From a virus (Duplodnaviria > Heunggongvirae > Uroviricota > Caudoviricetes): a DNA stretch of 15,692 nt. Positions 1-15,692 of this stretch are shown here, piece after piece. The stretch spans positions 1 through 15,692 of the IMG/VR virus record IMGVR_UViG_2778261417_000005; one strand, 5' to 3'. How positions within the stretch are numbered: the first letter of the stretch is position 1; each line of letters starts with the position of its first letter. The translations under genes were made by a program, and so were the position numbers. The notes below the pieces were generated by a model. It worked only from the letters and a program-made list of their open reading frames with translations, was not told the origin of the DNA and did no database searches.

Positions 1-77
1 AACTGATGGAGATGGAAGCCACGGGAGCACCTCAAAAACACCATCATACACTAAATCAGTAAGTTGGCACCATTACC
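1..77 (-). mobile_element. IS1-family insertion sequence, terminal 77 bp (IRL-type end plus first codons of insA); body lies beyond the window start
   Basis: Reverse complement of 1-77 is GGTAATGGTGCCAACTTACTGATTTAGTGTATGATGGTGTTTTTGAGGTGCTC..., matching the IS1 left inverted repeat and leader with a few substitutions. An insA-like start (GTG GCT TCC ATC TCC ATC AGT, V/M-A-S-I-S-I-S) runs leftward from position 22. Confidence 0.8.
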
Positions 78-378
78 TTATTTCTTCGCTTCCGGTAGTG
101 CCTATATCGTTGCTATGTTACCGGTATTTGCCATGCTGGCGAACGTCTCCGGCGCACCGTTAATGTTAACCGCGCTGGCACTGTTGTTCTCCAACTCCTA
201 TGGCGGCATGGTTACTCACTATGGCGGCGCGGCAGGTCCGGTCATCTTTGGCGTGGGTTATAACGATATTAAATCCTGGTGGTTGGTCGGTGCGGTACTG
301 ACGATATTAACCTTCCTGGTGCATATCACCCTCGGCGTGTGGTGGTGGAATATGCTGATCGGCTGGAACATGCTGTAA
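78..378 (+). pseudogene. ybhI: 3' fragment of a DASS-family (CitT-like) anion transporter gene, 5' part displaced by IS1
   Basis: Open frame to TAA at 376-378 encodes about 100 aa of hydrophobic helices (…SGSAYIVAMLPVFAMLANVSGAPLMLTALALLF…WWWNMLIGWNML). It has no credible start: the tracked TTG at 64 lies inside the IS1 inverted repeat. Position upstream of ybhJ matches K-12 gene order as recalled. Confidence 0.6.
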
Positions 379-560
379 ATATACTCGTCATACTTCAAGT
401 TGCATGTGCTGCGTTTGCGTTCGCTCACCCCAGTCACTTACTTATGTAAGCTCCTGGGGATTCACTCACTTGTCGCCTTCCTGCAACTCGAATTATTTAG
501 AGTATATCCATTTATTATCTTTCTGCGCACTTCACGGTGCGCAGATATCTGGAGCATTTG

Positions 561-2822
561 ATGATCAAGTTATCTGAAAAAGGCGTGTTTCTCGCCAGTA
601 ATAACGAAATAATTGCCGAAGAACATTTCACCGGCGAAATTAAAAAAGAAGAAGCCAAAAAAGGCACTATTGCCTGGTCTATTCTCTCTTCTCATAATAC
701 GTCCGGAAATATGGATAAACTTAAAATTAAGTTTGATTCATTAGCCTCTCACGATATTACCTTTGTTGGTATTGTACAGACCGCTAAAGCGTCCGGAATG
801 GAACGTTTCCCGCTGCCGTATGTGCTGACCAACTGCCATAACTCACTCTGCGCCGTCGGCGGCACCATTAACGGTGATGACCATGTTTTTGGTTTATCGG
901 CAGCTCAGCGTTATGGCGGTATTTTTGTGCCTCCGCATATTGCGGTCATCCATCAATATATGCGTGAGATGATGGCAGGCGGCGGCAAAATGATCCTCGG
1001 GTCAGACAGCCACACCCGTTACGGTGCATTAGGGACAATGGCAGTCGGTGAGGGCGGCGGTGAGTTGGTAAAACAGCTGCTTAATGACACCTGGGATATC
1101 GACTATCCGGGAGTTGTTGCGGTGCATCTGACCGGAAAACCAGCGCCGTATGTGGGGCCGCAGGATGTGGCGCTGGCTATCATCGGTGCCGTGTTCAAAA
1201 ACGGCTACGTCAAAAACAAAGTGATGGAATTCGTAGGTCCCGGTGTTGCTGCGCTCTCTACCGATTTCCGTAACAGCGTTGACGTTATGACCACTGAAAC
1301 GACCTGTTTAAGTTCTGTCTGGCAAACCGATGAAGAAGTCCATAACTGGCTGGCGCTGCACGGTCGCGGCCAGGATTACTGCCAGCTTAACCCTCAACCG
1401 ATGGCGTACTACGATGGCTGCATCAGCGTTGATTTAAGCGCCATCAAACCAATGATTGCGCTGCCGTTCCACCCGAGCAACGTGTATGAAATCGACACAC
1501 TGAACCAGAACCTGACCGACATTCTGCGTGAGATTGAAATTGAGTCCGAACGCGTGGCGCACGGTAAAGCCAAACTCTCGCTGCTGGATAAAGTGGAAAA
1601 TGGTCGCCTGAAAGTGCAGCAGGGGATTATCGCGGGCTGTTCTGGCGGTAACTACGAAAACGTCATCGCGGCGGCGAATGCACTGCGCGGTCAATCCTGT
1701 GGCAATGACACCTTCTCGCTGGCAGTTTACCCGTCATCACAGCCGGTGTTTATGGATCTCGCCAAAAAAGGTGTGGTAGCAGATTTGATTGGCGCAGGCG
1801 CAATCATCAGAACCGCGTTCTGCGGCCCATGCTTTGGCGCGGGCGATACGCCAATCAACAACGGATTAAGTATTCGCCACACCACGCGCAACTTCCCGAA
1901 CCGCGAAGGCTCTAAGCCAGCTAATGGGCAGATGTCAGCGGTGGCGTTGATGGACGCTCGTTCTATCGCTGCGACTGCGGCAAACGGTGGCTATTTAACC
2001 TCTGCCAGCGAACTTGATTGCTGGGACAACGTGCCGGAGTACGCCTTCGATGTAACGCCGTATAAAAACCGTGTTTATCAGGGCTTTGTGAAAGGGGCAA
2101 CTCAGCAACCGCTGATTTACGGACCGAACATTAAAGACTGGCCGGAATTGGGTGCGCTGACTGACAATATCGTCCTGAAAGTGTGCTCGAAGATCCTCGA
2201 CGAAGTGACCACCACCGACGAACTGATTCCTTCCGGTGAAACCTCTTCTTATCGTTCAAATCCGATTGGTCTGGCGGAGTTTACCCTGTCACGCCGCGAT
2301 CCCGGTTATGTTGGCAGAAGTAAAGCGACTGCTGAGCTGGAAAATCAGCGTCTGGCGGGGAATGTCAGCGAGCTGACAGAGGTGTTTGCGCGCATTAAGC
2401 AGATTGCTGGTCAGGAGCATATTGATCCGCTGCAAACTGAAATTGGCAGCATGGTATATGCGGTGAAACCAGGCGATGGTTCTGCGCGTGAACAGGCGGC
2501 GAGCTGCCAGCGTGTGATTGGCGGTCTGGCGAATATTGCCGAAGAGTACGCGACTAAACGCTACCGTTCTAACGTCATCAACTGGGGGATGTTACCGCTG
2601 CAGATGGCGGAAGTGCCAACCTTTGAAGTGGGGGATTACATTTACATCCCTGGCATTAAAGCGGCGCTGGATAATCCGGGTACGACGTTTAAAGGTTATG
2701 TGATCCATGAAGATGCGCCGGTAACGGAAATTACGCTCTATATGGAAAGTCTGACTGCTGAAGAGCGCGAGATTATCAAGGCGGGTAGTTTGATTAACTT
2801 CAATAAAAACCGTCAGATGTAA
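561..2822 (+). CDS. ybhJ: Aconitase-family protein (putative hydratase), 753 aa from the ATG at 561
   Basis: Long ORF (tracked from GTG 537). ATG at 561 has GGAG at 551-554, 6 nt upstream, giving MIKLSEKG… Translation carries aconitase-like Gly-rich and Cys-containing motifs ([26 protein letters not shown]). Confidence 0.9.
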
Positions 2823-2845
2823 AAAGCGCCATGTGAATGTAGGTC

Positions 2846-3040
<195 letters not shown>

Positions 3041-3055
3041 AATAGTTAATTGCTC

Positions 3056-4339
3056 TTACTTCTTCGCCTCTGCAACCACTTTACTACCCACGCCGCGGTT
3101 ATTGTATTCCCACATGCGGTTGTAGTTAGTGTCATTCAGATTGCGCTGTATTTCGTCGTTATCATCTACGCTGCCGGTATTACCCGCAAACGGACGATTA
3201 GAGATCACCGCATCGGCCCACGGTTTAGCCGTGTTAAAACCTTCGTTGATGGCGCTATCACGGATCACCACCTGACCGTTGGTATTGGCATCAACATCCA
3301 GCGAGCGGCCCAGTTGCGCCACACCATCACCGAAAGCATTGAAACGGCTGTTTACGGCGAGGAAACCGTAGTAAATGTTGGACAGCGTAGCCGGTGCAAA
3401 CACATACGCTTCTTGCTGAGTACGTGAGTTCACCACGCGGAATTCGGTGTTATCGAACACCACTGCGCCGCGACCAGAAACGATATCCACATCCCCTTCA
3501 ATGTAGCTGTTGGTCACCAGCGTACGCGGCTGACGATTCGTTTCCAGACGGTTCTGCACACCGCTGTTGGTGACAAAGAAGGTGTTCTGACGACCGAGAA
3601 TGTTAACGTTGTTAATCTGTACCTGGTCACCATCAGTACGCAGTGCCACCGCCGGATGGTTACCTGCATCTACGCTATCGCCCAGCGTGTTTTCGATGGT
3701 CAGATTTTGCAGTTGCAGGCCATTGTTTTGTGACCAGAAGACCGCAGAGCAGAGAACACCGATACTGTCGCTGCGTTTGCTCTGGCAGCTATCGTACATA
3801 TACCACGCTGGTTTACCTGGCATATATTTGCCGCGCGGGTTGACGTCGTGACGCCAGTCGGCAGGGCTCATGCCACCATCAAGGGAAAGCCCAATCTTCA
3901 CATCAATCGGTTTTTCACCTGTACCGTACAGAGTAATTCCACCCGGAGCGGCAGGGACATATACCGTTCCCTGATACTCACCAGGCATCACGGCAATATA
4001 CTGGCGCTTGTTGGTACGCTTGATAATTGCCGCATCTACCGCCGCCTGAATCGTGGTATGCGTTACACCTTGAGTGCCCGCCGGGCCGACAACAAAGTCA
4101 GGTTGCGCAGGCAGGGTAATCGGGGAAGGATTCCACGCTGCAGCACCTGGTGTCAGGGATGCAAAATAGTGTTGAGCATCGAAATTCTGCGCTTCTTTTG
4201 CCGACAGAATCGGGCGAGAAGAGGTACCAGGCGCGGTTTGATCAGAAGGACGTTGATCGGGCGGGGTTGAGCTACAGGCGGTCAGCGTCACGCCAAAAGC
4301 CAATGCCAGCGCCAGACGGGAAACTGAAAATGTGTTCAC
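3056..4339 (-). CDS. ybhC: Outer-membrane lipoprotein, pectinesterase-like family, 427 aa
   Basis: 427-aa ORF with lipoprotein signal MNTFSVSRLALALAFGVTLTAC (lipobox LTAC), GTG start at 4339. Sits immediately chromosome-side of the att core, as for K-12 ybhC. Confidence 0.9.
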   Translation of the reverse strand: MNTFSVSRLALALAFGVTLTACSSTPPDQRPSDQTAPGTSSRPILSAKEAQNFDAQHYFASLTPGAAAWNPSPITLPAQPDFVVGPAGTQGVTHTTIQAAVDAAIIKRTNKRQYIAVMPGEYQGTVYVPAAPGGITLYGTGEKPIDVKIGLSLDGGMSPADWRHDVNPRGKYMPGKPAWYMYDSCQSKRSDSIGVLCSAVFWSQNNGLQLQNLTIENTLGDSVDAGNHPAVALRTDGDQVQINNVNILGRQNTFFVTNSGVQNRLETNRQPRTLVTNSYIEGDVDIVSGRGAVVFDNTEFRVVNSRTQQEAYVFAPATLSNIYYGFLAVNSRFNAFGDGVAQLGRSLDVDANTNGQVVIRDSAINEGFNTAKPWADAVISNRPFAGNTGSVDDNDEIQRNLNDTNYNRMWEYNNRGVGSKVVAEAKK

Positions 4340-4385
4340 AGGTTGCTCCGGGCTATGAAATAGAAAAATGAATCCGTTGAAGCCT

Positions 4386-4473
4386 GCTTTTTTATACTAA
4401 GTTGGCATTATAAAAAAGCATTGCTTATCAATTTGTTGCAACGAACAGGTCACTATCAGTCAAAATAAAATCA
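4386..4473. other. Prophage attachment site attL: lambda 15-bp core plus P' arm
   Basis: Core GCTTTTTTATACTAA at 4386-4400, preceded by attB-type host arm (…TTGAAGCCTGC) and followed by GTTGGCATTATAAAAAAGCATTGCTTATCAATTTGTTGCAACGAACAGGTCACTATCAGTCAAAATAAAATCATTATTTG, recognised as the lambda P' arm. It abuts the int stop at 4474. Confidence 0.9.
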
Positions 4474-5544
4474 TTATTTGATTTCAATTTTGTCCCACTC
4501 CCTGCCTCTGTCATCACGATACTGTGATGCCATGGTGTCCGACTTATGCCCGAGAAGATGTTGAGCAAATTTATCGCTTATCTGCTTCTCATAGAGTCTT
4601 GCAGACAAACTGCGCAACTCGTGAAAGGTTGGCGGATCCCCTTCGAAGGAGAGACCTGATGCTTTTCGTGCGCGCATAAAATACCTTGATACTGTGCCGG
4701 ATGAAAGCGGTTCACGACGAGTAGATGCAATTATGGTTTCTCCGCCAAGAATCTTTTTGCATTTATCAAGTGTTTCCTTCATTGATATCCCGAGAGCATC
4801 AACATGCAATGTTGTTGGGATGGCAATTTTTACGCCTGTTTTGCTTTGCTCGACATAAAGATATCCATCTACGATATCAGACCACTTCATTTCGCATAAA
4901 TCACCAACTCGCTGCCCGGTAACAACAGCCAGTTCCATTGCAAGTCTAAGCCAACATGGTGATGATTCTGCTGCTTGATAAATTTTCAGGTATTCGTCAG
5001 CCGTAAGTCTTGATCTCCTTACCTCTGATTTTGCAGCGCGAGTGGCTGCGACCGGGTTTGTTGTTATATGGCCTTCAGCTATAGCCTCTCGGAATGCATC
5101 GCTCAGTGTTGATCTGATTAACTTGGCTGATGCCGCCTTGCCCTCGTCTATGTATCCATTGAGCATTGCCGCAATTTCTTTTGTGGTGATGTCTTCAAGT
5201 GGAGCATCAGGCAGACCCCTCCTTATTGCTTTAATTTTGCTCATGTAATTTATGAGTGTCTTCTGCTTGATTCCTCTGCTGGCCAGGATTTTTTCGTAGC
5301 GATCAAGCCATGAATGTAACGTAACGGAATTATCACTGTTGATTCTCGCTGTCAGAGGCTTGTGTTTGTGTCCTGAAAATAACTCAATGTTGGCCTGTAT
5401 AGCTTCAGTGATTGCGATTCGCCTGTCTCGGCCTAATCCAAACTCTTTACCCGTCCTTGGGTCCCTGTAGCAGTAATATCCATTGTTTCTTATATAAAGG
5501 TTAGGGGGTAAATCCCGGCGCTCATGACTTCGCCTTCTTCCCAT
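4474..5544 (-). CDS. int: Lambda-type tyrosine integrase, 356 aa
   Basis: 356-aa ORF starting MGRRRSHERRDLPPNLYIRNNGYYCYRDPRTGKEFGLGRD…, matching lambda Int in sequence and length as recalled, with a conserved C-terminal catalytic region (…HELRSLSARLY…LLGHKSDTMASQYRDD). Adjacent to attL. Confidence 0.95.
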   Translation of the reverse strand: MGRRRSHERRDLPPNLYIRNNGYYCYRDPRTGKEFGLGRDRRIAITEAIQANIELFSGHKHKPLTARINSDNSVTLHSWLDRYEKILASRGIKQKTLINYMSKIKAIRRGLPDAPLEDITTKEIAAMLNGYIDEGKAASAKLIRSTLSDAFREAIAEGHITTNPVAATRAAKSEVRRSRLTADEYLKIYQAAESSPCWLRLAMELAVVTGQRVGDLCEMKWSDIVDGYLYVEQSKTGVKIAIPTTLHVDALGISMKETLDKCKKILGGETIIASTRREPLSSGTVSRYFMRARKASGLSFEGDPPTFHELRSLSARLYEKQISDKFAQHLLGHKSDTMASQYRDDRGREWDKIEIK

Positions 5545-5740
5545 TTCTGATCCTCTTCAAAAGGCTACCTGTTACTGGTCGATTTAAGTCAACCTTTACC
5601 GCTGATTCGTGGAACAGATACTCTCTTCCATCCTTAACCGGAGGAGGGAATATCCTGCACTCGCGTACCCATCGACGAACTGTTTCAAGGCTTCTTGGGC
5701 GTCGCTGGCGTGCGTTCCACTCCTGAAGTGTCAAGTACAT
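5522..5740 (-). CDS. xis: Excisionase, 72 aa
   Basis: 72-aa ORF MYLTLQEWNARQRRPRSLETVRRWVRECRIFPPPVKDGREYLFHESAVKVDLNRP…, matching lambda Xis as recalled. Its 3' end overlaps the int start by 23 nt. Confidence 0.9.
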   Translation of the reverse strand: MYLTLQEWNARQRRPRSLETVRRWVRECRIFPPPVKDGREYLFHESAVKVDLNRPVTGSLLKRIRNGKKAKS

Positions 5741-5765
5741 CGCAAAGTCTCCGCAATTACACGCA

Positions 5766-5786
5766 AGAAAAAACCGCCATCAGGCG
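5766..5786 (-). terminator. Putative intrinsic terminator (minus strand) just upstream of xis
   Basis: GC-only 5-bp stem CCGCC (5773-5777) / GGCGG (5782-5786) with loop ATCA. On the minus strand it is followed by a six-U tract (plus-strand A-run 5766-5772). Short stem, so tentative. Confidence 0.4.
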
Positions 5787-5947
5787 GCTTGGTGTTCTTT
5801 CAGTTCTTCAATTCGAATATTGGTTACGTCTGCATGTGCTATCTGCGCCCACAGCATCCAGTGGTCATAGCAGTCGCTGATGTTCTCGGCTTCGATAACT
5901 CTGTTGAATGGTTCTCCATTCCATTCACCTGTGACTCGGAAGTGCAT
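5779..5947 (-). CDS. Small hypothetical phage protein, 55 aa
   Basis: Hand translation of the minus strand from ATG (plus 5945-5947) to TGA (plus 5779-5781): MHFRVTGEWNGEPFNRVIEAENISDCYDHWMLWAQIAHADVTNIRIEELKEHQAA. Not in the ORF track (under the length cutoff). Its stop lies inside the hairpin above. Confidence 0.45.
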
Positions 5948-6189
5948 TTATCATCTCCATAAAACAAAACCCGCCGTAGCGAGTTCAGATAAAAGAAATC
6001 CTCGTCAGTGCGAGGATGCTGTTCATTGCTGCTATACACTTTTTTGCTCTCAACGTAAGCGGTAGCCCATTCTGTTGGGTTGGTGCAGTTGCTTTTAGGA
6101 AATGCTATTTACCCCTTAAATGTCGGCTGAAAGAGCTAAAATCCATGCAAAAAATTTACGCAATTTTGTGTATTATTGTGCAGTAAGTA

Positions 6190-6792
6190 ATGAGCTATTT
6201 TCTGCGCAAAAAATGGATGGTAAATTTGTCCGGGTCAGGAAAAATTTTATGGGCGCTAAACATGAAAAAAGATTCGTATCCTTATTTGATTTGCATGACA
6301 GTTTCAGGGCTGATCTTTATTTTCCTTTTCTTCTGGTGGCGGGCAGATATCTACAGGGTCACGTTTCTTAATCAGAGTATATCCCACTATTACATTCTGT
6401 TTAGCATGGGAATAGCTTTTCTGTTATCTCTGTTTTGGGTTAAGAAGGGGATAGTAAAACAAAGCGGCTGGAAGAGTCTGTCAGCATACCTTAAGGTTTA
6501 TGCAGGGATGTGCATATTTGCTGGATTTTTTCTGATTATACCCCTTACGACACTAACTTATTTTTTGCCTGGAGAGACATCGTCTTATGTTGCACCGTAT
6601 CGGTATACTTCCGGTAGTTCAAAAAGTTGTTCTGGAGCTGAGGTGGATGACCCCGATCTACATGAGAATATTCGCATTTGCTATCCGTATGGCAATTATG
6701 AGTACGATAATATTATCTATGTTGAAAAGAAAATTAATATATTAGGTGCGGTAGTGACATATGCACAGACCGCGCGTGATGATACTGAATGA
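6190..6792 (+). CDS. Hypothetical integral membrane protein (3 predicted TM helices plus about 75-aa C-terminal domain), 200 aa; AT-rich accessory gene
   Basis: Only plus-strand ORF inside a minus-strand operon. Hydrophobic stretches YLICMTVSGLIFIFLFFWW, YYILFSMGIAFLLSLFWV and VYAGMCIFAGFFLIIPLTTLTYFL. Visibly AT-rich codon usage. Start uncertain (ATG 6190, 6217 or 6262; none has a strong Shine-Dalgarno). Confidence 0.6.
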   Translation: MSYFLRKKWMVNLSGSGKILWALNMKKDSYPYLICMTVSGLIFIFLFFWWRADIYRVTFLNQSISHYYILFSMGIAFLLSLFWVKKGIVKQSGWKSLSAYLKVYAGMCIFAGFFLIIPLTTLTYFLPGETSSYVAPYRYTSGSSKSCSGAEVDDPDLHENIRICYPYGNYEYDNIIYVEKKINILGAVVTYAQTARDDTE

Positions 6793-6826
6793 TATAGTAT
6801 ATAGCGGGCAAGTTTTAGTTAATTTA

Positions 6827-6850
6827 TCGAGGTAATATAATTTACCTCGA
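6827..6850 (+). terminator. Candidate terminator hairpin downstream of the membrane-protein gene
   Basis: Perfect 9-bp stem TCGAGGTAA (6827-6835) / TTACCTCGA (6842-6850), loop TATAAT. The downstream tract ACTCGTTTGTTCT is only moderately U-rich. Confidence 0.35.
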
Positions 6851-7002
6851 CTCGTTTGTTCTGGTATTAATATTTCGCTTTACGACCGATTTTTATCTGA
6901 TGATATCATGCGGTTTTCATATACTGACTTACTGTCTTTTCTCCGTTAGCGATTTTCTCCTGCTCAGCGATGATTTTATCTTTGGCTTCTAGTTAATTTC
7001 GC

Positions 7003-7224
7003 TCACTTCGAACCTCTCTGTTTACTGATAAGCTCCAGATCTTGCTGGCAACTGGCACAAGTCCGACAACCCTGAACGGCCAGTCGTCTTCGTTCATCTA
7101 TCGGATCGCCACACTCACAACAATGAGTGGCAGATATAGCCTGGTGGTTCAGGCGGCGCATTTTTATTGCTGTGTTGCGCTGTAATTCTTCAATTTCTGA
7201 TGCTGAATCAATTATGTCTGCCAT
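7003..7224 (-). CDS. DksA/TraR-family C4 zinc-finger protein (lambda Orf73-like), 73 aa
   Basis: 73 aa with paired Cys motifs HCCECGDPIDERRRLAVQGCRTCASC, the CxxC…CxxC layout and CE-CG-PI-RR signature of TraR/DksA-type RNA-polymerase-binding proteins. Confidence 0.8.
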   Translation of the reverse strand: MADIIDSASEIEELQRNTAIKMRRLNHQAISATHCCECGDPIDERRRLAVQGCRTCASCQQDLELISKQRGSK

Positions 7225-7285
7225 CTTTCATTAATCCCTGAATTGTTGGTTAATACGCTTGAGGGTGAATGCGAATAATAAAAAA

Positions 7286-7300
7286 GGAGCCTGTAGCTCC
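7286..7300 (-). terminator. Candidate intrinsic terminator (minus strand)
   Basis: Stem GGAGC (7286-7290) / GCTCC (7296-7300), loop CTGTA. On the minus strand it is followed by U-rich tract TTTTTTATTATT (plus A-run 7274-7285). Confidence 0.4.
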
Positions 7301-7322
7301 CTGATGATTTTGCTTTTCATGT

Positions 7323-7604
7323 TCACCGTTCCTTAAAGACGCCGTTCAACATGCCGATCGCCAGGCTTAAATGAGTCGGTGTGAATCCCATCAGCGTTAC
7401 CGTTTCGCGGTGCTTCTTTAGTACGCTACGGCAAATGTCATCGACGTTTTTATCCGGAAACTGCTGTCTGGCTTTTTTGATTTCAGAATTAGCCTGACGG
7501 GCAATGCTGCGAAGGGCGTTTTCTTGCTGAGGTGTCATTGAACAAGCCCCATGTCGGCAAGCATAAGCACACAGAATATGAAGCCCGCTGCCAGAAAAAT
7601 GCAT
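7323..7604 (-). CDS. Hypothetical small phage protein with N-terminal Cys/His cluster, 93 aa (start uncertain; internal Met at 7538 would give 71 aa)
   Basis: ORF MHFSGSGLHILCAYACRHGACSMTPQQENALRSIARQANSEIKK… with C-x3-C-x-H-x2-C near the N-terminus. Its length equals lambda ea8.5 (93 aa, from memory) but identity is not verified. No clear Shine-Dalgarno at either start. Confidence 0.5.
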   Translation of the reverse strand: MHFSGSGLHILCAYACRHGACSMTPQQENALRSIARQANSEIKKARQQFPDKNVDDICRSVLKKHRETVTLMGFTPTHLSLAIGMLNGVFKER

Positions 7605-7614
7605 TCAGTGGTTG

Positions 7615-7806
7615 TCATACCTGGTCTCTCTCATCTGCTTCTGCTTTCGCCACCATCATTTCCAGCTTTTGTGAAAGGGATGCGGCTAACGTATGAAATT
7701 CTTCGTCTGTTTCTACTGGTATTGGCACAAACCTGACTCCAATTTGAGCGAGGCTATGTGCCATCTCGATACTCGTTCTTAACTCAACGGGAGATGCTTT
7801 GTGCAT
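7615..7806 (-). CDS. Small delta-region protein, 63 aa (lambda orf63-like by size and position)
   Basis: 63-aa [66 protein letters not shown]. It overlaps the next gene by 28 nt, the arrangement recalled for lambda orf63/orf60a. Confidence 0.55.
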   Translation of the reverse strand: MHKASPVELRTSIEMAHSLAQIGVRFVPIPVETDEEFHTLAASLSQKLEMMVAKAEADERDQV

Positions 7807-7961
7807 ACAGCTCCCCGTTTATTATTTATCTCCTCAGCCAGCCGCTGTGCTTTCAGGGGATTTCTGATAACAGAAAGGCCGGGAAATACCCAGCCTCGCT
7901 TTGTAATGGAGTAGACGAAAGTGATCGCGCCTACCCGGATATTATCGTGAGGATGCGTCAT
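7779..7961 (-). CDS. Small delta-region protein, 60 aa (lambda orf60a-like)
   Basis: ATG at 7959-7961 overlaps the exo stop (7958-7960) in ATGA fashion and gives a 60-aa product [24 protein letters not shown]… The track's 7967 start adds two codons. Confidence 0.5.
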
Positions 7962-8638
7962 CGCCATTGCTCCCCAAATACAAAACCAATTTCAGCCAGT
8001 GCCTCGTCCATTTTTTCGATGAACTCCGGCACCATCTCGTCAAAACTCGCCATGTAATTTTCATCCCGCTCAACCACGACATAATGCAGGCCTTCACGCT
8101 TCATTCGTGGGTCATAGTTGGCAAAGTACCAGGCATCTTTTCGCGTCACCCACATGCTGTACTGCACCTGGGCCATGTAAGCCGACTTTATGGCCTCGAA
8201 ACCACCGAGCCGGAATTTCATGAAATCCCGGGAGGTAAACGGGCATTTCAGTTCAAGGCCGTTGCCGTCACTGCATAAACCATCGGGAGAGCAGGCGGTG
8301 CGCATACTTTCGTCGCGATAGATGATCGGGGATTCAGTAACATTCACGCCGGAAGTAAACTCAAACAGGGCTCTGGCGTCGTTCTCGTACTGTTTTCCCC
8401 AGGCCAGCGCCTTAGCATTAACTTCCGGAGCCACACCGGTGCAAACCTCAGCCAGCAGGGTGTGGAAGTAGGACATTTTCATGTCAGGCCACTTCTTTCC
8501 TGAGCGGGGCTTTGCTATCACGTTGTGAACTTCTGAAGCGGTGATGACGCCGAGCCGTAATTTGTGCCATGCATCATCCCCCTGTTCGACAGCTCTCACG
8601 TCGATCCCGGTACGCTGCAGGATAATGTCCGGTGTCAT
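7958..8638 (-). CDS. exo: Lambda-type 5'-3' exonuclease (Red alpha), 226 aa
   Basis: 226-aa [68 protein letters not shown]…, matching lambda Exo as recalled. 4-nt overlap with bet upstream. Confidence 0.95.
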
Positions 8639-9420
8639 GCTGCCACCTTCTGCTCAGTGGCTTTCTGTTTCAGGAATCCAAGAGCTTTCACTGCTTCGGC
8701 CTGTGTCAGTTCTGACGATGCGCGAATGTCGCGGCGAAATATCTGGGAACAGAGCGGCAATAAGTCGTCATCCCATGTTTTATCCAGGGCGATCAGCAGA
8801 GTGTTAATCTCCTGCATGGTTTCATCGTTAACCGGAGTGATGTCGCGTTCCGGCTGACGTTCTGCAGTGTATGCGGTATTTTCGACAATGCGCTCGGCTT
8901 CATCCTTGTCATAGATACCAGCAAATCCGAAGGCCAGACGGGCACACTGAATCATGGCTTTATGACGTAACATCCGTTTGGGATGCGACTGCCACGGTCC
9001 GGTGATTTCTCTGCCTTCGCGGGTTTTGAATGGTTCGCGGCGGCATTCATCCATCCACTCGGTAACGCAGATCGGATGATTGCGGTCCTTGCGGTAAATC
9101 CGGCATGTGCAGGATTCATTGTCCTGCTCAAAGTCCATACCATCAAACTGCTGGTTTTCATTGATGATGCGGGACCAGCCATCAACGCCCACCACCGGAA
9201 CGATGCCGTTCTGCTTATCAGGGAAGGCGTAAATTTCTTTCGTCCACGGATTAAGGCCGTACTGGTTGGCGACGATCAGCAATGCGATGAACTGCGCATC
9301 GCTGGCATCGCCTTTAAATGCCGTCTGGCGAAGAGTGGTGATCAGTTCCTGTGGGTCGACAGAATCCATGCCGACACGTTCAGCCAGCTTCCCAGCCAGC
9401 GTTGCGAGTGCTGTACTCAT
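8635..9420 (-). CDS. bet: Single-strand annealing protein Beta (Red beta), 261 aa
   Basis: 261-aa [69 protein letters not shown]…, matching lambda Bet as recalled. Confidence 0.95.
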
Positions 9421-9425
9421 CCGTT

Positions 9426-9722
9426 TTATACCTCTGAATCAATATCAACCTGATGGTGAGCAATGGTTTCAACCATGTACCGGATGTGTTCTGCCATGCG
9501 CTCCTGAAACTCAACATCGTCATCAAATGCACGGGTAATGGCTTTTTTGCTGGCCCCGCAGCGTTGTAAATGATCGATGCAGAGCGATTCAAACAAATGC
9601 TGGGGCAGGCCTTTGTCCATGTCGTCTGCCAGTTCTGCCTCTTTCTCTTCACGGGCGATCTGCTGGTAGTGACGCGCCCAGCTCTGAGCCTCAAGACGAT
9701 CCTGAATGTAATAAGCGTTCAT
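9426..9722 (-). CDS. gam: Gam (RecBCD inhibitor), 98-aa short form
   Basis: [98 protein letters not shown], near-identical to lambda Gam with a few substitutions relative to my recollection. An in-frame TAA lies 19 codons upstream of the ATG. Confidence 0.9.
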
Positions 9723-9798
9723 GGCTGAACTCCTGAAAATGGCTGTGAAAATATCGCCCGCGAAATGCCAGGCTGATTAGGAAAACAAGAAAGGGGGG

Positions 9799-10089
9799 TT
9801 AGTGATTCAGGCCGTTACCGCGTCCGTCGAGAAAAACTTCCACGAGCAAATCACGGGTATAAGTGCGCTCGATGCCGCGATGCAGATAAAGCCGTCCGCG
9901 TAAATTAGCTGATGCAGTCCAGGTACCATCTTTGTGTTTGACCAGCATTCCTGGCATGACCGCACCTCGATTAACGGTCTGCGTTCCGTAATGTTGATGA
10001 ACCATAAAAACTCCTGCCCGTAAGCTGGGCTGCTGAACATATAAAGACTTCTGCGCGTATTCAGGCGGTGGATGGCCGCCGGTTGTCAT
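9799..10089 (-). CDS. Hypothetical small protein at the kil/cIII position (up to 96 aa; true start may be an internal Met)
   Basis: ORF with GAGG 10 nt upstream of the ATG at 10089. Its 3' end overlaps the region upstream of gam, as kil does in lambda. No recognisable N-type Arg-rich motif. Confidence 0.45.
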   Translation of the reverse strand: MTTGGHPPPEYAQKSLYVQQPSLRAGVFMVHQHYGTQTVNRGAVMPGMLVKHKDGTWTASANLRGRLYLHRGIERTYTRDLLVEVFLDGRGNGLNH

Positions 10090-10282
10090 AACTAAGCCGC
10101 CTCGTTGAAGCGACTAAGGTATGAAATGTTGAGTTAATTTCAGCTGGTCACACCGACGTTCACGCGTCCGTTTCACCCCTCGCACTCCCCGAAGCCTGCT
10201 GAAATTCAAACTGCGGATCTAAGCGGTCATCGCAACGGTGAATCAGGTGGTTGCCGTATCGTTGTGTTGTTGCGATATGGTG

Positions 10283-10326
10283 ATAATAGCTATTGCTATT
10301 GGTGATATCAATACTTATTGCTATTA
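10283..10326 (-). promoter_or_regulatory. pL-like early leftward promoter with operator-like repeats (OL)
   Basis: On the minus strand: -35 TTGATA (plus 10306-10311), 17-nt spacer, -10 TATTAT (plus 10283-10288). Plus-strand TATTGCTATT occurs at 10291-10300 (in the spacer) and 10316-10325 (upstream of -35). Palindrome AATAGCTATT at 10285-10294. Confidence 0.55.
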
Positions 10327-10447
10327 GTTGATGTGTTTTGATATTAAATGTTTGATAGCAAAAAGAATTAATTTTGTGACTTGCATCGCATAGCGATAAC
10401 TGAAGTGAGGTGTGGTGGTTTTTTGGACGGTTTGTGTGATGAGGGGA

Positions 10448-10480
10448 GGCAAAAGAAAACCCGGCACTGGGGCCGGGTTT
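10448..10480 (-). terminator. Intrinsic terminator ending the repressor-side accessory operon (tIMM-like)
   Basis: Perfect 9-bp stem AAACCCGGC (10457-10465) / GCCGGGTTT (10472-10480), 6-nt loop. On the minus strand it is followed by UCUUUUGCC. Lies 76 bp downstream of the stop at 10556. Confidence 0.6.
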
Positions 10481-10555
10481 AGATGGATAAGAAAGGGTAA
10501 TAGGGAATGAAAAATCGCTTTGCGTAATGCAAGGTGGCGAGCAGTTTCTTAAGCA

Positions 10556-10996
10556 CTAAAGAAAAAAGTACATTGATAGCTTATAAAGACCTGTTCCTGC
10601 AGCGATGATTGCTGGAACACCAAGCAATACCGCAAGCTTTGCGTCTGAAATCTTTCTATCGACAGCATCGATGGAGGGTTTTTTGGCTAGTGAATCTTTT
10701 ATTGAATCGAGTCGCTCCAGAACAGCGATCATGTTTCTGTCGATAGATTTGACATCTGTCTTAAGCTCATCAACGTCACGTCGGATATAGGACACATCAG
10801 ACTCAAGCTTTGCAACTTTCGATTCAAGCACATTATTACTCCCAGAGCCACCGCTACCACTTGATTGTAGCATAGGTACATTACCGCCAGACATACCAGC
10901 TGATTGAGAAAATGCTGCAGTGTGCAAAGATGATGATCTTGCCGCTTGTTCAAGCTTTTCAGTTAGGTTTGGAGCTTCGTAATAACCGTGTTTCAT
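10556..10996 (-). CDS. Hypothetical tail-anchored membrane protein with coiled-coil region, 146 aa
   Basis: N-terminal Ser/Gly-rich segment (SSGSGGSGSNN), heptad-like region (VAKLESDVSYIRRDVDELKTDVKSIDRNMIAVLERLDSIKDSLAKK), and a single C-terminal hydrophobic helix (LAVLLGVPAIIAAGTGLYKLSMYFFL). Start is 8 nt after the upstream gene's stop (translational coupling). AT-rich. Confidence 0.7.
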   Translation of the reverse strand: MKHGYYEAPNLTEKLEQAARSSSLHTAAFSQSAGMSGGNVPMLQSSGSGGSGSNNVLESKVAKLESDVSYIRRDVDELKTDVKSIDRNMIAVLERLDSIKDSLAKKPSIDAVDRKISDAKLAVLLGVPAIIAAGTGLYKLSMYFFL

Positions 10997-11004
10997 TGTT
11001 AATA

Positions 11005-11274
11005 TTATGACTTATTGGTTTTAGCTCTATCATGCTGATCGCGAATAAAGTCAGCGAGTTTAAGCATTAAATCTTCCGTCATGCGAATTGTTGCAATGTT
11101 GTACTTTACGTTTTCAGTGTCATTACTACCATCAGCGCCCCATTCTGTAACATGCTGAAAGAAAGATATGGAGCCTAAGCGATCGTCATCTTCCCCAAAA
11201 GATGAATATCCAAATGCATCAGCATATGCATCTACACAGTTATTTGATTTTTTTATAAGTTTTTTATCACTCAT
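11005..11274 (-). CDS. Hypothetical small acidic soluble protein, 89 aa
   Basis: ORF MSDKKLIKKSNNCVDAYADAFGYSSFGEDDDRLGSISFFQHVTEWGADGSNDTENVKYNIATIRMTEDLMLKLADFIRDQHDRAKTNKS. Shine-Dalgarno GGAAAGG about 5 nt upstream of the ATG. Starts 80 bp downstream of the repressor stop, same strand. Confidence 0.7.
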   Translation of the reverse strand: MSDKKLIKKSNNCVDAYADAFGYSSFGEDDDRLGSISFFQHVTEWGADGSNDTENVKYNIATIRMTEDLMLKLADFIRDQHDRAKTNKS

Positions 11275-11353
11275 TTTTGCCTTTCCCGTAATGTTATTTT
11301 TATAAAGAATTCTTTCAGCGCATTACCCAAAAGCCTCATCAGCACGCAGCTGA

Positions 11354-12046
11354 TTATCCGTGTTTCCTATACGTCTGCGGCATACTGCCAATAACCTTCC
11401 CGAAAATGAACACCCGGTTCATCTCGTCTTTCTCGATCGGGTCCCACGGTGAGTAGCTCTTGTTATCAGAGATAACCAGTAGCTTATCTTTCATCATTTG
11501 CAGGCGCTTTACATGGGCTGTGTCGTCGTACAGAAACGCATAGATACCATCACCGTCGAAAGATTTAACCGTGATATCAACGAACAGCAGATCACCTGGT
11601 TCGATCGTTCCTGACATGCTGTCACCGCGCACGTTAATGATGCGGATATTTTCCGCCTTCCTGCCATCGAACATGTGACGAGCATCGTCAAACGAGTACT
11701 CAACCGAGCGTAGAACTTCCACAAACTCACGGTTGATGACACCCGGTCCGGCACTGACTTCTATATCAAGAACGTCAATCTTGAAGTATTTTGAATGGCT
11801 GACAGCAGGCTTCCCTGATTGTTGACCGTCATTTCTCATCGGGCCTATGCCTGATGAGAGCCATTCTGTTCGAACACCCAATGCATTAGCTATTTCAACA
11901 ATTTTTGTTGAGCCGCGCGCGTTGCCGCTTGTCAGTCTCCAGATTGTGGGTTGAGCTACGCCAGACGCCTTTGCAAGAGCGCCTTGAGACATTCCAGATT
12001 GTTCCATCGCTAGGTTTAAGCGATCAGCAAGAGTTTCTTTTTTCAT
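11354..12046 (-). CDS. cI-type prophage repressor (N-terminal HTH plus C-terminal LexA-like S24 peptidase domain), 230 aa from the Met at 12046
   Basis: HTH segment MSQGALAKASGVAQPTIWRL. Candidate autocleavage Ala-Gly (…EVSAGPGV…). Peptidase motif VRGDSMSGTIEPGDLLFVD with downstream Lys (VKRL). The tracked start at 12082 lies upstream of the predicted pRM -10, so 12046 is preferred. Not lambda cI by sequence. Confidence 0.85.
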   Translation of the reverse strand: MKKETLADRLNLAMEQSGMSQGALAKASGVAQPTIWRLTSGNARGSTKIVEIANALGVRTEWLSSGIGPMRNDGQQSGKPAVSHSKYFKIDVLDIEVSAGPGVINREFVEVLRSVEYSFDDARHMFDGRKAENIRIINVRGDSMSGTIEPGDLLFVDITVKSFDGDGIYAFLYDDTAHVKRLQMMKDKLLVISDNKSYSPWDPIEKDEMNRVFIFGKVIGSMPQTYRKHG

Positions 12047-12156
12047 AAGTTTTAATTTATACGCTTGCGTATTGATGGTCAAAACACGTTTTGCTATTGC
12101 TTGGGTTAATACGCATTGCTATTATTCATTCATTGCAATACCAATAGGAATTGATA
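12047..12156. promoter_or_regulatory. Divergent immunity control region (OR, pRM-like leftward, pR-like rightward)
   Basis: pR-like: -35 TTGCTT (12097-12102), 17-nt spacer, -10 TATTAT (12120-12125). pRM-like on the minus strand: -35 TTGACC (plus 12077-12082), -10 TATAAA (plus 12056-12061), implying an almost leaderless repressor mRNA. Operator-like TTGCTATTGC (12091-12100), ATTGCTATT (12115-12123), palindrome ATTGCAAT (12132-12139). Confidence 0.55.
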
Positions 12157-12384
12157 ATGACAAATCAAACCATTCAACTCGCAATCAGTATTACAGGTAG
12201 TCAAAAACGACTGGCAGATCTATGCGGTGTAGCCCAACCCACAGTTTGGCGTTGGCTACACGGTGGCGGAATTGATGCCCGCTATGTAATGAAAATTGTC
12301 TCAGCCACTGGTGGAAAGATTAAACCAGCAGATATTCGTCCCGACCTCGCACCATTGTTTAACGCGAGTAATTCTGCCGCCTAA
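12157..12384 (+). CDS. Cro/YdaS-like HTH regulator, 75 aa
   Basis: ATG at 12157 with AGGAA 6 nt upstream. HTH segment GSQKRLADLCGVAQPTVWRWL. First rightward gene opposite the repressor. Confidence 0.8.
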   Translation: MTNQTIQLAISITGSQKRLADLCGVAQPTVWRWLHGGGIDARYVMKIVSATGGKIKPADIRPDLAPLFNASNSAA

Positions 12385-12408
12385 ACTGCGGCGTTAACTG
12401 ATAAGGCA

Positions 12409-12954
12409 ATGACTATGCAACCACTTACATACCAACAGACTAGCGGATTTAGCCCGACTGCGGTGATAAATCGTTCTCAAACAAAACAGGCGCCAGGCCA
12501 CGAAAAAATCCGTGATGCCGTTCGCGCCTGGTCGGCTGCAGATAATCAGGATGTTGTTGCCGCACTCATTGTGAATGAGTATCGGGAGCAGGGCGGCGGC
12601 ACCATCGATTTCCCTGATGATGTCAGCCGTGCACGCCAGAAGCTGTTCCGCTTCCTCGATAACAAATTCGATTCTGAAAAATACCGAAATAACGTGCGTG
12701 AACTGACCCCGGCAATTCTGGCGGTACTACCGCTGGAATATCGCGGCCACCTGGTTGAGCAGGATAGCTACATGGCTCGGCTGGCTGAAATGGAAAAGGA
12801 ACTCAGTGAGGCAAAACAGGCTGTCATTCTCAACGCACCACGCCACCAGAAACTGAAGGAGATGAGTGAAGGCATTGTGTCGATGTTTCGTGTGGACCCG
12901 GATTTGGCTGGTCCACTGATGGCGATGGTCACCACCATGCTGGGGGCAATATGA
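12409..12954 (+). CDS. Hypothetical regulatory protein at the cII position (possibly a YdaT-like CII analogue), 181 aa
   Basis: ORF begins 24 bp after the cro-like stop and ends overlapping the next ORF. Family assignment is from recollection of Rac/CP-933-type regions where a cro-like gene is followed by ydaT; not verified. Confidence 0.5.
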   Translation: MTMQPLTYQQTSGFSPTAVINRSQTKQAPGHEKIRDAVRAWSAADNQDVVAALIVNEYREQGGGTIDFPDDVSRARQKLFRFLDNKFDSEKYRNNVRELTPAILAVLPLEYRGHLVEQDSYMARLAEMEKELSEAKQAVILNAPRHQKLKEMSEGIVSMFRVDPDLAGPLMAMVTTMLGAI

Positions 12955-13040
12955 CAGGTTCGGAAATGGCGAAAGCCGGTCTGCGCGAACAGAACCGACT
13001 TTCAGGTGCAAATCGTAACACACTCATTGCGGGAGGAATT

Positions 13041-13970
13041 ATGGCAAACACTGCTGAGATATTCAATTTTCCAGTGCCGGATGTGGCACAAAAGGAGCGG
13101 CGCGTGGCAGATCTCGACGATGGTTATACGCGCATTGCAAATGAGTTGCTGGAAGCTGTGATGCTGGCCGGATTAACACAGCACCAGCTTCTGGTCTTCC
13201 TGGCTGTCATGCGCAAAACATATGGCTTTAATAAAAGACTGGATTGGGTGAGCAACGAGCAACTTTCCGAATTGACCGGGATATTGCCGAACAAGTGTTC
13301 TGCTGCAAAAAGCGTTCTGGTAAAGCGTGGGATTCTTATTCAGAGCGGGCGGAATATCGGCATTAATAATGTGGTCAGTGAATGGTCAACATTACCCGAA
13401 TCAGGTAAGAAAAATAAAGTTTACCTGAAAGAGGTAAATTTACCTGAATCAGGTAAGAAAAGTTTACCCAAATCAGGTAAAGGCGTTTACCCGAATCAGG
13501 TAAACACAAAAGACAAACTAACAAAAGACAATATAAAACCTTTTTCGTCCGAGAATTCTGACGAATCCTCTGACCAGCCAGAAAACGATCTTCCTGTGAT
13601 GAAACCGGATGCTGCAATTCAGAGCGGCAGCAAGTGGGGGACAGCAGAAGACCTGACCGCCGCAGAGTGGATGTTTGACATGGTGAAGACCATCGCGCCA
13701 TCAGCCAGAAAACCGAATTTTGCAGGGTGGGCTAACGATATCCGCCTGATGCGTGAACGTGATGGACGTAACCACCGCGACATGTGCGTGCTGTTCCGCT
13801 GGGCATGCCAGGACAACTTCTGGTCCGGTAACGTGCTGAGTCCGGCTAAACTCCGCGACAAGTGGACCCAGCTCGAAATCAACCGTAACAAGCAACAGGC
13901 TGGCGTGACAGCCAGAAAACCAAAACTCGACCTGACAAACACTGACTGGATTTACGGGGTGGATTTATGA
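13041..13970 (+). CDS. O: Replication initiator, O-like (iteron-binding), 309 aa from the ATG at 13041
   Basis: MANTAEIFNFPVPDVAQKERRVADLDDGYTRIANELLEAVMLAGLTQHQLLVFLAVMRKTYGFNK… resembles the lambda O N-terminus but diverges. GGGAGG at 13031-13036. Iterons lie inside the gene. The tracked start at 12951 adds 30 codons of doubtful coding. Confidence 0.85.
   Translation: MANTAEIFNFPVPDVAQKERRVADLDDGYTRIANELLEAVMLAGLTQHQLLVFLAVMRKTYGFNKRLDWVSNEQLSELTGILPNKCSAAKSVLVKRGILIQSGRNIGINNVVSEWSTLPESGKKNKVYLKEVNLPESGKKSLPKSGKGVYPNQVNTKDKLTKDNIKPFSSENSDESSDQPENDLPVMKPDAAIQSGSKWGTAEDLTAAEWMFDMVKTIAPSARKPNFAGWANDIRLMRERDGRNHRDMCVLFRWACQDNFWSGNVLSPAKLRDKWTQLEINRNKQQAGVTARKPKLDLTNTDWIYGVDL
13392..13503. repeat. 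Replication origin iterons (five 17-bp repeats) inside the O-like gene, followed by an AT-rich tract
   Basis: TTACCCGAATCAGGTAA (13392), TTACCTGAAAGAGGTAA (13421), TTACCTGAATCAGGTAA (13440), TTACCCAAATCAGGTAA (13464), TTACCCGAATCAGGTAA (13487). Each is an internal inverted repeat TTACC…GGTAA. AT-rich AAACACAAAAGACAAACTAACAAAAGACAATATAAAACC follows. Confidence 0.8.
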
Positions 13971-14668
13971 AAAACATCGCCGCACAGATGGTTAACTTTG
14001 ACCGTGAGCAGATGCGTCGGATCGCCAACAACATGCCGGAACAGTACGACGAAAAGCCGCAGGTACAACAGGTAGCGCAGATCATCAACGGTGTGTTCAG
14101 CCAGTTACTGGCAACTTTCCCGGCGAGCCTGGCTAACCGTGACCAGAATGAACTGAACGAAATCCGCCGCCAGTGGGTTCTGGCTTTCCGGGAAAACGGG
14201 ATCACCACAATGGAACAGGTTAACGCAGGAATGCGCGTAGCCCGTCGGCAGAATCGACCATTCCTGCCATCACCCGGGCAGTTTGTCGCCTGGTGCCGGG
14301 AAGAAGCATCCGTTAACGCCGGGCTGCCAAACGTCAGCGAGCTGGTTGATATGGTTTACGAGTATTGCCGGAAGCGTGGCCTGTATCCGGATGCAGAGTC
14401 TTATCCGTGGAAATCGAACGCGCATTACTGGCTGGTTACCAACCTGTACCAGAACATGCGGGCCAATGCGCTTACTGATGCGGAATTACGGCGCAAGGCT
14501 GCCGATGAACTGTCCTGTATGACCGCGCGAATTAACCGTGGTGAGGCGATACCTGAACCAGTAAAACAGCTTCCTGTCATGGGCGGTAGACCTCTAAATC
14601 GTGCACAGGCTCTGGCGAAGATCGCAGAAATCAAAGCTAAGTTTGGGCTGAAAGGAGCAAGTGTATGA
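13967..14668 (+). CDS. P: Replication protein P (DnaB helicase loader), 233 aa
   Basis: MKNIAAQMVNFDREQMRRIANNMPEQYDEKPQVQQVAQIINGVFSQLLATFPASLANRDQNE…, near-identical to lambda P as recalled and the same length. ATGA overlap with the O stop. Confidence 0.95.
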   Translation: MKNIAAQMVNFDREQMRRIANNMPEQYDEKPQVQQVAQIINGVFSQLLATFPASLANRDQNELNEIRRQWVLAFRENGITTMEQVNAGMRVARRQNRPFLPSPGQFVAWCREEASVNAGLPNVSELVDMVYEYCRKRGLYPDAESYPWKSNAHYWLVTNLYQNMRANALTDAELRRKAADELSCMTARINRGEAIPEPVKQLPVMGGRPLNRAQALAKIAEIKAKFGLKGASV

Positions 14669-14838
14669 CGGGCAAAGAGGCAATTATTTATTACCTGGGG
14701 ACGCATAAGAGTTTCTGTGCGCAGGACGTTGCTGCGGCAACAGGTGTGACAGTAACCTGCATAAATCAGGCAGCAGCTAAAATGGCGCGTGCAGGAATCC
14801 TGGTCATTGATGGTAAGGTCTGGCGAACGTTTGTTTAA
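14665..14838 (+). CDS. Ren-like ORF, apparently C-terminally truncated (57 aa)
   Basis: ATG overlaps the P stop. AAAGGAG lies 7 nt upstream. Product MTGKEAIIYYLGTHKSFCAQDVAAATGVTVTCINQAAAKMARAGILVIDGKVWRTFV resembles the N-terminus of lambda Ren (about 96 aa, from memory). The frame ends where AT-rich foreign sequence begins. Confidence 0.6.
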   Translation: MTGKEAIIYYLGTHKSFCAQDVAAATGVTVTCINQAAAKMARAGILVIDGKVWRTFV

Positions 14839-14984
14839 CGGTTAGCTACTCAGGATGATAGGGCGCGGCAAGTGAGTATGAAGCGGATTTTCAGGAATGC
14901 CATCAGAGTTTGGAAATAAAGTGGGTTTTCTAGTGGCAAGAGACTTGATAATATTTAGTTCTTTGAAGCCAAGGAGATAGGGTT

Positions 14985-15479
14985 ATGAGAAAATTTATTT
15001 TAGCCTTTGTCATAAGTGCCTCGTTTACAGCAAATGCTGGTGTAGAGAAGTTAGGGCCGTGGATAACAAAGTCTGAGATAAATAAAATGACTGACCAGAC
15101 TGACTTTGTGGCTCTTAATTTATCACCAGATTCATATAACAAAGCAGGTACTGATCGTGCAACTTCACTGGTGTTGCGTTGTAGTGATAACAAAACAGAT
15201 GCCTATTTATCATTCAATGATTATATGGGTTCGGACAACCCAAGAATTACAGTGCGGTTAGATGGCGGAAAGCCGGTCAAGAGTGTTTGGGGTGGTGGGG
15301 AAGGCGGTGATTCTGCATTTGCTCCACAACCAATACAATTTATAAAGACCTTGGCTAAGCATAAAAAAGCCATTTTTGGGTTTGAACCTTATGGATCAAC
15401 TATGCAAGTAGTTGAGTTTGACTTGTCTGAGATTGATAAGGTTGTGGAAAAAATTTCACAGTCTTGCAATTGGAAATGA
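14985..15479 (+). CDS. Hypothetical secreted (periplasmic) protein with cleavable signal peptide, 164 aa
   Basis: Strong Shine-Dalgarno AAGGAG (14971-14976) 8 nt before the ATG. Signal peptide MRKFILAFVISASFTANA with AxA site. Two Cys in the mature part (C66, C162). AT-rich. Followed by a canonical terminator. Confidence 0.75.
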   Translation: MRKFILAFVISASFTANAGVEKLGPWITKSEINKMTDQTDFVALNLSPDSYNKAGTDRATSLVLRCSDNKTDAYLSFNDYMGSDNPRITVRLDGGKPVKSVWGGGEGGDSAFAPQPIQFIKTLAKHKKAIFGFEPYGSTMQVVEFDLSEIDKVVEKISQSCNWK

Positions 15480-15496
15480 CAAAAAAATTTCATATG

Positions 15497-15520
15497 AACC
15501 CAGTTGGCGCTGGGTTTTTT
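15497..15520 (+). terminator. Rho-independent terminator
   Basis: 7-bp stem AACCCAG (15497-15503) / CTGGGTT (15510-15516), loop TTGGCG, running into a T-tract ending at 15520. An A-tract upstream gives possible bidirectional activity. Confidence 0.7.
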
Positions 15521-15562
15521 ATTTCAGTAGCCAATAATGCATTCAAAATCTCTTACTTGAGA

Positions 15563-15692
15563 GGTAATGACTCCAACTTACTGATAGTGTTTTATGTTCA
15601 GATAATGCCCGATGACTTTGTCATGCAGCTCCACCGATTTTGAGAACGACAGCGACTTCCGTCCCAGCCGTGCCAGGTGCTGCCTCAGATTC
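15563..15692 (-). mobile_element. IS1 insertion sequence, IRR-side 130 bp (element continues beyond the window end)
   Basis: GGTAATGACTCCAACTTACTGATAGTGTTTTATGTTCAGATAATGCCCGATGACTTTGTCATGCAGCTCCACCGATTTTGAGAACGACAGCGACTTCC… matches the IS1 right end as recalled, with one mismatch in the inverted repeat. Confidence 0.9.
15578..15692 (-). CDS. insB: IS1 transposase InsB, 3' end (partial; 5' part beyond the window)
   Basis: Minus-strand reading ends …[16 protein letters not shown] with TAA at plus 15578-15580, the recalled InsB C-terminus. Confidence 0.75.

Follow-up and report, generated by a model that had tools for sequence, protein, structure and literature searches.

A lambdoid prophage combining lambda-type integration, recombination and replication genes with a common non-lambda immunity region predicted to work without an N antiterminator

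Layout of the prophage and its lambda blocks

The window, that is, the whole stretch of DNA analysed (15,692 nt), covers a prophage only in part, from its left end into the early region, up to the last position, 15692 (Table 1). BLASTN of the whole window against lambda (J02459) mapped three matching blocks at 92-98% nucleotide identity, with no lambda match at 6018-6990, at 9806-13503 or beyond 14909. Homology starts exactly at 4386 (lambda 27724). Region 4386-15692 is best read as belonging to a lambdoid prophage in the E. coli lambda attachment site, of which it would form the left end together with the early region: a lambda-type Int would have integrated it there, and recombination of interchangeable modules would have built it. 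The first-pass annotation had taken Int, Xis, Exo, Bet, Gam and P to be near-identical to lambda, and their protein identities are indeed 96-99.6%; the int-gam and P blocks are closely, not distantly, related to those of lambda. Its term "lambda backbone" is overstated: it fits no more of the window than these three blocks, and the region after ren is DLP12-like rather than lambda-like in complete relatives. Gam is present in the short form (98 aa, vs. 138 in the J02459 annotation), and the insert at the b-region/ea position is low in G+C (37-39%). The mosaic is an ordinary one, joining lambda-type integration, recombination and replication genes to a common non-lambda immunity region without an N antiterminator.

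Table 1. Features of the prophage part of the window, with percentages giving identity to lambda unless stated otherwise.
Feature	Position	Strand	Remarks
att core, 15 bp, GCTTTTTTATACTAA	4386..4400	+	read from the sequence; prophage-host junction, directly after ybhC
lambda block 1	4386-6017		97.9%; att core, int, xis
int, lambda-type tyrosine integrase, 356 aa	4474..5544	-	98.9%, full length (356/356 aa)
xis, 72 aa	5522..5740	-	98.6%
non-lambda insert	6018..6990	.	99.6% identical to phage mEp332
predicted membrane ORF, 200 aa	6190-6792	+	phrog_1416
lambda block 2	6991-9805		97.1%; orf73/61/63/60a, exo, bet, gam
small early-left genes	7003..7967	-	lambda-type; proteins 93-97%
orf73, TraR/DksA-like	7003-7224	-	phrog_54
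orf61-like gene	7323-7604	-	
orf63	7615-7806	-	
orf60a	7779-7967	-	
lambda Red module	7958..9722	-	exo, bet, gam
exo, 226 aa	7958-8638	-	97.8%
bet, 261 aa	8635-9420	-	99.6%
gam, 98 aa	9426-9722	-	95.9%
kil, 68 aa	9799..10005	-	Rac KilR-family cell-division inhibitor; phrog_294, E 1e-38
untranslated pL leader, ~267 nt	10006..10272	-	conserved together with kil as one unit
left operator region and pL	10283..10369	-	repeats; OL1 10285-10300, OL2 10310-10325, OL3 10354-10369
predicted pL, TTGATA-17-TATTAT	10311-10283	-	best promoter match in the prophage, 10/12
intrinsic terminator of repressor-cargo transcript	10457..10480	-	9-bp stem, 6 GC pairs, T run
two cargo genes	10556..11274	-	rexA/rexB position; phrog_3556, phrog_4231, both unknown-function families
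cargo gene 1, 146 aa	10556-10996	-	coiled coil, C-terminal membrane helix
cargo gene 2, 89 aa	11005-11274	-	
CI-like repressor, 230 aa	11354..12046	-	Pfam Peptidase_S24 67 bits, HTH_3 28.6 bits, both exceeding their curated cut-offs
oR region	12054..12152	.	operator search; 12083-12098, 12108-12123, 12137-12152
pRM-like site, TTGACC-17-TAAATT	12082-12054	-	promoter-like match
predicted pR, TTGCTT-17-TATTAT	oR region	+	found by eye
Cro analogue, YdaS family, 75 aa	12157..12384	+	PF15943, 54.5 bits (cut-off 30); phrog_35
CII analogue, YdaT family, 181 aa	12409..12954	+	PF06254, 102 bits (cut-off 21); phrog_163, CII-like activator
O replication initiator	12951..13970	+	N-terminal half non-lambda, C-terminal half lambda; Phage_rep_O above cut-off
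origin, five iterons TTACCYGAATCAGGTAA	13392-13508		within O; own, non-lambda iterons
lambda block 3	13504-14909		92.5%; O C-terminus, P, 5' part of ren
P, lambda-type helicase loader, 233 aa	13967..14668	+	98.3%
short ren-like gene, 57 aa	14665..14838	+	85% to lambda Ren residues 1-55
moron with strong terminator	14985..15517	+	nin-region position; 164-aa secreted or lipoprotein-like ORF; phrog_1848; weak VasI match, PF11319, 26.7 bits, near cut-off
strong terminator after moron	15496-15517	+	terminator search

The control module

The repressor probably starts at ATG 12046 (230 aa) rather than being read as a 242-aa TTG ORF. Besides the Pfam match it has an Ala99-Gly100 site, Ser143 (within GDSM) and, at 179-182, a VKRL motif with its lysine, in agreement with the S24 autocleavage domain proposed earlier. 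It is 40% identical to HK022 CI, its gene matches those of the P22-like phages ST104 and BTP1 at ~77% DNA identity, and it shows no similarity to RacR. The operator motif (AATASNYATTGCTATT) has 10 matches vs. 1.85 expected, 9 of them within two operator regions that overlap the best promoter-like site. These 16-bp sites, three each at oL and oR, are the predicted repressor operators. From the pRM-like site a leaderless repressor mRNA would arise, which may continue through both cargo genes to the terminator, as in lambda cI-rexA-rexB; the terminator after rexB is the positional analogue. Of 80 related viral contigs, 69 have a homology breakpoint at 10477-10480, which coincides with this terminator. 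A PADLOC defence search of the cargo genes returned nothing significant (sole match a marginal GajA, E 0.006, 13 bits), and other genes fill this slot in relatives.

On the other side of oR, the Cro analogue (ATG at 12157) shares 32% identity with Rac YdaS and 34% with HK022 Cro. The CII analogue (179 aa with the 12415 start used in phage 4A7) is 35% identical to Rac YdaT and matches the solved CP-933P YdaT structure (8BT1, E 2e-4). YdaS and YdaT are Cro and CII equivalents (PMC5917428, PMC9986795). The gap between the two genes is 24-30 bp, depending on the start chosen (12409 or 12415), vs. 118 bp in lambda, as short as first claimed. From the Cro analogue to ren the genes are tightly packed, neighbours being 24-30 bp apart or overlapping by 4 bp, and between pR and 15496 this strand has no terminator-like site. 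O is 67% identical to lambda O overall; its N-terminal half has diverged and its C-terminal half is near-identical, lambda DNA homology restarting at 13504. O combines its own N-terminal domain and iterons with a lambda C-terminus fitting lambda P. The ren-like gene matches phrog_7054 over its full length and has TAA in place of the TAC of PhiR70_1.

To the left, Kil shows 36% identity to Rac KilR (E 9e-13) and is unrelated to lambda Kil, which gave no match; in RefSeq this 68-aa gene is annotated as a cell division inhibitor. An AGGAG site precedes its ATG at 10005, and this start sets the leader length. The whole of 9806-13503 is foreign to lambda, as proposed before: the repressor, the genes in cro and cII position, the operators and the O N-terminus are unrelated to their lambda counterparts or strongly diverged.

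These parts would make up a lambda-like switch built from other protein families. The self-cleaving, LexA-like CI-type repressor would bind the operators at oL and oR, shut pL and pR and presumably sustain its own transcript. Upon DNA damage it would be expected to cleave itself; pR would then express the analogues of Cro (YdaS type) and CII (YdaT type) along with O, P and ren, and pL would lead, in order, through the leader, the KilR-type division inhibitor and the lambda Red genes. Because the pR unit is tightly packed without a terminator-like site, and pL leads directly to leader, kil and Red, early expression should need no N. Taken as one explanation, this reading of the prophage and its switch has a probability of about 0.85. 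Gene content, boundaries, operators and the lack of N, nut and put are what the analysis demonstrates; promoter use, SOS inducibility and a read-through of the retained downstream terminators that suffices for growth are what we infer from this arrangement.

Antitermination and the pL leader

By tblastn, lambda N, HK022 Nun, cII and cIII have no counterpart in the prophage, the best N match falling in ybhJ; no ORF in 9806-12150 has an N-family PHROG or Pfam match, and no nut pair was found in the prophage. The earlier statement that N and nut are missing is thus upheld. A put covariance model based on nine sequences, which recovers HK022 putL and putR and HK639 putL at 52-97 bits, finds no put RNA in the window, the whole 4A7 genome or PhiR70_1.

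Although no antiterminator is detectable, terminator-like hairpins inherited from lambda persist in the left arm on the pL strand (7897-7875, 7302-7284, 5790-5771). The first corresponds to lambda 31264-31286, which we take to be about the mapped position of tL3. The moron, too, is followed by a strong terminator (15496-15517), and complete relatives carry terminator-like sites between P and Q. In lambda, the left-arm sites retained here are passed only with N. This implies either leaky read-through or some undetected antitermination.

An RNA-based form of the latter would place the activity in the pL leader (10272-10006), acting in cis to give a terminator-resistant polymerase in a put-like but non-homologous manner, so that the retained lambda terminators are passed without N. 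The leader occurs at ≥95% identity in 2231 of 5426 complete E. coli genomes (41%), shows no coding signal in a codon-position test and, together with kil, stands behind at least three distinct operator/promoter types. The crossover lies at the predicted transcription start, much as putL begins at +1; lambda-type terminators follow downstream, and the annotation of HK639 shows that one put, in the left operon, can be enough. However, the put model is silent here. The leader has a 9-bp hairpin (10115-10095), and its 5' 189 nt (10275-10087) fold no more stably than shuffled sequence (z-score -0.5). It shares no motif with the pR operon, and its variants are too alike to yield covariation. Control of the toxic kil gene is a simpler fit: NusG/Rho termination silences Rac kilR (PMC5793797), and the small RNA KilS derives from the kilR 5' UTR (PMC8175672). 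A terminator-resisting leader is therefore unlikely.

Decay rather than design, with N, nutL and their neighbours deleted from a now defective remnant, is still harder to accept. Defective prophages are common in E. coli, the ren gene is short and no late genes are seen in the window, but every module gene is intact, the 57-aa ren belongs to a recognised family, and the module boundaries are functional ones (transcription start, terminator, middle of O). Moreover, the identical N-less layout (kil-leader-pL ... cI-ydaS-ydaT-O-P) recurs in nine listed phage records, several with named propagation hosts, and in 717 genomes. An unrecognised protein antiterminator, encoded by a small ORF, a cargo gene or a short leader ORF (~10174-10114) that reads in frame into kil in most alleles and whose arginine-rich KRTRERR is similar to TRRRERR, the corresponding motif of lambda N, is highly improbable: no ORF has an N-family match, cargo genes vary between relatives and so cannot be an essential regulator, and in the leader ORF 19 polymorphic sites split 8:4:7 over the codon positions, with an internal TAG/CAG polymorphism, which indicates no coding constraint.

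Relatives and known systems

With lambda, the prophage shares at 92-98% DNA identity the att core, int, xis, orf73/61/63/60a, exo, bet, gam, the O C-terminus and P. It also shares the layout of the switch (3+3 operators, divergent pRM/pR, a repressor operon with cargo and terminator), whereas Kil and the iterons join the diverged or unrelated parts. Absent are the stretch of lambda N, nutL, tL1, sieB, ral, ea10 and cIII, the nutR/tR1 gap, cII and rexAB.

The Rac prophage of E. coli K-12 and CP-933P of O157:H7 likewise have YdaS/YdaT families, a KilR-family kil and no N (PMC5917428, PMC9986795, PMC8630535). The proposed "Rac/CP-933-style" module is apt for the cro, cII and kil positions, with identities to the Rac proteins of only 32-36%, but not for the repressor: RacR (158 aa, no S24) and PaaR2 stand against a 230-aa HTH+S24 protein of CI type here. 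Upstream of Rac ydaG there is a conserved leader motif of the Rac type (GTTCCGC...GGCGACAAGG), which the window lacks. HK022 and HK639 are also lambdoid, without N and with a CI-type repressor 40% identical to that of the window, and the left operon of HK639 includes gam and a KilR-type kil, as here. In contrast, both carry put RNA right after pL, and HK022 has Nun in the N position, which is empty here.

The immunity module is known and common, since nine listed phage genomes already carry it at 96-98% and it is found in 717 of 5426 complete E. coli genomes, O157:H7 included; one O157:H7 prophage has the whole module of the window at 96%. The phages are PhiR70_1, PhiR68_2, PhiR30_1, 4A7 (Bievrevirus), Lambda_4C10, D2, 1W, 3W and Perceval, which share the kil-leader-pL-operator and cI-oR-ydaS-ydaT-O-P blocks at 96.6-98.3% DNA identity. 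PhiR70_1 has a lambda-type int-xis, as here, whereas the integrase of 4A7 differs. In the full annotation of these two complete genomes no N is listed, and Q is listed in both. The window diverges from the nine phages after 14909. Their cargo between the 10480 terminator and the repressor stop at 11354 also differs, consisting of an ASCH and a 353-aa protein or of three hypothetical proteins, vs. the 146-aa and 89-aa proteins of the window.

Lambda blocks and mosaic structure of the prophage

From position 4386 to its end, the window consists of lambdoid prophage sequence, which begins with the lambda att core in the gal-bio region of the host (Table). All complete E. coli genomes surveyed match some part of the window (5426/5426), and 276 of them cover ≥80% of it at a single place. 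BLASTN against the lambda reference (J02459), proposed in the first-pass annotation as a way to map the mosaic breakpoints, delimits three blocks with identities of 92.5-97.9%; the int-xis, Red and P blocks are derived from lambda. The integration module is of the lambda type, with full-length protein identities of 98.9% for Int (356 aa) and 98.6% for Xis (72 aa). The Red module keeps the lambda order (Exo, 226 aa, 97.8%; Bet, 261 aa, 99.6%; Gam, 98 aa in its short form, 95.9%) within a block of 97.1% DNA identity, and the helicase loader P (233 aa) is 98.3% identical to lambda P. The lambda-like lengths and near-identity first attributed to these six proteins are thereby borne out. Because lambda homology stops at 9805 (9722-9805), the long form of Gam (138 aa) lacks its upstream start; as read from the sequence, only the 98-aa Gam is predicted to be produced from the prophage.

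Overall identity of O to its lambda counterpart is 67%, the C-terminal half (residues ~200 to 339) being near-identical and the N-terminal half diverged. P and the P-binding C-terminal domain of O identify a lambda replication module. Lambda origin specificity is not found: the N-terminal half of O has diverged, and the five palindromic 17-bp iterons (TTACCYGAATCAGGTAA) differ from the lambda iterons in the J02459 annotation. Lambda homology restarts directly past them.

Features of the window and their positions
Feature	Position	Strand	Remark
E. coli chromosome: end of ybhI, ybhJ, REP elements, ybhC	first 4.4 kb		
V_AS5-like element, ybhI-ybhJ intergenic	384-507	-	124 nt
REP cluster, between ybhJ and ybhC	2825-3053		
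15-bp lambda att core, GCTTTTTTATACTAA	4386-4400		immediately past ybhC
Lambda block	4386-6017		97.9% to J02459
Low-G+C insert	6018-6990		no match to J02459
Lambda block	6991-9805		97.1% to J02459
Terminator-like hairpins, left arm	7897-7875, 7302-7284, 5790-5771	-	pL strand
Control module	9806-13503		no match to J02459
kil	9799-10005	-	68 aa
pL leader	10272-10006	-	
G+C-rich hairpin	10115-10095	-	9 bp, ~90 nt before kil start
Predicted pL, TTGATA-17-TATTAT	10311-10283	-	best promoter-like match in prophage
Strong intrinsic terminator for repressor-side transcripts	10480-10457	-	upstream of pL
Two cargo genes, 146 aa (coiled-coil/membrane) and 89 aa	10481-11353		slot from terminator to repressor stop; rexA/rexB position of lambda
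Repressor	11354-12046	-	230 aa
pRM-like site, TTGACC-17-TAAATT	12082-12054	-	sequence match
Cro analogue (YdaS family)	12157-12384	+	75 aa
CII analogue (YdaT family)	from 12409 or 12415	+	
O iterons	13392-13508		
Lambda block	13504-14909		92.5% to J02459; no match beyond 14909

The insert between the first two lambda blocks (37-39% G+C) is common to phage mEp332, lies in place of lambda ea8.5/ea22 and encodes a predicted membrane protein of 200 aa on the strand opposite to the left operon. On the host side, one copy in the REP cluster meets the gathering score of Rfam for naRNA4 (60.7 bits). The ybhI-ybhJ intergenic element matches Rfam V_AS5 along its entire length; the score of 46 bits is short of the gathering score (96), and the element is probably an enterobacterial intergenic repeat.

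The control module, its relatives and its cargo

The left operon, from a predicted start near 10272, comprises a 267-nt leader, kil with a good ribosome-binding site, gam, bet and exo. Kil falls in the KilR family of Rac (phrog_294, E 1e-38; 36% identity to KilR, E 9e-13). Two copies of a 16-bp motif overlap the predicted pL, with a third upstream. For the motif, AATASNYATTGCTATT, the window has 10 matches where 1.85 would be expected, with five copies at 10285-10369 and four at 12083-12158; the clusters mark three putative operators on each side, and one further match with 3 mismatches lies inside cro. The pRM-like site would start the repressor transcript at about its ATG (12046). The right operon, on the + strand, encodes the YdaS protein and, 24-30 bp further on, the YdaT protein, followed by O, P and ren, all three of which overlap the gene before them by 4 bp. 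The ren gene is short: a TAA in place of the TAC of PhiR70_1 limits it to 57 aa (14665-15517 region). Past 14909 the sequence departs from both lambda and PhiR70_1, with an ORF of 164 aa, secreted or lipoprotein-like by a weak match to VasI, that has its own strong terminator at 15496-15517.

The repressor combines an HTH_3 domain (PF01381, 28.6 bits) with a Peptidase_S24 domain (PF00717, 67 bits), both above cut-offs, and the autocleavage domain noted earlier is confirmed by this match and by the motifs SAGPG at residue 98, GDSM at 141 and VKRL at 179. Assigned by motif, these fit a LexA-like Ala-Gly cleavage site and a Ser/Lys catalytic pair, and the prophage is probably SOS-inducible through putative RecA-stimulated self-cleavage of the repressor. 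The protein shares 40% identity with HK022 CI, and its gene ~77% DNA identity with the repressors of the P22-like phages ST104 and BTP1. The repressor, the cro- and cII-position genes and kil share no significant similarity with their lambda counterparts; protein comparison agrees with the first-pass annotation that the first three of these, together with the N-terminus of O, differ from lambda.

The Cro analogue is a YdaS protein (PF15943, 54.5 bits; cut-off 30) encoded on the other strand, divergently, with its start ~110 bp from that of the repressor. Directly after it, the CII analogue is a YdaT protein (PF06254, 102 bits; cut-off 21) that matches the solved CP-933P YdaT (8BT1) at E 2e-4. 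In Rac-like prophages and CP-933P, YdaS and YdaT are regarded as the counterparts of Cro and CII (PMC5917428, PMC9986795, PMC8630535). The earlier description of the module as Rac/CP-933-style therefore holds for kil, ydaS and ydaT, by family matches, but not for the repressor, which has no BLASTP match to RacR at E ≤1. The CP-933P-type YdaT operator TTGATTN6AATCAA is absent at the ydaS 3' end. The sequence TTGATAATGACAAATCAA at 12151-12168, which lies across OR1 and the start codon of cro, is one mismatch away from it and may be a YdaT site, the total for the pattern being not above chance. Members of the YdaT family differ in their recognition helix (PMC9986795).

The module is already known rather than new, and the prophage is of a common lambdoid kind that displays textbook mosaicism. 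Its kil-leader-pL and cI-to-P blocks are 96.6-98.3% identical to those of PhiR70_1, PhiR68_2, PhiR30_1, 4A7, Lambda_4C10, D2, 1W, 3W and Perceval; in 4A7 and PhiR70_1 the complete annotation includes Q and lacks N. The predicted immunity is that of the 4A7/PhiR70_1 group, not that of lambda, 434, 21 or phi80, and the identity of the module is useful for annotation. At ≥80% coverage, cI-ydaS-ydaT is present in 717/5426 complete E. coli genomes (~13%), including an O157:H7 prophage (96%); ~1500 further genomes match it only in part, as would be expected of a related module whose specificity region differs. The boundaries were surveyed in 80 viral contigs encoding an identical Kil. Homology to the window ends at the terminator (10477-10480) in 69 of the 80, and a few have operators of other types, with the change falling at the predicted transcription start or just downstream.

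The two cargo genes are common to six of these 80 contigs. Elsewhere the slot holds an ASCH protein and a 353-aa protein (4A7), three hypothetical proteins (PhiR70_1), a BamE-like lipoprotein (strain TUM9757), a SIR2-family protein (an O157:H7 strain) or, in relatives, a HipA-like protein or other genes. With a stretch close to mnt in Salmonella phage UPF_BP1, part of the slot DNA shares 77% identity. By analogy with the lambda rex position, the slot behaves like a variable cargo hot spot for accessory genes that would be expressed in the lysogen. The cargo genes are rejected as known defence systems: PADLOC yields no more than a marginal GajA match (E 0.006, 13 bits), which was not counted.

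Absence of N, nut and put

In tblastn searches, lambda N, HK022 Nun, cII and cIII have no match in the prophage, and no ORF of at least 40 aa on either strand of 9806-12150 matches a Pfam or PHROG N family, which upholds the original claim that no N gene lies between pL and kil. The cro-ydaT gap of 24-30 bp, first noted as 24 bp, leaves no room for a nutR/tR1 region. Beyond chance, the pL leader and the pR operon have no motif in common. HK022 and HK639 are lambdoids that lack N and use put RNA. A covariance model (R1) was built from nine put sequences (HK022 putL and putR, HK639, phiEt88, CobraSix, S9-5, UPF_BP1, PDP110P2 and PdC23). Three known sites searched with it (HK022 putL, HK022 putR and HK639 putL) score 52-97 bits, and with default filters it has no match at E ≤10 in the window, the whole 4A7 genome or PhiR70_1; with filters off, the best score is 10.4 bits, inside the repressor gene. 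A put-like RNA in the module is rejected on these results. In the whole window, Rfam 15 gives no match at E ≤1 in the prophage part. Since homology, motif, R1 and Rfam searches are all without match, the original claim of a control region without N/nut stands.

Retained terminators and the pL leader

The lambda-derived left arm keeps three terminator-like hairpins on the pL strand (Table). The first, 7897-7875, corresponds to lambda 31264-31286, which we take to be about where tL3 was mapped. Terminator-like sites also lie between P and Q in 4A7. Lambda passes such terminators with N, and its left arm is N-dependent. The records of phages with the module name propagation hosts, though the phages have no N. 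In the simplest reading, the replication and Red genes would need no antitermination in this layout, and partial read-through would suffice for the remaining genes; the + strand of the right operon carries no terminator-like site before 15496. Because the terminators are kept yet N, nut and put are lacking, the phages may instead use an undescribed way through them, for which the conserved, non-coding, kil-linked pL leader would be the best candidate; we consider this improbable, at roughly one chance in ten. As a natural hybrid of a lambda left arm and N-less control, the prophage could show how far lambda-type early operons need antitermination.

The leader is found at ≥95% identity in 2231/5426 E. 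coli genomes and moves together with kil. It is non-coding: its 19 polymorphic sites are split 8:4:7 over codon positions, and its sole ORF contains a stop/sense (TAG/CAG) polymorphism. By analogy, control of the toxic kil gene would be a sufficient explanation of its role, with parallels in the NusG/Rho silencing of Rac kilR (PMC5793797) and in the KilS small RNA from the Rac kilR 5' UTR (PMC8175672). The AgvB and Pas small RNA papers deal with the late-promoter region rather than with pL. Several results speak against a special role of the leader: no homology to the Rac kilR 5' UTR or KilS was found, it does not resemble put, its variation is too low to reveal covariation, and as a stable structure its 5' 189 nt (10275-10087) do no better than shuffled sequences (z-score -0.5). 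The small ORF (10174-10114, - strand) contains KRTRERR, with the arginine-rich look of N proteins, and runs in frame into kil in most alleles; in the window it has a TAG at 10116. As the polymorphism lacks coding constraint, with no codon-position bias and a TAG/CAG change, this likeness is probably due to chance.

The leader hairpin ahead of kil is followed by UAGUUAU. Of the 11 sequence variants with changes in its stem, 10 retain the pairing, and the hairpin could serve as an attenuator or mark a processing site.

Outside the window, at least 120 viral contigs (loci L015-L021 and L104-L223) carry a conserved leader motif, GTTCCGC-N5-7-GGCGACAAGG, ~45-50 nt past the predicted pL start (CATCG...) and 5-15 nt ahead of the ribosome-binding site of the first gene, which is kil or another gene. 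A model of it, R2, has no match in the window, and homology of the leader studied here to this motif of other kil-bearing prophages is rejected; the model matches Rac of K-12 just upstream of ydaG at E 0.004 (locus L103, 8457-8518, - strand). The motif matches no Rfam family. Two length forms change both sides together and one variant replaces A-U with G-C, and the motif is a candidate for an undescribed RNA element in Rac-like early-left operons.

Follow-up and report, generated by a model that had tools for sequence, protein, structure and literature searches.

A reverse-oriented membrane-protein gene in a lambdoid prophage appears to be a portable P2-hotspot cassette and is a tentative superinfection-exclusion factor

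Why does the leftward int-to-gam block of a lambdoid prophage contain a gene that points the other way, where did this gene come from, and could its product protect the lysogen against other phages? The window, which is the whole 15,692-nt stretch of DNA that was analyzed, carries a plus-strand ORF of 200 aa at positions 6190 to 6792 according to the ORF listing, and the ORF and gene listing confirmed its place inside the leftward block int-xis-orf55 ... TraR-orf63-orf60a-exo-bet-gam. The original prediction had described this ORF as an AT-rich membrane-protein moron that replaced the ea genes and had suggested superinfection exclusion or an Abi-type activity, both of which we consider plausible. 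The replacement was borne out, as the interval between orf55 and orf63 in lambda is filled by ea8.5, ea22, and orf61 on the opposite strand. In thousands of E. coli genomes, the same orf55 and TraR flanks enclosed something else, for example, ASCH-domain or Ea22-like genes.

The 1,055-bp region around the ORF was 99.9% identical to phage mEp332 and 98.9% identical to phage 434. Essentially the same gene and locus are present in the two phages (mEp332 XSB40999.1 in PV340541 and 434 CPT_434_36 in OL657226), and the records name the product a "putative membrane protein" with no assigned function. The gene was not discussed in the 434 genome announcement, and a paper mentioning mEp332 and broader literature searches yielded no functional data on it. 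The gene had also been called the only one on the plus strand of this block. A second plus-strand ORF (56 aa, 6016 to 6186) is annotated in the 434 and mEp332 records, but we judged it to be probably spurious because it overlaps a t-L4 hairpin, crosses the mosaic junction, and has a partial, weak P2-like match.

The hairpin in question is one of two tandem terminator-like hairpins on the minus strand (5967 to 5986 and 5998 to 6017), which a terminator scan and GenBank M60848 identified as t-L4 of the leftward pL operon; t-L4 at positions 2292 to 2322 of that record corresponds to window positions 5991 to 6021. Positions 5948 to 6043 were conserved at 88 to 91% in many lambdoid and Stx phages, and the hairpins at 5967 to 6017 belong to the lambdoid backbone, outside the cassette. 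The original prediction had the gene insulated by hairpins; this upstream pair consists of minus-strand terminators of the leftward operon and does not insulate the gene.

In the case of the N-terminus, the original prediction had used the ATG at 6190 and had left the exact start open among three candidates; the comparative data back the third candidate, ATG 6262 (M25). The equivalent of ATG 6262 was the start in all 42 to 78%-identical homologs, the upstream frame was closed within 1 to 18 codons in those homologs and was closed in all non-lambdoid homologs, and the other ATGs precede or overlap the conserved promoter -10 element (ATG 6190 is upstream of it and ATG 6217 overlaps it). For these reasons, the coding sequence was assigned to 6262 to 6792 on the plus strand, an inner-membrane protein of 176 aa, based on homolog alignment, the conserved start, dN/dS, AlphaFold2, and hydropathy. 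Frame comparison indicated that the apparent 24-codon N-terminal extension (6190 to 6261, plus strand) is probably non-coding and contains the promoter and the 5' UTR. Specifically, the reading frame of natural variant P0021 (223 aa) changes within the supposed extension; after comparing the two frames, we attribute this switch to a 1-nt change in the A-run at 6208 to 6213. One further lambdoid locus had a 1-nt deletion inside the extension. The annotated start is TTG 6226 (188 aa) in the 434 record and ATG 6190 (200 aa) in the mEp332 record. A Shine-Dalgarno sequence had been reported as not evident; a weak, G-rich SD-like GGGCG was read from the sequence at 6251 to 6255 (plus strand), six nt 5' of ATG 6262, and it has GGAG or GGGG counterparts in homologs. 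The gene itself is real, with dN/dS values of 0.09 to 0.16 relative to P2-borne homologs. Among the 66 lambdoid-type loci examined, 65 had an intact ORF.

The base composition of the locus is foreign to its surroundings. A GC scan placed the AT-rich island at 0.382 (6044 to 6990) versus 0.467 for the prophage part of the window, and the GC3 of the ORF was 0.39 versus 0.59 to 0.62 for exo and bet. P2-like prophages of E. coli, Salmonella, and Klebsiella carried homologs with 45 to 80% identity in the interval from gpQ to gpA, and closer relatives of the window gene (78 to 80% identity) were at this locus. In blastn, window positions 6125 to 6882 were 76% identical to positions 5864 to 6619 of one such P2-like locus (L018), and in a local alignment the homology reached position 6039 or so once a gap of roughly 100 bp relative to L018 was allowed for. 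Measured from the ATG, the DNA homology extends 5' for about 137 nt by blastn and for as much as 220 nt or so, and it ends about 90 nt 3' of the stop codon, and lambdoid flanking sequence was back near 6990. Based on these alignments to the P2-like gpQ-gpA hotspot, the transplanted cassette was placed at 6039 to 6882 (plus strand), and the island is a transplanted cassette from the cos-proximal gpQ-gpA hotspot of P2-like prophages, in which the copies share position and orientation with P2 old/tin. An insertion between neighbors that are variably filled in other phages (the orf55 and TraR flanks), a downstream terminator of its own, and a base composition unlike that of the surrounding genome were all found, as is characteristic of morons. 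The structural part of the original prediction, a reverse-oriented, compositionally deviant, and self-contained membrane-protein moron, was upheld by the gene, which is shared with the P2-like hotspot together with its putative promoter and its terminator.

The shared elements begin with an A6 tract followed by three 10-bp-phased repeats at 6149 to 6182 (plus strand), which emerged from upstream comparisons. The repeats are TTACGCA (6156 to 6162), TTGTGTA (6166 to 6172), and TTGTGCA (6176 to 6182), and they look like a partly decayed copy of the two to four TTGTGCA repeats of the P2-borne cassettes. The pattern TTGTGC-N4-TTGTGC was found in 16 of 116 loci, each time about 80 to 105 nt 5' of the ATG of the gene; no TTGTGCA array was found upstream of the chromosomal homologs that were compared. 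The array is a candidate cis-regulatory element. An origin as P2 packaging sites near cos was disfavored, as the repeats stay with the gene in the Salmonella loci, adjoining it even when two other genes lie between it and the portal gene and cos region. In addition, the repeats were unrelated to the promoter region of P2's own old gene, and none of the loci checked yielded a cos sequence of the P2 type.

Downstream of the array, a putative promoter occupies 6198 to 6226 (plus strand), with a -35 TTTTCT at 6198 to 6203, a 17-bp spacer, a TG at 6218 to 6219, and a -10 TAAATT at 6221 to 6226; transcription is predicted to start near 6233. A comparison of lambdoid copies, E. coli and Salmonella P2-like copies, and the Cedecea copy showed that the extended -10 variants TGgTAAATT, TGaTAAATT, and TGgTAAGTT are kept at a constant distance from the ATG, and the extended -10 travels with the gene across phage types. 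We infer promoter activity from this conservation. The -35 is poor, and a simple consensus scan made no call at the site; both observations were counted against an exclusion role. A CII-activated promoter is annotated at the equivalent site in 434. This assignment was rejected because its spacing is wrong (the TTGT-N6-TTGT is at 6166 to 6179 and the conserved -10 is about 41 nt downstream, versus about 12 to 13 bp for the CII-type TTGC-N6-TTGC straddling the -35) and because the same repeats occur in P2-like phages, which are not known to have CII. At the other end of the cassette, a terminator scan and RNA folding placed an intrinsic-terminator-like hairpin at 6827 to 6860 (plus strand). The 9-bp-stem hairpin noticed earlier was confirmed at 6827 to 6850, with a 6-nt loop and then a CTCGTTTGTT tail that contains five T nucleotides, and the fold of 6793 to 6875 had an energy of -18.7 kcal/mol (z = -2.5).

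The encoded protein has three hydrophobic segments and a C-terminal domain of about 70 aa (originally put at about 75 aa) that contains RICYPYGNYEYDN. Hydropathy and AlphaFold2 placed TM1 at aa 8 to 26 (6283 to 6339), TM2 at aa 42 to 60 (6385 to 6441), and TM3 at aa 80 to 102 (6499 to 6567), all on the plus strand. AlphaFold2 modeled the three TM helices and a five-stranded beta domain, with a mean pLDDT of 84.8 over the whole protein and of 86.7 over its C-terminal domain, and the C-terminal 70 aa or so are predicted to form a five-stranded beta-barrel. The second loop has five Lys/Arg residues and zero acidic residues, and the C-terminal domain is net acidic, features that are consistent with an N-in, C-out topology. 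Based on the AlphaFold2 model and this charge distribution, the predicted barrel (aa 103 to 170, 6568 to 6771, plus strand) was assigned to the periplasm, and the conserved first loop would project into the periplasm alongside it. In the homolog alignment, 21 of the 68 positions in the C-terminal domain were invariant, and none were invariant in TM2 or the second loop; the cytoplasmic loop was short and variable, with indels. Both cysteines, Cys123 (6628 to 6630, plus strand) and Cys140 (6679 to 6681, plus strand), were among the invariant positions, and they probably form a disulfide that staples the barrel.

Database searches yielded no family of assigned function. Pfam and NCBIfam gave no significant match for the full protein, its C-terminal domains, or homologs, and PADLOC-DB v2 gave no defense-protein HMM match at E values up to 1 for the window protein and two homologs. 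These missing matches, together with the missing similarity to P22 SieA and the presence of non-defense cargo in the hotspot, were counted against an exclusion role. The sole PHROGs match was phrog_1416, a function-less family that covers only aa 113 to 200 of the 200-aa ORF, probably because of mis-started 90-aa annotations. A PDB sequence-profile search found nothing below E = 0.33, and Foldseek against BFVD found nothing below E = 0.01 and no convincing structural neighbor. Several leads were rejected. An NfeD-like arrangement of TM helices and a C-terminal OB-fold had no Pfam match, and the only match was an NfeD-like BFVD protein with E = 0.41 and a TM-score of 0.27. The lead to the MliC/PliC lysozyme inhibitors came from the SxSGAxY motif, which we take to resemble SCSGAxV; a test for a match to the Pfam family or for an MliC-like eight-stranded barrel was negative. 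Homology to P22 SieA was rejected as well (BLASTP E = 12, FxRYPxEAxxFNK motif absent).

At least 80% of window positions 5780 to 7224 was found in 824 of 5,426 complete E. coli genomes (about 15%). A profile search of 1.84 billion representatives returned 61 matches, all of which were family members or fragments except for one spurious match, a 3,074-aa repeat protein that was matched via Cys-containing repeats. The family is small and was found only in the Enterobacterales.

Our preferred reading of the function, which we hold tentatively, is that a portable P2-hotspot moron in the lambdoid prophage encodes a superinfection-exclusion or defense factor expressed in the lysogen. An exclusion role is proposed because relatives of the gene occupy the old/tin locus of P2-like phages, and experiments have established the gpQ-gpA locus of these phages as a reservoir of anti-phage systems (PMC9122126). 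On this reading, the cassette came from the accessory hotspot next to cos in a P2-like phage and entered an mEp332/434-type prophage between orf55 and the TraR-like gene, where it lies antisense to the pL operon. Repression of pL in the lysogen would leave the gene free to be expressed there, and once lytic growth begins, convergent transcription from pL could damp its expression. The protein would then interfere with the entry of an incoming phage genome, for example, at the periplasmic face of the inner membrane; exclusion at this face is our best mechanistic guess, drawn from context. A more specific version, which we judge unlikely, is a new class of single-protein periplasmic defense in which a disulfide-stapled OB-like barrel on a three-helix anchor blocks the genome entry of heterologous phages, the whole cassette of promoter, gene, and terminator shuttles between the defense hotspot of P2-like myoviruses and the xis-exo interval of lambdoid siphoviruses, and the TTGTGCA array is bound by a host regulator. 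One candidate would be a response regulator of the OmpR/PhoB type, through which expression would be tuned to the state of the envelope.

The rival that survives best takes the protein to be a lysogenic-conversion or envelope-physiology factor unrelated to phage defense, a real possibility if on the unlikely side. Through its periplasmic domain, for example, the protein might bind a component of the envelope or of the host membrane protein set and thereby change stress tolerance, permeability, or colonization, and phages would carry the gene for host benefit. One argument for such a role comes from bacterial chromosomes. In at least five Enterobacter species, orthologs with 36 to 44% identity share one syntenic position, where they are vertically maintained beside genes for a GGDEF protein and an AI-2E transporter, and the surrounding 8 kb showed no phage markers; therefore, the family is not purely phage cargo. 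Singleton homologs were also found in Klebsiella, Cedecea, Citrobacter, and Pseudescherichia, and with the Enterobacter orthologs they suggest a phage-independent function, an observation that was counted against an exclusion role. The lack of a defense-family match and the virulence and maintenance cargo of the P2 hotspot fit an envelope function too; the hotspot also carries partition systems and the cdt toxin as non-defense cargo, and only three of the eight additional P2 systems tested there gave defense (PMC9122126). The phage-borne copies, however, are at the P2-like old/tin position, which is enriched in defense genes, and the protein has no enzymatic or transport signature. Chromosomal homologs of known exclusion proteins reportedly exist as well, YebO for HK97 gp15 being one example, and this was also counted against an envelope role.

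An improbable alternative is an orphan immunity protein that works from the periplasmic side of the inner membrane and sequesters a toxin that acts there or in the periplasm, such as a bacteriocin or colicin, a T6SS effector, or a CDI toxin. The protein would suit this task, being small, polytopic, and inserted in the inner membrane, with a periplasmic domain that is conserved and probably held by a disulfide, as would a stand-alone gene on mobile elements and at variable chromosomal spots, but no cognate toxin gene was found nearby in the contexts examined and no Pfam immunity family was matched, even at E values up to 1 to 10. An abortive-infection membrane effector or toxin that depolarizes or permeabilizes the membrane upon infection is very improbable: known Abi systems commonly act through transmembrane proteins (PMC9122126) and the gene is found in the P2-like hotspot context, but it stands alone, with no sensor partner in the contexts examined, its own putative promoter is apparently unregulated, it is stably carried in 15% of E. 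coli genomes, and conservation in the periplasmic domain with a variable, short cytoplasmic loop is a poor fit to the sensing of cytoplasmic phage cues. Of these two options, the conservation pattern favors a periplasm-facing, exclusion-type role over an Abi effector.

If the protein does exclude phages, it would be a very common, unrecognized phage-resistance determinant in E. coli and Salmonella, with a bearing on host-range prediction in phage therapy, and the locus would be a clean case of a whole regulatory-plus-coding cassette moving between unrelated temperate phage families. Relatives rank fourth in frequency among the items of the P2-like anti-phage hotspot, and the window cassette is present in the classical phage 434. 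The corrected start and the defined cassette boundaries make cloning straightforward.

Among known systems, HK97 gp15, which Cumby et al. 2012 are said to have described, is reportedly a lambdoid moron with its own promoter and terminator that encodes a small inner-membrane protein. It is said to be expressed from the prophage and to block phage DNA entry, and it reportedly has the chromosomal homolog YebO. By this description it resembles the window protein; gp15 is reportedly much smaller, lacks a periplasmic beta-barrel domain, and is encoded among tail genes. The old and tin genes, which the P2 record annotates as lysogenic-conversion exclusion genes, resemble the P2-borne homologs in locus, orientation, transcription away from cos, a cos-adjacent promoter, and the lysogen as the setting. 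The Old and Tin proteins are unrelated to the window protein; Old is a soluble ATPase-nuclease, Tin is soluble, and both are cytoplasmic.

P22 SieA is a protein of 162 to 164 aa with three predicted TM helices that is expressed from the prophage, is sufficient alone, and prevents DNA from being delivered through the periplasm and inner membrane (PMC10883804). It resembles the window protein in architecture only (about 160 versus 176 aa, three predicted TM helices, inner membrane). The conserved FxRYPxEAxxFNK motif of SieA is predicted to be cytoplasmic, whereas the conserved part of the window protein is predicted to be periplasmic, and P22-like phages encode SieA between genes 16 and 9, with P22-like ejection proteins as its target. 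The closest counterpart is System #4, which is listed with no Pfam domain, three TM helices, and 470 occurrences (Rousset et al. 2022, Table S5B; PMC9122126). It is catalogued in that paper and absent from the systems tested there, and therefore it supplies no function. The window protein likewise has three TM helices and no Pfam domain; the two proteins are 52% identical over 168 aa (E = 5e-57), and they share the SCSGA...ICYP cysteine motifs and a stand-alone gene. Unlike System #4, the window copy is found in a lambdoid prophage, in the orf55/TraR-like interval rather than at gpQ-gpA. The window cassette retains flanking DNA of the P2 hotspot.

The 200-aa open reading frame (ORF) predicted on the plus strand at 6190-6792 was present. 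Upstream, an aconitase-family ORF (537-2822) and a pectinesterase-like lipoprotein ORF (3056-4339), both E. coli chromosomal and presumably ybhJ and ybhC, preceded the lambda attachment core GCTTTTTTATACTAA (4386-4400), after which a lambdoid prophage started. Specifically, int (4474-5544), xis (5522-5740), and orf55 (5780-5947) were followed by the ORF under study, a TraR/DksA-type zinc-finger gene (7003-7224), orf63-like, orf60a-like, exo, bet, and gam, in that order, and then by a Kil-like ORF, the immunity region, and replication genes. As originally predicted, this was the position of ea8.5 and ea22 in lambda, in which the interval from orf55 to orf63 carries ea8.5, ea22, and orf61 on the minus strand. 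The 5948-7002 region was 99.9%, 99.0%, and 98.9% identical to phages mEp332, 2B8, and 434, respectively. The gene was named "putative membrane protein" in the 434 and 2B8 records, the same wording appeared as a note in mEp332, and GenBank phage 434 fragment M60848 already had the first 22 codons as "ORF-22+".

Downstream of the cI-like repressor gene, where lambda has rexAB, two minus-strand ORFs (10556-11274) encoded an 89-aa protein matching phrog_4231 and a 146-aa, apparently coiled-coil protein with a hydrophobic C-terminus matching phrog_3556, neither family having an assigned function. Both were candidate exclusion genes that a lysogen would express from the pRM operon. Beyond the replication genes, an AT-rich stretch contained a plus-strand, 164-aa ORF (14985-15479) that had a signal-peptide-like N-terminus (MRKFILAFVISASFTANA), matched phrog_1848 (function not assigned), and may be another secreted-protein moron.

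We found 74 homologues of the product, all in Enterobacteriaceae, and several observations disfavored the 200-aa form. Homologues at 42-78% identity were 169-180 aa long and began at M25 of the longer ORF, and the upstream frame was shut within 1-18 codons in every non-lambdoid homologue. One homologous protein, P0021 (223 aa, as were P0023, P0027, and P0028), was read in the 6120 frame until immediately ahead of Trp9, where it joined the main frame. We interpret this switch as the result of a 1-nt difference within the A-run at 6208-6213, which would close the ATG-6190 frame and leave M25 unaffected. Another lambdoid locus had a 1-nt deletion within the supposed N-terminal extension. In addition, ATG 6190 was located upstream of a putative promoter -10 element that different phage types have in common, and ATG 6217 overlapped the same element. 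Thus, homologue starts and frame closure placed the start at ATG 6262, which yields a 176-aa protein. The earlier impression that no Shine-Dalgarno sequence was evident was right about the weakness of the signal and wrong about its absence, as a weak Shine-Dalgarno-like GGGCG was located six nt before ATG 6262; its counterparts elsewhere were GGAG or GGGG.

Pairwise dN/dS values against three P2-borne homologues were 0.09-0.16, at dS values of 1.1-2.3. The lambdoid copies were nearly clonal: 65 loci yielded 22 alleles, and of the variant codons 12 were synonymous and 15 non-synonymous. The ORF was frameshifted in one further lambdoid locus (L097, about 3207-3729). At two IMG/VR loci, unrelated sequence, possibly from insertion-sequence insertions, took the place of everything upstream of -9 from the ATG. 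In NZ_CP158441, an IS903B element was found inside the 5780-7224 region.

The phage-borne copies had a common upstream order: an A-tract, TTGTGCA repeats (two to four copies with an exact 10-bp period), an extended -10 element about 40 nt downstream of the repeats, and a 5' UTR about 30 nt long. The window array (6149-6182) consisted of one perfect and two decayed copies at 6156, 6166, and 6176, and the extended -10 was TGgTAAATT (6218-6226), its Salmonella and Cedecea counterparts being TGaTAAATT and TGgTAAGTT, respectively. Further arrays were located in loci L005 (5895-5920), L105/L114 (7895-7920), and L018 (5895-5910), the last an E. coli P2-like locus. The conservation of the -10 element suggests that it may act as a promoter. 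TTGTGC-N4-TTGTGC was found in 16 of the 116 loci examined, always at this upstream position; lambdoid and several P2-like copies carried the array, and chromosomal homologues lacked it. Because the repeats stayed adjacent to the gene even when two genes separated it from portal/cos, they were assigned to the cassette and not to a P2 packaging signal. The 10-bp periodicity resembled a response-regulator-type binding array, making this a candidate site. The 434 record labels it as a CII-binding site (TTGY-N6-TTGY), and we rejected a CII promoter because the spacing to the -10 was wrong and the same repeats occurred in P2-like phages, which are not known to carry CII. In phage P2 (L116), three (A)ATGCA repeats upstream of old (4445-4490, minus strand) were located just upstream of the annotated old-tin starts, beside cos, and had no sequence relation to the TTGTGCA array. 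AATGCAAC corresponds to the CytR octamer read on the opposite strand.

The predicted AT-rich island was confirmed, with a GC content of 0.382 at 6044-6990 versus 0.467 in the prophage part and a GC3 of 0.39 versus 0.59-0.62 in exo and bet. The 9-bp-stem hairpin expected downstream was found at 6827-6860 with a T-containing tail (fold energy, -18.7 kcal/mol; z = -2.5). The proposal that hairpins insulate the gene failed on the upstream side, where the pair at 5967-5986 and 5998-6017 were minus-strand terminators, annotated in M60848 as t-L4 of the leftward operon. These belonged to the backbone and not to the insert, since they were sited in DNA common to many lambdoid and Stx phages (5948-6043). 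A 56-aa plus-strand ORF (6016-6186), annotated in the 434 (as a putative membrane protein) and mEp332 records, is probably not a second gene because it overlapped the t-L4 hairpin, spanned the mosaic junction near 6039-6044, and matched P2-like loci only partially and weakly.

The gene was widespread. At least 80% of 5780-7224 was present in 824 of 5,426 complete E. coli genomes, and IMG/VR contained 64 lambdoid loci at 97-100% identity to the window gene. Copies in P2-like prophages (E. coli, Salmonella, and Klebsiella; 16 IMG/VR loci, 45-80% identity, two or more portal lineages) were without exception flanked by the portal gene (gpQ) and gpA and oriented like gpQ. P2 old and tin, annotated in the P2 record as lysogenic-conversion exclusion genes with an mRNA start about 150 nt from cos, occupy this site in the same orientation. 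A chromosomal locus in E. mori, beside GGDEF and AI-2E transporter genes, was common to five further Enterobacter species representatives, and singletons were found in Klebsiella, Cedecea, Citrobacter, and Pseudescherichia chromosomes; no phage markers were detected at these chromosomal loci. In Klebsiella P2-like loci L012-L014 (2281-5623, minus strand), the hotspot with the homologue also contained a 790-aa AAA_16 protein and a 279-aa partner that may form a defense system. A 3.6-kb 'Candidatus Nanosynbacter' metagenome-assembled-genome contig (JARKOR010000073.1) carried this E. coli lambdoid segment at 97-99% identity, almost certainly contamination of that genome bin.

Homology to the P2-like locus L018 exceeded the ORF: window 6125-6882 was 76% identical to L018 5864-6619 at the DNA level, and a local alignment reached back to about 6039 over a gap of about 100 bp. 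The left boundary coincided with the loss of similarity to other lambdoid phages at about 6043, and similarity to the lambdoid backbone returned near 6990. Because the lambdoid copies were nearly clonal, the P2-borne copies were diverse, and the window kept P2-hotspot flanking DNA, the comparisons suggest that a lambdoid phage acquired the cassette once and recently from a P2-like hotspot, with the direction of transfer inferred.

The gpQ-gpA region has been defined as an anti-phage-system hotspot (Rousset et al. 2022, PMC9122126). System #4 in Table S5B of that study (no Pfam domain, "3 TM", 470 occurrences) has a representative that shared 52% identity with the window protein across 168 aa. 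Its sequence was absent from tested-system tables S2A and S2B, so the family was catalogued but outside the tested set. Defense was seen for three of eight additional P2 systems tested, and non-defense cargo includes partition systems in about a quarter of P2-likes and the cdt toxin in some (PMC9122126); the L018 hotspot had a partition system. According to work published in 2026 on P2 and P4 hotspots, many unknown genes there are predicted to be defensive; membrane proteins go unmentioned.

The three helices and C-terminal domain of the original prediction were recovered. Hydropathy identified membrane segments at aa 8-26, 42-60, and 80-102 (176-aa numbering), and an AlphaFold2 model from a 17-sequence alignment had the three helices followed by a five-stranded beta domain (pLDDT 84.8; domain alone, 86.7). 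An N-in, C-out topology was predicted because the second loop had five Lys/Arg and zero acidic residues and the C-terminal domain was net acidic. Conservation was concentrated on the predicted periplasmic side, with invariant positions in the C-terminal domain (21 of 68) and first loop (4 of 15) and none in TM2 or the second loop. C123 and C140, in motifs SCSGA and ICYP, were invariant, the pair was kept even in the most distant relatives, and a periplasmic disulfide between them is inferred. Pfam, NCBIfam, PADLOC, and PDB sequence searches yielded no match, a structure search with the full-length model gave non-specific helical matches only, a BFVD structure search gave nothing below E = 0.01, and a profile search covering 1.84 billion protein representatives gave only 61 matches. 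These outcomes indicated a small, uncharacterized family confined to Enterobacterales among searches whose matches had organism names.

The feature is real and its anatomy well defined. It is of an ordinary type, a moron or cargo gene of a hotspot, and the phage 434 annotation already lists it as a hypothetical membrane protein. What is noteworthy is the corrected start codon, the complete cassette common to P2-like and lambdoid phages with its conserved phased repeat array, and the very high prevalence of a gene without an assigned function.

The best-supported reading, which we hold tentatively, is that of a lysogen-expressed inner-membrane protein with its functional surface toward the periplasm; the product would bar incoming phages at or before genome entry. 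Exclusion was suggested by the old/tin-like placement in P2-like phages and by single-gene autonomy in every context. The architecture also resembled that of P22 SieA, which has three TM helices and about 160 aa and is sufficient on its own to block DNA delivery (PMC10883804); the window protein had no sequence relationship to SieA. A phage-independent envelope role, for which the syntenic Enterobacter orthologues speak, seemed somewhat less probable. An orphan immunity protein against periplasm-acting toxins was improbable beside these two, as no toxin partner was adjacent in any context. Less likely still was an Abi-type effector, since no sensor partner was adjacent in any context and the cytoplasmic face was the least conserved part.

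Follow-up and report, generated by a model that had tools for sequence, protein, structure and literature searches.

We analyzed a two-gene cassette of an Escherichia coli lambda-like prophage, contained in a window of 15,692 nucleotides that corresponds to the whole stretch of DNA under study (IMG/VR record IMGVR_UViG_2778261417_000005). The cassette (positions 10481–11352, 872 bp) lies on the minus strand, as do all features described below, and comprises gene A (11005–11274), encoding an 89-aa acidic soluble protein, followed by gene B (10556–10996), encoding a 146-aa protein predicted to be tail-anchored and to form a coiled coil. Both genes have the coordinates given by an earlier sequence-only reading of this DNA and are co-oriented with, and downstream of, a gene (11354–12082) coding for a cI-type repressor that contains HTH_3 and Peptidase_S24 domains (Pfam, E = 1.5e-6 and 1.5e-18, respectively; S24 family peptidase in RefSeq). 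Gene A is preceded by a 5' spacer (11275–11352) containing its ribosome-binding site, GGAAAGG, and gene B is followed by a 3' untranslated end (10481–10555). An intrinsic terminator comes next (10447–10480), consisting of a 9-bp stem at 10457–10480 with 6 G-C pairs and a T-run extending to about 10447. Beyond it lies a pL-like promoter in operator-like repeats (10277–10326; TTGATA-17-TATTAT at 10283–10311, score 10/12). This repeat (direct repeat D2) is 72% identical to positions 12075–12124 in the cI/cro divergent region, and the recurrence of operator-like repeats at that region fits an assignment as pL/OL. These features bear out the proposals that the pair occupies the rexAB slot, i.e., behind cI, in the direction of cI, upstream of pL and closed by a terminator, and that a pL-like promoter lies there.

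The cassette exactly fills the interval between the stop codon of cI and the terminator upstream of pL. The backbones of PhiR30_1 and 4A7 are 96–98% identical to the window up to position 10478/10480 and again from 11353/11355 on, the latter limit being the cI stop codon, and both carry a different two-gene cargo between these points. The alternative cargos found behind a 96–98% identical cI correspond to the PADLOC candidate systems PDC-M63A/B and PDC-M11A/B (E-values of 1e-36 to 1e-133); these are also two-gene cassettes in the identical slot, with proteins unrelated to A and B. BstA of phage BTP1, likewise unrelated in protein sequence, is another repressor-adjacent cargo cassette, reported from an equivalent slot (PMC8585504). 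The terminator, first delimited as 10448–10480, is real given its stem and T-run, but it is common to phages with other cargo and is a backbone rather than a cassette element. The cassette was also correctly described as AT-rich: its GC content is 0.40 (0.36 for A and 0.43 for B) versus 0.48 for the window, 0.47 for cI and 0.52 for exo-bet-gam. The cassette is a moron, independently acquired cargo that is missing from phages identical elsewhere, as it is swapped between near-identical backbones, has sharp limits and deviates in base composition. Furthermore, an 81%-identical allele was found behind an identical cI protein in another prophage integrated at a different site (argU), and horizontal exchange of the cassette is supported.

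The cI transcript most likely carries the cassette. Minus-strand terminator-like sites were absent from the cI-A interval (11274–11354), and the pL-like site bounds the immunity transcript on its downstream side. Because the cassette lies upstream of pL, it could be transcribed only by read-through from pRM or pRE or from an internal promoter. The A homologue of Salmonella phage UPF_BP1 overlaps with the last part of mnt, leaving no room for a promoter of its own. From the orientation of the genes and the terminator-free cI-A interval, we infer that the cassette is co-transcribed with cI and expressed in the lysogen. The two genes had also been described as translationally coupled. They do not overlap; the A stop and B start codons are separated by 8 nt (10997–11004), and no Shine-Dalgarno sequence is visible ahead of B, so that coupling is plausible at this spacing rather than evident. 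Junctions elsewhere in the family are just as tight: most loci fall between a 32-nt overlap and a 9-nt gap, and the widest spacing is 29 nt.

Protein A has a pI of 4.98, with 16 D/E against 12 K/R residues, and lacks a hydrophobic segment, in agreement with its earlier description as a small acidic soluble protein. A beta-beta-beta-alpha fold is predicted, in which neither a helix-turn-helix (HTH) nor a ribbon-helix-helix (RHH) motif was found. Searches of A against Pfam, NCBIfam and PADLOC returned no family above threshold, its PHROG match (4231) is annotated as function unknown, and PDB sequences gave nothing (E = 0.5). An exhaustive profile search recovered only 8 clusters of 92–99 aa and two doubtful matches, a WD40-type repeat protein (P0133) and a protein of 1343 aa (P0132), indicating that A belongs to an orphan family.

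Hydropathy and AlphaFold2 divide B into four parts, and we found the Ser/Gly-rich N-terminal stretch, the heptads and the single C-terminal transmembrane segment that had been proposed. The AlphaFold2 model, of low confidence (pLDDT 64), contains a helix at residues 10–23, disorder at 24–53 and helices at 54–105 and 109–145. Residues 1–23 (10928–10996) form a variable N-terminal peptide, comprising the first of these helices, that co-varies with the partner type. Residues 24–56 (10829–10927) form a Gly/Ser-rich disordered tether (pLDDT below 50 at residues 24–44 and 46–50) whose poly-Gly is kept across the family. Residues 57–103 (10688–10828) form a 47-residue heptad coiled coil with V/M/L at position a and L/I/V at position d, the 3-4 hydrophobic spacing running unbroken from L57 to L103. 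Finally, residues 121–146 (10559–10636), beginning with LAVLLGVPAIIAAGTGLYK, correspond to a predicted membrane helix, the sole hydrophobic segment of the protein; the Kyte-Doolittle maximum is 1.8 at residue 119, and five K/R residues lie on the N-terminal side of this helix. B would thus be tail-anchored in the membrane.

Both A and B are real genes under purifying selection, and their dN/dS ratios (0.06–0.10 for A, 0.19–0.41 for the whole of B), together with homologues in several genera of Enterobacterales, set them apart from chance ORFs. Within B, comparison with distant cassettes, at which dS is saturated, gave a dN/dS of 0.06–0.14 for the coiled coil and about 0.05 for the membrane helix, and a G/P/T pattern in the helix is conserved. 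When contigs were scanned with B, 2 of 33 loci held near-full-length relatives (residues 55–145, 68–77% identity), and most of the others were short matches within the coiled-coil segment. PDB sequences matching B were coiled coils only, including the tail needles of P22 and HK620 (E about 0.005); we took these matches to reflect heptad composition and rejected tail-needle mimicry.

Similarly to A, B belongs to no Pfam, NCBIfam or PADLOC family above threshold, and its PHROG match (3556) is annotated as function unknown. In PADLOC-DB v2.0.0, A had no match and B gave weak coiled-coil matches only (GajA, LmuB and PbeC, E at or above 0.006). Both proteins are absent from the DefensePredictor supplements, and literature searches on accessions, locus tags, PHROG identifiers and XhlA combined with defence returned nothing relevant. 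Matches to well-characterised families with non-defence roles, which would have spoken against a new module, were likewise absent above threshold for either protein. The claim that the pair is undescribed therefore holds: the A-B family is unnamed, falls in no Pfam, NCBIfam or PADLOC family and is undescribed in the papers found. The hallmarks of a type II toxin-antitoxin pair were not found: no toxin or antitoxin family was matched, and the predicted fold of A has neither an HTH nor an RHH motif; sub-threshold toxin matches were obtained for B (YdaT_toxin, 15.5 bits, cutoff 21) and for cI (YdaS_toxin, 12.4 bits, cutoff 30).

The slot invites comparison with lambda RexA and RexB, which mediate abortive infection and are transcribed with cI from pRM. 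The present pair resembles them in being flanked by the stop codon of cI and the terminator ahead of pL, in its orientation, in having the gene for a soluble protein first and the gene for a membrane protein second, and in being swapped between phages with the same immunity region. It differs in that A has 89 aa whereas RexA has about 279 aa, and in that the four membrane helices of RexB contrast with the one C-terminal helix of B, which also has a long cytoplasmic coiled coil. With these differences in size, membrane-helix count and architecture, and with no RexA or RexB among the Pfam matches at E ≤1 and only coiled-coil noise in PADLOC, we rejected homology with RexAB, as the sequence-only reading had anticipated.

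The same reading had pointed to a resemblance of B to XhlA-type or holin-like proteins, which proved to be sub-threshold. XhlA is a lysis-cassette protein of the Bacillus prophage PBSX, and like B it has a coiled coil followed by a C-terminal membrane helix. The match of B to the XhlA family (PF10779) reaches 11.5 bits (E = 0.34) against a gathering score of 34.7, and covers the coiled coil only (profile positions 3–47); membership was thus rejected. These data bear on whether the pair might serve the prophage's own lytic cycle, with B as a holin partner comparable to XhlA of PBSX and A as its regulator. Some relatives do carry the label "hemolysin XhlA", namely P0080 (UniRef), which has the body type of B, and the more distant, type-II-bodied P0102 and P0103 (NCBI). 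Relatives whose coiled coil is 50–58% identical to that of B but which have a type II membrane end match nearly the whole XhlA profile, P0103 doing so with 25.2 bits (E = 1.9e-5), still below the 34.7 cutoff. PHROG "hemolysin" families also gave weak matches (E of about 0.003–0.01). Nevertheless, the position and orientation of the pair, upstream of pL and read with cI, exclude late transcription, and neither a holin nor an endolysin gene was adjacent in any of the loci examined. Moreover, B differs from XhlA by an additional N-terminal docking peptide and tether and by an upstream partner gene that is always present, and the A-B pairs reside in lysogeny slots (next to cI, Mnt or tail genes) rather than beside holin or endolysin genes. 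We consider a role in lysis highly improbable.

A survey of about 130 related loci revealed that B is consistently paired, each B-like gene coming immediately after a small partner gene. All 88 loci for which upstream DNA was retained have a same-strand ORF abutting or slightly overlapping B. The partners fall into 8 BLAST clusters, three of which merge by hhalign into one superfamily (94–96% probability) that is unrelated to the 89-aa type. Judged by these comparisons, the partner proteins represent at least six unrelated families, including the 89-aa beta3-alpha type, an Ig-like family of about 140 aa and a zinc-ribbon type; six partner types other than that of A had no match in PADLOC-DB v2.0.0. 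The 89-aa partner always occurs with the B N-terminal peptide YYExPNLxExLExAxKSSSLH, on B bodies of three different types. Likewise, the c4-type partners (60–70% identical to each other) always occur with AKDYVxLVSxxSPED, on three B bodies unrelated in sequence. Each partner type thus travels with its own N-terminal peptide of B, with the coiled-coil and membrane parts being exchanged independently. Part of this co-variation could result from physical linkage and recombination in the conserved coiled-coil DNA. The pair thus belongs to a large, modular family that combines unrelated partners with interchangeable tail-anchored coiled-coil proteins. This modularity, which we regard as the main feature of the locus, had been missed by the sequence-only reading.

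The module was found in 201 of 5426 complete E. coli genomes (about 4%, including STEC), once in each and always on the chromosome, 50 records showing at least 95% identity and 151 about 81%. A possible link with NC-SV/svsR was dropped, as NC101 is absent among the best 60 of these 201 records (all 50 at 95% or more and 10 from the group at about 81%). Relatives were also present in Salmonella, Klebsiella, Citrobacter, Enterobacter, Pantoea, Serratia and Erwinia, in both siphovirus-type and podovirus-type prophages. Among 26 representatives, the gene directly upstream of the pair encodes an HTH_3 protein in 17 cases (10 of these with an S24 domain) and an Arc/Mnt-type protein in 4. The pairs follow cI-type repressors, follow Mnt in the sieA slot of P22, or are inserted among tail genes, either between K and I or between the major tail protein and tape measure genes. 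They are confined to these lysogeny-associated slots, all three being positions typical of lysogen-expressed cargo.

The occupation of the sieA slot raises the question of whether the pair acts by non-lethal exclusion. B would then be a mere membrane stalk that leashes a variable A at the cytoplasmic face of the inner membrane, where A would bind and block a component that reaches the membrane or is assembled there (the incoming end of the DNA, ejection or pilot proteins, a holin, or a membrane protein of the host that the phage requires), the cell surviving. In HK97, the exclusion gene gp15 is located among tail genes, as are some of the pairs. SieA, HK97 gp15 and lactococcal Sie2009 are small inner-membrane proteins made from a prophage, as predicted here for B. 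In Salmonella phage UPF_BP1 and in P22-like prophages of E. coli, homologous A-B pairs, other than that of the window, take the place of sieA between mnt and gene 16, and the Gly/Ser tether with its docking peptide suits recruitment better than allostery. SieA, however, is an integral membrane protein that acts alone (PMC10883804), whereas the A-B system comprises two proteins, of which the membrane one is tail-anchored. Hardly any of B would reach the periplasm, while the injection blockers that are known work within or across the membrane. Furthermore, the coiled coil and membrane helix are conserved beyond the needs of an inert anchor (dN/dS of 0.05–0.14, G/P/T pattern), and no family labelled as superinfection exclusion appeared among the PHROG matches. 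Exclusion of this kind is, in our view, unlikely.

Expression beside a repressor implies a role in the lysogen without specifying which, and the pair could instead serve lysogenic conversion or prophage housekeeping, as a stress or ribosome factor comparable to ElaB/YqjD, a modulator of repressor stability or induction (such as 434 Hex or lambda RexB), or a factor in host fitness or virulence. E. coli ElaB and YqjD share the tail-anchored coiled-coil architecture, although no sequence match was found, and STEC and other clinical genomes frequently contain the pair. The hex gene, located beside 434 cI, is reported to act on repressor cleavage (PMC3564112). That the same pair follows cI or Mnt or stands between tail genes, in siphovirus-type as well as podovirus-type prophages, speaks against a function bound to a single repressor. 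Also at odds with housekeeping, at least six unrelated partner families are combinatorially shuffled on one conserved body, a pattern typical of an arms race, and the slot alternates with candidate defence systems. A housekeeping or conversion role thus appears quite unlikely.

We therefore favor protection of the lysogen from other phages, and consider an anti-phage function fairly probable. This reading is strengthened by the presence of PDC-M63 and PDC-M11 in the same slot and of homologous pairs in the P22 sieA slot. It is tempered by the fact that validated defence-system models match neither protein and that the slot-sharing PDC systems are candidates themselves. The more specific proposal that the pair is a Rex-like, lysogen-expressed anti-phage module acting at the inner membrane, which derives from genomic context, is put forward as a serious possibility at somewhat less than even confidence. 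According to this anti-phage model, the cassette would be read through from the cI transcript in the lysogen, transcription stopping at the backbone terminator, and A and B would assemble into a complex on the cytoplasmic side of the inner membrane. B would be anchored by its C-terminal helix and oligomerise through its 47-residue coiled coil, and its N-terminal peptide, carried on the flexible Gly/Ser tether, would dock soluble A. Physical binding of A to B is suggested by the co-variation described above. A would be the specificity (sensor) subunit and, alone or in complex with the B peptide, would recognize a product of the incoming phage. The coiled coil and membrane helix of B, both conserved, might then disturb the inner membrane and abort infection. 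This last, abortive membrane-damaging step is the doubtful part of the model: a Gly-rich tether, being flexible, would transmit a conformational signal poorly and is better suited to simple attachment to the membrane, and a single tail-anchored helix is no proven pore former.

If the pair is anti-phage, it would extend the known arsenal of prophages by a compact system of two proteins encoded in about 870 bp. Its architecture, with a variable soluble subunit, a docking peptide, a leash, and a coiled coil with a membrane helix, makes a coupling between cytoplasmic sensing and a membrane effector testable, and, given the natural shuffling of sensors and bodies, chimeras would be expected to function. 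Moreover, the exchange points marked by the family (the ends of cI and mnt, and the tail-gene gaps) may aid in finding more systems. Should the function not be defence, the pair would still represent a very common, probably lysogen-expressed membrane complex. More broadly, and tentatively, these pairs may constitute undescribed, widespread plug-and-play prophage immune modules of Enterobacterales, in which interchangeable tail-anchored, SNARE-like or XhlA-like effector bodies would recruit, by a leashed N-terminal peptide, at least six unrelated small sensors, each with its own phage cue.

The window comes from a lambda-like E. coli prophage that sits at icd and covers its left and central portion, with genes in the order int, xis, exo, bet, gam, kil, the A and B ORFs, cI, cro, a YdaT-like gene, O, P and ren. 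The minus strand carries cI (11354-12082; HTH_3 and Peptidase_S24 domains in Pfam), then, beyond a spacer of 79 nt, A (11005-11274; 89 aa) and, 8 nt past A, B (10556-10996; 146 aa). Further downstream lie a terminator stem with a T-run (stem 10457-10480, minus) and a promoter-like site (10283-10311, minus) inside operator-like repeats that are also present between cI and cro. These coordinates, signals and repeats confirmed the two ORFs behind cI in a pL/OL arrangement proposed in the sequence-only reading, as did G+C content for its AT-rich module (40%; window 48%, recombination genes 52%). Translational coupling, as described there, is plausible, but the 8-nt gap leaves no overlap. The cassette has the orientation of cI, no terminator separates the two, and it lies upstream of pL; we firmly infer that only cI transcripts or an internal promoter can serve it and that the lytic promoters cannot.

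Between the pL-like promoter and kil lies a leader of about 280 nt (10003-10283, minus), and no N-like antiterminator ORF was found in this interval, here or in phages PhiR30_1 and 4A7, which have the same backbone. Antitermination in the window phage may rely on RNA, as with HK022 put, or on some other strategy. An AT-rich block of the early-left operon (~6000-7805, minus; GC 0.37-0.39) includes, flanked by exo and a TraR/DksA-like gene, a gene with a DGQHR domain (DndB-like) that may be further cargo. Past ren, the right arm (~15068-15400 and beyond; L002, a surveyed locus, 13589-18868) resembles the K-12 DLP12 prophage with emrE, ybcK, ybcN, ninE, rusA and ylcG, so that this prophage is a mosaic, its left arm of an icd-integrating type and its right arm like that of DLP12. 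In host DNA, a borderline match to Rfam naRNA4/CssrE (2917-2987, plus; 60.7 bits, gathering score 59.5) falls in the 5' part of the rluE coding region (~2385-3038, minus). According to a 2026 paper (PMC12803456), NC-SV, likewise a lambdoid prophage at icd, encodes at its cI 3' end a small RNA, svsR, that limits phage adsorption. The corresponding cI 3' end is at ~11354-11430 in the window. NC101 was absent from the best 60 matching records listed, namely all 50 at at least 95% identity and ten of the ~81% allele.

By sequence criteria, A and B are real genes. dN/dS against alleles from other prophages was 0.06-0.10 for A and 0.19-0.41 for B. The module occurs in 201 of 5426 complete E. coli genomes, in one copy each and always on the chromosome, as two main alleles (at least 95% and ~81% identity). 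Both A and B are annotated in RefSeq as hypothetical proteins. The stretch compared with strain Sx181-0-1 (10480-11353) was 100% identical.

PhiR30_1 and 4A7 carry a cI with 96-98% DNA identity to that of the window and have the same flanks as the window. Their homology to the window ends at 10478/10480 and restarts at 11353/11355, the cI stop codon, and between these breakpoints the slot is filled by other two-gene cargo. The terminator, previously read as closing off the two genes, is thus a backbone element outside the insert. The alternative cargo strongly matches the candidate, unvalidated PADLOC systems PDC-M63A/B in PhiR30_1 (a DUF6932 protein and a 310-aa protein; L129 1690-3044) and PDC-M11A/B in 4A7 (a 353-aa protein and an ASCH-domain protein; L130 1503-2919). 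Furthermore, in an STEC strain, a prophage integrated at argU has the 81% A-B allele behind a cI protein identical to that of the window. Alternative cargo and a divergent allele behind the same cI show that cargo is swapped between cI and the terminator, a slot where, on sequence comparison, the A-B cassette alternates with candidate, unvalidated defence systems. The slot behind this cI is thereby marked as a cargo exchange point.

Relatives of B number more than 100 in E. coli, Salmonella, Klebsiella, Citrobacter, Enterobacter, Pantoea, Erwinia, Serratia and Dickeya, and conservation among them is confined to the C-terminal 60% of the protein, which comprises the coiled coil and membrane helix. 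In a survey of ~130 loci with partners identified by simple ORF calling, every B-like gene with upstream DNA present had, directly before it on the same strand, an ORF of 87-187 aa that abutted it or overlapped it slightly. The partner proteins formed eight BLAST clusters. The window's 89-aa type accounted for 31 loci; the others were three clusters of 136-187 aa, types of 88 aa, 93 aa and 119 aa (the last a zinc ribbon), and a second coiled-coil membrane protein. Profile comparison united the 136-187-aa clusters in one superfamily (hhalign 94-96%). Its GxYxV motif is characteristic of Ig-like sandwiches, and it has no relation to the 89-aa type. Scans of six partner types gave no Pfam or PADLOC match, and the types are listed as unknown in PHROGs. 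A literature search of incomplete coverage found no paper mentioning A/B-type proteins.

All B-like proteins, divergent ones included, share a common plan of peptide, poly-Gly, heptads and C-terminal membrane helix. Their N-terminal 20-75 residues differ wholly between cassettes and track the partner type. The 89-aa partner was always paired with the peptide YYExPNLxExLExAxKSSSLH, constant on three bodies (coiled coil plus membrane helix): the window type, an XhlA-like one (L093) and a third type (UPF_BP1). A single body type occurred with five partner families. In a stricter test, three partners of one cluster (c4), 60-70% identical to each other, were each paired with a B starting AKDYVxLVSxxSPED or a close variant, and the coiled coils and membrane helices of these B proteins could not be aligned. 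Linkage with one recombination joint cannot explain this pairing, which points to docking of the partner on the N-terminal peptide of B.

A low-confidence structural model (pLDDT 64) predicted B helices at residues 10-23, 54-105 and 109-145, with a disordered Gly/Ser stretch between the first two, and from L57 to L103 hydrophobic residues recur in 4-3 spacing with no break. The sole hydrophobic segment is C-terminal, preceded by five K/R and followed by one, so that under the positive-inside rule the bulk of B should face the cytoplasm. PDB sequence matches were to coiled coils of many kinds, and all Pfam matches were below threshold and to the coiled coil only. The XhlA/holin-like resemblance suggested earlier stands for architecture, but membership in XhlA fails on score (11.5 bits against a cutoff of 34.7) and genomic context. 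Likewise, the pair resembles RexAB in position and gene order but not in sequence or, as had been anticipated, in architecture, and it is absent from PADLOC-DB v2.0.0.

The gene immediately upstream of the pair encoded an HTH_3 repressor-type protein in 17 of 26 representatives (10 with an S24 domain) and an Arc/Mnt-type protein in 4. Salmonella phage UPF_BP1 and common P22-like prophages of E. coli have the pair between mnt and gene 16, where P22 carries sieA, the gene for a blocker of DNA injection (PMC10883804). In the P22-like prophages of E. coli, the pair and gene 16 are separated by a third small ORF (107 aa, with a hydrophobic segment at the N-terminus and a coiled coil; L133 3778-4101), and Citrobacter prophages have a gene for a predicted lipoprotein of 126 aa after the pair (L003 6474-6854). 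Other pairs are inserted among tail genes, on the opposite strand between K and I/J or between the major tail protein and tape-measure chaperones, and one type lies at a prophage end adjoining tail-fibre assembly genes. Among the loci surveyed, no pair was seen beside a holin or endolysin or outside a prophage. These positions speak against a role in the prophage's own lysis, which we consider unlikely.

Prophage-encoded anti-phage systems include rexAB and bstA in the repressor-adjacent slot and sieA in the mnt slot. The A-B pair jointly matches their features as a putative two-protein membrane complex, presumably expressed in lysogens, that was found in cargo slots only, alternates with candidate defence systems and has one half diversified into unrelated, combinatorially shuffled families. 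An anti-phage role is therefore moderately probable; a role unrelated to other phages, in stress, induction control or virulence, is possible. Within an anti-phage role, B might only hold its partner at the membrane, where the partner would block an incoming or assembling phage component and the cell would survive; the flexible tether is the main argument for such a holder. However, the window-type body showed dN/dS of 0.05-0.14 at distances with saturated synonymous sites and an invariant G/P/T pattern in its membrane helix, and is therefore more than an inert anchor. Because of this sequence-specific constraint, and because the nearest relatives of the body shade into XhlA-like proteins, we favor a Rex-like abortive mechanism in which the partner would act as sensor and the triggered coiled coil and membrane helix of B would damage the membrane. 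We thus rate the A-B pair as prophage cargo, probably expressed in lysogens and of the exclusion or abortive type, with a modular architecture that is both unusual and testable.

What the first reader, a model, noticed from the sequence alone, without database searches (positions are those of the whole stretch)
14839..15530. Self-contained secreted-protein gene inserted after a shortened ren, directly abutting IS1
Phage homology stops at 14838, where the ren-like frame ends after 57 codons. AT-rich DNA follows, carrying a gene with a near-consensus Shine-Dalgarno (AAGGAG), a classic Sec signal peptide (…SFTANA|GVEK), two Cys that could form a periplasmic disulfide, and a textbook intrinsic terminator. 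The mature protein of about 146 aa has no motif I recognise. A compact expression unit in the nin-region position is how lambdoid phages carry lysogenic-conversion genes, so this is a candidate periplasmic conversion or exclusion factor. I could not identify a convincing sigma-70 promoter: GATAAT at 14947-14952 has a poor -35.
Basis: partly seen in the sequence, partly recalled or inferred. Interest (0 to 1): 0.5.

Follow-up and report, generated by a model that had tools for sequence, protein, structure and literature searches.

The report
Mobile prophage cassette encoding periplasmic protein
This is a small self-contained cargo gene (a "moron") that moves between temperate phages of enteric bacteria and encodes an exported protein of unknown function, mislabelled in databases as a type VI secretion part; it is a real and tidy example of a known kind of element, not a new kind.

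Summary
The gene is real: ORF 14985-15479 (164 aa) with AAGGAG, an 18-residue Sec-type signal peptide (ANA|GVEK), two conserved cysteines and a terminator (15496-15524).

The protein is not unrecognisable. It is a full-length member of phrog_1848 (unknown function). It just reaches the Pfam VasI threshold, covering only the C-terminal domain. RefSeq names it "T6SS-associated protein TagO". That name misleads: it fails the NCBIfam VasI model, lacks the N-terminal VasI module, and none of about 100 loci examined lies in a T6SS cluster.

Close homologues are all prophage cargo. Of 80 viral contigs, 40 sit after ren in E. coli lambdoids and 37 sit directly before the tape-measure gene of other enterobacterial prophages, the slot of the HK97 gp15 exclusion moron. 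Leader, RBS, ORF and terminator travel together.

The boundary needs correcting. Identity drops at about 14830, but ren-derived sequence runs to about 14930. IS1 starts at 15563.

Function is inferred only: a prophage-expressed periplasmic binding protein, most likely excluding superinfecting phages at DNA entry (about 0.35).

The parts
14665..14930 (+). ren pseudogene: a 57-codon ORF (14665-14838) followed by a diverged, out-of-frame ren 3' remnant
   Evidence: Alignments to lambda and sibling prophages. TAC-to-TAA at 14836-14838; 1-nt deletion near 14892/14893. RefSeq note 'frameshifted; internal stop'. Identity to other ren alleles is 83-95% up to 14829 and 57-70% over 14830-14930. The 57-codon form is present in 36 of 36 scorable cassette-bearing viral loci.
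14829..14831 (.). mosaic joint inside ren, where identity to sibling prophages drops sharply
   Evidence: Windowed identities. Megablast matches of sibling prophages end at 14853-14909.
14929..14931 (.). left edge of the cargo: all ren-derived homology ends here, about 22 bp before lambda's ren stop
   Evidence: Four-way alignment of window, MJ-T, TUM9757 and lambda. All diverge after GGGTnTT. Identity is 20-30% beyond 14930.
14946..14954 (+). candidate extended -10 promoter TGaTAATAT (no usable -35)
   Evidence: TGnTAnnAT lies 39-46 nt upstream of the ATG in 25 of 36 distinct cassette leaders; shuffles give mean 0.47, maximum 3. It aligns in register across contexts. Not detected by the two-hexamer scan. 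Activity not tested.
14971..14976 (+). Shine-Dalgarno AAGGAG, 8 nt before the ATG
   Evidence: Sequence. The RBS region GGAGATAGGG is conserved with tape-measure-slot cassettes.
14985..15038 (+). signal peptide codons (residues 1-18, MRKFILAFVISASFTANA)
   Evidence: n/h/c regions and an A-N-A site by inspection. The hydrophobic core is conserved in 24 of 25 homologues while the sequence varies. pLDDT is below 50 for residues 1-17. SignalP was not available.
15039..15479 (+). mature 146-aa VasI-C/IalB-like beta-rich domain with invariant C66 and C161, plus the stop codon
15496..15524 (+). intrinsic terminator (hairpin 15496-15517 plus T-run); right edge of the mobile cassette at about 15525
   Evidence: Scan. 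A homologous hairpin follows the gene in tape-measure-slot cassettes, and homology ends just after the T-run. A terminator follows the gene in 73 of 80 viral loci.
15525..15562 (.). short spacer shared with E. coli relatives that lack IS1
   Evidence: E. coli matches run to window 15562. Sequence comparison with L001.
15563..15692 (.). end of an IS1 copy (inverted repeat GGTAATGACTCCAACTTA...), running off the window
   Evidence: Thousands of IS1A/IS1B matches. This junction is absent from 5,426 E. coli complete genomes and from GTDB species representatives.

Best explanation
Window 14931-15525 is a roughly 0.6-kb mobile prophage cargo cassette (a moron). It consists of a short leader with an extended -10 promoter, a strong RBS, a gene for a Sec-exported 146-aa protein, and its own terminator. 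It lies in the variable slot between ren and the nin genes of a lambda-like prophage integrated beside ybhC.

Shown:
- The cassette is a unit that recurs in two unrelated phage positions.
- It is compositionally foreign and under purifying selection.
- It encodes a protein with the C-terminal domain of the VasI/TagO family (IalB-like fold), a signal peptide and a conserved cysteine pair.
- It is never found in a T6SS locus.

Inferred:
- It is transcribed from its own promoter in the lysogen, and its terminator stops read-through into phage genes.
- The protein is exported, cleaved after Ala18 and disulfide-bonded in the periplasm.
- It acts there by binding, not catalysis, to protect the lysogen's envelope. 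The most likely role is blocking genome entry of superinfecting phages after adsorption (superinfection exclusion).

My confidence is about 0.9 in the cassette and periplasmic part and about 0.35 in the exclusion mechanism.
For: Anatomy: ORF, RBS and terminator.

Foreign origin: GC 37-41% against 51-58%.

Variable slot: sibling prophages at the same att site carry two hypothetical genes, or an emrE-like gene, or this gene plus a HEPN pair after ren.

Mobility: of 80 IMG/VR loci, 40 sit after P/ren (at least 98% identical) and 37 sit directly before a tape-measure gene (55-81% identical). 73 of 80 have a terminator directly after the gene. Klebsiella, Pantoea and Serratia prophages show the same. 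RBS-to-terminator homology between the two contexts ends right after the T-run.

Promoter: TGnTAnnAT at -46 to -39 in 25 of 36 distinct leaders; shuffles give mean 0.47.

Viable carrier: isolated phage IdasGreatGrand encodes an identical protein.

Selection: 5 synonymous and 0 nonsynonymous changes, while the flanks are 81-95% identical.

Export: a signal-like N-terminus is conserved in character but not in sequence. C66 and C161 are invariant across 24 diverse relatives. V. cholerae VasI is predicted to be exported (PMC3166118).

Exclusion precedent: HK97 gp15, the founding moron, sits between the tail chaperone and tape-measure genes, is prophage-expressed and blocks DNA entry (PMC3594210). 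A soluble periplasmic effector that blocks phage DNA entry has also been described (PMC13128918).
Against: - There are no expression data. The promoter is a conserved motif only; the leaders are related by descent, so its recurrence is not independent, and the two-hexamer scan found nothing.
- No homology to any known exclusion or defence protein; PADLOC gave no hit.
- Slot-sharing with gp15 reflects where cargo is tolerated, not function.
- The family's only genetic phenotype is in T6SS-dependent killing, which points elsewhere.
- The gene is rare: 85 of 5,426 E. coli genomes.
Confidence: 0.4

Rival explanations
1. Lysogenic-conversion factor for host interaction or envelope fitness, not phage exclusion. 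The periplasmic protein would alter the envelope (adhesion or invasion, serum or stress resistance), as lambda Bor and Lom do and as proposed for Bartonella IalB.
Against: The IalB mechanism is itself unknown. The protein is soluble and periplasmic with no lipobox or outer-membrane features, so surface exposure is not expected. Carriers come from soil, water, animals and a swamp-mud phage with no pathotype pattern. The fold match was not reproduced by Foldseek.
Confidence: 0.2
2. Shield or decoy against T6SS or other envelope-crossing attack. A stand-alone VasI C-domain in the prey's periplasm would bind an incoming T6SS component or effector, or interfere with the host's own T6SS.
For: The domain is that of VasI/TagO. 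V. cholerae VasI is dispensable for Hcp and VgrG secretion yet needed for killing, so it acts at the delivery or target step (PMC3166118). Periplasmic immunity-type proteins are commonly carried on mobile elements (my own knowledge; the orphan-immunity search was not read).
Against: No T6SS genes or effectors lie next to any of about 100 loci. The domain is widespread outside T6SS loci: a long-form 'TagO' sits among housekeeping genes, and there are fusions to cytochrome c and DUF2939. The protein lacks the N-terminal VasI module. I found no precedent for prophage-borne VasI-like protection.
Confidence: 0.12
3. Lytic-cycle helper. The protein would be made during phage growth, from pR or late read-through, and act in the periplasm on lysis timing, tail or ejection function, or exclusion during infection, with no role in the lysogen.
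For: It is co-oriented with early genes here and with tail genes elsewhere, directly upstream of the tape-measure gene. Structurally similar uncharacterised proteins occur in virulent T4-like phages RB16, KP15 and VH7D. No strong sigma-70 consensus promoter was found.
Against: Closely related phages lack it, so it is dispensable. A terminator between it and the tape-measure gene serves no purpose for a late-operon gene but is expected for a unit active in lysogens. An extended -10 is conserved. Composition is foreign.
Confidence: 0.12
4. A genuine T6SS accessory protein, TagO, as RefSeq names it.
For: The PGAP product name appears in 80-plus E. coli genomes. Pfam VasI is just above its gathering score, 26.7 against 26.5.
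Against: NCBIfam VasI equivalog scores 14.4 bits against a cutoff of 124.2. Only profile positions 78-184 are matched, and the N-terminal C...RLxCYD module is absent. Every locus examined is a prophage.
Confidence: 0.04

Closest known systems
phrog_1848 (PHROGs v4 phage protein family, unknown function)
   Same: Full-length match: 236 bits, residues 1-164 on profile positions 1-166. Klebsiella and Pantoea prophage homologues match the same family.
   Different: Nothing differs; this is the family it belongs to. The family has no assigned function or category.
VasI / TagO (Pfam PF11319, formerly DUF3121; V. cholerae VCA0118)
   Same: Shares the C-terminal beta-rich domain with its conserved motifs (W...NK[LM]TD, RC..NKT, PYG, EFD, C.W) and both cysteines. 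It is exported.
   Different: Lacks the N-terminal C...RLxCYD module (profile positions 1-77). Fails the NCBIfam equivalog. It is never in a T6SS cluster and is always phage cargo. VasI's own mechanism is unknown.
HK97 gp15 moron (superinfection exclusion)
   Same: A small, autonomous prophage-cargo unit for an envelope protein. Homologues of the window gene occupy the same slot between the tail chaperone and tape-measure genes.
   Different: No sequence or fold relationship. gp15 is a small inner-membrane YebO-like protein, whereas this is a soluble periplasmic beta-rich domain. In the window the cassette sits in the ren-nin slot. An exclusion function is not shown here.
IalB (Pfam PF06776; Bartonella henselae structure 3dtd)
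   Different: 9% identity. No Pfam IalB hit for the window protein itself. Not recovered by Foldseek or by a profile search of PDB sequences. The IalB mechanism is unknown.
Lambda-type morons bor and lom, and the variable ren-nin cargo slot of DLP12-like prophages (emrE in K-12 DLP12)
   Same: Cargo in a tolerated slot of a lambdoid prophage, with foreign composition and its own terminator. A sibling prophage carries an emrE-like gene at the same place.
   Different: An unrelated protein. Bor is a lipoprotein, Lom an outer-membrane protein and EmrE an inner-membrane transporter.

Membership tests
phrog_1848 | Full-length match to the family profile | tested here: met
   236.4 bits, E 2.7e-70, residues 1-164 on profile 1-166.
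Pfam VasI (PF11319) | Score at or above the gathering threshold | tested here: met
   26.7 bits against 26.5: marginal, and only profile positions 78-184 of 184. 22 of 24 wider relatives match VasI.
T6SS-associated VasI/TagO (functional family) | NCBIfam equivalog TIGR03360 above its cutoff | tested here: not met
   14.4 bits against a cutoff of 124.2.
T6SS-associated VasI/TagO (functional family) | N-terminal C...RLxCYD module preceding the C-terminal domain | tested here: not met
   The mature protein starts directly with the C-domain. Long forms P0038, P0040, P0043 and the P2-like 297-aa protein have one to three copies of the module.
T6SS-associated VasI/TagO (functional family) | Encoded within or beside a T6SS gene cluster | tested here: not met
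   All examined loci are prophages or phages: L001, L002, L003-L012 and 80 IMG/VR loci.
T6SS-associated VasI/TagO (functional family) | Contributes to T6SS-dependent killing | not testable with these tools
   Needs competition assays. Only V. cholerae VCA0118 has such data.
Phage moron (Juhala/Hendrix sense) | Present in some and absent from other closely related phages, between genes that are otherwise neighbours | tested here: met
   Sibling prophages at the same att site have other cargo after ren. Tape-measure-slot occupancy varies.
Phage moron (Juhala/Hendrix sense) | Own transcription terminator | tested here: met
   15496-15524. 73 of 80 viral loci have one. The hairpin is homologous across contexts.
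Phage moron (Juhala/Hendrix sense) | Own promoter | tested here: inconclusive
   Extended -10 TGnTAnnAT conserved in 25 of 36 leaders against a shuffle mean of 0.47. There is no -35, no hit in the two-hexamer scan and no expression data.
Phage moron (Juhala/Hendrix sense) | Base composition unlike the surrounding phage genes | tested here: met
   37-41% GC against 51-58%.
Phage moron (Juhala/Hendrix sense) | Expressed from the repressed prophage | not testable with these tools
   Needs RNA-seq, 5' RACE or a reporter in a lysogen.
Sec-exported periplasmic protein | Cleavable n/h/c signal peptide; no lipobox or further membrane segment | tested here: met
   By inspection and hydropathy. Conserved in character across 24 of the 25 aligned homologues. 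Disordered in the model. SignalP was not available, so the cleavage site is inferred.
IalB family (PF06776) | Sequence or structural match to IalB | tested here: inconclusive
   [not shown]
Known superinfection-exclusion or defence proteins | Homology to a described exclusion or defence protein | tested here: not met
   No PADLOC match. PHROGs category is unknown. No literature on phage-borne VasI-like genes.

The most novel reading that the evidence does not exclude
phrog_1848 cassettes encode a new class of soluble periplasmic guard, built on the VasI/IalB fold. The guard would bind the envelope-crossing tip of incoming nanomachines (phage tape-measure or ejection proteins, or T6SS spikes) and stop delivery into the lysogen. 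If so, this would also give the first mechanistic handle on the VasI/TagO and IalB families, whose functions have been open since 2011 and 2001 respectively.
Probability: 0.2. Interest if true: 0.6.

Novelty: new member of a known kind. Interest (0 to 1): 0.32.

Why it matters
In itself this is an ordinary, well-formed prophage moron, and its protein family is already catalogued without a function.

Three points have some value:
1. The RefSeq name "T6SS-associated protein TagO" is misleading for this clade, which is exclusively phage cargo. It could inflate T6SS gene counts in E. coli, Klebsiella and other genomes.
2. The cassette is a clean case of one unit (promoter, RBS, gene, terminator) found in two unrelated phage slots. 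One of them is the slot of the classic HK97 gp15 exclusion moron.
3. It is a compact, easily testable entry point to the uncharacterised VasI/IalB-type periplasmic domain, which the exhaustive search found in about 3,800 protein clusters.

Tried and rejected
- **Two-hexamer sigma-70 scans** of the window and of Klebsiella, Pantoea and Serratia cassettes found no convincing promoter upstream of the gene. An extended -10 emerged only from cross-context alignment.
- **Operator or hairpin idea.** I tested whether the conserved TAGGAT is half of an operator-like inverted repeat. The arms are short, fall on either side and are absent from the window. Unresolved.
- **PDB by sequence**, with the single protein and with a family profile: nothing.
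- **afdb50 library**: not available.
- **PADLOC**: no match.
- **Literature** for the carrier phage name, for TagO with prophage or moron, and for VasI or IalB mechanism: no functional data on phage-borne copies.
- **Lipoprotein reading**: rejected; the window protein has no lipobox and only C66 and C161.
- **Exact IS1 junction**: not found in GTDB representatives or E. coli complete genomes, so the strain of origin is unidentified.
- **ren truncated by the insertion**: rejected. The stop is a point change inside continuing ren-derived sequence.

Full report
**1. What is in the sequence**

The ORF at 14985-15479 (+) encodes 164 aa. AAGGAG lies at 14971-14976, 8 nt before the ATG.

The N-terminus MRKFILAFVISASFTANA|GVEK has a basic start, an 11-residue hydrophobic core and an A-N-A site. 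Twenty-four of 25 full-length homologues keep such a segment although its sequence varies. In the AlphaFold model residues 1-17 are disordered and the fold starts at residue 20. SignalP was not available, so cleavage after Ala18 is inferred.

The only two cysteines, C66 and C161, are invariant in the close family. They are also two of just four invariant columns across 24 relatives down to 24% identity. That fits a structural disulfide in the periplasm.

A hairpin at 15496-15517 followed by a T-run to 15524 is the only terminator-like site in the region. IS1 begins at 15563, 38 nt after the T-run.

**2. Boundaries**

That is only partly right.
- Identity between the window and other ren alleles (lambda and two sibling prophages) is 83-95% up to 14829. 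It drops to 57-70% over 14830-14930, where those three remain 94-96% identical to each other. Beyond 14930 it is noise.
- So there is a mosaic joint inside ren at about 14830, a diverged ren remnant to about 14930, and only then unrelated DNA.
- The stop at 14836-14838 is a TAC-to-TAA change inside continuing ren-derived sequence, followed by a 1-nt deletion. RefSeq annotates the gene as a pseudogene.
- The same 57-codon ren occurs in the isolated phage IdasGreatGrand and in 36 of 36 scorable cassette-bearing viral contigs.
- On the right, homology with cassettes from other phages ends just after the terminator T-run, at about 15525.

**3. What the protein is**

It is a full-length member of phrog_1848, a family of unknown function (236 bits). 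It reaches the Pfam VasI gathering score only just (26.7 against 26.5 bits) and only over profile positions 78-184.

RefSeq names it "type VI secretion system-associated protein TagO". TagO is VasI, and a 2026 review lists its function as unknown (PMC13584744).

The window protein fails the NCBIfam VasI equivalog, 14.4 bits against a cutoff of 124.2. It also lacks the N-terminal C...RLxCYD module seen in longer relatives.

An exhaustive profile search found the domain in 3,829 clusters at 50% identity. It is often C-terminal in longer proteins, including fusions to DUF2939 and cytochrome c. One long-form "TagO" lies among housekeeping genes. The domain is therefore not T6SS-specific.

**4. Where the gene lives**

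The prophage is lambda-like or DLP12-like and is integrated beside ybhC. Sibling prophages at the same site carry different cargo after ren:

| Strain | ren | Cargo after ren |
|---|---|---|
| MJ-T | intact | two hypothetical genes |
| TUM9757 | ren-like ORF | emrE-like SMR transporter, as in DLP12 |
| EC21Z-014 | pseudogene | this gene, then a HEPN pair |

The gene is present in 85 of 5,426 complete E. coli genomes.

Homologues in Klebsiella, Pantoea and Serratia all lie in prophage tail modules. They sit between the DUF6246 gene and the tape-measure gene, beside other cargo such as Arc/Ant, KilA-N and YafO. I infer that DUF6246 occupies the position of a tail assembly chaperone.

Of 80 IMG/VR loci, 40 sit after P/ren (at least 98% identical), 37 sit directly before a tape-measure gene (55-81% identical) and 3 are truncated or unclear. 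None of these loci is a T6SS cluster.

More distant relatives occur in the accessory block of P2-like phages and in Pasteurella and Brucella phages.

**5. Expression signals travel with the gene**

A terminator follows the gene in 73 of 80 viral loci; two of the seven exceptions are contig ends. The hairpin is homologous between the ren-slot and tape-measure-slot copies.

A terminator placed between this gene and the tape-measure gene serves no purpose for a late-operon gene. It is what is expected of a unit transcribed on its own in a lysogen. This is inference, following the moron concept summarised in PMC3594210.

Two-hexamer promoter scans found nothing upstream. Cross-context alignment showed the window's TGaTAATAT (14946-14954) in register with TGcTAGGAT and TGcTAACAT elsewhere. 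TGnTAnnAT occurs 39-46 nt before the ATG in 25 of 36 distinct leaders, against a mean of 0.47 and a maximum of 3 in shuffles. This is an extended -10 element, a promoter type that needs no -35 (general knowledge). The leaders are related by descent, so this shows conservation, not independent recurrence, and activity is untested.

The cassette has 37-41% GC against 51-58% in O/P. Against IdasGreatGrand the ORF differs at 5 nt, all synonymous, while the flanks are 81-95% identical. By my rough estimate that outcome has a chance of about 0.001 under neutrality.

**6. How it most likely works**

Shown: a mobile, compositionally foreign, selected cassette for an exported VasI-C/IalB-like protein that is carried only by temperate phages.

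Inferred:
- It is transcribed from its own weak promoter in the lysogen.
- The protein is exported, cleaved and disulfide-bonded.
- It acts in the periplasm by binding. Its two structural neighbours are envelope proteins with no enzymatic role known to me.

My preferred mechanism is superinfection exclusion at the DNA-entry step (about 0.35). The reasons are these:
- HK97 gp15 occupies the same chaperone/tape-measure slot and does exactly this.
- A soluble periplasmic effector that blocks phage DNA entry is now known (PMC13128918).
- In my judgement, exclusion is the commonest known role of envelope-located prophage cargo.

Rivals:

| Explanation | Probability |
|---|---|
| Envelope or host-interaction conversion factor | 0.2 |
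| Protection from, or interference with, T6SS attack | 0.12 |
| Lytic-cycle helper | 0.12 |
| True T6SS component | 0.04 |

The T6SS idea draws on V. cholerae VCA0118, which is not needed for Hcp or VgrG secretion but is needed for killing (PMC3166118). No locus shows any T6SS linkage.

**7. Verdict**

The moron interpretation is well supported. The boundary, the cause of the short ren and the "no recognisable motif" statement need correction.

This is a new member of a known kind: a prophage moron whose protein family is already catalogued without a function. Interest is modest. Its value lies in correcting a misleading annotation, in showing one cassette in two phage slots, and in offering an easy experimental route into an uncharacterised and widespread periplasmic domain.

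Noticed in passing
window 14830-14930: The 3' 100 bp of ren is only 57-70% identical to other ren alleles, which are 94-96% identical to each other here, while the 5' part is 83-95% identical. This is a recombination joint inside ren, so the cassette probably arrived together with a diverged ren remnant from another lambdoid phage.
   Followed up: yes
window 10556-11274 (- strand), between the kil-like gene and cI (11354-12082): A second variable cargo slot. The window has two ORFs here: 146 aa matching only the C-terminal half of phrog_3556, and 89 aa in phrog_4231, both of unknown function. Sibling prophages instead carry a BamE-like lipoprotein (L001 2146-2526; also L019) or a DUF4411 plus ImmA/IrrE pair (L018 13908-15556).
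   Followed up: partly
L001 7345-8141: In E. coli relatives without IS1, the cassette is followed by an overlapping gene pair: a HEPN-domain protein (phrog_5737; weak PADLOC PDC-M28A hit) and a 133-aa partner (phrog_5760). This may be a toxin-antitoxin or defence pair. IS1 in the window sits about 380 bp upstream of where this pair would begin.
   Followed up: partly
L014 4235-5465; L015 4202-5432: P2-like phages (Gemsvirus and P88-like) carry a 297-aa long-form VasI protein: signal peptide, three C...RLxCYD repeats and the C-domain (Pfam VasI 89.6 bits, full length). The gene just upstream, ending 4 nt before it, encodes a 110-aa zinc-ribbon protein with hydrophobic, membrane-like segments. 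The pair lies in the accessory block between ogr plus a hok-like toxin gene and int/att.
   Followed up: partly
cassette leaders in L059, L069, L072, L078, L082, L086, L088 (about 35-47 nt upstream of the ATG): In 7 of 14 distinct leaders the -10-like (T)AGGAT is one arm of a 4-6 bp inverted repeat, for example TAGGAT-tt-ATCCTA. The partner arm lies on either side, and the window has none. It could be an operator or chance.
   Followed up: partly
window 15563-15692: The IS1 junction 38 nt after the terminator T-run is absent from all 5,426 complete E. coli genomes and from GTDB species representatives. The insertion is private to this strain, and the window's source strain is unidentified. Whether the prophage continues beyond IS1 cannot be seen.
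   Followed up: yes
L016 10001-10606; RefSeq product names: The name 'T6SS-associated protein TagO' is applied to proteins that do not pass the NCBIfam VasI model and are not in T6SS loci: phage cargo here, and a housekeeping neighbourhood in a gammaproteobacterial MAG. The name is over-propagated.
   Followed up: partly
[not shown]
   Followed up: partly

Follow-up and report, generated by a model that had tools for sequence, protein, structure and literature searches.

IS1 is an insertion sequence of about 768 bp in which a programmed -1 frameshift yields InsAB', and its insertions are polar. Paired copies are known in both arrangements, direct in Tn9 and inverted in Tn1681. Among the lambdoid prophages of Escherichia coli K-12, DLP12, Rac and Qin are cryptic and have been eroded by insertion sequences (ISs), and the classical r-mutants of phage lambda reportedly carry polar IS1 or IS2 insertions in the cII-O region. 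IS1 itself, the IS-bounded erosion of lambdoid prophages and contig breaks caused by ISs are all already known. The locus described here, a viral record of 15,692 nucleotides (IMGVR_UViG_2778261417_000005; the whole stretch is referred to as the window), brings the three together: the early half of a lambdoid prophage and the adjoining chromosomal genes lie between two partial IS1 copies (Table 1), and at issue is whether the prophage ends at the right-hand copy or is interrupted by it.

Table 1. Features of the window and the basis of each assignment.
Feature	Position	Strand	Basis or remark
Left IS1, IRL-proximal 77 bp	1-77	minus	Identity to annotated copies, IR pattern, InsA translation
ybhI 3' fragment, last ~100 codons (anion permease)	78-378	plus	"Partial anion permease" annotation in relatives
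ybhJ	561-2822	plus	Chromosomal gene
ybhC	3056-4339	minus	Chromosomal gene
Lambda att core (attL)	4386-4400	plus	Exact match to GCTTTTTTATACTAA, 0 expected by chance
Lambdoid prophage, early half	4474-14668		ORFs; Pfam labels of the identical L013/L016 genes; Pfam scan
Secreted VasI/TagO-like moron gene, 164 aa, signal peptide	14985-15479	plus	RefSeq name, Pfam
Intrinsic terminator of the TagO-like gene	15496-15523 (stem 15496-15517, then T tract)	plus	Sequence
Target bases TACTTGAGA adjoining the right IS1	15554-15562		Empty sites in L013, L016 and L059
Right IS1, IRR-proximal 130 bp	15563-15692	minus	Identity to annotated copies, IR pattern, InsB translation

A search with the IS1 inverted-repeat consensus revealed exactly two sites in the window, at positions 55-77 on the minus strand and 15563-15585 on the plus strand, where none would be expected by chance. 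Both window ends thus carry the imperfect repeat of ~23 bp (GGTRATG...CCAACTTAYTGAT), accompanied by the terminus of insA next to IRL and that of insB next to IRR, the only parts of the two genes that are visible within the window. At the left, the terminal bases are the reverse complement of the IRL end of annotated IS1 copies with 100% identity; the 23-bp IRL is followed by the insA start codon, GTG, at 22-20, and the minus strand translates to (V)ASISIS, the annotated InsA N-terminus. At the right, the terminal 130 bases open with the 23-bp IRR, GGTAATGACTCCAACTTACTGAT; annotated copies in complete E. coli genomes likewise show 100% identity over the 130 bp nearest IRR, and 15578-15691, read on the minus strand, gives the final 37 residues of InsB with the stop codon, just as in an annotated copy. 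The left copy extends leftwards beyond the window. The right copy leaves the window after 130 bp, so that its IRL end, expected to read ...AGTAAGTTGGCASCATYACC on the plus strand, lies outside. Since each transposase gene lies on the minus strand, the copies form direct repeats, separated by 15,485 bp (78-15562). The original prediction, which was made from the sequence alone, had placed the start of an IS1 right end at 15563 and described two direct copies with minus-strand transposases around some 15.5 kb, and both statements are borne out by the repeat matches, identities and translations. The differing 9-mers that it quoted for the inner flanks (78-86 and 15554-15562) were correct on re-reading, and its view that the inner flanks of two separate elements need not match is supported.

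One diverged isoform, ~93% identical to IS1A (52 differences over 768 bp), agrees exactly with the left 77 bp. The right 130 bp depart from it at five positions and from IS1A at one. This might be taken to mean that the pair represents two isoforms; the argument was dropped, since full-length mosaic copies exist (L069 and L070) in which each end is 100% identical to the corresponding window end. The E. coli IS1 copies inspected (L037-L040, L069 and L070) form a mosaic series between IS1A and the ~93%-identical isoform, with the type switching at varied internal points, a pattern that suggests gene conversion or recombination among isoforms. About half of the IS1 copies inspected, a biased sample, are without a target-site duplication, which tells somewhat against a simple insertion at the right end.

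The left IS1 cuts ybhI, and the uninterrupted site in L059 reads ...cattatcgtgtg/TTATTTCTTCGC (the slash marks the insertion point). From this empty site a target-site duplication of TTATTTCTT is predicted, and for a simple insertion the ybhI-side flank ahead of the IRR end of IS1 would be ...ATTATCGTG(T/C)GTTATTTCTT. The original prediction passed over both the truncated gene at the start of the block and the role of ybhI as a recurrent IS1 target. IS1 copies recur in the 3' part of this gene (loci L002, L036, L071, L072, L073 and L078), and in other E. coli the junctions are shifted relative to that in the window by 2 or 12 bp upstream or by 9 bp downstream, in both orientations. More copies lie ~50-130 bp away as estimated from match length, one of which is sequence-confirmed at 86 bp (L035), and the IS1 copies in the region include simple insertions as well as deletion endpoints reaching ybhH or ybhD. 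We considered whether the left IS1 might be the same insertion as those in ybhI of complete genomes; this was ruled out by junctions offset by +2, +12 or -9 bp or by opposite orientation. The exact left junction was absent among the best-ranked E. coli records.

Inwards of the ybhI fragment, the chromosomal stretch 537-4339 holds ybhJ and ybhC, whose intervening spacer contains REP/BIME repeats. A repeat search found two copies of a REP/BIME-like unit of 92-93 bp in this spacer (2846-3040), 89-97% identical to each other, and Tandem Repeats Finder reported nothing there. The spacer differs in length by ~93 bp between strains, and the copy number of the unit therefore varies.

The 15-bp att core together with int and xis on the ybhC side places a lambdoid prophage at lambda attB, the ybhB side being seen only in relatives. 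Its early genes comprise int, xis, exo, bet, gam, kilR, two genes for proteins of 146 and 89 aa of unknown function, an S24 repressor, YdaS-like and YdaT-like genes, O and P; lambda integrase and Exc domains were recognised by Pfam in the genes identical to int and xis. The 146-aa and 89-aa genes (10556-11274, minus strand) lie between kilR and the repressor, the position taken by rexAB in the relative L031. Neither is assigned to a Pfam family with significance, and their PHROGs are of unknown function, the 146-aa protein occurring in ~2,800 collection blocks; the pair may be regarded as candidate prophage moron or defence genes. A 200-aa ORF on the plus strand (6190-6792), without a Pfam match and assigned to PHROG 1416 of unknown function, runs against the surrounding leftward early genes. 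Downstream of P, ren (~14665-14933) is a pseudogene with a frameshift and an internal stop, as it is in relatives, and the region has no plus-strand ORF of at least 60 aa. The next gene encodes the TagO-like protein, named "T6SS-associated TagO" in RefSeq, with a score against PF11319 (VasI) of 26.7 bits that is barely over the cut-off of 26.5. A TagO-like moron between ren and the nin region is found in very many lambdoid prophages (~10,000 collection blocks).

The terminator of the TagO-like gene is undamaged by the right IS1, its T tract lying ~40-45 bp ahead of the element, in agreement with the spacing of 43 bp originally given. The 32 bases immediately ahead of IS1 (15531-15562) are ordinary phage spacer. 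In the empty site, TACTTGAGA is followed by AACGGCCTATTTGAG, and in the group formed by L059 and L062 the site reads ...ctcttacttgaga/AACGGCCTATTTGAG, again with the slash at the insertion point; had the insertion been simple, TACTTGAGA would be its 9-bp target-site duplication. The target is a non-coding spacer with a local GC content of 32-38%, and an AT-rich non-coding target agrees with the preferences of IS1 in a mutation-accumulation study (PMC5009759).

Comparison with other genomes revealed the same phage in several states. Two draft assemblies (L013 and L016) are 99.984% identical to positions 2951-15562, with two mismatches in 12,612 bp, and both run uninterrupted past 15562, the right IS1 site being empty. 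In L013 the sequence continues with a HEPN gene, which in the intact phage lies about 0.5 kb downstream of the 3' end of the TagO-like gene, and then with the nin region (NinE, YbcO, RusA, YlcG), Q, a porin moron, holin, lysozyme, Rz, Bor, Nu1 and the large terminase subunit. The same prophage is present in L059 and L062, with two mismatches in 4401-15562, an intact ybhI and both IS1 sites empty; L059 has 13 similar places, both it and L062 span the right site, and L068 ends at window position 12147. The empty-site arrangement that the original prediction had proposed to look for in related strains is accordingly present, at both IS1 sites in L059 and L062 and at the right site in L013 and L016. 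The chromosomal background of the L059/L062 group is a different one, with ~39 differences clustered in ybhI-ybhJ, and a near-identical prophage at lambda attB in different chromosomal backgrounds implies a recently spreading phage.

The right junction itself was not found elsewhere. Positions 14700-15562 are matched at 98-99.8% by 81 complete E. coli genomes, and in the best 30 of the 81 the match ends at 15562. A megablast search of 5,426 complete E. coli genomes returned the junction in none of them, no place covering more than 87% of the query; an exact 40-mer over the junction had no match in species-representative genomes, IMG/VR or JGI metagenomes, and an exact-protein look-up had no junction-spanning ORF on record. 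Further exact-protein look-ups, with the TagO-like protein, O, YbhJ, Int, the 146-aa protein, Gam and the truncated YbhI, led solely to longer contigs belonging to other strains. The right IS1 is very recent, because a near-identical phage is uninterrupted elsewhere and the junction is absent from the genomes searched. Judged from these alignments, both IS1 insertions are recent and strain- or lineage-specific, in an otherwise intact circulating phage.

IS1 has left its mark on other copies of this phage or of close relatives. In L016 the late genes are lost from the porin gene on, and an IS1 joins the porin gene to a point ~0.8 kb before attR; this IS1 is at another position than the right IS1 of the window and in the opposite orientation. 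In L034 an IS1 abuts int, and L008 has the order Q-IS1-corA-IS1-ybhB. The three loci represent differing IS1-mediated decay states across strains.

The explanation we lean towards is a simple IS1 insertion with the prophage continuing beyond it. IS1 transposed recently into the AT-rich non-coding spacer after the TagO-like terminator. This spacer precedes the HEPN, nin and Q genes of a lambdoid prophage residing at lambda attB, with ybhC to one side and ybhB to the other. The insertion would have duplicated 8-9 bp, (T)ACTTGAGA, and the remaining prophage would follow IS1 outside the window, whose end at this point is probably a short-read assembly break at a multicopy IS1. Multicopy ISs are known to complicate genome assembly (PMC4558774). 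The O and Gam variants of the window occur on contigs of 10-20 kb in 26-28 collection blocks, none of them on a contig of more than 1 Mb, and their placing on small contigs suggests that the bracketing partly reflects where an assembler stopped. The window is probably a whole draft contig of 15.7 kb bounded by collapsed IS1 repeats. We also attempted to read the assembler k-mer from the lengths of the two ends, an approach that was abandoned as 77 bp and 130 bp fit no single k value.

The main alternative is that the right IS1 marks the endpoint of a deletion or rearrangement by which the nin region, Q, the lysis and structural genes and perhaps attR were lost, leaving an int/xis-Red-immunity-O/P remnant in a direct IS1 bracket. 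The original prediction had favoured this view, stating that the second IS1 "ends the prophage" and that the block holds a "prophage remnant". Its underlying observation is borne out: there is no Q, lysis or structural ORF within the window, where a search for a second copy of the att core, which would mark attR, also found none. The absence of late genes and of attR is what a deletion would leave. However, the window stops 130 bp into IS1, its content is equally compatible with a simple insertion, and the same phage is complete and collinear through 15562 elsewhere, including in the closest relatives, so that the conclusion drawn from this observation is not supported as it was stated. Losses bounded by IS1 are common at this attB within the phage family concerned (L016, L034, L008, L032), and recombination deletions between IS1 copies make up ~16% of IS1 events even without selection (PMC5009759). 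The same mutation-accumulation data, with 233 new IS1A insertions and a bias towards local hopping against 43 IS1A recombination deletions, put simple insertions at ~5 to 1 over deletions (PMC5009759). Moreover, the junction is in no other genome searched while the flanking phage DNA is almost identical to that of complete prophages, and an event this young has had little time for a deletion as a second step. Given a very recent IS1 in an intact circulating phage, a simple insertion followed by the late genes is at least as likely as truncation, and we regard loss of the late region as possible and as the less probable account.

Whether the insertion was simple or accompanied by a deletion, expression of the late genes is probably impaired, because IS1 is polar and is placed between the pR-O-P operon and Q.

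The pair of IS1 copies could also have a significance of its own. The original prediction pointed out that the geometry allows IS1-mediated deletion or amplification of the whole block; this stands as a general statement, insofar as direct repeats can recombine and such deletions are documented (PMC5009759). A stronger form, in which the direct pair makes up a translocatable or excisable unit of 16-17 kb with ori, O, P, Red, immunity and int/xis, seems to us highly improbable. If true, a unit released by IS1-IS1 recombination or composite transposition would be an inducible replicon resembling lambda-dv, and ybhJ and ybhC could be amplified in situ after SOS induction. Equally improbable is the related idea that there is a single IS1, the 15.5-kb segment and one IS1 together forming a circle or the unit of a tandem amplification produced by IS1-IS1 recombination. 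Such a structure would give the same contig ends, IRR at one and IRL at the other, a point missed in the original prediction; full-length IS1 copies with both ends 100% identical to the window ends do exist (L069 and L070), and the segment possesses a lambda-type O/P replication module. Against it, the segment is collinear with the native order ybhI-ybhJ-ybhC-attL-prophage of IS-free genomes, and the intact repressor gene would hold pR-dependent replication off. Least probable of all is an assembly artefact, a chimeric contig end joined to an IS1 fragment with no IS1 at the locus itself. The resemblance of the window ends to contig ends inside repeats might suggest it, as might the uniqueness of the junction among all collections searched. 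Against it, the break coincides precisely with base 1 of the 23-bp IRR and is equally precise at the other end, the AT-rich non-coding site is typical of IS1, and chimeras seldom respect IS termini.

Compared with the described systems, both elements correspond to the IS1 of E. coli, which comprises IS1A/IS1B-type and diverged or mosaic isoforms: they share the 23-bp IRs, the InsA start and the InsB C-terminus, and their ends are identical to those of 768-bp copies, whereas the window shows no more than 77 bp of one copy and 130 bp of the other. As in a Tn9-like composite, two direct IS1 copies surround a passenger segment, which could in principle transpose, be deleted or be amplified as a whole. 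Unlike in a Tn9-type unit that has moved, the passenger is in its native place and order, and no copy of it was seen elsewhere.

With the cryptic lambdoid prophages of K-12 the locus shares a standard att site and an IS at the edge of the retained early region, although loss of the late region is here only a possibility. If that region were truly gone, a remnant with immunity, Red and replication genes would be left, much like the cryptic prophages. L016 provides the comparison with the very same phage, in which the loss of late genes is bounded by IS1. More generally, IS1 repeats set the limits of draft contigs, and where an IS on the edge of a contig seemingly ends a prophage, the other junction is needed before truncation is claimed.

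As in the lambda r-mutants, IS1 lies ahead of Q in the rightward early transcription unit; unlike in lambda, the immunity region is Rac-like, with YdaS and YdaT, and an N gene is not recognisable. Set beside these systems, the window offers a clean example of an IS1 that signals, and perhaps initiates, decay in a circulating lambdoid prophage that is otherwise intact, as part of the ordinary wear of E. coli genomes.
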